From Paraspadella gotoi (lineage: Eukaryota > Animalia > Chaetognatha), in assembly GCA_051294375.1 (NCBI GenBank), contig CM119271.1:10407427-10471426 (forward strand): a stretch of 64,000 nucleotides of DNA, written 5' to 3'. Positions 1 to 64,000 of the stretch are shown in pieces. The notes beneath the pieces were generated by a model. The model ran no database searches. It had not been told where the DNA came from and saw only the letters and a list, made by a program, of their open reading frames with translations. Position numbers and translations under genes: made by a program. The number at the start of each line of letters is the position of its first letter. The stretch's first letter is position 1.

Positions 1-492
1 TCCGCGCCGGCCTCACGCCCAAGTTCAAAGACGTGAAGACGCTCTGCACGATGCTCAACTACGAAGGCGCCCACGCGGAAACCAAGATCTTCGAGTCGCA
101 CGTGGGAGGAAACGTGACGACCTACAAACCGCCGCTCATCGATTTCGCCGTGCAGAAGATATTTCTCGTCGTGAGTAGAGAGAGGAAGGGGTTGAGTTGA
201 GGGTGTTGGGAAATATCTCTCTCTCTATCTCTCTATACTCCTTCTTCCTTCTCTCACTCAGGCCGGGAGCGACATCGAGCTCCCTCCCAAAGGCTCTGCC
301 AGTATGGTTCTCATAACCCGCGGCGAGGGCGTCGCCTACGCGGGCAAGAAGGAGACGGGCGGCATCACCTCGTTCTTCGTCAAGCCGGGCGTCGTGATCT
401 TCGTCGGCGCTTATCAGCACGTTAAGTTGCAGAACATGGAGCGAGAGTCGGCCATGATTTTGTATCGCGCCTACACGTCGTCGCACCATTAA
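1..492 (+). CDS. MPI: Mannose-6-phosphate isomerase, 3' part (exons <1-170 and 262-492)
   Basis: Frame from nt 3 reads RAGLTPKFKDVKTLCTMLNY...YKPPLIDFAV (type I PMI motif RAGLTPK). A GT-AG intron at 171-261 joins in frame to ...LYRAY, the typical C-terminus. Confidence 0.9.
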
Positions 493-954
493 GGGAAAGA
501 TTGTTGAAACTTGAATTACGCCTAATGCGAGTCATGATTTGTGGGCGAAGGAGTGGAAATCATCTCCTTTTTTTTTTGAGCCGCTGAAAAACACAAAAAT
601 ACTTTGTTGTAGTTCCAGTCGTTGACGATTTTTTATCGGCCGTGATTTTATGTAGAAAACTTAGTCTAGTCAGATGTTTGTTTTTTTTTGTTTTTTTTTT
701 ATTGTCAGTGGTTCATACTAGTTATTGACTCCAAATCTTTATATATTTTTATAGATCTGTGTCCGTAGCAGTTTTAGTGACGGTCTTATATTTCAGCTAG
801 TTTACGTTGAAAAATTTAATTTTATGTGATATTTTTCTCTCAAGATTTATAAACCCATGTAACATTTTTTTTTTTTAGCCAAATCGCGAGTTGTCATTTT
901 CAAATTACAGTACTTAAAAATTAGTTCTCATCTCGTGATGCCCATTTGTTCCGC

Positions 955-1353
955 ATGACGAAAGAAGTCGCCGACGAACCCGAAGGCGTCCAGGACTACG
1001 AATATCCCCCGATCCCCGTTGACTTTAAAAACCCCTTCGTCTATCCTCCTCTTCTCCCTAACGATCATCAGTCTATTGCCTCCCGTTTCGCCCGCGACGC
1101 CGTTCACCCTTTGGACGCTTCTATTCTCGCCGCTGCCGCCGCCGCCGCTGCATCGTCGCGCGCCGAGTCCTGCTTGTCCTGCCGCGTCGTCGGCGGATTG
1201 GGTCCCATCGCCATCTCCGCCTACGTCCTCTTCGCTGCCCATCGGTGGACCTCGTCCAGGATCATTCCGTTCTCGCTGGCGGCGGCGTCGTTTTCCGTCG
1301 GCGTCGTTTCTCTCTTCGATCTTCCTCTTCGTGATTGGTGGAAACGGAAATGA
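955..1353 (+). CDS. DMAC1: DMAC1/TMEM261-like complex I assembly factor, single exon
   Basis: CLSCRVVG motif followed by two short hydrophobic helices. First ATG at 955; stop TGA at 1351-1353. Confidence 0.65.
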
Positions 1354-1594
1354 ACAACGGCCAATCACCGTCGGCGCCGCCAGCGCAGCGCGGGGCCGTC
1401 GGCGGTGTCGCGGCTGTGCCGAGGCAATCCTCGAGGCCGCCTTCGCAAATGATCAGAAAACCTCCTCAAGGACTTTTTTGCCAGTACTCGAAGCGGTCTT
1501 GTCATCAAAATCGATTGGACGGTTTCGATTTTTGTTTGAAGCATATCCTCGAGGATAAGAACGCTCCGTACCGACAGGCGAGTATTTGCTTTAT

Positions 1595-1639
<45 letters not shown>

Positions 1640-3464
1640 CAAAATTTGAGTAAATTCACGCAACGACTAATTGATTGATACTAAAAATAATCCTTGAAAA
1701 TTCCAGTGCAACTACGTCTCCCTCCAAATCGGCAAGCGATGCACCAATCCCGCGCCAAAAGTAGAAAAGCAGCGCGGCGAGGGTTTCTGCTTTGATCACG
1801 CGCGCAAGGCTAAGTGGAGCCGTCGCGCTAGAAGTCGGACCAAGCGCTCGAACGAGGATGCGTCCGTCTCTATTCTCTCGCGTCTCAGCGATCGCTACCT
1901 CGGCGACTCCATCCTCCGCGGCTTCAAACCCGCCTCCAAATCCTCCGCCGCGCCCAACGAATTTCCCGCCGCCCCGCCCATTCCCAAGAACTGGGCCGGC
2001 GCGGAGAGCGCCGCCGCTAAAGCCCTCGAGGCGGAGAGCGACGACGCCGATTCCGACGCCGAGTTTGAAGTGATGGAGGCGGCGTGGCGCGGCGACGCCG
2101 AGAGCGACGCCGAAAGCGTCGACTCGGACCTGGAGGATCAACTGAAGTTCGCCGAGACGTACACCACGGAGGAAGTGGCGCTCGTCACGAGAGAAAAACT
2201 CATTCGCCTGCAGACTCTGTACATCGAGCAGTTCAAGCGGCTGCAGCACGTGATGCGAGAAAAGCGCCGCAAGTTGCTCGCCACTCGCGTGACCGAGAAG
2301 ACAAAATACGGGAGCATCTACGGCGCCAAAAACGATCTTAAAGAGAGCAAGCGGATGGAGCGGTACCGCGCCTTCAAGCGATACCATAAGCGTAGCGGCA
2401 AAGAAGGTCTTCTCCAGCAGCGACTCGACGAGCGGAGATCCCGCGTCTCCGAAGGTCTTAATTATCAGCCGCCGTCGTATCCAAAGTGCCTCGCCCTCGT
2501 GCAGGATCGCGTGCTCGGTACGGGCAATGAGCCCGTTCGGACGGTGGAGAGGCAATGCGGCGAAAAGGCGATTCCCTTAGCTAAGTATTGTCCGAAACAC
2601 ATTCTCTTGGACTCTCAACAAAATCTCTTTGTGCCCTGCGGCTGCGCAAGTCGCGACGGAGGCGCCGGTTCATCTAATGCGATGCCTCGTTGTCCCGTTC
2701 CCGTCGCCAACGTGGTGCCCTCTCCCGCCTGCGCCATTCACAAAACCGTCGAGCCCCAATCTTCCGCTGACCTGCTCGCCGTCTTAAAGAGAGAGCTCGC
2801 GCGACGGAAAAACTTCAAAACGGAGGAGGCGGGCTGCTCCTCGACCGCGGAGCCGCCCAAACAAGAGGCGAAACCGGAAGCGGCGCCGGAGGCGATGCCA
2901 GAGGCTAAGACGGAGACGGAAGCGAAGCCGGAAGTCTCTCCGAAATCGGAGCAGTTTAAAGATTTCTCTCGCGACGCGGAATTCTTGGTGAAGAAAGAGC
3001 AGAGTGTGGGCGAAAAGAGAGAAGGAGAACAAAACGGACCCCGGGAACCCGAAGTCTCGGAGACGGCAATGACCGGAGAAGAAGCCGGAGAGGAGCCGCC
3101 ACATTCTCAACAAAATGGAGAAAACGAAGCTTCCGAGGACGCAGTTAATTCTTTACCCGGGCAAGTCGCACCCGTAACATCTTTAGAAGCGGCACTTTCG
3201 GGAACGGACGTCTCGGCGAGCGCCTCCAGCACCAACGCCAGCGTCGGCGCCTCTCAAAGCGCCGCCAGCGTTAGCACCTGCGACAACGGCTCCATTCCCT
3301 CTAGCGCTAGTCAGACGGAAGAAGCCATGGAGGGCGTCGACGACGACGACGCCCTCGCCGTCGACAACGGGACGCAGACGACGATGATGTCTCTTTCTTT
3401 TCAGTCGTCGAATGGAACCGACGATTCTTACGCAAGTCTTAACGATACGAACGAGGGCGTGTGA
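1350..3464 (+). CDS. KANSL2: KAT8 regulatory NSL complex subunit 2 (exons 1350-1577 and 1707-3464; GC-AG intron)
   Basis: [26 protein letters not shown]|[15 protein letters not shown], and [37 protein letters not shown]. The start could alternatively be a later Met. Confidence 0.92.
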
Positions 3465-3686
3465 AGGCTCGAATTATTTTAATTTCAGGGCGAGTCGGAG
3501 TGTTATAACCGATTAAGATATTTAATCAATTGTTCCGAGTTAACAAAGCCGAATGGATAAATAAGGAGATTGCTGTTAGCAATTGATTATGATTATTTTC
3601 CGTTTCCGTGACATTAGGCCCAAACGCTTTTAAAAGTTTTTTAACTTGAAATGTAAAAAAAACTGTCCTTTTCCTTTGGCGACCCC

Positions 3687-4049
3687 ATGGCCTCCCTTTC
3701 GCCGCGACAGGCCCTTTGGCGGCTGCACCGAACGGTAAGCATGGTGTTTCGCGAGGACCGTTACGCCATCGTGGAAGCCAGAAAAAAAATTCGTGAAGAA
3801 TTCGAGAAAAACCGGAACGTGGAAGATGCCGAGAAAATCCGCGAACTAGTCAAGATGGCGCAAGATGCGGACGCAACGCTGCGCACCGTCGTGCAGCTCA
3901 AGTTGGACCCCGAACGCGACGTCTATCGAGTAAGGACGCACGCGGGTCTGCAGTATACGGACAATATTCCCTACGAACCTTTGCCGCCCGATTTTAAACC
4001 CGAACGACAGCGAAGACGAAAAAGAGAGGAGGAAAAGACGACAGAATGA
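3687..4049 (+). CDS. LYRM7: LYR-motif protein, complex III assembly factor LYRM7/Mzm1-like
   Basis: ALWRLHRTVSMVFREDRYAIVEARKKIREEFEKNR, and C-terminal DNIPY. Confidence 0.8.
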   Translation: MASLSPRQALWRLHRTVSMVFREDRYAIVEARKKIREEFEKNRNVEDAEKIRELVKMAQDADATLRTVVQLKLDPERDVYRVRTHAGLQYTDNIPYEPLPPDFKPERQRRRKREEEKTTE

Positions 4050-4303
4050 ACAGTGTTTTTGAGTTAAATATTTGGATTACTTTCAATTTATATTTTGAAC
4101 GTTATTATTTTTTTTTTTCGCCAAACACTACATTTTATCAAATTGCGCGCGAACTTTAATCGCATTCACTTATTATTTATTTCATCATTTGTTCTCATTT
4201 TCTACCGTCAATCGTTTTCGTCGCGTCCCTAACGGCCTCGTCGGACGTCTTTTGTTTTTGTTTCCAGCGCGGACGCTCGGATCTCCCCGTCAACTTAGAT
4301 GCG

Positions 4304-4657
4304 ATGCTATCCGCGGAATCGACTGAAGAAATCGTTTCCCTTCTCGACGAGGCCTCCTTCGTCATTCGCGAGATCCGCTTCGGAGTCTCCGTCGCCTGCG
4401 TCTCCACCGCGATCCCAGCCACCGACTCGACGGTCTACTTGAACATCCGTACCCTAGAGGGCGTCGACCTCTTCGTCCGCCTGACCCACAGCGGGTTCTG
4501 CGTCGTCGGCTCCGCCTTCGACGTCCTCGATCCTGCGGAGCGACATTCGGAGCACTTCGAGTGCATCAACGCTTTGCTCGATAAGAAGAGTCCCGGTTAC
4601 CGTCAGGCGTTTGGCCAGTCTCTCATCGACAAGCTCTCCGCCATTTGCGGCAATTGA
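4304..4657 (+). CDS. GSKIP: GSK3B-interacting protein (DUF727)
   Basis: YLNIRTLEG and FECINALLDKKSPGYRQAFGQSLIDKL motifs. Confidence 0.9.
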   Translation: MLSAESTEEIVSLLDEASFVIREIRFGVSVACVSTAIPATDSTVYLNIRTLEGVDLFVRLTHSGFCVVGSAFDVLDPAERHSEHFECINALLDKKSPGYRQAFGQSLIDKLSAICGN

Positions 4658-4696
4658 TCAATCTCCGTCTCCTCCCTCCCCACACATTCCCAAAAA

Positions 4697-7600
4697 ATGA
4701 GCGGCGACGACGACGCCGCCGCCGTAAAAGCCGACCGCGTCGCCAACGTTGTTTTGGTCCTGAGCGGAAAGGGCGGCGTCGGGAAGAGCATGACCGCCTC
4801 GCGCCTGGCGGTGGCGCTGCATCGACGCGGACTTCGGGTCGGCTTTCTCGACGTTGACCTTTGCGGTCCGTCCGCGCCGAGAATTTTCGGAGTCGCCGAT
4901 CGAGATGTTCACAATTGTTCGCAGGTATAATTTTTTTAAAGTTTTATGTTTACTAGGCCTCCCAAAAATATCCCACTTTGGAAAAGTTGTTGTTCTTGCA
5001 AAGTTTCTCATTCCAATTTTATTGATAAAAACGAATATCACAATTTATGGTTCCAAGTGGAACCGGGATTCTTCATGGTTCTTCCCCACCAACAAGTGAG
5101 CATCTGCTCTCCAAACGCGACATCTCCCGAGAAAAAACGAAGAGGAAAACTCCTCTTCCCCGCCTTCTCTTCCCCCTCCCGTACGCTACCTCAGTACGCC
5201 GACACGAGACAGAATCACTCGTAGCCAAGCAAACCAAGAGGGGGGAATCCCGCGAAGACTTCCGGTGACGTGCCACGCCCACTTGACCGGACGTCGTAGA
5301 AGGGGGGGATGAGAAACCGCAAAAAACCAGTCCATGGACGAAAGCCGGGCCTGGAGAACCTGACGGCCGGACGAGGCAACGGCCGAAAGAGCTGTCGGGC
5401 GATCAGTTGGCGTCCTTAGACGTCCCTGGAGCCCCGCCCCTACGCTTGGGAGGCGGCGAAGACTTGCGAGGCCGGTAGGGACGGCGAGCGGACTACGCGG
5501 ACTGCCACGCCCACGCTTGCGGCTAGCAGAACAGGCGCAATTGTGTGGCGCCCCGGAGCGGAGAAGCGAAGAATGGAACGCTTGAGTGACGTCTGTGGAG
5601 CGGTCTCCGAAAAAGAACGACGTGGAGGGCGGAGAACTGGACAGAACTGTCTTGAGATCCGAAGGGGCAGCGTCGACAACTAAGCGCCGAGACTCGGAGA
5701 GGGCCGAACCAAAAATCGCCGCCAAACCCGACGAGGCGTCTCCAAGGGGCTTGGCAAGATCGTCAAGGTGGCCTGCGTCCACTGCACCGGGCCCCTCCGA
5801 GCGTAGGGCCTCAACCATGAGGCGGAGAGCGTCAGCGACAAAGGACAGCATGAGCGGACGCTCCGGCGTCCCTCATGATGCGCTCAAAAGCCTTGAAAGC
5901 GCGCGTCGTCTTGGAGTCCTTCCGAACGGCGTCGAACTGAGCGGCAAGGCAACTCTTGAGCAGGAGGACGAAACTCCGCCGGCGAAGAAACATCCGACCA
6001 GCGCGGAAACACGTATTGGCGGAAAGCACGTCCCACGACGGTAAAAGAACGTCGTCCTGGCCAACTCTGCGCAAATCCTTCCACTGCTGCAGGACCCACT
6101 CCGAAGGCTGTATAGAAGCACGACGAGACAAGAAGTTGTCAAAACCCGCAGCAGACTCTTCAGAGGAGGAACCCTCCTCTGATCCAGAAACGGAGGCGTC
6201 GTCGTCGACTTGCGCAGATGGGGCTCGACGAGGAAGGCGTGACGCAGTCACCCGCTCGGAGCGCGAAGGCCGATCCGCCGCCGAAGAGGCCGCCAAAGAA
6301 CGCGAAGACTCCAAGTCGCTGGCGAACAAACGAAGATCGACGAAGAACGGCGAAATGGCGAACAGAGGCGTCCAAGAACCATGAAGAAAACGTACATGGA
6401 AAAAAAGAGAAATCATTGAAAAATGACAGTCTCAAAAAAGGAACCCCAAAAAACACCCACCAAACAAGACAAGCGAGCCTGAGCCGCCCTCACCACCGGT
6501 GGTGCCAGGGGTGGACGGTGGGTGGTTGTTGGTGGGGAAGAACCATGAAGAATCCCGGTTCCACTTGGAACCATAAATTCTATCATGTAGTTCTTCCCCA
6601 CCAACAAGTGAGCCTGTAACAAGACCAGGCGAAGGCCCGACAAAAAACAAACAAACAAAGTCGAGTTAGGTGGGGCACAGGAGGAAAACCCCTCTGTACG
6701 CCGAATGTACGCCAAAAAAAGGCGAAAACCAAAACAGAAAAGAAAGAAGTACTCACCGCCGAAGACTCTCCAACTCGGAACGAGACGAGCGGCGAAACTC
6801 CTTAAATTCGCGACGAACGCTAGGAAAGAGCGTTGCCAATTTGGAGTAGAACTGCCTCCATCTGAAGGGCATGACTTCGGCCTGACCAGAAAAGCCCGGA
6901 ATGGCTGATGGTGGAGGCGGCGGTGGAGGCGGCGCGAAGGCGGCGGCGGAAGAGACATGAGGGTAGTCGAGTTGAAAACACGCGCCTCAGTCCAAAAAAC
7001 GGAGAGCACTGGACAAACAAGGGGCCGAAACAAGGTTCTTCCCCCCTGCAGCCGTACTAAGCGCCGAGGGCAAACGAGAGGGCCGAGTCGCGGCTCTTCC
7101 CTCCGCAGCCGCGCAGGGTGCGTCGAGGGCAAGCGAAAGGGCCGAGTCAAGGCTCTTCCCTCCGAAGCCACGCACAACGAAGACGAAAAAGATGGCGGCC
7201 GTGAAGAGAGAACTTCAAAAAAGCCACGTGTTGAAGAATATCTGTATTCTGAACTCCAAAAAAAGAGAAACGAAAAATATGCAAAATTATTTCAACAAAA
7301 ATAATCAAAAAATATTTTCGTAAAAAAGCCGGGAGACTGTGAGCGCAAAGGCGCGAACAGAAGAAGTGATTCTGTCTCGTGTCGGCGTACTGAGGTAGCG
7401 TACGGAGGGGGAAGAGAAGGCGGGGAAGAGGAGTTTTCCTCTTCGTTTTTCTCTCGGGAGATGTCGCGTTTGGAGAGCAGATGCTCACTTGTTGTGGGAA
7501 GAACTACATGATAGAATTAAAAATTCTCAGGAAGAGAATTATGGACTTTCCACGCCACTTTATGTGGCGTACCACTTCCGGTTAAAAAATAACTTGTTTT

Positions 7601-10600
7601 TAGGAATAAAACGATTTTAAACTTAAATTATTTATTTTATGTTAATTATACACAGCTGAATGATTATTTTACTTTTTATGAATTATAATTTAAATGTAAA
7701 TTTTTAAAAATATTAAATATTTTTATCAATATTACCTCGAAATAAAAAAGATGGGAAATAATCGTATTTTTGAAAGATTTTTCAAATACTATTCTTTTAA
7801 ATTAACAATTATTTTACTATTATATTTTATAAATATGTGTTTAATATTTTTTTATTAGTTAACTGATCCATAATGACATTAATAAGAACAATTGTGATAA
7901 GGCGATAAGTGGGCTGAAGACTGCATTCAGTAACTTCTATGCCCCTCAGCAGCCACAGTCCTGGCTTGGAACCAGGCTTGAGGGTTTTCCACGCCTCCAT
8001 AGTGGTCTACGGTCGTCCTCTTGCTTCCCACAGGGTCATTACCAAGTGAGATTGAACCCGGTACCTAGTGGTCATGAGCTGATGGCTTTACTCAATGAGC
8101 AACCGGGTCACGACTAAAGGTGTTATGATTATTGGCAGGTGGATTTAGGCCATGCCCGACTACACAATTATTAACAATAATTAAAATATTTTGATTAAAA
8201 ATAAAGTGCAAAATACAAAATAATCTTTGAAGAAGTAAAAATAAAATTTAAAAAATAGAAAGTTTGTATCTTTTCCTTTCTTTTCATTTTTATTATTAAT
8301 ATTAGAGTTCAATGAAAATAAAAATCTCTACAACTTTAACTCTAATAAAAATATAATGATGAAAGATGGATAGATGCCTTAACTCACCATAGCCAGTCCA
8401 AAACGGCAAGACAGCTATTTTTTAAATGAATAATTTATATAGTTTGTATTGCATTGTCACCAAAATTGCGAGCGGACGTCGCGATAAATGATTATAGAGA
8501 ATCGATGCTTCCGAGACAACTAATTCTTGTGCTAACTCAGCACTAAAACTCTCGGTTACGTAGATATAGCGCCGAGGAAACTAGGCCACCGGATCTAAGG
8601 CCCAATGACGATTGTAACGTCTCACAGCAGACCTGAGGTCCAGACGATAGAGAAATGCCCAGACTACAAGGTCATGTAGCAAGTATAAAGTAATTGTACT
8701 ACTGACTGTATTAGAAGTCTGGGCAAAATAAATATATTCTGGCAACTTGAGTAAACCTCGGTTATCAAAGAATCCTTTCACCGAACTACAGTCGAGCCTC
8801 AGTCGTCTTCGTTTCCTTACATTGTAAAGTTTCTCTCATTCGAATTTCAAGCCAGTAACGAAAACAATGTTTTTTTTCCCTTTTTAATTGTATTGTTATC
8901 AACTACATTTTTAACCTTCCAATAATATCGTCATATATAAATTCGGCATTAAATATGAAATAAATATTTTTCTAAATTGAAAAATATAGTGAATCTTAAA
9001 GACATAATATCAACTGTGAAGGTTTAAAGGTAACTTTGAGGACACCGATATTACTAACTTATAAAATTAATGACATAATATAGATTATTAAATTATGCTA
9101 AACTCGTTTCTTTTTCCCCCTATCGTTTGAAGTATCTTATTTAAAAAATATGGGTGCATATAATTTTTTATTACCATCATAATTTGTGAGAAGCACAATT
9201 TAATTTATTCCAAAGTTTTACCCAAATTTTTTGCGAGACTGTTTCTCTCCCTCAATTTTATCCCTCCTTTCACTGGATTTGAAAGCCTTTAAATCTTGAA
9301 ATAAAAATTTTTTAGCATAATTTTACTTTCGCAAAGCTGGGTTAGGGGAGGTTTAGGGTTATGGGTGGTTTATGAGTGGTTATGGTTAAGACGGTTTAAG
9401 GTTAAGGTAATTTTTTTAAAAGTAGATTTTTAAGTGGTTTTTCCAAAGGCCAAAACATCAGTTAGGGAAAGTTTTTACCCATAATTTTGTCAAAAGCCAG
9501 CATTTTATAATATAAAGCCTTTTTTAATTGTTATCCTTTGACATACAAAATGTAATTATAAAGCAAAACCAAATAATTAGGTATTAAGATTATAAGTAAC
9601 TGTATTTTGATTAATTACTAAGTGTGCTGGCTCAATAATTGCTTGCTTCTTTTAAAAATTCTTATCTTTTTTCAACCGGAAGTGGTTTGCGCAAAAAGTG
9701 GCGCGGAAAGTCCATATAGCGCATCCGGAGAAATTTTTAATGGTGATATTCTTTTCTCCACCTAATTTGGAATGAGAAACTTTGCGAGAATCAAAAGACT
9801 TTAAAAAAAGTTTGATATTCCTGGGAGATCTAAATTGTTTACCCAAACATGTCAATGTGTCATCTTTGCGAAATTTTACAATTTAAACAAGTGTTTAGGA
9901 TTCTATTTGCATGTTGTTTCAAAAACTGTTATTTCGTTGTAAACACTAAATTTGTATTTATTTGTATACTATAGTATACTACTATATACTAGTTTATGGT
10001 GTATACTAGTGTATACTATATTTTATATATACTTTATAGTGCTTTTATTGTGAGTACTTAATAGCTTCGTATTACCACAATATCAAAAATATTAAAATAA
10101 ATAAATTATCAGGGATGGGTACCAGTTTACGTCGACGGCGCGGAGCAACGCCTCTCCGTCATGTCGATCGGGTTTTTGCTGAAATCTTACGACAGCGACG
10201 CCGTTGTGTGGCGAGGGCCCAAAAAGAACGCTATGGTCAAACAGTTCCTCACGGACGTTACGTGGGGAGACTTGGACTATCTGGTCGTCGACACGCCGCC
10301 CGGGACCTCCGACGAACACATCAGCGTCGTCGAGGCGGTTAAGGTTTGCCTTTTAATAACTAGGCCTATAAAAAGTAATAATTTCTGAATAATACTAAAA
10401 GACAGGTTTTAAAAAACGGTCTTGGTCTCATTTTTAGGATCTCTTCGGCGATTCCAAAGTCGGCGCCGTTCTGGTGACGACGCCCCAGGCGATGGCGGTG
10501 GACGACGTTCGGCGGGAGATCGCCTTTTGCCGCAAGACTCGCCTCTCGATCATCGGCCTCGTCGAAAACATGTCCGGCTTCGTCTGCCCGAACTGCGACG

Positions 10601-10797
10601 ACTGTTCCAACGTTTTTTCCAAAGGAGGCGGACGCCTCTTGGCCGAGCGGACGGGCGTTGGGTTTTTGGGCGAGATCCCCTTGGACCCTCGGGTGGCGGC
10701 CACGATGGACGCCGGGGGGACGCTTCTCGAAGCCGCGGCCGACGACGGACGAGTGGAGGGCATCGTCGAGGGCATCATAGCGTCGGGGAGCGGATGA
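4697..10797 (+). CDS. NUBP2: Cytosolic Fe-S assembly factor NUBP2/Cfd1 (exons 4697-4924, 10113-10343, 10438-10797)
   Basis: [34 protein letters not shown] and [11 protein letters not shown] motifs, with no N-terminal Cys cluster. Phase-0 GT-AG introns; intron 1 is about 5.2 kb. Confidence 0.93.
5042..7518 (-). mobile_element. Non-autonomous DIRS-type (tyrosine-recombinase class) retroelement, gag-only
   Basis: Inverted terminal repeats of about 140 bp (5078-5219 and 7365-7504) with different outer extensions. The internal segment 6526-6613 is the reverse complement of the right end joined to the left end (ICR), sharing AATT at the junction. No RT or recombinase ORF is visible. Confidence 0.85.
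5380..6958 (-). pseudogene. Frameshifted DIRS gag-like ORF with one predicted intron (6756 to 6319)
   Basis: Pro-rich start, then ...SELESLRR|DLESSRS..., then [31 protein letters not shown], which resembles the C-terminal RR...S..P....LFG motif of DIRS Gag. Frameshifts near 6935 and 5840, and probably one further downstream. Confidence 0.55.
7900..8160 (-). ncRNA. tRNA-derived repeat (family D) with degenerate type-P3 twister-like fold (7914-7982)
   Basis: Minus strand: hairpin 8134-8156, B-box-like GGGTTCAATC, then CUCAAG-CCUGG-UUCCAAGC-CAGG...UGCU-GA-GG...GAA-UGCA-GU-CUUCAG. Confidence 0.45.
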
Positions 10798-11646
10798 AAG
10801 CCGACGATGGAAAATCGGGCCGCCGATTTTTATCGGACTTCGATCCTTTACGTCACCGATAACCGCAATCGTTGCCGGTTTTATTCCCTAAACGATCTCC
10901 ATTCTCTTGTTAAACTACGTAAATCGTGTGAAATGGTGAAATGTTTTCTGTTGTATCCGCGTTAGACTCTCGTTAAGAGAGACGAGTGAGAACGATGATG
11001 GTGGGACAAGATAAAATAAGACCTTCGATCCTTTCTGTATCTCGAACGTGTCCCGCCGGACTGGTTGAGGGGAGGAACTAGGAACCGTCATTAAAGATAA
11101 AAACGCGAATAGCAAAAACAAAAAAAAACGGCGATTATTCAAAATTAGGCGATTCCCTGTTTTTGTTTTGACATTAGGGCAACTCGACTCTCACCTGATC
11201 GGAAGACATTTTTTCGAAATTAACTCGATGCGTTTAGATTATTATTATTATTATTATTTGTTGGCCTTCATCTTCTGTGAAAGCGATCATTTTTTTAAAA
11301 AATGTCTACAGTGAAGCTCTGACTTTATTCGGTGTAATTTTCGATTTACGATGACATAAAATGAATAAATGACAAGCGATAATCTCATCTAGGTATTGCG
11401 TATATACAAAAAATTATAATTCTATCGTCACCCTGATGTTTTTATAAGCATTACAACTTTAATTTTTTAAACTTTATACGTTGTTAAGTAAACTGGAAAA
11501 TGGTTCATAAATTGAAGTGAATAACCAAAATATTAACTAAGTTTGAAACTAAAAAAATATTTGAATATTAAATAATAATAAAAAGTAATAAAAACCCCAT
11601 GTGGTCAGACGTAAACAGATACTCGTAGATACTCGTACGTTCAGCG

Positions 11647-12393
11647 ATGTGTTTACAAATCGGACCGGAACCCCTGAAGCTTGAAGAAATCGACAAAATA
11701 AACGCAACAATGATTTCTCTGGACAGAGACGGTGTCACGGAGAACAGCCTGTTTCATTCTTACCGATGGTGCGCCAAGCATCGGTTAATATCTAATTCAA
11801 AGCCGTGCCTCATTTGCCATAAGCCAATGCGACTTATACCGGATAAATTATGCTATGAATGGCGGTGCGTACCTTGCAAGCAGCGATGCTCGGTCCGAAA
11901 AAGCAGTTTTATGCATAACTCGAATTTACCACCTTGGAAACACATTTGGTTTTTATACTTCTGGAGTCAAGACTTGCCAATTACCAGTATCATTCACGAA
12001 ATAAATATTAGCGGTCATACCGGCATCTCATGGATAAAAAATGTCAGAAAAGTTTGCGCTTCTTACTTCTCTGATAATCGCACTCCAATCGGCGGCGTCG
12101 ACTCAAATGGAAATCCCAAAATTGTTGAGGTTGAGCTTTTTTATGACGAAAAACAGAAAATGAGATCGATTCTTTGTGGGGTAGAGAGGGATGACCCGAG
12201 AAACTGTTTCTTCGTTTTAATAGACAATAAATCTGAATCTTTAATTCCACTCTTAGTAGAAAATGTGTCTCCCCGCTCGATCATTTATTCTGACTCGATG
12301 AAAGCATTCGGGGACATTGCGTCAATTAATAAATTTAACTATCAGCATTTCTGTTTTGAAGAAAAACGTCTGATGAGTGTCAATGAGAACTAA
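11647..12393 (+). CDS. Merlin/IS1595 (ISXO2-like) transposase-derived protein, copy 1
   Basis: CxxC...WRCxxC Zn ribbon, SVRKSSF, WFLYFWS, PIGG...IVEVE, GVER..CFF, IIYSD...HF. The first catalytic DE motif is altered and the C-terminal motif is missing. Confidence 0.8.
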   Translation: MCLQIGPEPLKLEEIDKINATMISLDRDGVTENSLFHSYRWCAKHRLISNSKPCLICHKPMRLIPDKLCYEWRCVPCKQRCSVRKSSFMHNSNLPPWKHIWFLYFWSQDLPITSIIHEINISGHTGISWIKNVRKVCASYFSDNRTPIGGVDSNGNPKIVEVELFYDEKQKMRSILCGVERDDPRNCFFVLIDNKSESLIPLLVENVSPRSIIYSDSMKAFGDIASINKFNYQHFCFEEKRLMSVNEN

Positions 12394-12612
12394 AACTTGA
12401 AATGTGAGTCAAAAGGGCTATGAGCCTTAAATTAAATTTAGCAGCTTGCTTTTTATCGTCGCAATCGCAATCGCTTGCGCTTGCGACGATGGTCCCCATA
12501 AATGGCGTTCCACATTATAGATCGCCTTTTTTATAGTATTTCTAATTGTATGAAGCTGAAAATTTTTATACATATTCTCATCATTAAGGTCTTTGAAAAA
12601 TGATGAAGTTAT

Positions 12613-12864
12613 GGCAACAGCCGGGTTGCCTGTGATGCCCATTGGGATGTGGCATCTCGCTGTTGGCTTTAAGGGCCTCCGACCCTCAGTGACGCCTCCA
12701 GTCACTGGCGCGGTTACCCTAGGATGGTCTCGCTTTGCCAACGCAGAGGGAAGTCGTTAGGACTGTGGATGGAACACAACGCCTGGGATGGTGCGTTCAC
12801 CCTCTGAGCCAATGGTATTGGCTGAACGATAGTAGACGTGAGGCGGTGTGAATATACCGCCACA
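12613..12864 (-). ncRNA. tRNA-derived repeat family B copy 1 with type-P5 twister ribozyme fold (12662-12742)
   Basis: Minus strand: hairpin, A box TGGCTCAGAGG, B-box-like GTTCCATCC, then GUUGGC-AAA-GCGA-GA-CC-[P1]-UAA-CCGC-GC-CAGUGAC/GUCACUG-AGGG-UCGGAGGC-CCU-UAAA-GCCAAC. Confidence 0.65.
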
Positions 12865-13069
12865 AGGTGATATATTAAATATGAATTGTTTATATTTTAT
12901 AAACAAAATAAATTTTGCTGTAATATATAAATTAGCATATAGTATAGGAAAACAATTTTATTTCGTTTTTTTATTTAATTATATGTTGCTCTCTCTCTCT
13001 TTTTTTTTAGTCTCTTCCTCTTCTGATTCGTCCAAAAACGAGTTGAGCTCTGCAGCGGCTGGCTCTCAT

Positions 13070-13117
<48 letters not shown>

Positions 13118-13505
13118 TTGTTTTTTATTTAAAAAAAAAATTATCAGCATCGAACTTGTGATGTTAAGCATCGCAATCGCGCATGTTATCATTTTACCAT
13201 CGAAATACCTTTTTTCTTTCCCTCGTTTTCTCTCATTTTTTATTGTTTTTTAGATATTTATTTATAGTTATTTATTTATTTATATAGTAAACCAAGTTTG
13301 TTATGTATCTTAGTTTTCCTGTTTCAAATTTAATTTTTTGCGTTGAAAAGTTTATCATTGGTCCAGATTTTTTTATGCGATTTAGTCCTCTGACTCTTTG
13401 TTAAAGATTTATAAATTTTGTCTTTTAATGGCAATATGAAAAATAAATTTTATAATTAATTACAAAAATTCTAAATGAAAACTTTAATAAACACATATAA
13501 CAATA

Positions 13506-13690
13506 GTCGGGTTGCATCCCACTATAGGGGCTTTCGACCCTAAGAGGCGTCGCCTGCCACTGGCGCGGTTACCCTAGGACAGTCTCGCTTTGTTAGGACT
13601 GTAGATGGAACGTAACGTTTGGGATTGTGCGTTCCCCCTCTGAGCCAATGAGATTGGCTGAAAGTGAGGTGGGGTGAATATACCGCCACA
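13506..13690 (-). ncRNA. tRNA-derived repeat family B copy 2 (twister core partly deleted)
   Basis: Colinear with 12613-12864. P4/L4 reads AGGG-UCGAAAGC-CCCU; P5 is lost and P3 is degraded. Confidence 0.6.
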
Positions 13691-13837
13691 CACACTTATT
13701 AAACAAACAAATCGTTTTCAGTGTAATGTTTTTAAGAAAATTATATTTTCCCCTTAATATTTTTAAATAATACTCATTAACACTTATCGGAATAACAAAG
13801 AAAACTCATTTGCTAACACTCAAACCCTTAAAAACCT

Positions 13838-16800
13838 TTGGGGACGCTTTCTCTCCCGATCTATCCTCATTCGGGGGTTTAACACGAATTATTTTGAAGA
13901 TTACCTTTATGAATTTATTTTTAAAACTCATTATCCTTTTCCTTCGACATTTGGCAGTCTTTTATTTTGGATAGGCCATTACTACCCAGTGTAATTATAT
14001 TTATTCATTGGACGCAAAAAGGTCGGCTCAGTTAAAGCTATTAATTTTTATAAATTATTTTATATTATTCCATTTCTTGTGATACCAGTTTTTTTTAATG
14101 AAGAATGAAATTTTTTTTCAAGATTTAACTTTAAGTGCTCTTTTTTTAATACAACTAAAAAAATACCTTAGTTATATATTTAAGAGAATTTTTATTTCCA
14201 AAATGTTTTTCAATTTTCAAAATATCATTCATGATATTGAAGCAGTTTTCACTTTATAAGTATTGCGCTGCCACGGATTTTTATTCGCGTAATAACGCGA
14301 TTGTTTTCTGGCCAGTTTCCATCCAGCTTATTATTATAAATAAAGTTGTCATCTAAATTACGCGTTTTCGGAATGAATGAAAGATAAGAAATAAGAAGAA
14401 AAATAAAAAAGGCAAGACGAAAAAGAGTATAAGGCGGAGACTGGAAAGAAGAAAATAGGGACTACTGGACTGCTATTGAACGCTGGATAAACCGTCTTTT
14501 TTAATAAACATTGCCATTAAAAATTTATTTTAAATCAGTTTGTGCATTAAGATCACCGAACGGAAAAACCTGGTCTGCAAATGTACAATTTTACCGTCCC
14601 AGAAAAATGTAGACGATAAAATCGTTGAGCTCATTTGTAAATTAATTCGACGGAAAATCAGATATGAATTTACAAATAGGGCCGAAGCCGCTGGAGCTTA
14701 AAGAAATCGCCGAGACAAACGCAACAATGATATCTCTGGACAGGGACGGAGTCACAGAGGATAGCCCGATTTTTACCTTACAATGGTGCGCAAAGCGTCG
14801 ATTAATATCCAATTCAAAATTATGCCCCTCATGCCGGAATGCAATGTCCCTCAATAGAAGACAAAAAACTGGTTATTTTTGGCGTTGTTTTTCCTGCAAA
14901 AAAAAAAGTGTAAGCGGTATTAAGAATAATAGTTTTTTCGATAGTACGAATTCACCACTTTGGAAACACATTTGGTTTTTATACTACTGGAGTCAAAGTA
15001 TGTCAGCCAGAAATATTATTTACGAACTCGGCATTGACTCAAAATCAGCCTGTGCCTGGACACAAAACGTCAGAAAAATTTGCGCAACTTACTGCGTTGA
15101 TTCGTGTAACCCAATCGGCGGCGTTGATTCTCATGGAAATCCCAAAATCGTTGAGCTCGAGCTGTTTTTTCACAAAAAAAAGAAACTGCGACGAATTCTT
15201 GGTGGAATAGAAAGGGATGACCCGCGAAACTGCTTCTTTGTTGTCCTGGATGACAAAGACGAAACTTTGTTTCCAATTATCATGGAAAATGTGGCTCCTT
15301 CCTCCATCGTTTGCTCAGATTCATCAAAAAGTTTCACGGACATTGCCTCAATTGCAAAATATGATTATCGGCATTACTGCTTTGGAAGTAAAGGTTTTGT
15401 CCAATTGGTGTTATTGTATAGTTGATAGTCATAATAAAATTATAGATCAGCCCGTTTAAAGCTCTTGAAAATAGCAAGACCAGTATGAAATGATGCAAGT
15501 TAGCCTGGCGTAGTGTATGCAGCCATAAAAAAAAAATCGGTGATTGAAATCGTCATCTCTGAACAGGTTATATGAAACATAGTTTTCTTCATATATTAAA
15601 AAAAAATCAATGTAAAATATTTGGTAGTTAGGATATGTCTAAATATAGAATAATTTAAAAAAATTAATTTGTGAACTTATAATAGTCCAATTCTATAAAC
15701 CATTTTATCCATTTTATTTCATCTTAGAATACTGATTTATAAAAAATTATCCAAAAAAATTGAATCCTTTCTTCTTTCCATACATTTATTTGTTTGTCTA
15801 TCCAATTGTAACTTTAACTTATTATTACATTTCCGTAAATTGATGGATTGATCTAAAATTTTATGTATGGCCATAAAAAAGGTTGATTGAGCTTAATCTT
15901 AAGTTTGGACAAAATCATTCTGGTAAAAATAATTAAATAAAAAAATAAAATAATAATTTTAATTATTTATTTTTTATTTTAAAAAGTAAAAATATATAAT
16001 AATAATAATAAGTATAAACATAATAACAATAATGACTTTTTCTTTTTGTCACTCAATATCCCTTTTTATTTTTTTATCTTTTTTTCTTTTAATCTATTTC
16101 TCATTTTCTTTTTTGATCTTTTATTTTTAATTTACCTTTTTTTCAAGCTCCTTACTTTTTATATTTTTACCATTCTAATTCATCTCCTCTATCTTTATAC
16201 ATTCATGTGAGCTTTGTTTTATTCTTAAAAGTATAAATATTAACTTAAATAAAAAAAATATTAATTTTTTTAAAAAAAATCAGAAATACAGGAATAAGGA
16301 ATACAGGAATACAATAAAAAAATAAAGTCAAATCTTGAAAAAGTAGGAAAAAATTTGTCATTTTAGTTTTCAAATTGATTGATTTAAAGTATTATTTATG
16401 TAAAGCTTTAAGTTTGGCTTACAGATTAAAAAATATGATAAAAATTTGTATGGGTAGGCTTTGCCACGTTGACTTGCATCGTGGCGTATCGCTTTTTACC
16501 TTTCAAATGAGTTACCTTGTAGTTTATTATTTTAACAAAAAAGCTATAAAAAGTGAAATTAATTCTCAGATTTACAAAAGTTGTAAACTTTACTATTAAT
16601 CACTTTTTTTAAAAAATGTTTTGTAGTAATGTTTTCTTTTTTACTCATTAACACCAATGGGTCAGACAAAGAAAATACCTTTGCCCACACACAAACTTTG
16701 AAAAATGTTTGGGGACAGTTTCTCTCCCTCTCGATCCTCCATTGGGGTGTTCAAACGAGATATTTTGAAGATTACCTTCATGAATTTATTTTCAAAACTC

Positions 16801-16860
16801 ATTATCCTTTTCCCTCGACATTTGGCAGTCTCTTATTTTGGATTAGCCATTATTATCCTG
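13838..16860 (+). repeat. Direct repeat of about 150 bp (13838-13990 and 16708-16860)
   Basis: TTTGGGGAC..TTTCTCTCC...TATTTTGAAGATTACCTT.ATGAATTTATTTT.AAAACTCATTATCCTTTTCC.TCGACATTTGGCAGTC occurs twice. Confidence 0.8.
14664..15425 (+). CDS. Merlin/IS1595 (ISXO2-like) transposase-derived protein, copy 2
   Basis: Colinear paralogue of 11647-12393 (LQIGP.PL.L.EI...NATMISLDRDGVTE; IVELEL). Confidence 0.8.
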   Translation: MNLQIGPKPLELKEIAETNATMISLDRDGVTEDSPIFTLQWCAKRRLISNSKLCPSCRNAMSLNRRQKTGYFWRCFSCKKKSVSGIKNNSFFDSTNSPLWKHIWFLYYWSQSMSARNIIYELGIDSKSACAWTQNVRKICATYCVDSCNPIGGVDSHGNPKIVELELFFHKKKKLRRILGGIERDDPRNCFFVVLDDKDETLFPIIMENVAPSSIVCSDSSKSFTDIASIAKYDYRHYCFGSKGFVQLVLLYS

Positions 16861-17480
16861 TTTAAGACTAAGTGATTTCGAAATCTGACGGAAATCCTCA
16901 GCATTAAAGTCTAAATCTAAAAGAATTTCGATATTTGTTCCTTGCCCCAGTTTCTCTTATTCTATGGCCTTCGTCTTTAGTTATCCTTGCTGAAGAGCTC
17001 CAAAAATTAATAAATGTCCACTTCAAGGGTTTGAAAAGCTTTTTTAAGGGAATAGTAAATGCGCTAATGCAATGGAGGAAGTTTAAAACTGTTTCAAGTT
17101 TTAGCGAGAAAATAAATTCACGAATTTGTGGAAACTCTCTTGGTCTTTTGCCTTTGTAGGGTGAAGTGATGAATCGAGAAATTTGAAACGACGATTGTGG
17201 TCTGGTCGTTTTTTTTATAAACTTTCAGCCTAAGCAACCTTGATCAAATTAAATCAAACTGTGTGGACGCAAGTGGTTTGTCCACAACTGTGTATTTTAT
17301 TTAAAACTTCTGTGAACTCCTGATTGTTATTCTATTGATTTATGAATTTTCTTGAAGTTAAGTTTAAGGGTTTCGTTCATTGTCATATATTTCTTTCACG
17401 ACTGTTGCGTTGTTTGTGTATTAATTATTAATTTTCTACTTTTTAAAAGAAAAATCCCAGATAATTTATTAGAAAAAAAA

Positions 17481-17826
17481 ATGGGTGCGGCGGCGCCTTT
17501 CTTTTTGATGACGCTGATGTGGGCGGGCATTGGATGCGTCGCCCCTTTTTTCTTGCCCAAGGAGAGTCCCAATCGGGGAATGCTGCAGGTAGGGTATTTG
17601 TGTTGGGTGGGGTCGCCTATAATCCAAAAGGGGGAGAAAAGTTTAGGCATTAAAAATGTCTCAATTTATTTATTTTTTTTCTTTTTCATTGAAGTTGATG
17701 CTGGCGCTCTCCGCTTTTTGCTGTTACGTATTTTGGCTGGGAACGTTCTTGTTCCAGCTCAATCCGCTCTTCGGTCCTCAGATCGACACGACCACCTTGA
17801 GAACCATCAAGTGGAAGTGGAGTTAA
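17481..17826 (+). CDS. ATP6V0E: V-ATPase V0 subunit e (exons 17481-17588 and 17695-17826)
   Basis: PFFLPKESPNRGMLQ|LMLALSAFCCYVFWLGTFLFQLNPLFGPQI. Confidence 0.92.
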
Positions 17827-18140
17827 AACCTCCAGACCTTTGGTTAACTTTATTTAATAAGTCTAAGAAAAGATTCTATAGTATTAATTAGTATTATTAT
17901 TTTTGTGTTCAATTTTGCCGTTATTTCTTGATCCTGTGGCGATTTTTTTGTTCCGTTTATTTTTATGCGTTTATTATTTTATTCCTGACGATCTCAATCA
18001 TTTCGTTTTTAATCATTCACGTATATTTTCCTCTACACTCACCGCCATATCGTCTTACGTCAACCAAAAGAGTCTCGTGATTTTAATATTATTAATCCGC
18101 TTTTATTCTATCAAGTCTTCATAAAAAAAAGTAAAACACA

Positions 18141-19562
18141 ATGTCCCTCCAAGAGATCACCAACGACTCTCAGTTCCTCCCTTCCCTCCAAAACGCCGGC
18201 GACAAACTGGCGGTGGTCGACTTCACGGCGTCGTGGTGCGGCCCGTGTCGCACCATCGCCCCCTTCTACGCCCAACTTCCCGCCAAGTACCCCGACGCCG
18301 TCTTCCTCAAGGTCGACGTCGACGTGTGTCCAGAGACGGCAGCGTCGCAGGGCGTCCAGGCGATGCCCACCTTCATCTTTTACCGGAACTGCGCCAAGTT
18401 GGAGTCGATGCGGGGCGCCAATCCCGCCGCGCTGGAAGAGAAGGTTAGAAAAGGTTGGGGTGTGGGGGAGAAGTGGAAGGATAAAGTTTAGGATGGATTG
18501 AGGGCCGAAAGAACTTTGAAGGATCCATGGAAACTGATATTATCCCAACCAACGAGATTTAAGACTCAGCACAGCGATTCTTCTTTATTTTTTTTTATCG
18601 ATTCTCAACTTCACTTGGCAGATTCGACAACTGCTCGGCGTTGAAACCCCCTCGGCCAACGGTGACGCCGGCGACGACTGCCCGGTTTCCGGCCACAAGT
18701 TCCTCAATACCGAAGTGAGTTCCGCGGCATCGGAGTGTCTCAACGAGAGCGACGAACATCCGCTCGCCCATTGCCTCACCGAAAAGGGCGGCTACCTCGC
18801 CTCGGATTGTGACGAGCAGCTCATTCTCTCGTTAGCTTTTAATCAGGTGAGGGACACTGGATGGTTTTCTTGCCGTGTAGTCGGCTGATCTTTTGTTTTC
18901 TCTATTTTTCTTGTATTCGTGTATTTTTTATCCTTCAACACAGTGTGTATCCTAAACGATATATTGATTTATTGGCGATGACTTTTTTCATTCCTCCGGC
19001 GGCTTTGTCTTCATTCTCATTCCTTTTTTCATATTCCCGATAGCTTGGTCATTTCTTCGAAACCTTCCGTTATTTGTCACTCATACAACGTTTTCCCTCC
19101 CAGGCGATGAAGATTCACTCGCTGATCTTCAAAGCGCCAGAAGACAAAGGACCGAAAACCGTGAAGATCTTCATCAATCAACCGTCGACGCTGGACTTCG
19201 ACAAGGCCGAGGGATACGAGCCCACGCAGCACTTGGCTCTTACTCCGGAGGATGTCAAGGTTGTGGGGGAATGCGACTTTGTGTTTCAACTATTTATTTT
19301 TGTCAAATTAGTGTGCTGAAAAGAGATTTATGACGAAACAAACAAATTTTATCCAGTCTTTCTCCCCACTAAGGGCGCCGTGGTCAATCTCCGTTTCGTG
19401 AAATTTCAAAACGTCTCCAACCTGACGATCTTCGTCAAGGACAACCAAAGCGGCGGCGACGAGACGCAACTGGATTATCTCGGAATCATCGGTTCTCCCG
19501 TCCAAGTCACCAACATGCAAGACTTTAAACGCGTCGCCGGAAAGAAGGGAGAGGCGCACTGA
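18141..19562 (+). CDS. TXNL1: Thioredoxin-like protein 1 (Trx + PITH domains), 4 exons
   Basis: WCGPC active site; ECLNESDEH, SDCDEQLI, GPKTVKIFINQP, LRFVKFQNV; ends RVAGKKGEAH. Confidence 0.95.
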
Positions 19563-20057
19563 ATGGAACCGAGGATGATGGAAACTCGGAAACGGGGAAA
19601 TGGAATGGATTGTTACTTCGTTTTTTTTGTTTTTTTTTGTTTCGTTTTTCTATCGCGCGTGTTAGTCCGGAGTTGTTCGTTGAATCTGGAGAGTGTAGCT
19701 CCTTTTGAAGAGACGCGCGAAGTTCTTTTTTTTTTCTATCTCTCTCTACCTTTTTTTTTCTCCCCCTGCCAAATTTTTTTTATAGTTTCGTCTATTGACG
19801 AAACGACAATAAGTATCTGCTGTAATTTAATTTTAAAGCCATTTTAGCCGGAAGGCCCGAATTCCAATAAATGTTAGGATAATTTACCGTACGCTTAAGC
19901 CTAAATTTAATATTTTAGCTCGCGTCTCTTACGCTTAATAAACAAATTAAACATTCATACCCGGACTTAAAAAAAAAACAAACAAAAACAATGAACCGTC
20001 GGTGCATGCGGGTGACGCGTCGGCGACGCAACCGCGATCCCGGGATTTAGCGTTTCG

Positions 20058-23000
20058 ATGGTCCCGCCCCTCGACGCCGGCGGCGGCGCGGATCATCTCC
20101 CCCGATCTCGACGAATCATGTGGCGATGGAATATGTGGAAGGGACTCCTCGACGGCCGCGCCGTCTCCGCGGCGAGAATCGTCGTTTTCGTCGTCGCCGC
20201 CGTCGCGTATCCGACCTCGCCCTACGTCGCTTCGTTGATTCTCGCTCTCAACCGTAAGTAAAACGCGTGTATTATCATTGGCAGTAACATTTCTCCTTCT
20301 TTCGTAAACATCAATGGAAAAAATTCAAAAAGTCGATCAAGTTCAGAATAATTGTAGGGCTGAATATCTTAAGTGTAACATTATTCCATTACCAATCTTC
20401 AGAGAACTCTAGGTTAGGCTTTTATTACAAAATTTAGTAAATTTACTATATTTTCTTAATTCGAATAAAATTTTCTTCCCTCAATAGGACTTTTTTGCCA
20501 AAAGGAATTCTAGTGATATTTAGGCAAATACAATCATAATATGTAACCTTGACCTGACTTGTAAAGTTTTAACTTGTTTTAAAATACAGTAATATGAAAT
20601 TGGTACAACCAATATAAAAATTATCCATTCATTTAATAAATAAGCTATCTTGCCCCTGACTTTGGACAGGCTTTGGTGGTTTAAGGCCTCCATCACTCTT
20701 ACAAGATAATGACATAGCAGGTCCCTGCAAGCTTTCAATCAAGACTCTCTCACAGTCTCGTTTATTCACTCCCAGAGATTTTAGTTTCACATCTAGTAAT
20801 TAATACTTTTTCTAATTAGCTTAGCATTTGCTCTTAAATTTTAACCGTTGATCGCTACTTCCTGCAACGTTCCTTCCAGTCGGCGTCACCATTTTTTCCT
20901 ACGTCCTCACGCCTTTCGTCCACTTGCCTTCCCTCTGGCCCTTCGACGATCCCTCCTCGACGAGCTCATCCCGTAAAGTCGATGACGACGACGAAGTCTC
21001 GTGCGGCGTCTGCGGGAAAGGCGCCTGCGCGCGCCACCGCGCCGACCTCGACCCGGCGACGATTCAACCCTGGCTCGGTCTCCTTTTACACGCCCGCGTC
21101 GACGAGGCGCTCGAGGAGATCGGCGAACTGCTCCTCCGCGATTCGGTGCAGCCCTGGTACCAAGAAGTCTCCTCCGACCCAGACTTCGTCGACGAACTCC
21201 GAGCCATACTTCGCCACGTCGTCGCCATAGCCATCAGGCGCCTGACAAAGACCGCCTGGTCGCCCTTTATTCTGCGGGACTTGGTCAAGGAGGGCGTCAG
21301 GCATCTGGGAAACTTTGTAGATGCTCGATCGAGGTCTTCGGGTCCCGGACGGCAGGAGGAGGGATCCCCGAAGAGGGACGTGCAGCTTTCTGCACTATCT
21401 CGTCTCGGGAATTACATGCACACGGCGGGTGTGTTTCGAAGAGCGTGCGCACCTTTCTTAAGAAGTTATTATTAACAATTATTTTTTATTAATTTCAGTT
21501 CGAAGTCGAGAATCCGAAATCAAATATTTAACGAATTTGGTGGATTCGCTGCTGCCGCTGCTGCTGCCGCGAGCGGCGAAGGACAACCGTTGCGTCAACG
21601 CGCTCGTCAGAGAAATTCTAGGTTCGCTTTTTTTCTCGAGTGGGGGATAGGGGAGCTTGAAAATAATTTTAAAGAATGATATTTCAATTTATATTTATTC
21701 AGTCACGAAATGCGTTCTCCCATTGATGGATGTACTCGCCGATCCCGACGTTCTCAACTATTTAGGTTTGAGAAAAATAATGCTTGTATCTTATTTCGAC
21801 TCTTTTTACGACACGCCTCCTTTCGGTATTCCTTCAGCGATTGTGATATTGGACAAGGATCCGCCCCCGGTCTTCACCGGCGACCCCTCTTCCAAAACGA
21901 CCATTTTGACTCGCTTCTCTTCTCCGCGTCAAAATCAAGCTCATATCACGACCTTGAGGTTAGCTACATCTCGAAGGTCGGGGCCCTTTATTTGCTCTTC
22001 TCGAAACCGTTGTTCTTCTTTTCAGATACTCTCTCGATCAAGTCATGGATAATCCCTCCCTTCTTTATTACTTTATGCAATTCCTCAAGAGCGAAGCCTC
22101 GGTTCACGTTCTTCAATTTTGCACGACTGTCCAGGTTTAATGATCAGTGGGAGACAAGTTCTTCACAGTTCAAACTCACCTCTTCCCCCCCCCACAGGAA
22201 CTCAACACTCACCTGTTAAATCCCGACCTCTCCGTCGAGGACTCGACGACTCTGCACCGAGACGCGCGCGCACTTTACGAAGGCTTCATCGCCGTCGACG
22301 CTGTCAACCGCATCGCCTTCGACGAGGACATCGTGGAAGAGGTGCGCCGCATCGTCGAAGGCCCCACCGAAGGCATCGTGGGCTTGAGGAGGACGAATGC
22401 CCTTTTCAGGTGGGTCGCTTTTCTGCGTTTTCTTCACTCTTATCAGCGACTTATCTTTTTCAATCCCTCCGCTTTCTCTCCACAGGGCCTACGAACACGC
22501 CTACACGGATTTACTGGAGAACACGTTCTTGCCTCTCTTCCATCAGAGCGACCACTATTTCCGAATGTTGTGCGGAGAACGAGAGGTGGATCGGAAAAAC
22601 CGCCCGCCGTCCAACCTGGCCGCCACTCGGCGAAATCTTAACCATTTCGTGCCAAAGGGGGGCGCGTCCAGACTTGGCAATCGAATCAGGGGCGTGTTCA
22701 AGACCGTCGCTGATGAAGGTTACTGATGGTGACAGAATAAAAAATGATATAAATTAATGAATAAATTAATCGATGAATTAAAATTGTAATTAATGTTTCG
22801 TTATTTCGTGTTTTTTTCATCAGTGGATTTCGTCGACACGATCGAGGGCGGCGTGGAACCGACGAGTCTCTTCGACGACGCCGACGATGAAGTCGAAGCC
22901 GCCGATGACTTCGATTTCGGACGCGGATCCTCGTCGCACGATCTCTCCACTTGGCGCGTCACGATCCCCTCCGTCGCCGAGGCTCCTTCGGGTACTAACT

Positions 23001-24502
23001 TGCTCATTCCTAATGTAATTATAATTATTTTTTTTAAATTAGAATTAATATACTTTCTCTAGCGGAGGATTCCAACAAGTTCGAGTGCATCCTCAACATC
23101 GAGGTTCACCGCGTCGACTGTTGCGACTCTGACACCATTCCTCAGCACTGGGAAGTCGGCCGCAAGTACGAAGAGTTCCACGTGCTGCAGAGCAAGTTAG
23201 CCGAGTTCCACGGCGAACTGGAAGGATGCCGACTGTCGGCCAAAAAGGCCTTCGGCACCAAGGACCTGGATTTCATCGAAAGGAGCCGATCGGAACTGGA
23301 GTCCTTCCTCCAGTCGTTGCTGCTGCAACCGACGCTCAAAAACTCTCAACTCCTCCGCACTTTTTTGTCCGCCGACGTCGAAGGAAATCCATTCGCGTCC
23401 TCCGTCTTTCCCGAGATAAACATCGGAAAGGTTAATGGGGCTCCCACTTCCTATCCTATCTATCCAATTCTTTCCGTCACAATCGCATTCTATCCCCACG
23501 TTCTATCTCATCGGCAGGTATTTCGAAAAGTCCCGTCCAAATTGATCAAAGAAAAAGGTCAGCATTTGAACGCGTTTCTTCATTCCTTCGCTTACTCCAC
23601 GGATATAAATTCTTCGCAAGTAAGTTTTTTAAAGAGAATTGAATTTGTTTTCATTTTTTCTCTTATCGTCCTCTCGTTCTCAAAAGGTCCTATTGCCTTC
23701 CCGTTCCAACGTGACCCATCCTGGTTTGGCCTCTCGTCAAATGTCCCGCGCGGGATCCTCCACGTCCCTCAACTCATTAAGCGCCAAAGACTCCAAAGAA
23801 TCCAAAGAAGCTAAAGACTCCAAAGACTCTGGCGAACCTTGGACCAAGTCCTCCCTTTCCGCGGACACCCAGTCGGACTCCCCGCCTCCCCGTTTTTCGT
23901 CTCACCCTCTTTTCGGCAATCTTGCCGACATCCCGGATTCGTGCTTCCCGCCTCCACCCCTTCGCTTCCGCTCGGCCAACCTCCATCCCCGCTCGCCCTC
24001 TTCGACCGTCGACTCGCGGGAGCCAGAGTCTCCCGTCGACTTTGTTCTTTTCTGCTGTCGTCGCGTCTTCCGCCTGCCGCGTTTGCTGATGACGATTCTT
24101 CACGGAGCGGAACTCCTCGCGCGTCGCACGCTTGAAGCTTTTCTGGTCTGGTTTCTTTCAAAGAAGCTCGACCAGATTATGGAGGAGCGGCGGATGGAGG
24201 ATATTCTCCACGATCTGCGGGACGTGCTTTTCTTCGACGAGGATCCTCCGCGGACGACGAGAATGAAGAACGAAAGGCGGGAGCGCCTTTTTAAGGAAAT
24301 GATCCATTTCTTGCCGTCTTGGGTGAGCGCGATCGTGGGAAACAACAGGATCTACGAAGGATGGAAGGTGGTCTTCGACTGCCTCCAACGGCCTGTGCTC
24401 AACAAGCAACTCGTTTACTGCCTCCTCGACATCGCGTTGGCGCAAGTCTTTCCCGAACTCAACTCGCGGTTTCAGGAGGAGGAGGTCGTCGCCGATTTGT
24501 GA
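20058..24502 (+). CDS. SNX14: Sorting nexin 14-like (PXA-RGS-PX-Nexin_C), multi-exon
   Basis: N-terminal TM segment; CGVCGKGACARHR; PXA PWYQEVSSDPDFVDELR; RGS LFHQSDHY; PX RKYEEFHVLQSKLAEFHG; LIKEKGQHL; LQRPVLNKQLVYCLLDI..VFPEL. Start ATG is uncertain (20058 or 20118). Confidence 0.9.
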
Positions 24503-25589
24503 CGGACCGTTTGGGATTGAAGGCGCCGAAGCGACGAGAGGATGGAATTTTGAAAAACGGAACCCGCTTCATTCTAGTCATAATTTGGGTTTGTTTTTTT
24601 TATTTTTAACTCCAGTAAGAAAGTTGTACGTACACTTGCGGATAAAGAGACACACAAAGCGTCTTTCAAATACGAGGATTTTTACGTTGTCAACATCGTC
24701 ACTCCAGTAATAGAAAATATTAATAGTTATGCTACAAATCAGTTTTGGCTATTTTAATTTGTTCTTTCAAATAAATCTTATTTTTATAAATTTGGGAAAA
24801 TGTCATTGAGTAATTCTCATTAAAAAAAAAATTAAAATGGTGAATGACTATCAGCTTTTCAAATGATTTATATTATTTTTTACAATTATTGATGTTTGAA
24901 TCTTGCCGACTCTATATAGGACTTCGGAACATATGGTAATATAAGCTACTATGTAATTTCAATGTTAGTTATTATGTGTAGACCTTATACTTTTCGGGAT
25001 GTAACTGCAAATTTTCCGACTTCAATTTAAAGAAGTACATGAAAAAATCGCTTTAAATATTTTTTTATAATCGTTTAAAATGGAATGTCTTATTTATATT
25101 TAACATTTTACATAACTCATTTTAGTTTTAACAGTGAATGGCTAAAAAGATTCGTCATATGGATCAAATTTATATTTGCACTTGTTAACGATTTCTAAGA
25201 ATTAGCTTGAAATCATATACCCACATTCCCTTCCACCAAACTTTTTTCATTCTTATTACATTCAGATTATTATTTTTATGAAAATCCGATGTTTTCTATT
25301 TGATCTTTGCTCTCTATGATTATCGGGAAGGAACGGTACACAAACCAGCGTTTTTGGATTTTTTATCTAAAAATATATTTTGTCAGGAGCACCGTTTACT
25401 ATATGGTAAAAAAAAAAATAATCAAAAACACAAAATACTTACTTCCGCCAACCCGCTGGGTTTTTTTTCCTAAAACATTTTTATCTCCCCCATTTCTACC
25501 TTTCGTCTTTTACTCACATATTTTTTCCCCGTGATTAAATTCAACCCACTTTTTTTTTTCGTCCCAACCCAATTTTTTTTTTTTTAAGA

Positions 25590-26444
25590 ATGCGATCCCA
25601 AGTTCGGTGTTCCTTCGCTAAACTGTTATCGAATTCTTCGCCCAAGCGCCTGTCGACGGCGCCGCTGCAGCCGACGACGTTCTCCGCGCCGCCGCCGCGT
25701 CGCTTCGCCTCGACGAAGACGAAACGTTTCTACCAGGACGTCTCGATCGCCTCGTCGTGTGACTCTTACGAGGTTCTCCTCGACGGAAAGAAACTCAAGA
25801 CTCCCGAGGGCAACGTGTTGTCGGTGCGGAGCGAAGGCCTCGCCATCGCTCTCGCCACCGAATGGGACGCTCAACGGGAGTTCGTCGTCCCCAGCGTCAT
25901 GCATCTCACCGCCCTCTGTCAAACGGCCAACGACAACCCGAACCGCAAGAGCGAGGTCGATCTCGCTCAAGACTTTCTCAAGTACATCGAGACGGACACC
26001 CTCTGCTACCGCGTAGAGCACCCGCAGGAGATGTGTGCGCTGCAGAACAAGCTCTGGGATCCGCAGCTGGAGTGGTTCTGTCGGACTTTCGACGTCTCCC
26101 TCGCCGTCACCGATAGCGTCGTGGCTCCGACCGTGCCCGAGGCTACGTTAGATAAGATGACTCAGCACATGATCTCCCAGCCCCTGGCATGCCTCTTCGG
26201 ATACGTCTTCGCCGTGGAGAGCCTCAAGAGCGTCGTCCTGGCGATGGCGGCCGTTGACGGGGAGTTGGGGGTGGAGGAGGCCGTGCGGCTGTCGCGGCTC
26301 GAACTCGAATACCAGACGCGAGTGTGGGGAAACGTTGAGTGGCATCACGACATCGAAAAGTTTGATCTGGAGGCAAGGGTTGCTGCAGCAGTGCTCTTCG
26401 TCAATCTCATGCGGCACTCGGAAACGAAGATGTTCAAGCGGTGA
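25590..26444 (+). CDS. ATPAF2: ATP synthase F1 assembly factor 2 (Atp12), intronless
   Basis: KRFYQDV, LDGKKLKTP, EWDAQ, MHLTALC, SRLELEYQ..WGNVEWHHD; Arg/Ser-rich presequence. Confidence 0.95.
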   Translation: MRSQVRCSFAKLLSNSSPKRLSTAPLQPTTFSAPPPRRFASTKTKRFYQDVSIASSCDSYEVLLDGKKLKTPEGNVLSVRSEGLAIALATEWDAQREFVVPSVMHLTALCQTANDNPNRKSEVDLAQDFLKYIETDTLCYRVEHPQEMCALQNKLWDPQLEWFCRTFDVSLAVTDSVVAPTVPEATLDKMTQHMISQPLACLFGYVFAVESLKSVVLAMAAVDGELGVEEAVRLSRLELEYQTRVWGNVEWHHDIEKFDLEARVAAAVLFVNLMRHSETKMFKR

Positions 26445-26890
26445 AGGCGGTGGAAAATTGGTTGAGACTTGGGACGGTTGTGGCGCTGCTGTTTCGTTAA
26501 TTTGAACTGTGATTCTTTAAGTTATCGGCGGGGATGTACGTTTGATGTTTTCACTTTTTCCTCCACCTACAACTCCTTTTTTTTTACTTTTGTCATGGTT
26601 TTTATTTTTAAAAATTTGCGCCTTTTGCGCACACCTTTAAAGTATCACGTTGGAGGCGGTAAGGAAATGGCATAATAGAAAATATACAACCTTGCAAATT
26701 TGTTAGTTTTTTTTTCCTCAGAAACAATTTTATTTCCTCTGGTTGGAAAATTAAAAATATTAACAAGGAGCTACTTAAACTAACCCAAACTTTGCCAACC
26801 TTTATCCTGTAAATCGAGCTCGACTCTCTTCCGTCTCAATTCAAAGGCTTCCTCGCCGATTCCCGAACCCCGTCACCCGCCTTCGCAACG

Positions 26891-27271
26891 ATGGCCGGGA
26901 TCCGCGCTATAATCTCTCTCGCTTTCGGCTGCGCCTTCGGCATCGCCTTCCTCGTTCTCTCCTGCGTGATTCCGCAGCCCAACAACTTTGTCCCCCTCAG
27001 CCTCATCGCTTTTTACTTCGTGGCGCCGATCCCCTTTCTCATAGCGCGACGCATGAACGACTTCGGGTCCTTTGACTCGTCGACGGGGGGGTTGGAGGTG
27101 GCGCTCTTCGTCACCGTCTTCTTCGTCGTTTCCGCCTTCGGACTTCCGATCGTGCTCGCCCACACGGGGACCTCCATCAGCTGGACAGCGGCCGGGTTCG
27201 CCATCGCCGCTAACGTCGTCGTCTTCGCCTGCATCGTCGTCTGCTTGATCTTGTTTACCAGGAACGATTGA
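26891..27271 (+). CDS. LEPROT: Vps55 / leptin receptor overlapping transcript family protein, intronless
   Basis: MAGIRAIISLAF...APIP...VVSAFGLPIVLAH; four TM segments. Confidence 0.88.
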   Translation: MAGIRAIISLAFGCAFGIAFLVLSCVIPQPNNFVPLSLIAFYFVAPIPFLIARRMNDFGSFDSSTGGLEVALFVTVFFVVSAFGLPIVLAHTGTSISWTAAGFAIAANVVVFACIVVCLILFTRND

Positions 27272-27359
27272 CGGAATCCCAGGGGAAGTCCAGAAGAATG
27301 ACGATCAATCGGTTAACGTTTTTATCGGCGCTATGAAAACGCCAACTTATGCCGTATTA

Positions 27360-27730
27360 CACTGCGGCGCAAAAAAAAAGTAGCCACTTGTTAGCTTTAA
27401 ATGCCCTACTATTTATTTTTAATATTGAAAAAATATTTATAAAAAGCATAGCTTTTTAAAAAAGCTATCGATTGGTGCAAAAAAAAAAAAATAATTGGTT
27501 CAGGCAGTAGAATACATCAATACTTTAAAGTCAGTCTGAAAACGGAATTGGGGAAAAAATAATTTTTAGAAGTTAAATTAATATTTTTTTTTCTGACTGA
27601 TTATTTTTTATATAGTTTTCTTATTTATTTTAATTTGATTTAGGTTAAAATGGTTGATAAACTATCAGATACCTTACAGATGTTTTATAGTTAATTGTTT
27701 CAACCAATTTTATATTATAAATATTTTTAT
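27360..27730 (+). repeat. Interspersed repeat, possible Tc1/mariner-type MITE end (second copy at 36191-36475)
   Basis: Both copies start TA|C(A/G)CTGCGGCGCAAAAA and share about 280 bp (GCTATCGATTGGTGC..AATTGGTTC.GGCAGT.GAATAC..CAATACTTTAAAGTC). The other TIR was not found. Confidence 0.6.
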
Positions 27731-27760
27731 ATTATTTTCTCTCTTTTCGTTGCTAAGTGA

Positions 27761-27873
27761 ATATTAGGAAATGTTTATTGAGTGCCAATACAACGATTCG
27801 AAACAGAGTCGAAACATGTACTATTGATAATAAAAAATCGTTGTATTGGCACTCAATAAACATTTCCTAATAT
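27761..27873. repeat. Palindrome with perfect arms of about 38 bp
   Basis: ATATTAGGAAATGTTTATTGAGTGCCAATACAACGATT ... AATCGTTGTATTGGCACTCAATAAACATTTCCTAATAT. Confidence 0.9.
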
Positions 27874-28731
27874 AAATATTTTATAATGGGGAAAAGTTTT
27901 TTGACGAAAACTATTTTTTTTAAATTTTTGTACCATTCGATTTTGCTTTGCTCGATTTTATTGGAACTTGGACCAATCACTTTATCCTTCAATAAGCTTT
28001 ATTTTATGTTTTTATATCTTTGTAGAATTCAGCCATCCAATACAGTTATTTTTTTTAAATGTGAAAAAGTGGCTACTTATTTTTTGAGCCACAGTGTAAA
28101 TATTCAATAGATTAACCGCCTGAAACTTTTTTTTTCTGCTTGGTTATTCGCGTGCGCCTTTATTTCTTTGTAGCTTTTGATCCTATATATATATATATAT
28201 TTCGCTTTGTTACCATACACTTTGTGCCTTCCATCTTTTTAAATGTACATTTTTTTCCCTTTTCGTATTACCTGTCGTGAGCGTTGCGCAAAACGAAAAA
28301 CCACGAGCGACATCGTCGCGCCAAATTTTGATCTTCGAATCTCCCGATTTCTTGTTATATTATTCCATTTTTTCTACTGCATATATATATATCATGAATT
28401 AAAAAAAAATTAAAACGCAGTGTGACGCATATCCCTACGTCGCTTAAAAAAAAAAAAAAAGAGGGACGCGGCGAGATTAATCTGAGCCTCTGGGCCGCAA
28501 CATGAAACTCCATCGTCGCCTCCCTCTCTACTTTCGACCGAAGGAGGGAGGGACGGGGACGGAGCGAGTCGTCCGGACAAACTCGAGTCCATCGTCGCTC
28601 CAATGAGGTCGACGACGACGACGACGACGACGAAAAGTCTTCGCTCGATCTCACCTTTTGACGATTTATAACTCTTCGCGTTTAAACTCTCGTTCCCGCC
28701 GTTTGAAGCGGTTGACGCCGGGAAAAACAAA

Positions 28732-31700
28732 ATGGCGTCGAGCAGCGGCGAAGGCGACGCCGGCGCGACCGGCGACGGCGTCAATGCCAACCCGCTTTTT
28801 TCTGGTACGCTTGGGGGTGGGGAGATTCTGACGATTAATTTTAATTAATTAAATCGTTAATGAATTTTATAGTTTGTTCGACAATTTCGTTCAGTCCGAA
28901 ATATGAATTTCCGTTCATTCGCCCCGTTTTTTTTTTTTAAGCAATGAATTCCTCCTCGACCGGCTTCGGCATGGGATCCTTGATCGGCGGACTTCCGCTG
29001 AGCATCGCGGCGGCGCAGGCGTCCGCCGCGGGCGCCCCCGTCGGAGGGTCGGCCGGCCCGACCCTCGTCGAGACGGTCTCTCTCAACTACGAAGATTTTT
29101 CTGAAAGTTTTCTCACTTGCGGCACTTGCCTCTGCCCCTACGACGGACAGGTACAGACTAAAGAAGGTAAAGAGAGCAGCGATTTCAATCGGAACCCAAA
29201 ATCCATCTTTCCACGTATTTTTCCCCGCCAGACCCACACTCCGAAACTCCTTCCCTGCTCCCACACCGTCTGCCGATCCTGTCTGGAACGGATCGTCGAG
29301 GCGCACTCCCGCGGCACCAACACTTTCCGGTGTCCCATCTGCCGCGACACCATCGCCATTCCCGGGGGCGGCGTCTCCGCTCTTCCGCCATCCTTCCTCG
29401 TCAACCAGCTGCTCGACCTGATGCAGCGTCAGAGGCGCGACATCATTCCACGGTGCTCTACTCACGTCAACCAGGTAATTGAAATACGTATTAAATGGCA
29501 TATGTGAAGGGATCAAGGCTCTAAGATGCAATAGGTCAACAGCCTATCCAAAGTCTCGGGCAAGATAGCTATTTACTATTGACTTTATTGATAGTTTTTA
29601 TTTTGTTAGTACATACCAATTTTCTAATAATATGCTACCCAGGAGCTCCTGTTTTGCGAGACGTGCGACATGGTGTTTTGCACCCTTTGCACGAGCGCGA
29701 CCCACGGGGGCGGAGTCTCCGAACACACCGTCATTCCATTCTCCATCGCTATCAAGCGCATGAGCGAGATTCTGCTTTTCAAGGCTAAACAGTGCATGGA
29801 GAACCTCAACAAGGTATTAAGAAAGTGAACATTGTCATCTTCTTCAACTCGGTATACAGGTGTATTTTATGATTCTTCTAATTTCAAACTCCTTTCTTTC
29901 CCCCCGATATTATCGGAAAAGGTTTTCTTCTGTCAATTAAAAAAAAAAGCCTTGACTTTTCTAACTGGTGATTAGTTCAAATAGTAAAGCTTATAGATAA
30001 TTTGGCTCCGAATCTCTTTTTACAGCCGCTTCACCCTTCGAAGCTTTTCCCCTTGGCTTAATGGATGACGTGCGTTGAAAGTAGTTTTCATACGAAAAAT
30101 ATCTCGGTACATTAGAACGATTCTGTCTCTCAGGGATCTGGATGAGGCATCCTTCCTTGCCCTCTAACACGCGAGCTATTGAGTTAACATTTAACCCGTA
30201 ACGGTTGTAGCGACTTCGCTTGGTATTGGGAGCCGTAACTTATTAACAAGCAACTGCGAATGGAGAGCTTGTCGAAAATACGTGAGATCGCCTGTTACTC
30301 TATTTCCCACGCTCGTCTCAGGCTTACGACAACGTCAACGAAGAAACGCGCAAGTTGGACGTAAACACCGAGCGTGCCTGCGACAGCGTCAACACCGCCT
30401 TCACGGAATTTCAACAGTTGTTGGAGAAAAGGCGCGCCGAAGTTCTGCAGGTCTTTTGTTTTGTTTCACGTGTTAATTTTTTCTTTCAACTTCGCCGAAG
30501 TATAATCGTAATCGGAGTTTTATTTAGTTGATTAATATCATTCACATTATTCATACTTTTCAGTTGGTGAAAAAGACGAAGGACGAAAAGAAGAAAGTTC
30601 TTCACGAACAACTGGGTCTCATTCAATCGGAAAAAGAAAAAGTTGAAAGTCAATGCGAGGGACTACAGGTACACAATAAAATCTTCGACGATAAAGTTTT
30701 TTTTCTTTTTGCAAATTTTTATTTTAAAATGCTTCCTTTCACCGCACCTTCAGTATCAAATCGAAGTGCGCAACATCACGAAAAAGATTTCGGATTTGAA
30801 CGAAAAGTTGGACATGTCGACGACGCTGTCGGAACCGCGAGAAAACGCCTTCATCAGATTCGAGTACAAACACAACCAGGCCGTGCGAGATTTGCAGGCA
30901 AGTCGCTTTGTTGTGCATGAATTTTGAATCAGATTCTCGAATCCCTCCTTTCCGTTCCCTAAACCTTACTAAAGAACGCGCTGAGTTCCTGCGGTCGCAT
31001 CCGAATTTCCAAGACGTTCCCCGCCCTCTGCACCGCCGCCTACTCGGTTCCGATCGTCACTCACCTTTCGTGCCAAGTCACCGTCACCACCGTCGACTAT
31101 CACGGCAATCACAGGTCAATATAAAGTTTCCCGCGTTTTGAGAATAGAAAATATCCAAGATTTTTTACACTTCATTTTATTACAAATTTATTAATTATTA
31201 ATGACGTTGAACAATTTTGTTTTTAACGGGTAACGCTCAGATTTTTAAGGAGGTGTTGTCATCTTCCATAAATTTATAAACGTTATATATATTATATAAC
31301 GTTATAACGTTTTAACGTTACAACAGAAAAAAAATTTTGAGCGGAATTCGCTTTAACCGAATGGAAAAATTTCAATTCGTACTGCATTATGCAAATTGAA
31401 ATTTTATCCTCCGTTTACGAATTACTTCGAGATTATAAGAAAAAAAAGACTTGTGAGATAACGTTAGTTGTGAAGTTTTCCTTCATCAGACAAGGCGGCG
31501 GGGATCCCCTGGTGGCGGAACTGCGCGACAATCGCGGTCGCATCGTGGATCTTCGCATCACGGACAACGGAGACGGGAGCTACGCCATCCGCTTCTCGCC
31601 TCCCGTCGCCGGCAGCTTCAAACTCTGCGTCTCCATCTTCGATCGGCCGATCAAGGACTCGCCCTTCACTCTACCCGTCGTCGATCACAACAATCCCGTC

Positions 31701-34700
31701 TGGACCTTCGGGTCTCGAGGTTCGTTGGAGGAAACGACGAAACAGAAAAGAAACAGAAACGAAACAGAAACGGAAAAAAGGAACTAAAAATGAGGTTAAA
31801 TGAGTCGATTAGTAAATCGGGTTTTTTTTTTTGTTTTTTTTTTTTAAGGAATCGCGGATAGAAATTTGACGCAACCCGTCTCTTGCTGCATCGACCAGGA
31901 AAAGAACATCATTTTCGTCATGGATACTGGTTAATATAACAGAGCACTGTAAAGTGGAGACCAATTGACAGAAGAATTAATGTGGAATGTTTGACTTTTA
32001 AACGTAATCGATTTGACCGCGAGTCTGGCAACGAACGGCGGAATGTCGGGTCAGGAGACTATCGTCCTTTATACGCATTTTTTTTTTTGGGGGGGGGGTG
32101 AAGGGAACTTGCGTGATTTAGGTCTCGTTAAAATTGTTACCCGCATTGGAGAGAGAAAAGAGCGAGGAAAAAAAAAGTATTTATGAGATATGGAAGGTTT
32201 GTTAATAAGAAAATATAAAAGCTTAATGTATTTTTAACTAAATTTTTAAAAAATTCGGTCGACTTCCGCGATTAATTCAAGTTATAAAGAAAAAAAGAAA
32301 GACGGACAAATATAAACTTCCGGTTCGAAAACTCCTTCGTTTTTGGTTTCAGGAAATTCCCGCATTAAAGTCTTGACGGAAGATGGAGACTTCCTCCGAC
32401 ACGTGGGGCCTCACGGATCCGAGAATCAGTCCGCCACCGGCATCGCCATGAGCCCAAGGTCGATCCTCGAGTCTGGGTCTCTGATTTCCCGTTTTGCCCT
32501 TTCCTCATTGGTGTCCTGGCTTTTAATTCAGGGGGACAATAATAACGATCAATTGGAGGTCGAAACAAGTCACCGAATTATCTACCTCTGGCGATCTGCT
32601 TCAGCGATTTTCTCCCAGCGGTTAGTTGTAAAACGTTGAACTAACAAGCTCGATGAAGACTTCATCTATGATTGACTTCATTGAAGTGAGTCTAAATTCA
32701 AGCATCTAATTTAATTTGATAAACCCCCTCACAGAATTTGACGAACCGATTGCGGTCGCGGTTAATAGTCGCGGGGATGTTATTGTCGCGGACAACGGGA
32801 CGCCTAAGATCATCGTATACGATTCCCAGGTGCGTGGTATTTGTCAAGGCCTTTTCGGAGTTTTTCCTCGGGATGCTTATTTTTTTGATCGCGCCTTTTA
32901 GCAATTTTTTTCCTTTCGGCTCGAATGGAAAGCATGAATAATAATATTGAATAATGAATAATGAATATCAAAGCTAATGCCTGAATTGTGTTGAAAACTT
33001 TCTCTCCTTGACATTATTGATACAAATGCATTCGACTCGATGAACGTTCTAAAATAAAAGAAAACATAGAATTTTAAATTCTAAATTTATCAGGGCAAAT
33101 GGTTGATGTCTTTGGGCGAACGCGGCCGGGGTCAAGGACAATTCAATCTGATCTCCTCCGTCGCCGTCGGACCCCAGGATGAAATCATCGTCGCCGACGC
33201 GAGATTGCAGGTTGGAGGAAGTGGAAAAGGGGGCGTGGCGTCGGCTTTTGCATTCAAGATACATGTACGACATACATTGTTATGTATTACATACTATGTA
33301 GTTTAAATTGTTCGCTTTGTCCTTTTTCTTTGTCTATCAGGTCTTCGACAAATCAGGGAAATATTTAAGAGAATTACACTTACCTATGAGCTCGGAAATT
33401 CAACACGCTTCATCCGCGAATGTCTCCAAAAGGTTAAAAAGGGGGTCTGGGGCTTCGGCAATATTGTCCCGATTCTGATGGAATCCCTAGGATCGAGATC
33501 GGAGATGTAGAGACTTTGCTCTTGTAAATAGAGAATATTAAACGTGGAAAAGAAGAAAAAGAACCTTTTAGTCGGAATTAACGCGCCGACAACGACAACC
33601 ACCAACTCGGTGCCAACTTTTTGTATTAAATTAAATTCGTCCCAAATTTAAGTGCGGATTCCGATCGAAGAAATTGATCGATCGATCGATCGTCAAATAG
33701 AAAACAAGTTTGAACAAACAATATCGGATCTGCCTACGATAATTTAGCGGTAAGCAGCTTATCAGATGGGATGTCCGATGAATGTGACAAGAAAATTGTA
33801 AAGGCTGTCTTAGCCCTACCTGGGGGTCGTCTCTCCGTCCTCCTCCCACGTAAAGAGACTGACGTGCGCGTCCCTCGTCGTCTTCGCCTGAAGTTGGCGC
33901 GGCCCTGCTGGACATCCGCTCGCGAACATCTCCTACGGCCGACCGCCGTCTTGAGAGAAGAAGAGCTCGTCGACGCCGAATGAGGCGACGTGGCCCGTAG
34001 TCAACGAGGTCACCAAGATCCTCTGTGGTCTCTGGGTGGTGAAAACATAAATCCGTGGCAGTGGGTCAGTGTCTGAGCCCTTGTCCTCCACCAGTGCGTC
34101 CACAAGTCTATCTCGTCATCGAGTCTGTAGCCTCCTTGTAGGCCCTAAGCCCATCAAGAGACTGTCCAGAAACGGTGCTCTGTCTCTCTCGTGAAAAGCC
34201 TTTTGTGGACTGGTAGAAAGTCTGAGTATCTACTGAGGCCTATATAATATATAGTATATGTATAATAGTATAATAGTATATGTATAATATATAGTATATA
34301 TCTAGAAGAGAAAGAAAGTGGAGAAAATCTCCCAAGTAAATGCAGACAATGTAACAGATAGAGGGATGAGTATATTTCACTGGATTCCCCCATTTATCTT
34401 CCCCATTCTCGCTCGAGACACCTTTTCTTCTTCCTCTTCCGCCTCTTTTCCTCCCTTTCCCTTCCTCCTCATCGAGCGACGACAGAAAGAGCAAAGAGAG
34501 AGATTTTAGTTCTGTCTTGGGTTTTACTTCAGCTCGAGAGAGCTTCCTCTCAGAGAATATACTTTTTTTGCCTATTTTTTGGACTTTTCCTTTGACTTTA
34601 CTCATAGTGAGATAGAGATGATGGACCTACCCATCAATTAGTGTAAAATGAAGAGAATGATGTAAATGAAGACAATGAACCACGCTAATGTCTCTAGAAA

Positions 34701-37336
34701 AATTATTAAGTAAATAGGGTAGTGCGGGGTAATTCGGAACACTGACATCTAAAATTAAATAAAAAAATTGTTTAAAGATATTTTAAAATTTTTTTTGGTG
34801 CATTAAATATTTCACCAACTTGACTTTCCATTATTAGCAATTTCAATGGAGAGAAACTTTTAAAAATTCCAATAAATGTGTCTTTTGGTTTTCGAATTTA
34901 AACTCTTTTCCACTCCTACGATTCCATCAAAAATTTATATCCAGCTTGAGTCCATACTTTCCTACCCACACAAAATTTCATTTCAAATTATCATTCCAAT
35001 TTTTAATAACTATGATAATTTTGAGAAAATATAAGAGAAAATATGAGACTTGTTTTTTCTATTTAAACTCATTTCAACTAGCACGATTCCATTGAAACTT
35101 TATATCCAGCTCAATCACACACTTCCTTAGTCTTCCTTACCCACACACAAAAGTTCATTTCAATCCATCCATGACAATCACGAGTAATTGGAGTTTAATG
35201 CTAAGGCGAGACGGACGGACGGACATCATTTTTTTGCATAATTTATCATAATTAGATGTTCTGATATTATAATTATGAAATTAATGATTTACCGACAAGA
35301 TTTTGGGGTGGGACCGACAAAGTGAATTATAGAGTCGGAATCTGCTGATGAGCAGATCCGACTAAAAAAATTAACGATCCTAACTGAAATTGTGGTAAAA
35401 TCAAATTTAAGGTCGAACGAAATTCGCGTTGTTAACAAAACCCGATTCGCGTTTTATGTCTGGGATTCGTTTCGGGCAGACGGGGCGGGGACTATCTTTG
35501 GGAACATTAAAGGGAGTAAAAAAGTTCAACGAGTGCGAAGAGGATGACTTCGATGATCATTTCTGGGATCGAGAAGACTTTCTCGGGACGAATTGAATCG
35601 CACGAGCCTTTCTTTTTTATCGAATAAAAATTTTGTTTGATTAAATTAATTCACCGGAAACCACCATCGAAAAAAGTAAAAATAAAAAAATATTTTCATA
35701 AGCATAAGCAGTTCAATCTCCGAGATCTTAGGATCAAATGATTTTTTTTGGTTTTGTTTGCAGACAAAGAAATTGATTTATTTTCAATAGAAAACGTAGT
35801 ACGTTTCGGCCAATAAGTTGGCCTTCATTCGCGAAACATGTACGTTTTCTTTTTAAAATAAATTAATTCGTTGTCTGCAAACAAAACAAAACAAAACTTT
35901 GATCCTAAATTCTAAATGAAACGAAAAGACAAGTCCGACACAATCTCCGATATCGTAATATTAAAAAAAAAAACTAATCGAATAATAAAATAAAAAAATA
36001 CAATAAATTCAATTCACCGCAGACGGTCGATCTCCGGCATGCCCGCCTCCTCCTCTTCCTCCTCCACCACCGCTTCCTCCTCTTCTTCCTCTCACAAAGG
36101 AAAGTTCGGTGGAGTCTGTTGCGACGACGAAGGATTCGTCCTCGCGACCCACACCGAAAAAAAGGCGAGACAACTTCTATACAAATTCTACGCTGCGGCG
36201 CAAAAAAAAAAATATTTATATAAAATACAGATTTTTTTAAAGAGCTATCGATTGGTGCCAGAAAAAAATTAATTGGTTCTGGCAGTGGAATACAGCAATA
36301 CTTTAAAGTCCGAAATGGGAATTAGGGGAAGAAGTGATTTTTGGAGGTTAAGTTTATGATACTTCTTTTTCTGACTGATGTTTTTTTATATAGTTTCCTT
36401 ACTAATTTGATTTAGGTCAAAAATGGATATTCTGTTTAATTTGTTTTGCCAATTTTGTATTGTAAGTATTTTATATATATATATATATATTAGATACTCC
36501 TATACGACTATAAAAGTTATTTTAAAGGGTAAAACCGAATAAGTACATTGGCAATAAATAAATAAAATTATTCAATTGAAGAGACAGTGATAATTGTTAT
36601 GTGTCAGTGACAGAACCGTTCAATATAAGCAGTCCCTGAGCTTCGGATCAGGCTGTAACACCATGTTACAGGCGGGTTAAGCGCCCCGTCCCTCTTAACT
36701 GCTAGGCGGCCACCGGGCTAGAACCCCGGACCTTTGGGTTGGGAGGCGAATGACTTGCCTCCGGCACCAATGGCCGCTGATGAACGGTTGGTGGATTTTA
36801 GTCCACCATACAATTAATAAATAAGTACAATTGATAAATACAATTGACGGGAAGAAACTTTCGTCAATCAATAGTAAATAAAATAGTAAATAAAATGAAA
36901 AAATCAGTATTATAATTAAATAGCTATCATGAATAATTGAAGGGGTACTATGAATAAATATTAAAAGATAAGTACAATGAATATAAGGAATAGATAATTG
37001 TCTTGAATAAATGAATTAATACAATTAAATTCATTAATTTGATAAGCATCGATGGTGCCAATTTGATTCATGAATACGTATTATTGTATTCCACTTTACT
37101 GAGGATTTTTCAAGCCCTTTTCCGCCAATCTTTAATGCTAATTTCCTCCTCCCAAATCTCTCCAGCAGACGTCGCTGGTCCACGTTTTCCACCTCCACTC
37201 GGGCAAACACCTCTTCACCGTCGACTCTGACTCGGACCGGCTCAAGCGTCCCGCGGGCCTCGCTACCACGAGCGACAACCACGTCGTCGTCGTCGACCTC
37301 GGCAACGACTGCGTCAAGAAATATCGATACCGATGA
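28732..37336 (+). CDS. TRIM-NHL E3 ligase (RING, B-box, coiled coil, filamin, NHL repeats; invertebrate TRIM2/3-like), about 16 exons
   Basis: LVETVSLNYEDFSESFLTCGTC...PKLLPCSHTVC...CPICR; B-box FCETCDMVFC; filamin DNGDGSYAIRF..PIKDSPF; NHL repeats; ends DLGNDCVKKYRYR*. Most splice phases were checked by hand. Confidence 0.88.
33783..34356. mobile_element. Possible LTR-like fragment in a TRIM intron
   Basis: GC-richer non-exonic block bounded by TGTGACA...TGTAACA. No TSD, PBS or second copy was seen. Confidence 0.25.
34800..35257 (+). mobile_element. Possible non-autonomous Helentron/DINE-1-like (HINE) element
   Basis: Internal tandem duplication (ACGATTCCAT..AA..TTTATATCCAGCT...CCTACCCACAC..AAA.TTCATTTCAA), (GACG)n microsatellite near the end, and terminus ATTAGAT. 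Confidence 0.4.
35751..35887. repeat. Imperfect palindrome (arms about 50 bp) with a central hammerhead-like remnant
   Basis: GTTTTGTTTGCAGACAA...GAAAACGTA / TACGTTTTC...TTGTCTGCAAACAAAAC. The minus-strand centre reads AUGA-AGGCCAA..UUGGCC-GAAAC. Confidence 0.7.
36191..36475 (+). repeat. Second copy of the 27360-27730 repeat, intronic
   Basis: Direct sequence similarity to 27360-27730. Confidence 0.6.
36578..36810 (-). ncRNA. tRNA(Gly)-derived repeat family A copy 1 with type-P5 twister ribozyme (36628-36703)
   Basis: Minus strand: hairpin 36789-36808; 72-nt tRNA-like unit 36706-36777 with a perfect GCGGCCA/TGGCCGC acceptor stem; then AGCAGU-UAA-GAGG-GA-CG-G-GGCGCU-UAA-CCC-GC-CUGUAAC/GUUACAG-CCUGA-UCCGAAGC-UCAGG-G-ACUGCU. 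Confidence 0.75.
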
Positions 37337-37464
37337 AGAGAGAGAGAGAGAGAGAGAGAGAATAATTATCGCCCGTGTCTCTTCCGAGCCAGACCCATCG
37401 ATACCGAGTAGTACGTAACTTCTTTTATGATTATATAGCGTTTTCGCATGTAGCAATAATAGAC

Positions 37465-37527
<63 letters not shown>

Positions 37528-38722
37528 ATCCATTTGATTTCGCTTTTCGACAATCTCAAGAACTACGCGTGGGCCATCCACGAGTGTGTACGCGTTTGTC
37601 CTCACAGTTTTTTTTTTTTCCTGTTTGTTTTGATTTTTATCGTTAGCCCTTTTTTTTTTCAAAATTACATCGCCGATCAAATTTCCAAATAATTATTTGG
37701 TGAATTTTCGAAATTTCTCTTCATATTATTATTAATATTTAGTATTTAAAAAAAAATGGGGGAAGAAGCCAGTTGATGTTTTATAAAAATAAATTCAAAT
37801 GCTTTAGGATCTCATGTAAGATGTGAGATGTGTTTGGGAGTTGTTCTTTACAGAATTCCTTATGAAATTGGTACAACCAATATAAAAATTATCCATTCAT
37901 ATATTTATATATTCATATATTTGACTTACATTGACCTGATTTTATTGTCCCTTGGTAGCGTCGAAATTATTCGCAATAAATTATTAAACTCAATGGTTGC
38001 TATAACGTCAGTACTTTTTCGTTCTTTGTAAGGTTAAAAATTTACTTTTTTTTTTTTTTTTAAACGGGATTGATTGATTTGTTCTTTTCTAATCGAAATA
38101 TAAAAACTATTTGTGATAATTTTTTTGAAGGCATACTCGGGAGACTATGACGAAAAGCCGTACTGAGTTCGGAGATGTACTCGACACTCGACGCACTTGA
38201 GAAAAATTGGCATTTTTATTCCTCTGAGATTTTTTTTTCCAAATCAATTCGGTTTCCAATCTCTTTGACATTCATTCGCAAAAAAAAAAAAATATTTAAA
38301 AAAAATATACTTTGCTAGAGTTAATTGGTAGGTTTTTAATTTTTGTAATGTTAGGTTAGAAATTTATATAGCCGCGATTGGTTGGTTTTATAGTGGTGAT
38401 TTACGTCTTTGTCACCGCTTTATATCCTCCAGTTATCTGTTGCTTACATTTTACGTCTGTGACTAGACTTAAAGCTTAACAGGCAATTTCTCAGTTATTC
38501 ACAATATTGTTATTGATAGTACTTGTAATGATTTTCACTTTCCTGTATTTATTTAAATAATGTTGTTTTAAAAAATGCACTGCAATTGGCTTGTGCACAA
38601 CTATTTCAACAATATTTTTTTTTTTCAGATTAAGCTTAAAATAATAGCTTATCTGTGATGAGTTACTATGATAACTGTGCATTTGAAAACGCTCGATTAG
38701 CATCGACTTAAAAAAAAATATC

Positions 38723-40528
38723 ATGGCCCCCGTAACTACGAAGGACGGTTTTTGGGGCCCACCTACAGCCCTGGTCGACTGGTGCGAAGAAAATTACGTG
38801 ATAACCTCGTACATCGCCGAGTTTTGGAATACTCTAAGGTATATATTTGGAAATGGTGTATTTAATGATCAATGAGATTATTAAATTTTAATTTGTCAAT
38901 TAATCGTTGTCAATTCGGCTCCAGCAATCTTCTCATCATCGTCCCCTCGATCGTATTCGCGATTCACTCGCGACGCATCGGACTCGAGGACAGATATTTT
39001 TGGTTGCAATTTTCTTTCTTTCTGGTCGGCATCGGGTTAGTTTTATTTTGCATGTAAATTCTCTTTTTTATATATACTAAAGTATAAAAAAAGAATATAT
39101 TATATTTTTTTTGAAAAAGTGAGCTTATTTAAATGAGCTTTATCATACAATTTTAGGTCTTGGCTTTTTCACATGACGCTTCTTTTTGGGATGCAAATAT
39201 CAGGTGTGATATAAACTTTGTAAACAGGATTTGTAATAATATTACATAATTCAAACTGGCATGTCGCCTGAAAGTGTTGTTGTTGCTGTTGTGTTCGGAA
39301 GTCGGGCTCACTAATGAAGAGACAGTAATTATTGTTGTGTTAGTTATAAGCAGTCCCTGAGCTTCGGATCAGGCGTTAACACCGTGTTACATGCGTGTTA
39401 AGCGCCCCGTCCCCCTTAACTGCTAAGCGACCAGCGGGCTAGAACCCCGGACTTTTGGGTTGGGAGGCGCATGACTTGCCTCCTGCACCAATGGCCGCTG
39501 ATGAACGGTTGGTGGATTTTAGTCCACCATCACTGTTTTTATGAGTTTAAAATTTTTTAAATATTTTTTTAAAAACCATTTAAATTCCATGGCGTCTCTT
39601 CAGACGAACTTCCTATGGTCTTCGGTTCCAGCCTGTGCTTCTACGTCTTGTGCGAGAACGGAGAACCGAGAGGCAAAGCCAATCTGCGCCTGGCGACGGG
39701 TCTCGCCGTCTTCACCTTCGCCATCACCGCGATTTACCTCTTCGTCAAAGATCCCGTCTTCTTTCAAGTCTCCTACGGCGTCACCGTCGTCGCTACCTTT
39801 GCTCGAGCCTTGTACAACATCAGAAACTTTAATTCGTGTCGACAGGTAGGGGGCGTGGAAGGATACTTACCTTTTTTTTTTATCTAAAAAAAAAAAAGCC
39901 GAGAAAGAAAAAAGTGTGTTCCTTGTTTGAATTCTATCCATTGGGTCCTATTTGCTGCTTGTTAGTTTTTTTTTTTTTTAATTCCTTATCCTCTTCAGGT
40001 TCGTTTTATTTATTTTCTCTCCGTTTCAAGTTATTTATTCGCCTTTTTCTTGTGGAATGTCGATCAGCATTTTTGCTCCAATCTCCGTTATCTCAGAGGA
40101 GGCTTGTATGGTAAGTCAGGGTGGGTCTCTTAAATGAAGACATAGACAAGTTACTCATTCATTTCCCCCCCCCCTTTTTTTTTTGTCGTCGTCGTCCCCA
40201 TGATGATGATCGCAGGCCTCGCGTCGATCTTGTCTCCTTTTACTCAACTCCACGCCTGGTGGCACGTGATCGTCTCCCTCGCCACCTATCAATTCATCGC
40301 TTTCGACTGCATCGCCAGACAAATACGCTTAGGTCGGCCACGCCCACTGTATTTGGGTTATTTTGTGTGATACATGTGTACACGAGTACTTTCAAAAGAA
40401 AACTTCTTCTTTTCACCGTAGGAAAAAAACTTTCTTGGGCGATGGCGTTGGGAATATTCCCGTACGTTACTTTAGAGACGCATGAGACCCACGGCCGCTC
40501 TTACCTCAACGTGATTGGAAAGACTTGA
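38723..40528 (+). CDS. ACER3: Alkaline ceramidase (ACER3-like), multi-exon
   Basis: [65 protein letters not shown]. Confidence 0.92.
39316..39536 (-). ncRNA. tRNA-derived repeat family A copy 2 with twister fold (39349-39424), in an ACER3 intron
   Basis: About 90% identical by eye to 36626-36809. P4/L4/P5 and GA-CG are intact; tRNA-like unit at 39427-39498; same hairpin. Confidence 0.75.
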
Positions 40529-40947
40529 TTCGGAGGGGGGGACTCTGCAAAGATATTTTTATTAATTTATGTCTCACTCTTCTTGTTTACAGTCATATTA
40601 ATCTCACCAGATTTTGTTTCATCGTATATTTATATACAGGTTTAGGCGAGGAGAGGATTTAAAAAAAAAATGAAGTGATTGTGTATATAACGGAAAGAGT
40701 CCTATATTTTTTTATTTTTCGATCGCTTATTTTTGAAAAAAAAAATGTTTTCTGTATTTGTTAGTTGTTTCGTAGCAACGTGTTGGAAGGCGTTTTCCGC
40801 CAGAAAGCCTGTGAAATTTTCAATGTAGCTGCAGAACACGCTTCTGAAAGATTTCACTTTTTTCGGACGACCAACTTTTCTATTTCTTCTTCTGCAGTCC
40901 TTCACGCGGCCCGCGGGATTTGCTTGCCAAAATTTGATTCTAACCAA

Positions 40948-41015
40948 TTTTTCTTGTAGAGTTTTATATTATATTTTATTTTATATTTTATATTATAAAA
41001 CTCTACAAGAAAAAA
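40948..41015. repeat. Palindrome with arms of about 20 bp around an AT microsatellite
   Basis: TTTTTCTTGTAGAGTTTTATA ... TATAAAACTCTACAAGAAAAA. Confidence 0.8.
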
Positions 41016-41458
41016 TGCCACTAGACGATCGACGCTTTTAGAAACGGATATTGAATGATGAATTTATTTCGTAGATAAGATCGTTCCACTATTCTTTTTC
41101 ACTTGTTATGGATATCGGATAATCAATGTTTCTTCTTTGATAATAAATTGATTTCGTTTGGTTTTCTTCTATTTTAACGTGCTCATGTTTATTTTTTCAT
41201 TTTTAATCACAAACTGTTGGAAAATAAGTTTAAGGAGAGCAGAAACTTAAAGGTTCACAAAATTAAATAGTTAAAAAATTAACTGCCAATTTTAATATGT
41301 GCAACTTTTATAGACCGATCTGTAATATAACCGGGAGACCCTCCGCGATAATTTAAATATTAAAGTAAGTTAATAACTCCGAATACTATTTTTATTTCTC
41401 GCCCAATTTGGTTATTGGTAAATAGTGAGGCGTTTGAGAACAAAGAATAGAGATGCGT

Positions 41459-43540
41459 TCAACTGAAATCGCGACCGGGAAATAATAAGGGAGCGACGAG
41501 CGTCCAAGTGTAAAGAAGCGCACACATCCAAGAAGAAACGACCTTGAACCAGAAGGCGGAGCTGTTTGCCAGCGTTGCCTGGGAAGCGGTCCTTGTCGGA
41601 AATTGTTCAATAAATAAATATACAATTAACAAACTTAACGTTCGTCCAATCTAACCTCGTGGGATTCATCCAGTTTGTAAAACACATAGTTGTATACATC
41701 GATGAAATGAACATGATGAAATGAAAAAAGCTGTAGCTGTTTGGGGGGGGGGTGGAAAGATAATACTTATTGTCAATTTTTTTTTGTTTTTTTATCTAAC
41801 CTATATCTTGTTTCTTCTGTCTCGTCATCGTAAGCATATCCAATATCTTTTTTCGGCCTGGTTTCATTTTCATTATTGCCATCATTACGATCAGCGTTAT
41901 TGTTGTTGTTGGAACCGAACAGTTTTGTAGAGTTCGAAGAATTTCTAAATTATAAAAGTTAGAATCCATTAAAGTCAATTCAGTTTACTTAGTTTACCTT
42001 ATGCGAATTTGAGTTCAAATTCTCTTACCTCATCGCTGAGTACAAAATACACAAACTGGATAAAAGTAAGGCTAAGATGCTCACTGGTCTAAGGTATAAA
42101 TAGTTGTCGTTCTTGGATTCGTATCTAAATTGGAAATGTAAGGCATTCGTCGATCAACATATCCCCCAAAAGCGCAATCTGAATTTGACATGATTAAACT
42201 TATATTAATAGTTATCTACCTATCCTTATCCGCCCCGTATTTAAAAATGTTGAATATTCCCGGGTTGCAATTGATATCCGGTTGATTGGATAACCCTGTC
42301 CAGGTAATAAACATTACATAGAGGGTCATAATAGAGGATTGTAGAAGACCCGCTCGGCTTGTTTTTTCTTGAACTCTCTTCAAAATTGACAGTACTGAGA
42401 ATGTCATACAAGCAAACCCGTTCACGGATATTATAACCTATTGAAATTAATTTTCAGTGAAACCTATTATCTAGAAAGTCAATATCCTTTACTAGTTTAC
42501 CTTGTTCAACACGCAACCATCTGATTTGGTGTAATAAATGTACAGACATGTGGTTAAAGCTATAGACAATCCATAGCATGCCATTGTGATAAAACATAAT
42601 AAACAAACAAAACATTTGTTTTCGGTGACCTCGTAATTGTCGCCCAGGTACTCATTCAAGAAGTATGCGAAGTCGATGGTTAGAATTAACTGCCAAAAAA
42701 GTTATTTTTCGAAAAAAAGTAATCAAATTTTAAAATAATTATTATAACATAGAAACTAACTTGTATAATTATATAAATCGCAGAACCGACGAAACAAATA
42801 TACATCCAATAAATTGCAAATTCAGCCGGCATGTAAAACGCTCCCACCATAATGCAGATCAACGCAGTAAATTTGAAAAACCAAAATCCGTTTTGAATTC
42901 CTGAAAAAAAAAGTTCGTTCTCGATTTCTGAGAAATCCATCCGTCGATTTAGTCTCCACCTGCTCTACAGTCTTTAGACGAGCGCACGTCGATCATTATG
43001 AGGCTAAATGCGCCGAAGAACATGGCGATGGCGAAAAAGCATCTGTAGATGGCGCTGACACTGTGGACGCAATCTCCCTTACGAAAATGTCATTAGAGAG
43101 ATTTATTAGTAGAGTAGATTTTGCGTCTTTAATCAACCCCATTCATTACTTGCTTTGATCCTCTTTGTCCGCATAGATGGTGAATGTGCCCTAGTTGCTC
43201 CTGGACTTCCGGAATGATCATCACAGCTGACAAGATCATGCCCGACAAGAGGACGCAAGCGAAGACGATGCGCGTCGACGTCGAGTTTCTACATCTACGC
43301 GGATCATCATCATCAATTATCAGTCATAATTAGCATACATGTTGAGATATCCTTCAAATGACTCACTTGCAGCAACCACGGCAGCAGCAGGCGACGGCCG
43401 TTCCTTAATTCAGACCCGTCGAACGTTGTCCCGTTACATTTTTATTTTAGTAAATGCCCATTTGTCTAAGATGTACCTGTGCAGCAGCTCGCTAAACCTT
43501 GAGAGAAAGTGGAACTCAGGAGGGCGAGAACGCAACCCAT
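41459..43540 (-). CDS. SERINC: Serine incorporator (SERINC/TMS1) family protein, many short introns
   Basis: MGCVLA..SCC; NSTSTRIVF; VRSSKDCRAGIQNGFWFFKF; AGLLQSS; SYSFFHF; WFKVVSSWMCALLYTWTLVAPLLFPGRDFS*. Confidence 0.9.
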
Positions 43541-43760
43541 TTTGCGTCAGTTGGTCGTCGTCGTCGTTCTTGCCAAAAGACTCCTTTTCCTTTCCGTGTC
43601 CCCTTTTTATTTTTATTTTCCCGCCAATTTCTTTATTACGTAAAGCATTTTTAATTTCAGATGCGCGAATTGTAAACGAGAATTTTTATCTTTCTCCGTT
43701 GGCGGGAAGGTAAACGTCGCGCATGACTATCGAGACGCTAGTCTCCGGCGAATCCGAAAC
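43541..43760. promoter_or_regulatory. Probable bidirectional promoter between divergent SERINC and C6orf120
   Basis: Head-to-head ATGs 220 nt apart. Inferred from gene layout only. Confidence 0.5.
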
Positions 43761-45319
43761 ATGAACTCCAAACTGACGAGTTTTCTTTTCCTTTTACTCC
43801 TCTACCTTTTTCCCTTCGTCGATAGCAACAGTCAGTGGGTCTTGGGCGAAAAATATTTGCCGTCCGATGCCTCTCTCTACAGAACGTTTCGATCCAAGGT
43901 AATGTTAATCTGCGCCAACGACATTTAACTATAGTGAACCGTTCCATTGACAATGGCATTGTCAGATTAAAGTAATATGATTTTTGAAACAAAACAAAAA
44001 ATATTTGAAGTGATGTAATATCACTACCCGTTGGATACGACTGTTCCTTTCATCAGCGCCGTAATAGCGCGCTGTGCTAATGCTTCATCTCCGAAACTTA
44101 TATTCCCGGGTTCTAGCCCTAGTCGGAACAGTCCTTGCAACAAGAGTGACGGGCCGGTTAAACCACCGCTAACCACTGCCGGAGTTCCGGAAAGCAAGGC
44201 AACTGACGGAAAAATCTCCCCGACCCACTAAGTGTGGGGGCTCTCCACACTCACAAGAGAGGCATGGCGACCCTCTCTCCTCTCGATCACGTCAGATTCT
44301 CATTCGTTTAACCGTGTTCAAAACCTAACTACCAATTAATTAATTAACCAAGGTCGAAGGCGGCCACTACGTCGTCTTCCAGCTGACGAGCGGCGGGAAC
44401 TTGGAGTTGCTCCTCAACTCGGAGTCGGGCGACGCGGACATATACGTCAGCTCCAAGTCGAAGAGTCCCTCCGCCGACGACTACGAGTTTTCCTCCGTCA
44501 CCTGCGCCTCCGACTCCGTTTTCATTTCCGAAGATCAGGTGGTTTTCTAAATGGGGGGGGCGTTTAATTTGACGTATGTATTATGGGTAGGGGGCGCTAA
44601 AAAAAAATTAAGTTCCACTTTGCAACACTATTTTAGACACCACAGGATTCAAATTACCGGTAATAATCGGAGTCAGGATTTTGATTTATTCGTAAAGGAG
44701 ATTGAATTTATATGTTGACTTAATTAGATTTTATTTTTAAGCGCTTTTCCTATTGGTTAGTCTTGAAAAAGGTTTTTTTTGTGTTTTTTTTACATTAATT
44801 TATATCGGCATGTTTCGATACAATTTATTATCAGACATTTTCGAACAAAATTTCTAATGGCGGGAGTAAATTGGTCACCCGGTATTTTCAATACTGCAAT
44901 ATGCAAATGTATTTTTTGAGTATCTAACCTTTTTCCCCCAGCCCCGCCCCGTCCATATTTCCGTGTTCGGCAGCCCCTACCACCACGAGTCCGCCTTCAC
45001 CCTCAACGCCTACCACATTTCTGCCAAGTCCAGCTACAATCGCATCTTCAACGCTTTCAACGTCGTCACCTACGAGGATCTCGCCAACCGCCACGTCGTT
45101 CTGCGCGACTCCGGCCGCGGTGACAGCGACGACGGCGTCGACGACTCGCGCGGTCGCCGAGATGCCCCGACGGGCTCGTCGGGTGCGGGCGGCGGCGACG
45201 CCGGCTCCGTTTCGAAGGACGGCTGGCTGTCCTGGATCCTCGACGGAGAAGAGGGTTGGGTCGCCGTCTTCACCGTCATTATGGGGGTGTTGAAAGTCGT
45301 TCTGCAGGCGTTGGGCTGA
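43761..45319 (+). CDS. C6orf120: UPF0669 / C6orf120-like protein (exons 43761-43898, 44353-44538, 44942-45319)
   Basis: Signal peptide; LNSESGDADIYVS..P..DDYEFSSVTC..D.V.I; RPVHISVFGSPYHHES; C-terminal hydrophobic helix. Confidence 0.85.
44049..44205 (+). ncRNA. tRNA-derived repeat family C with relic twister-like fold, in C6orf120 intron 1
   Basis: Shares TTCATCAGCG..CC, CTCC.AA and CCGGGTTCTAGCCC with family A. Followed by CCUUGC..GA-CGG-GCCGGU-UAA..GC..CCGGA/UCCGG..GCAAGG, with L4 missing. Confidence 0.45.
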
Positions 45320-45619
45320 AGAACCCTGAATCTAAAAAGACTTGATTCTTTTGTTATCGACGTTTATCATTTCAACCACAGTTCTGTTTTACTTTTTTTG
45401 GGGGTTTTTTCGATGTGACTACTTTAATTTTCACTTATCCTTTTTTTACGGGCTCATCCGATGTTCTTGTAGCCGTTAAACGTAGTTTAGTATTTGTCGA
45501 ACTGGGGATGCCATTTGTGAAACATTCCGAATATGGAAACGAAATTCCATTTTTATTTCATATTCGCCTAACCTTCTCATGATTTACATTCGGTCTCTTA
45601 GTAACAGTTAAACTTAAAA

Positions 45620-48291
45620 ATGTTCTCAAGATGTATACCGCCGATCCGCTTTCTTCGCACACGAACGTCCGTGACCGTCCGATCTCGTCCCGAGCTTGGC
45701 GCGACGACGGGCTCTTTCGCGGTTGACGCCCTCGTCGGAGAAATCGAGGACGATCCATTGGCAGAGTCTTCGATCAGTCGAAGGAAGAGTCGGACTGTTA
45801 CGGCGTCGACCTCTTCGTCGGACCAGGCGCGACTCTTTCCCGGAAGTGATCCTGATCCCGCGTTGGAAAATTTCCTCGGAGATTTAAACGTGCTGAGGTC
45901 AGGGGGGAGGTTTGGTTGTGGTTTTAGGATTCTGGTTCGCAGGCAAGATCTTTGACGATGTACTTCTTCGTCAGTATTATATTTTGCCTATTTCTCATTC
46001 TTACTTAATAAATATCCCCACCACCATTTCATCAATAATAGCTACCGCCACCAGGAGATGCTGGAGCGCCTCGCCCGCGAATCCTCCGTCTACTTGGACG
46101 AAGTCCACGGCAAAACCGCTCAACAACGCGTTTCCCAAATCCGACAGAGGCTGCTAATCGCTAAAGGTCGCCCCGGCGGCATTTCCAAACTTGGACCTCC
46201 TTGCTCCGGTTGCGGCGCCTTTCTTCATTCGGAAGACGTTCGTCTTCCGGGATTCGCGCCACCGGAAGCGTTGAAACCCGGCGACGGATCCGGCCTACCT
46301 TCTTCGCCTCTATGCCTCCGCTGTTACACTTTAAACGCCCACCGCGTTGCTCTGAAGGTAGAGGTCGACGCCGACGCCTTCCCGGCTTTACTATCCGACC
46401 GGGTCTGCGCCGGATTGCGCGACAAACCCCGCGCCGTCACGCCTCTCGGCAAAGCCGTCGAAAAAATCGGCGTTCTTCTCTTCGTCCTCCTCGACGCCTT
46501 CGATCCCGAGGGAAGCGTCTTTACTGAAGTGGAACGGATCGTCGAGGTTCGATGGAAGAAAGGTACCTTGTTGTCCTACATTCTAACTATTCAAAACTAT
46601 CCCTCAGGACGCCGAGCGCGAAATCCCCGATTCCATACTTACAGCGCCGCAAATGAAACGCCGCGGCGGCGTCAATGTCATTCTCGTCGTCAACAAGGTC
46701 GACCTGCTGCCCAAAGACTCTCCCGACGCTCACGATCGCCTCCGAGAGGTGGCGACGGCGACGTTTCTCGCCCGCACGCGCCTCTCGCCCAAGCGACTTT
46801 TGGCAACTCATATCGTCTCCGCCCGGACGGGATTCGGCGTCGAGGAACTGATCACCGACACTTGGTCTCGATGGCATCGCAAGGGCGACATTTATTTAGT
46901 AGGAGCATGCAACGCCGGGAAAAGCACTCTCTTCAACGTCCTCTTGCGGTCGGACTTTTGCGCTCCGCCGGCGATGGATCAGGTGACGCCCGCGACCGTC
47001 TCCCAATGGCCGGGCACGACTCTCGACCTTCTCAAGTTTCCGCTGAATCCTCCGACCGACTTCAAAATCAAGATGCGACTCAGAAGACTCCGCATTTCTC
47101 GACGAGGAAAAGAAGAACAGCAGCAGCCTGAGAAGCAGCAGCCATCTAAGGACGACGTTTCCGAGGAAGTCGGCCTCACCTTCGAACGCCAACGCCGCAG
47201 CCGCGAGCAATTGGCGTGGCTTCGTCGACGCGGAGCCGAAAACCGCGTCGACCGTCGCGCCTTCGTTTCCTTCGAAGGCAACGGTCGCGGCGGGGTCCGC
47301 GACGTAATAGACCCTGACTGGGACGCCCTCTATCGAAAAGAAAACCCCGACGCGAAACATTTCGATCTTCAAAAACACGAAAAGGCCGTGGATTCGCGGT
47401 GGCTTCTCGACACTCCGGGCGTCGTCGATGGCGGTCGACTCATCGCCTGTTTGATCGAGCGGGAACTGGAAGAAGTGTTGCCTCGAAGCTCGGTGTCGCC
47501 GCGATTCTGCCTCTTGAGGAGTGGGAGGTCGCTGCTGATCTCTGGTTTAGTCCAGATCGACTTTTTGGGGATGGAGGATCATAAAGACATGCCGGTTTGT
47601 TTTCCTTTTCGTTTACTTAGTTTTTCCCTCTCCCTCCCCATCTCCACGTTTTAATGTTGTTTTTCCTTTTTCGCAGATCTATTTATCCATCGTGGCATCG
47701 CCCGAACTTCCCCTGAAGGTGGCTTGGGACTCGACCTCCGCCGATTCTTATCGACGCGCGAACAAAATGAGCTGCGAATATTCGAAGATGATGAAGCCGA
47801 TTTTGCCGCTGATTTTGGCCGGCGACGATCCCACGCGAGGGACGGCGAAGCTCGAGTCTTCGATCGAAAGCAAACCCGTCTTGATCGTGGAGAGCGATGA
47901 ATCGGAACCGACTCTGGAACCACTCGACGATTCGTCGACCGTCTCATTTCCTCCTTCCCTCCGGCCACGCCCCTTGCCGCCGTTTTCCTCGGAGACGCTT
48001 CGCGTGGCGGGGTCGGAAAACTCACGTTGGTTCGAGGACGTCTCCGCCGAGATCGCTCTACCTTCTGTCGGATTCGTGGGTGTTGCCGCCCCGCGCCCTT
48101 GCTTTCTCCGCGTCTGGACTTATGGCGGGAAGAATGGCGGCGTCGTCTTGCGGGATACGCCGCTGCTGCCGCGCGTTTTTTCGCTAAAGGGAGAGAGGGC
48201 GGGAGGGAGAGTCAGGGAAGAAGGAAAGAAGCAACATTGGTCGCCGTTCTATCGTCCAGTTGAATCTACTAAACGATCGGTCGTTGTTTAA
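45620..48291 (+). CDS. NOA1: Nitric oxide-associated protein 1, mitochondrial circularly permuted GTPase
   Basis: CSGCGA..H; CLRC; NKVDLLP (G4) precedes GDIYLVGACNAGKSTLFN (G1); TVSQWPGTTLDLLKFP; DTPG. Confidence 0.92.
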
Positions 48292-48372
48292 GACTTTTGT
48301 TAGCCTATTTCTTTTTTAACAGAAAATTATCAATATTTATTATTTAATAACTCTTAGTCATCGTGTTCCGCA

Positions 48373-49076
48373 ATGGAGTTGTCGGAGACTTTTCACAGTC
48401 ACTCTGACTACATAGAGACGACGGCGGGTAACAAAGTCTCTCGGCAGTCAATCCTTTGCGGATCGCAAAACATCGTCCTCAACGGAAAGACGATCGTCAA
48501 GAACGACTGCATCATCAGGGGAGACTTGGCCAACGTGCGGATCGGACGGCAGGTTGGGAATGGGAGGTCGTTAACTTTTTTGGATCACCGAATATTTTAT
48601 TTTCAATGCTTAATTTAATTAGTGTATTATTAATTTAATTAGTGTATTATCGGCGAGCGAACGGTGATTCGTCCTCCGTTCAAAAAGTTCATGAAGGGCG
48701 TCGCTTTCTTTCCGCTTCACGTCGGTGATCACGTGTTCATCGAAGAGGACTGCGTCGTCAACGCCGCTCAAGTCGGCTCATACGTTCACATAGGCGAGTG
48801 TGAATTTGTGAAATCGTCGTTATTGTAAGTCTTCTTTACTTCTTCTCCCTCTTTTTTTTTCCAGGCAAAGGTTCCGTCATCGGTCGACGATGCATGTTAA
48901 AGGACTGCTGCGCCATCGCGCCGGGCACGGTGCTGCCTCCGGAAACTGTCGTGCCTCCCTTTTGCGTCTACGGCGGATCGCCGGGAAAATTCGTGCGAGA
49001 CTTACCCGAATCCACGCAGGATATGATGATAGACGTGACAAAGAGTTACTATCAAAACTTTGTTCCGCATAAGTGA
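48373..49076 (+). CDS. DCTN5: Dynactin subunit 5 (p25), 3 exons
   Basis: [36 protein letters not shown]; [14 protein letters not shown]; [10 protein letters not shown]. Confidence 0.95.
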
Positions 49077-49212
49077 TACAGCCTTTATTTCATAATGTCT
49101 TATTTTTATTTATATTTAGATTTAAGGACTCAAAAATGCTCTAAAAAGCTTCTTTCCGCTCGTCCATTTTGACTTGAAGCGAGAGAGAGAGAGAGAAGAC
49201 AAAGAAGAGACG

Positions 49213-51698
49213 ATGCTTCTCTCGGCCGGGTCCTCCCCTGTCCCCTCCCCCTCTCCCTCCTGTTGCCTAGCACCTTCCCCCCACGACCACCCGCCCCCTC
49301 CGCCAATGGATCTCGAGCGCACGCGCCTCTTCGTCCAGCAGCTCTACGCGCCGGTGACGGACGCCGCCCACGTGGTCGCGATGCTGACCCATCTGCGCAA
49401 CGCCGTCATCGGAAATAACAAACAGAAGACGAACGTGATCGCTCTGGGCGCAGTGCCGCGCCTCCTGCAGTTCCTCCTCGAGGACGGCGGATCCGAACTG
49501 GCGCTGCTCACCGAGTCCGCCGTCGTCCTCGGCTCTTTGGCCAAAGGCTCCGATGAGAACGTGAAGGCCCTCGTCGAGGCGGGCACCATCCCCGTCCTCC
49601 TCAAGGGTCTGGCTCATCCCCACGTGCCTTTCATCGAGGGATGTCTCCGATGCCTGCGATCCATCTTCCTCTCCAACGTGGCGCCAGTCGAGGTCATTTA
49701 TCAAGACGACGGCGTCCTGCGGCAACTCATTCACGTCATGCCGCTCACGCCCGTCACGCAAGAGTGCGTGGCCAACATTTTCGCGCGATCGTGCAAGACT
49801 CCGGCGCATCAGGAAGCGCTGTGGCATCACGGCGTCGTGCGGCATTTGGGTCCGATGCTGATGTCTGATCGAATCGACGTAAAACTCCCGGCGCTGAAAT
49901 TCGTCGCCGTACTCTGCTTTCAAAACGACGGCGTCGCGGCGACCATTGCCGCCACGCGACACCGTGATCCTTACACGGGGGAAGAGCGCTCTCTCGTGGA
50001 CACGCTCGTCGACTCTTTGCGTCGCAATCAGCCCGTCGACATGCAACTGGCGGTGGCCAAGAGCCTGACACATCTTTGCAAGTCGGGCGCCGTCGCCGCC
50101 GACGACGCTTGCATCGTTTTTCTCACGCTCCCGACGTTGGTGCGCATGTGCAAGAGAGAGAGACTCCCGTTGGAGCGGATAGAGGGAGCCAACGTGTTGA
50201 GCTACTTGATAGAGACGGACGTGCATCTGCAGAGAGTGGCCGCCATATCCGACCACCTCATTGGCACCCTCGTCGAGTTCTTCCACCCCGATGTTCTTCA
50301 ACTCACTTCCACGCAGGTTTGTCAATAAACATAAAAATGCCCCTAAACCTTTCCTTGTTGCATTATTTTAATGACAGTAATAAAATTTACCTACTAATTA
50401 AAGAATAATATTTTTTAACTTATAACTTAACTTATTTTATAATTGGTAATTCTTTTCTCGCCATTCCGTCCTTCACCAATCAGATGCCTTTCGGATTCGT
50501 GAGTCTTTCCCATCCCAACCACTCTTCGCTCCTCAAGCGCGATCTTGGCGCCGAACTCCGCGCGGCCGCATTTCGCGCCTACGCGTCCCTCGGCTCCAAC
50601 GACGAAGACATTCGCCGAAAAATCATCGAGCAGCACCAGTTGATGAGCCGCGTGGTGTCGGGCCTCTCCGACCCCAACCTCGACGTCCGCCTCGCCGCCA
50701 CCCGTTGCCTCCACTCGATGAGTCGTTCCGTGCAACTTCTCCGCACCACCTTCCAGGACCACGCCGTCTGGAAGCCGCTGATGAAGATGCTGCACAACGC
50801 CTCGGACGAGGCGCTTCGCCTGGCCTCCTCGACCCTCTGCAACCTGCTATTGGAGTTCTCGCCGTCCAAGGAGCCGATCCTCGAATCGGGAGTCGTCGAC
50901 ATGCTCGTGGGGTTGACGCGGCGCGACGACGGCGCCCTCCGGGTCAACGGAATCTGGGCGCTGATGAACATGGCCTTTCAGGCGGAACAAAAGGTCAAAC
51001 TGACCATCCTCAACTCGCTGGGTACCGAGCAACTCTTTCACCTCCTCTCCGACGAGAATTCCGAAGTCGTCATGAAGACTTTGGGGATGTTGAGGAACTT
51101 ACTCACGGGTAAGTGCGAATAGTGAGAATAAAATAAGTCACTTCCCACGGAAATAAACCCCACACTCCATCCTTCAAGGAAAGAGCCACATCGATCACAT
51201 CATGAGAGTCTACGGTCAGCAGATTCTGCAGTTCGTCGTCGTCATCCTCGAAGGCGCCCACTCGGTGCCCATCAAGGAGCAGGCGCTCTGCCTCGTCGCC
51301 AACATTGCGGACGGAAATGAGGCGCGCGCCTACATCATGACCAACGAGGACGTCCTCAGGAAGATCATCAACTACATGCGGGACACGAGAACCAAGCTTC
51401 AGGTATAAATTTGGGACGTGTGGGGATGGGACCGGGTCATTATAGATCGGGAAAATATAGAAATACATTTATGTATTTACGTGGGTAATACATGTATGTT
51501 TTTTGTCTCCTGTGCTTTCCTTAGATTGCCGCCGTGTTTTGCGTCTGCAACCTTTTGCGGTCTGAAGAGGACGGCGCCGCGGAACGGCAGGCGAAGCTGC
51601 GCGAGATGGGAATCCAGCGGCTGCTGCAGCAGCTCCTCACCACGCCGGACGCAGTGCTGTTCGATAAAGTCAAAACCGCCTTGCAGCAATTCACGTGA
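49213..51698 (+). CDS. ARMC8: Armadillo repeat protein 8 (CTLH/GID5), 4 exons
   Basis: [12 protein letters not shown]; [10 protein letters not shown]; [20 protein letters not shown]; [26 protein letters not shown]; [13 protein letters not shown]. Confidence 0.95.
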
Positions 51699-52104
51699 CG
51701 GACGATCTTTCCCCTTCCTCCCCTCTCTTCTGTTCCCAACGACGCCCCTCTCCTGGGAGACTATTATTTTATATCGAAACAATAATAAATTTTCGGACGA
51801 CCAGTAATTTTTTTTTTTCTTTTAATAGAATGTTACGGTATAATTATTTAAAACATGCTTCGTTTTCTTTTCTTTTTCAGGTTTAGCAATTTGCAATTTT
51901 AGGCACCAATTTAGGCATTTATATTTACAGTTTTTATTTATTCATTTATTCGTTTATTTTTATTTTATTATTATTTTGTTATTTCTTCGCCGAAAACTGG
52001 GAAGAAAAAAAAACCCTAAATTAGAAAAAATGACCACAAATTTTTATACTTAAACGATTGGCCAATAATAATTTTGGGAAAAAAATTAAAAAAAAAAAAC
52101 AAGG

Positions 52105-52959
52105 ATGGCGCCTTCTTGGCTCTCCTCGTTGATCGACGAGAATTGCCAAAGCTTCTGGCGCCACCTCAGCGACTGGGAGATCCCCGTGCTCGTCGTTGTC
52201 GCCGTCGCCTTCTTCGCCAATTACGTGTGCCGCGTCGCCCGCAAACCCCTCGTCGTCTGCAACGCCAATCACCCGCTCTCCGACGTGCTCAACCATGGCC
52301 TGCCCGTGCTCAAGGACAAGTACTGGCCAACGTTTTGGTGCTACCAGGCTCACTTCGCAACTATCTTCAGGAGTCTCTTCAAAGGCGAGAGAAATGGGGA
52401 AGGAATGTGGCGGGAGGATTTCGTTCCAGTTGCGTTTTCGGTTCCTTTATTCCTCAAATTTTCTTGATCGTTCTGTATTCCCTTTATCTCTCGTTGCTAC
52501 TTTTCCGCATTTTTACCGTTATTTTTTTGGAACAACCTCGTCCTTTACTAAGCGTATTTGTTCCTAATTGTCTTTCCCTGTTCTTGATTGTCATTTCGAT
52601 CATCACTTATCCTTTCCAGGAACGCCCCACGTCCCTTATGAACCGGAAATGCTGGAAACTCCCGACGGTGGCCTCGTCAAACTCGACTGGGTCCACAATG
52701 AGTCGTCGAACTTCGACTCTTCGTCTCGACCGCTCGTCTTGTTTTTGCCTGGTGAGAAGACGACGACAACAACAACAATATAAATAATAACTTGGCAGTC
52801 AAAGTCCGTCTCTTTTTCTCTCTCCCTTTCCACCAGGTATTTCGGGGGCCAGCGACGAAAATTACATTCTCCACCTCGTCAAAGAGGCCATGGCTTTGGG
52901 TTACCGATCCGTTGTGTTCAATTATCGAGGCCTCGGAGGCGTCGCGCTCAAAACTGCAA

Positions 52960-52998
<39 letters not shown>

Positions 52999-54214
52999 GA
53001 GAGTGTGTGTGCAATGTATTTCCTGTTGCCGGATTACCTGTTATGCCCAAATTGCCCATCCAGGTAGGGCATTTCACCATTTGGCGTTGGCGGTTGCAAT
53101 GCGGCGCCAACAGATCCTATCCAATAACTTAACCAAATCTTTACTAATCGCTCAGAATCTACAACTCGACGAACACCGAGGATTTAGACCTGGTGGTCTC
53201 TCACATCAAGTCCCGTTTCCCCGACGCACCGATGTTGGCCGTCGGGTGTTCGCTCGGAGGAATGTTGTTGTTCAATTATCTCTCCGTCGGCTGTCGAGGC
53301 CTCACCGTCGGTCTCGACGCGGGTGAGTCTCTCTCTCACTTGTTGTTGTTGTTGTTTGTCAACTTCGGGTTGAGTAAAGTTTTATTTCCCCCCCCTTTTG
53401 CAGTAAAAAGCTCCTCGGATTCTTCGTCGATTTCGACGGATAAAGAAAGTGAGAGCGATTTGTAATTCGCCGAATAAATTTAGTGAACTGTGAAATTCGC
53501 AACACCCCGCCTAATTTCATTTCTATTTTTTTTTTTTGTTCAGGATGTCCATTTTTGGCGGCGATGACGATATCTTGCGTTTGGGATCCGTTCGAAGCAG
53601 CTAATTCGCTGGAGGAACCTCTCAACTGGGTTTTGTTCAACAGAACTTTGAAGGGTGATTATCTTCCTTACGGTTTTTGAAAAGAAAAAAAAAATATTAC
53701 AAAAATGTTTTTTGCTCTTCCCCTTCTCTTCGCAGAGAACTTGTGCCGCACCGTGAAGAACAACCGGGAAATTTTAAATTCCGATTGGGACGTCGACCAC
53801 GTGCTGGCCTCCAAGACCATCCGCGAATTTGACGAGCGCCTGACACACAAGATGTTTGGCTACACGTCCAACGACGCCTACTACCAAGCAGCCGTCCTGC
53901 GTGACAGGCGAGAAAAATGGGAAATGGGTTGAATTCGAAATTCGCGAAGCTAAAACTCCAATCCAATCCCTTTTGCCTGATCCAGGCTCCATCAGATCAA
54001 GTGCTGCCCCCTCGTTTGCCTCAACGCCGCCGATGACCCCTTCTGCCCGGCGGCGTCGATCCCCCTCAGTGGCGCCGTCAAGTCGGACAACGTGGCGCTC
54101 ATCGTCACCGACTTCGGCGGTCACATCGGCTTCATCGAGGGCGTGTCCCCTTATGGACCCAACTTTGCCGATCGACTTTTTCGGCAACTCGCCTGCTCTG
54201 TCTTTTCTGGATGA
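52105..54214 (+). CDS. ABHD3: ABHD1/ABHD3-family alpha/beta hydrolase, multi-exon
   Basis: YWPTFWC; [11 protein letters not shown]; FNYRG; VGCSLGG nucleophile elbow; TIREFD; LNAADDPF; GGHIGFIEG. Confidence 0.85.
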
Positions 54215-55214
54215 AAAAAAAAAAAGAAGAAGAGTGGATGAAAGGAAATTATTTTTATTTTTTATTTATTTATTCCATGTTTAGAAATTCATTGACTGAT
54301 TAAAGGGAAAAAAAAATTGTTTTCTAAACTTTTCTTTTTATTTTGGTGGACTATTATTTAATTTTCAAACATATAGCATGCGCAATAATGCCCATAATTC
54401 TGTCCCCTCTTCGCTTTTGCTCTTATTGTCATGAAATTATACACTTTGTTGATAATTGTAAATTACAAAATCTCCTAGGAAAGAATGGTTAGCCGATAAA
54501 TCTAGTCAGTTTTCGAAACAATGTGTATTGTGTATTGGCCTCTAGAATGCCCCTCGTTTTGCTGACATATACACACCACGCTTTTTTTTCGATGCTCAAG
54601 CAATAAATTGAAGTGGGAAACGTTTTTGTCTTCACTTCTTGTTTTAAAACCGGTCATAAAAGGGTTCGCGAAGTCAATCTTTACGCTTTTTTTTTTTTGG
54701 ATTGATTATAACTTTTGAGGTCATGTCTGTTTATGACGGAGGTTGGCCGTTTTTATTTTTGTCATATGGCTTTGTATGACACGAAAGTGCAAATTAATGA
54801 TAGCGTCCTTACGACACGTCTTTAAAAATCTTTCACTCGCTTAGCCTCATTATCAAGACAAATATATTACAAGTTATTGTGTCCTGTTGTTTATCTACAC
54901 GCAAAAAAAAAAATCATAATTTAACGATATGAGATTTTTGTGACTCTTTCTTGGTGCCGTTAACCGTCCCACCGTCACTGATCTCGAAAATTAAAAATAT
55001 TTCAGAAAAAAAAACCCAGAAATCTGTCTCGTGTCCTCATTACTCACGTTTGCACCAAGAGACGAAACCCTAGTAACTGGAATGACAAATCGGGGCAACT
55101 CCTGAGACTACGGGGAATTAACCAAATCGTCGTCCATCAATTTCAAAACCCAAACCAAACCACAAATAAGACGAAAACAAAAATAGAAACAAAAAAGCCA
55201 AAACGCAAAGCAAA

Positions 55215-57112
<1,898 letters not shown>

Positions 57113-57977
57113 TGGCGACGATCTGCCGAAAAATTCCCCGAAATGAAATCCGTTCGATTCCTGGACACGGATCTCCAGGCGCCCTCTCCAGACCCTTACC
57201 CATTTCCCCCCCCCTTCTTTGGTTCACCTTTTTCAACGCGCGTGTCTTTATAATTAAAAAGTTTCTCTGTGTCGAATATGTACATGTAAAAAAAAAAAAC
57301 ACTTTCATTAACTCCGTTGCTAGTCTCGCTGAATTGAGAAAAATCAGCTTTCTTTTTAAAAATAATTTATATATTCTTTTATGGGGCTTTTTTTTATTTT
57401 GACCAAAAAAAAAAAAAAAAAAAAAACTAAAAGAATGTACAAGGGCCCGTACCCGCTTATGGTGATCTTGTTTCTGTTGGTGAGGGGGGTAAGAATATGT
57501 CTGTTTTTGGGCCGACGACTCCGCGTGTCCAAAACCACCGAGTTTATTTAGGATTTTTTTTTTTCGTTTTCGTAGTTCGGAATGCTTTATCCATTTCTTT
57601 AACGGATCCTCCCTGCGTTGCTGAGTCCCGATTTCGTATCGAAAAAAAACAACAAAAAACAAGTGACATTATCAGCGAAATTTCATCCTTAATACTAAAT
57701 CAAGATTCTAAATTTAAACTCGAAATTGATCATTGATCAATACAGTACGTGCACACTTATTTATAAAAGATTTTTCTGAAGTTTATCTATGAAAATCAGA
57801 AGTTTCGGTTTGCGACGATTCAGGATTCCCGTGTTCGATTACCATGCCAAACACCTCATCGGCTGCCGCCCAATTATTTCCGTGGGCAGATCGATACTTG
57901 TTGACATCGACCACTTGTACACTGTACAGCCATATGAATTATACTTTGCTTTAGTTTTACAGTATTTGGCCGCGCTT

Positions 57978-60375
57978 ATGTTAAAAAACTTCGGCACTTT
58001 GAGAGCCCGAATAGCTTTGAGAAAAATGACTTTGGTCGACGCCCCCAAAGTGTTTCCGGTGGCGGTGATTGGAGCGACCGGCGTGGGTAAATCTAAACTT
58101 GCAATCGAAATCGCCCAACGATTCGACGGCGTCGTCGTCAACGCTGACTCGATGCAGATCTACGAAGGACTCGACATTGTGACTAACAAAGGTGCAGATA
58201 GCGATGCCAATATCGCGATTATTAAACCTTGTTTTTTAAGTTTAACTTTAATGCATTTGTCCTTTCGTCCTTACTCCGTTTTCAGTGACGCCTGAGGAGC
58301 GTACACAAGCGCCCCATCGTCTTCTAGACTACGTGGATCCCCTCAACCGGTCGCACACGGTCGTCGACTTCCGCTCGGAAGCTCTCCCCGTCATCGACGA
58401 GCTGCTCGGCGAAGGCAAGACACCCGTCATATGCGGGGGGACCATGTACTACATAGAGTCGTTGCTGTGGCAGACGCTCATTCCATCAGAGACGACGACG
58501 ACAGCCGCGACGACGACGCCGCCGTTGACCCGAGCCGAGATGGCGCGAATCGACGCTCGGGATTCCTACGAACGACTCCAACGCCTAGACCCCGACGCTG
58601 CCGTCAAGATTCATCCAAACGATAAACGAAAGGTTCTCCGCGCCTTGGAGGTCAGCGAATCCGGCGCCAAGATGTCCGAGCTGCACGCGGCGCAGCACCG
58701 CGAGGGGAAGAGTCGTCTTAGAGGTCCGCTGAGGTCGGTTGGGGGGAATGTAAATAACTCTGCGAGGAAATTTCGTCTTATGAATCTTGGTTTTGTCGAT
58801 CCTTAAGGTACCCGGACGCCGTCATGATTTGGGTCGAGAGTGAGGCCGACGTCCTCAACGATCGACTCGATCGCCGCGTCGACGGGATGCTCGAGGCGGG
58901 GATGCTGCGAGAGATGCTCGACTTTCACGAAAAGTACAATCGATTGAGGACGGAGAGAAAAGGTGAGGAAAAGAGTTGAAATGTTGTTGCGGGGTGGTTT
59001 CGGTGGGTGAGTCCTTAATGTGCGGAACTGAAACGAGAGAGAGCGCCTGGCCGGGCGCCGGTGAAATGATCCACAGTGGCTAATATGGCTAATAATGGCA
59101 AATATGTTCGAAGTTTAAAAAGTTCAAAAGGCCTCAAATTGAACTGTAAATCGCGAAAGATTAGCCGATGACAAACAAACTTTTAATGAATTAAAGCTTC
59201 TAGTTTCGCTATTACATCGAGTTACCTTAGTTTGAGGTTTTGTGAAACGAACAATATTCACAATTTAAAAGTTTCTTAAAAATTTTCCCCGTTCAGCGGA
59301 AAAAAAGGATTATACGAGTGGAATCTTCCAAAGCATAGGGTTCAAGGAATTCCACGATTATCTTCTCATGTCCGAAGAGTGCAAAGACTCGTTAAAGGGA
59401 AGGCGCGCCTTTAGCGAGGGACTCGAACTCTTGAAACTTCACACGAAACAGTACACCAAGAATCAAAGAGCCTGGATTCAAAATAGATTCTTGAAAAAAA
59501 CCACAGAGGGTGAGTTTTATTTTTTTTTTGTCTGCATTGTTCCGTCCAAGATGTCATTTTTCTTTTGTTATGGAAAGTCGATTTTTAATGAATCCGTTAA
59601 TACAGTTTATAAAATATTGAATAATAAATCATGTGTTTTTTTTTGTTTTGAGCTGCATGAAGCCTAAATGTCCCGTTTCTGTGAGAGAGTTATTTGACCT
59701 TTCGTCTTTTAACAATTTTACACTCAACTTGCTTATTTTGTTCTAGTTTTTAACCCTTTACCCTTCTCCCCTCCAGACGAGCCGCTGCCTCCCGTCTACA
59801 AATTGGACTCGACGGACCCGTCGGCCTGGGACTCTCTCGTCCGCGACCGCGCCTTTTTCCTCCTCGACTCTCTCCGCCGCGGAGTCGCTCCGACGCCCGA
59901 AGATCCTTCGCCGGAACCCGTGACGCTCCGCAGTCCCGTCGACGACGCCGTCCTCGGCGAGCGACTCGAATGTCAAGCCTGCGAGAAAGTCTTCTTCTCT
60001 CGATCCCAGTTTCTCTCTCACCAACGGACGAAGAAGCACCGCGGCGCCGAGGCCCGTTTGGCGGAGGAACGCGCTAACTTGGGACGGACGTTGGGGAGGG
60101 CTGCGGCTGCTGCAGTGGCGGCCGCGGCGGCTGACGTCGAAAGTCAAACACTCGAGTGCCTTCTCTGTCGAAGAAGCTTCGATTCGGAAGATAAACTCGC
60201 CGGTCATCGTCGCTCAAAAAAACACAAGAGAAAAGTGAGGAACGAAGACCCATCGACGATCGGATTGGGAAGCGGGGATGAGCTCGTTTCCTCGACACAA
60301 ATATTGGAACTGGGGGATTATGATCTCGGTTCGGACGGTGAACTTGGATATTTAGAAAAATCACGCCAATTTTGA
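57978..60375 (+). CDS. TRIT1: tRNA dimethylallyltransferase (MiaA/Mod5), 5 exons
   Basis: [10 protein letters not shown]; [17 protein letters not shown]; [12 protein letters not shown]; IHPNDKRK; [11 protein letters not shown]; C-terminal Zn fingers. Confidence 0.95.
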
Positions 60376-60475
60376 TAGGAGTTACTGTTGCTGTTACTAC
60401 TTGCCAATACTTGTGTTATTGTTAACGTTATAACGTTACGTCGTTGACTTAATCGCAGAGAATTACGCTTAAAAA

Positions 60476-61638
60476 ATGCGTAAATTAAATTGGGCGACGT
60501 CGACGCTTTTTCGCGCGACGAAAGCCCAACGTCTTCCGTCGCCGACGCGAATCTCGTCGCGTCTCATTTCGTCGTCGTCGTCGTCTCGCGATGGTCCCAC
60601 TGCCTCCGCCCTCTTCACCTCCATCCTCTCCCACCGTCCTCACCACCTCCGCCTCTCCGCCCACTCGTTCGCCGTCCGCCTTCCCGTCGTCCGCCTCGTC
60701 GTCCACCGCTCAACTACCTCGGACTCTTCTTCTTCCTCCTCCTCCGCCACCCTCGACGCGGCGTCGTTGACGCCGGAATCCGCGCGCGAATTTCTTTCGA
60801 AACTCGACGCCGAAAGGCGGAGCGTGGTTTTGCGAGAGTTGACCGTCTTGTTGGAAGAAGGGTCTTCCGATGCGCCAACGCCGCCGGCGGGAGTTGCCGC
60901 CTTGGACCCACCATCCGGCGCGCAGCTCCGGCTCGTCTGCCTGCACAACTGTCTGCCCTTTATTGGTTTCGGGTTTCTCGACAACGCGCTTATGATTCTG
61001 GCCGGAGATTACATCGATACAACGATCGGCGTCGCTCTCGGAATTTCAACAATGGCCGCCGCTGGACTGGGTGAGGACTGAGTAAGGTAGTCGGTAGTTT
61101 TTCTTCTGATGCTGCTTAGAACATTGAAATAGCTATCCGCAATGCGACCTGCATATTAATCGCGTCAGGAGTTTATCATTGTCAAAGAAAAAGTTGTTTA
61201 AATATGCAGATTATAAGACCTTTTTCGCGTTCTGCAATATGCGAATAGGATTTTGATCGCAATTTTTGTTTTCATTCAGGGAATCTTCTTTCGGATCTCG
61301 CTGGTCTCGGCACCGCCCACTACATCGAACATTTTTGCCTCTCGTTGGGAATGAGATCTCCGGACTTGAGTTTCGTGCAGAAGGAGATGCGAATCACTCG
61401 GTTCTTCGTGAACCTCGGACGCGCGATCGGAATCACTATTGGCTGCCTCTTGGGCATGTTTTCCCTCTTCTTCACCAAAGGCAGAGAGGAGTTGGAGAAG
61501 GATATGGAGAAGGATATGGAGAAAGAGCTGGAGATCGAGAAGAAGCTGGTGATGGAGGAAGAGGAAGTAAAGACGAATGAGAAGAACGTCGTGTCGCCGA
61601 AGAAGGAAACTCCGGTGCCTTCGTCGAGGGATAAATAA
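60476..61638 (+). CDS. TMEM65: Transmembrane protein 65, 2 exons
   Basis: LPFIGFGFLDNALMILAGDYID..IG..LGISTMAAAGLG|NLLSDLAG; GRAIGITIGCLLGMF. Confidence 0.95.
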
Positions 61639-64000
61639 ATTATTATTTTTTTATATTTAATTCCTTATTTTTTTTTCTTACAAATTTGGACGATCGTCGA
61701 TTCTTTTCGTCTTCCCCTCTCCCCCCCCCTTTTTTGATCGTAATCAAAAATCTCCCGCTCAAAAAAAAAAAAAATTAGCAAAAAAAAAAAAAGAGAAACC
61801 CTTCTGGTAAACCATGTCGCCTTTCGATCCTTACCAAAAACGTGTGTTTTGTCCGTGTTACTTTTTTGGCCGAAGCTACTTAGCTAGAAAAAGCCTTCTG
61901 ATTATTAAATTTAAAAAAAAAAAAGAAAAAAAAAAGTCCCAAACCAAAAAACCCAGTTTTTTTATCGTTCCCCACCAGTTTTTTAATTCCAATTTACTTC
62001 GCTGTTAATCGTTTTTCTTACATATCACATCAGCCTTGGTTGTTGACTGTGCAATCTAGTCAAATTTTATTTGAAGTTGATAATAAGGGAGATTAATTAA
62101 CGAGGATAAAGCTGCAGATATATAAAGTTTGGGCTGCCTGGTGTGTTTTTGGGTAAAACTTCGAAATCTCTCTCCCAAAAGTGCTTACGTATTTGTTAAA
62201 AAAATTTTCGACTTTTTTTGTGTGTTCTTTTCCAATTTCATTCTTGTGTTCTATAAACCGGAATCTTTCATTTTTACCATACAACTTCATTTGATATCAA
62301 GACAAATATATCTTGCCATGATAGGCGGAATTATTTGTCAAATTTGATGTCGTTTTGAAAATTAGGCTTAATATTTTAGTTAATTCTTTTCTTTTATTTT
62401 TTTTTAATTTTGCATTTTTACGCGTTGTGATTTCAAGCGTTATTTTTACTTCATGTATTTTTCTTTTAAATTGGTGCCACGACATTAACTGATAATGATA
62501 ATATATTTTTTAAAGTTTAATATAATTTTTTTACATTCATTACCTTTAATAAAATTTTATTAACAACATGGACTAGTTGTGTAGCATCTAATTATTAATG
62601 TGGTATAACGCCTTTTAGAGATCCTTATAGTAGTCATCGTTAAACGTAAAAAAACTAATAGTATCTATAATCTAAGTAAAATGTCCACTGGATTTGATCA
62701 AAGAATGAAGCTGTGCGGACGTGGAATTAAATTGGGGATCCTTTGAAGACAATGTCAGTCCAAAAATCCGCGCGAAATTTCGATTCACGTTATGAAATGC
62801 TTTTCACATTGACTGTATGAATGCTCATCGCATAGTTTTACGAAAACGTGATACCATAAATACACTACGAACACGAACCATCACATCACTGAAAATATAC
62901 TCGTACTATTTTCACAATTTAATCTTTACACGTTTCAAACACGCATGCGTGTTTTCCCTTCCTTACCCAATCTCCCTCCCTTCCCTTTTTTTTTTATCTT
63001 TCTCCCCTTTTTTCCTTTTTAGACGTAAATGATCTCCTTTTTTTGTCTTTTCTGAATATTATGTCCTTTTTACCCAAATTTTTAAAATTAGATAATTATT
63101 CTTGAATACATTGTTTGTTCAGTTTCCTTGGTTCTTCACATCATTTACTGATATCCCATTCATTTCGGCAAGTCCGAGGCGTTTTGCTCTCGAAGTAATT
63201 AAAAAATATTCTCAGTAATATTATTAAAGAATTAAACTGCGATTAACCAAGCTAATTAAAATTGATAATTGGAAATAAAAAGAATTGGATAAAAAAATAC
63301 TACTTTTCTATCGTTTATTTTCCTTAATTCGGAATTTCATATTCATTTTTAGAGAAAATAAAATCTATAATATCAAAGGATGTTAGAGATGCTTTGCCAA
63401 AATTAGGTGGCTGAAAACTAAAATTTTCAAGAGCGTTTTCAGAAATGGGGGCGCGAAGCAAGCATTTAACCATTTGCGGCTTCATCTTTGCTCAGTCTTT
63501 TTTAATTTTTATTAAGGCCTCTTGCTCAATCCTGTTTAATATCTAGAATTCTTTGACGTTCATATTTACTGCTTGCAACCACACTTAACGGTAATTCAAG
63601 AGTCGGGGAACGAATCCACAATTCGAAAATTACAAAAAAAATTCCCTTTATTAATATTATTAGCATCATTTATCTGACGAACAACTATCTAGAAATTATA
63701 CAAAGCTCATTAACTTGTTACGGCTGATCGCTAAGCTTTTTAAAAAATCGGCTTCCGTTAATCTCCGCGATATTAGTTTTCGTCGCATGTTTTTTCGTTG
63801 CCCGTGAAAGCGCTTCCCTTTTGTTTAAAAAAAAAAAGAAAATCACACGGGAACTCTGAAACAAAAAAAAACTTCTATCTCGAGGAAGCTTTTTTTTTTT
63901 TTATTCATTATCTGTATTATGTCGTAGTATTATTATACCTAATGTTTTATTATTACTGCCGCCTTGGCTTGATTTTCAACTTCTTTGCGTGTTTTAACGC

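Follow-up and report, generated by a model that had tools for sequence, protein, structure and literature searches.

A gag-only DIRS1-like element of Paraspadella gotoi with its ICR in a predicted gag intron, and the probable origin of this layout in an RT-encoding clade

Introduction

Retrotransposons are expected to lose introns when they are copied through RNA, and introns have been noted in some fungal YR retrotransposons. How, then, could a retrotransposon keep a spliceosomal intron, and what would follow if this intron contained a sequence involved in replication? The question is raised by a DIRS1-like element of the chaetognath Paraspadella gotoi, which we analyzed in a stretch of 64,000 nucleotides (hereafter the window; assembly GCA_051294375.1, contig CM119271.1, positions 10,407,427 to 10,471,426). 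The original prediction, made from the letters of the window, placed the ICR of this element inside an intron of gag and proposed that splicing acts as a switch between a Gag message and a replication template. In DIRS1-like elements, the ICR is placed at the 3' end in those parts of the published descriptions that were available to us (PMC7192593, PMC3266345, PMC8969392). The available part of one of these sources also reports that DIRS-1 without the ICR made cDNA and completed no retrotransposition, and that the DIRS-1 RT acts in trans (PMC7192593).

Structure and classification of the element

The element is non-autonomous and occupies positions 5042 to 7517 on the minus strand (2,476 nt), with a terminal ATT at each end (7517-7515 and 5044-5042) and no longer target duplication. 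Self-comparison of the window delimited a right inverted terminal repeat (ITR; 5068-5219, minus strand), which matches the left ITR (7365-7517, minus strand) at 95% over 156 nt and is followed by a right extension (rE; 5042-5067, minus strand). Contigs from three sequencing runs bridge the flanks without the element, joining position 5044 to 7519 or 7525. Neither the open reading frames nor a Pfam scan of the window revealed an RT or YR frame between the ITRs.

The ICR (88 nt, 6526-6613, minus strand) was confirmed inside the predicted intron through its complementarity to both element ends. It is complementary to the right end at 54 of 54 nt (5042-5095), with the rE complementary to the ICR alone, and to the left end at approximately 92% over 38 nt (7483-7518), where the outer 36 nt or so of the left ITR are complementary to its left half. 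The AAT of its circular junction (6579-6577) matches the ATT at both element ends. This single ICR precedes most of gag, at a distance of 752 nt to the left ITR and 1,307 nt to the right ITR, and falls entirely within a 438-nt GT-AG segment. Its predicted fold is a long hairpin with imperfect pairing (z -8.7), and it is an imperfect self-palindrome at 81%, a value of 77% being found for the ICR of a control element (L012) and of 76% for the equivalent hairpin of a relative (L009). Directly after the ICR stands a C-rich motif (6481-6525, minus strand), which occupies the same place in relatives; its score was reached by 0 of 500 shuffles for L009, 1 of 500 for L002 and 0 of 500 for L004, and the motif is a candidate splicing, export or packaging signal.

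With its ITRs, an ICR that complements each terminus and has a 3-nt circular junction, and NTT at both ends, the element is a gag-only DIRS1-like retrotransposon. By the position of its ICR, it is a variant rather than a canonical member of this class. As in the available parts of the descriptions of DIRS-1 of Dictyostelium, we observed ITRs, a right extension, a two-part ICR (88 nt in both elements) and ATT ends with an AAT junction (PMC3266345, PMC9210276, PMC8969392). Across 28 annotated DIRS1-like elements, ATT/ATT/AAT occurs more often than any other pattern (PMC3266345). Unlike DIRS1-like elements, the window element has its ICR in a predicted gag intron instead of at the 3' end, this copy encodes neither a pol (RT/RH/MT) nor a YR, and its gag has no Pfam match. 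Imperfect direct repeats are present in the 5' untranslated region (7174-7011; 78% over 108 nt). The element is itself embedded in another multi-copy repeat, and pieces of its flanks (4990-5041 and 7518-7590) recur inverted at 9692-9790.

The predicted gag intron and the gag-like protein

On the minus strand, we retrieved the intron exactly as it had been proposed (6319-6756, 438 nt), with the donor CG/GTGAGT at 6756 and a pyrimidine-rich acceptor CAG/ at 6319. The predicted intron separates a predicted coding exon 1 (6757-6958, minus strand), which begins with an ATG at 6958, is rich in R and S in its 3' part and ends in phase 2, from a predicted coding exon 2 (5403-6318, minus strand; stop at 5405-5403), which encodes the body of the gag-like protein. 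Both splice sites are indeed in phase 2 in the gag-like frame, and the in-frame TGA that splicing would remove is spelled by the donor itself. The donor is the only GTRAG site between 6958 and 6300, and the T content is 0.39 in the intron versus 0.25-0.26 in the exons. However, 65 of 1,377 GT/AG pairs are frame-compatible and reach the terminal stop; because a phase match alone is this common, our argument for the intron relies on the quality of the donor together with homology and conservation.

As assembled, the window copy contains five frame breaks, located near 6866 in exon 1 and near 6003, 5952, 5839 and 5489 in exon 2, and the spliced frame from the ATG at 6958 stops after 90 aa. We compared three sequencing runs (X1, X2 and X8) with the window as assembled contigs, leaving out X10 (3 small pieces). 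Among the indels listed (12 of 71), these contigs have extra letters at all five places (6866, 6003, 5952, 5839 and 5489), and the breaks are either assembly errors or decay of the window copy. With placeholders at the five breaks, the frame from the ATG at 6958 was open for 374 codons when spliced and for 68 when unspliced. When the same indels were placed randomly, at least 370 codons were obtained in 65 of 20,000 trials. Silent changes made up 6 of the 15 coding substitutions listed (from 40 of 126 substitutions listed), which is too few to judge selection. The segment 6319-6756 combines the features of a U2-type intron, namely GT-AG ends, a consensus donor, a pyrimidine tract, a restored frame and conservation in relatives, and we consider it very probable that the intron is real.

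The C-terminal part of exon 2 matched 11 proteins when 1.84 billion representatives were searched, 10 of which belong to one unnamed family of 250-370 aa. The two frames in which the window encodes exon 2 each align to the unnamed family, one of them at E 1.7e-4. Protein P0008 was removed from the matches as an RCC1 repeat. A word-based search for longer homologues of exon 2 yielded none among 5,493 candidates, and the gag-like protein had no match in Pfam, NCBIfam or PDB, nor to LAP2alpha. The first ORF of the window element is gag-like by position, its homologues being located directly upstream of a DIRS-type pol.

RT-encoding relatives

A metagenome scan returned 137 pattern matches that came down to 11 loci, 10 of which were kept. 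These fall into three lineages (L001; L002, L004, L005, L006 and L007; L003, L008, L009 and L010). L011 was dropped (E 7e-5, no match to the gag profile), as were L013-L016, which had neither the ITR/ICR pattern nor a gag-profile match. Alignment with gag in viral and prokaryote contigs, and with pol in viral contigs, gave no relatives. Like DIRS1-like elements, the relatives of the window element have a gag-like ORF, a pol of RT/RH/MT type and, in an overlapping frame, a putative YR. Their gag-like ORF is followed by the pol frame, and Pfam RVT_1 was detected in all four long pol frames scanned (L001, L002, L005 and L006), in which we also found motifs that we take to be RNase H and methyltransferase-like. 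The integrase (YR) match in the overlapping frame of L006 was below the cut-off (E 0.0013). In a quick tree that comprised 33 sequences, chosen from 120 listed matches and the loci, the pols of four relatives and 13 of the sampled ENA/Logan proteins, all unnamed, formed a long-branched clade (SH-aLRT 100), apart from fish- and amphioxus-type DIRS and with no named member among those sampled.

Gag and pol share one frame with a single TGA between them, and this TGA is followed by CT in all seven relatives with sequence past the gag stop (L001:1000, L002:2178, L003:1121, L004:1649, L005:943, L006:1420 and L010:687; CTAG in five, CTGA in one and CTTC in one). We presume that this context is readthrough-like, and a literature search on readthrough in DIRS elements found nothing. 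The stop of the gag-only window element stands in the context TGA-TCG (5405-5403).

The comparison with RT-encoding relatives that had been proposed along with the intron revealed a conserved layout, with donor, hairpin, motif and acceptor in the same order in two lineages of relatives, the predicted intron being collinear with intron 1 of L002, L004 and L009. The donor was G/GTGAGT in both loci that reach it (L002 and L009), each with an R/S-rich exon 1, and the three loci that reach the stretch past the donor (L002, L004 and L009) all contain a long imperfect hairpin (z -6.2, -5.1 and -9.9, respectively) and the post-ICR motif. The hairpin lies 68 and 86 nt from the donor in relatives, compared to 143 nt in the window. 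A sliding 86-nt hairpin scan (steps of 10) was non-discriminating: it placed this hairpin near the head of the ranking in L009, but not in L002 or L004. When spliced, L002 was open for 404 codons, compared to 81 unspliced, and L009 had no stop, which rebuilds a gag of approximately 400 codons. The phase of intron 1 is 2 in the window and L009, and 0 in L002. Between L002 and L004, we counted 12 and 22 gap columns in the introns and none in the compared exons. Among the 30 pairs of the hairpin, 18 were the same in these two loci, 2 were changed on one side, 3 on both sides, 6 were broken and 1 was gapped, and the core was 60% alike versus 85% for the outer part.

In the relatives, intron 1 leads into a small second exon of 55 or 83 nt, behind which lies a second gag intron in phase 1 (L002:880-1251, L009:811-941, L001:85). 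This second intron is free of ICR and is retained in all seven loci reaching its donor. It is absent from the window element, the lineage of which has retained intron 1. A loss of intron 2 in the window lineage would be a simpler reading than a gain elsewhere.

Intron 1 was reached by two independent lineages of relatives. Because the contigs of this clade lack termini, the hairpin of the relatives is an inferred ICR, and these elements may also carry one at the 3' end. The control L012 (70-5631), a complete fish-type DIRS, has a 3' ICR (5316-5408) and an unbroken first frame of 518 codons. It was found in a bacterial metagenome bin, likely as host contamination, and a 103-nt tandem duplication precedes its ICR. 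Overall, we consider it probable that an ICR inside the intron is common to the clade of the relatives, and the window layout was likely inherited from this RT-encoding clade.

Contigs of the sequencing runs

The contigs of X1 and X8 both leave the window at 4925, the donor of the host intron that contains the element, and judged from the contigs alone both runs are likely RNA-derived. A 6318-6757 joint was not present among the joints listed (15 of 26), to which the deep run X2 contributes most. For this DNA-like run, the joints listed reach approximately single-copy depth, but contigs show presence only, and we gave no weight to the missing joint in X2. The X1 contig with the 3' part of the intron starts at 6290, the position from which 31-mers are specific to unspliced sequence, and it ends at 6555, where a break caused by the ICR repeat is expected. 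A break located exactly where a spliced branch would cut the 31-mer graph is a hint of splicing in RNA; a variant at 6320 would yield an identical break. An X8 contig (6258-6510) spans the acceptor unbroken.

Low-depth deletion variants of the family (5542-6522, 6411-7162 and 6718-7341) retained the ICR in some cases and had lost it in others, and a low-depth X8 variant kept the donor with 26 nt of exon 1 gone. The summed depth of X2 on the element was several hundred times that on host genes, a ratio that is not a copy number.

A proposed RNA partition and alternative readings

We favor, with reasonable confidence, a reading in which the ICR is located in a predicted gag intron, this layout probably descends from the RT-encoding clade and sorting of the RNA is the likely effect of the intron. 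The full mechanism of partition is rather probable in our view, a little below this reading. Spliced RNA would serve as mRNA and would lack the ICR, so that its cDNA could not rebuild the element ends. On unspliced RNA, translation would stop early (68 codons), and this RNA, which carries the ICR, would be the sole template for new insertions. Because the cDNA of spliced RNA would be a dead end, the intron could not be lost. Spliced RNA would also be the source of Gag and any Gag-Pol in autonomous relatives, and these proteins would act in trans on unspliced genomes. Since pol continues the gag frame beyond a single TGA, it would likely need both spliced RNA and readthrough. Trans action would remove cis-preference and thereby favor gag-only derivatives such as the window element, which would borrow RT and YR.

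The idea of splicing as a switch is kept in part. There is good support for an intron, for an ICR within it and for a gag-like frame, and that spliced RNA would yield no insertions follows by analogy from the deletion of the DIRS-1 ICR. Regulation of splicing need not be invoked: a fixed partition of the RNA would be enough, and the ICR-free second intron is kept as well.

The retention of this second intron in all seven loci means that intron retention does not require an ICR, and it agrees with a reading that we regard as possible but unlikely, in which the intron is real and the placement of the ICR is incidental. The clade would copy unspliced (perhaps nuclear) RNA anyway, and the intron would offer non-coding room for the ICR. 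[quoted passage not shown] The window lineage, without intron 2 yet with intron 1, has the combination that partition predicts, with either loss or gain of intron 2 as a possible history. Moreover, even with an incidental origin, spliced RNA would still be without the ICR.

It is improbable that the template is instead an antisense full-length RNA starting from the right ITR. Such an RNA would keep the sense introns automatically and would have the ICR near its 3' end in full-length relatives, and the hairpin does lie approximately 550 nt from the contig left end in relatives of approximately 5 kb, mirroring the canonical 3' distance. However, terminal polarity is canonical with respect to the sense of gag, the extension and the long ICR half belonging to the right end as in DIRS-1 and L012. 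Marginally less probable still is that the segment is unspliced and that rearrangement in a dead non-autonomous derivative put it into gag, with splice signals arisen by chance, as the missing joint (among 15 of 26 listed), the 65 of 1,377 frame-compatible pairs and the frameshifted window copy would allow, since two RT-linked lineages share the donor, hairpin, motif and frame-restoring acceptors, indels between L002 and L004 are confined to the predicted introns and the X1 contig breaks at the predicted place.

Returning to RNA partition, we lean slightly towards its extension to the whole unnamed DIRS clade, which would have moved the ICR from the 3' end into gag intron 1, with mRNA and genome strictly separated, every protein made from RNA incapable of yielding insertions, replication only in trans and intron loss selected against.

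Comparison with known systems

In simple retroviruses, the packaging signal lies behind the splice donor and is removed from spliced mRNA, and gag is read from unspliced RNA. By contrast, the window gag itself is predicted to need splicing, and the signal would rebuild DNA ends rather than direct packaging. The BARE1/BARE2 Copia elements are similar in that translation and copying draw on different pools of RNA, Gag has a spliced RNA and a parasitic subfamily exists, according to the available part of the source (PMC3735527). They differ, in the same part, as LTR elements whose pools are set by start site and capping and not by removal of a replication signal, and their parasite is without Gag whereas the window element has Gag only (PMC3735527). 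Penelope-like elements also keep introns through retrotransposition, and the meaning of this retention is stated as unknown in the part of the report available to us (PMC8557442). An essential cis signal in the intron, as proposed for the window element, would explain retention.

No report of an ICR within an intron was found in the main texts of the openly accessible papers searched, and the word "intron" is absent from PMC3266345, PMC6681497, PMC3783388 and PMC9210276. If true, RNA partition would explain in concrete terms how a spliceosomal intron can persist in a retrotransposon. A cis signal that is essential for DIRS retrotransposition, according to the available part of the DIRS-1 work (PMC7192593), would lie inside the intron and give a direct, testable reason for its retention. 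The layout indicates that the ICR need not sit at the 3' end. Partition also predicts obligatory trans action and, with it, an abundance of non-autonomous copies. Annotation that relies on ORFs or on a 3' ICR would misread the clade.

The host locus

The element lies antisense in intron 1 of a host gene (4925-10112, plus strand) that we named NUBP2-like. On the basis of Pfam domains, this gene is preceded by others to which we assigned the names KANSL2-, LYRM7- and GSKIP-like. Host genes are tightly packed in 1698-4924 and from 10113 onward. The loose 5' end of an X1 contig, after an AG at 3618, matches a chaetognath leader-like motif, and X1 has a poly-A end at 4267. In the available part of its description, this motif was demonstrated as a trans-spliced leader (PMC2566580). 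The leader-like end at 3618, the poly-A at 4267 and a next transcript from 4268 suggest an operon resolved by trans-splicing. Further along the window, two related ORFs (11629-12393 and 14646-15425) with weak matches to ISXO2-like transposases form part of a duplication of approximately 3 kb.
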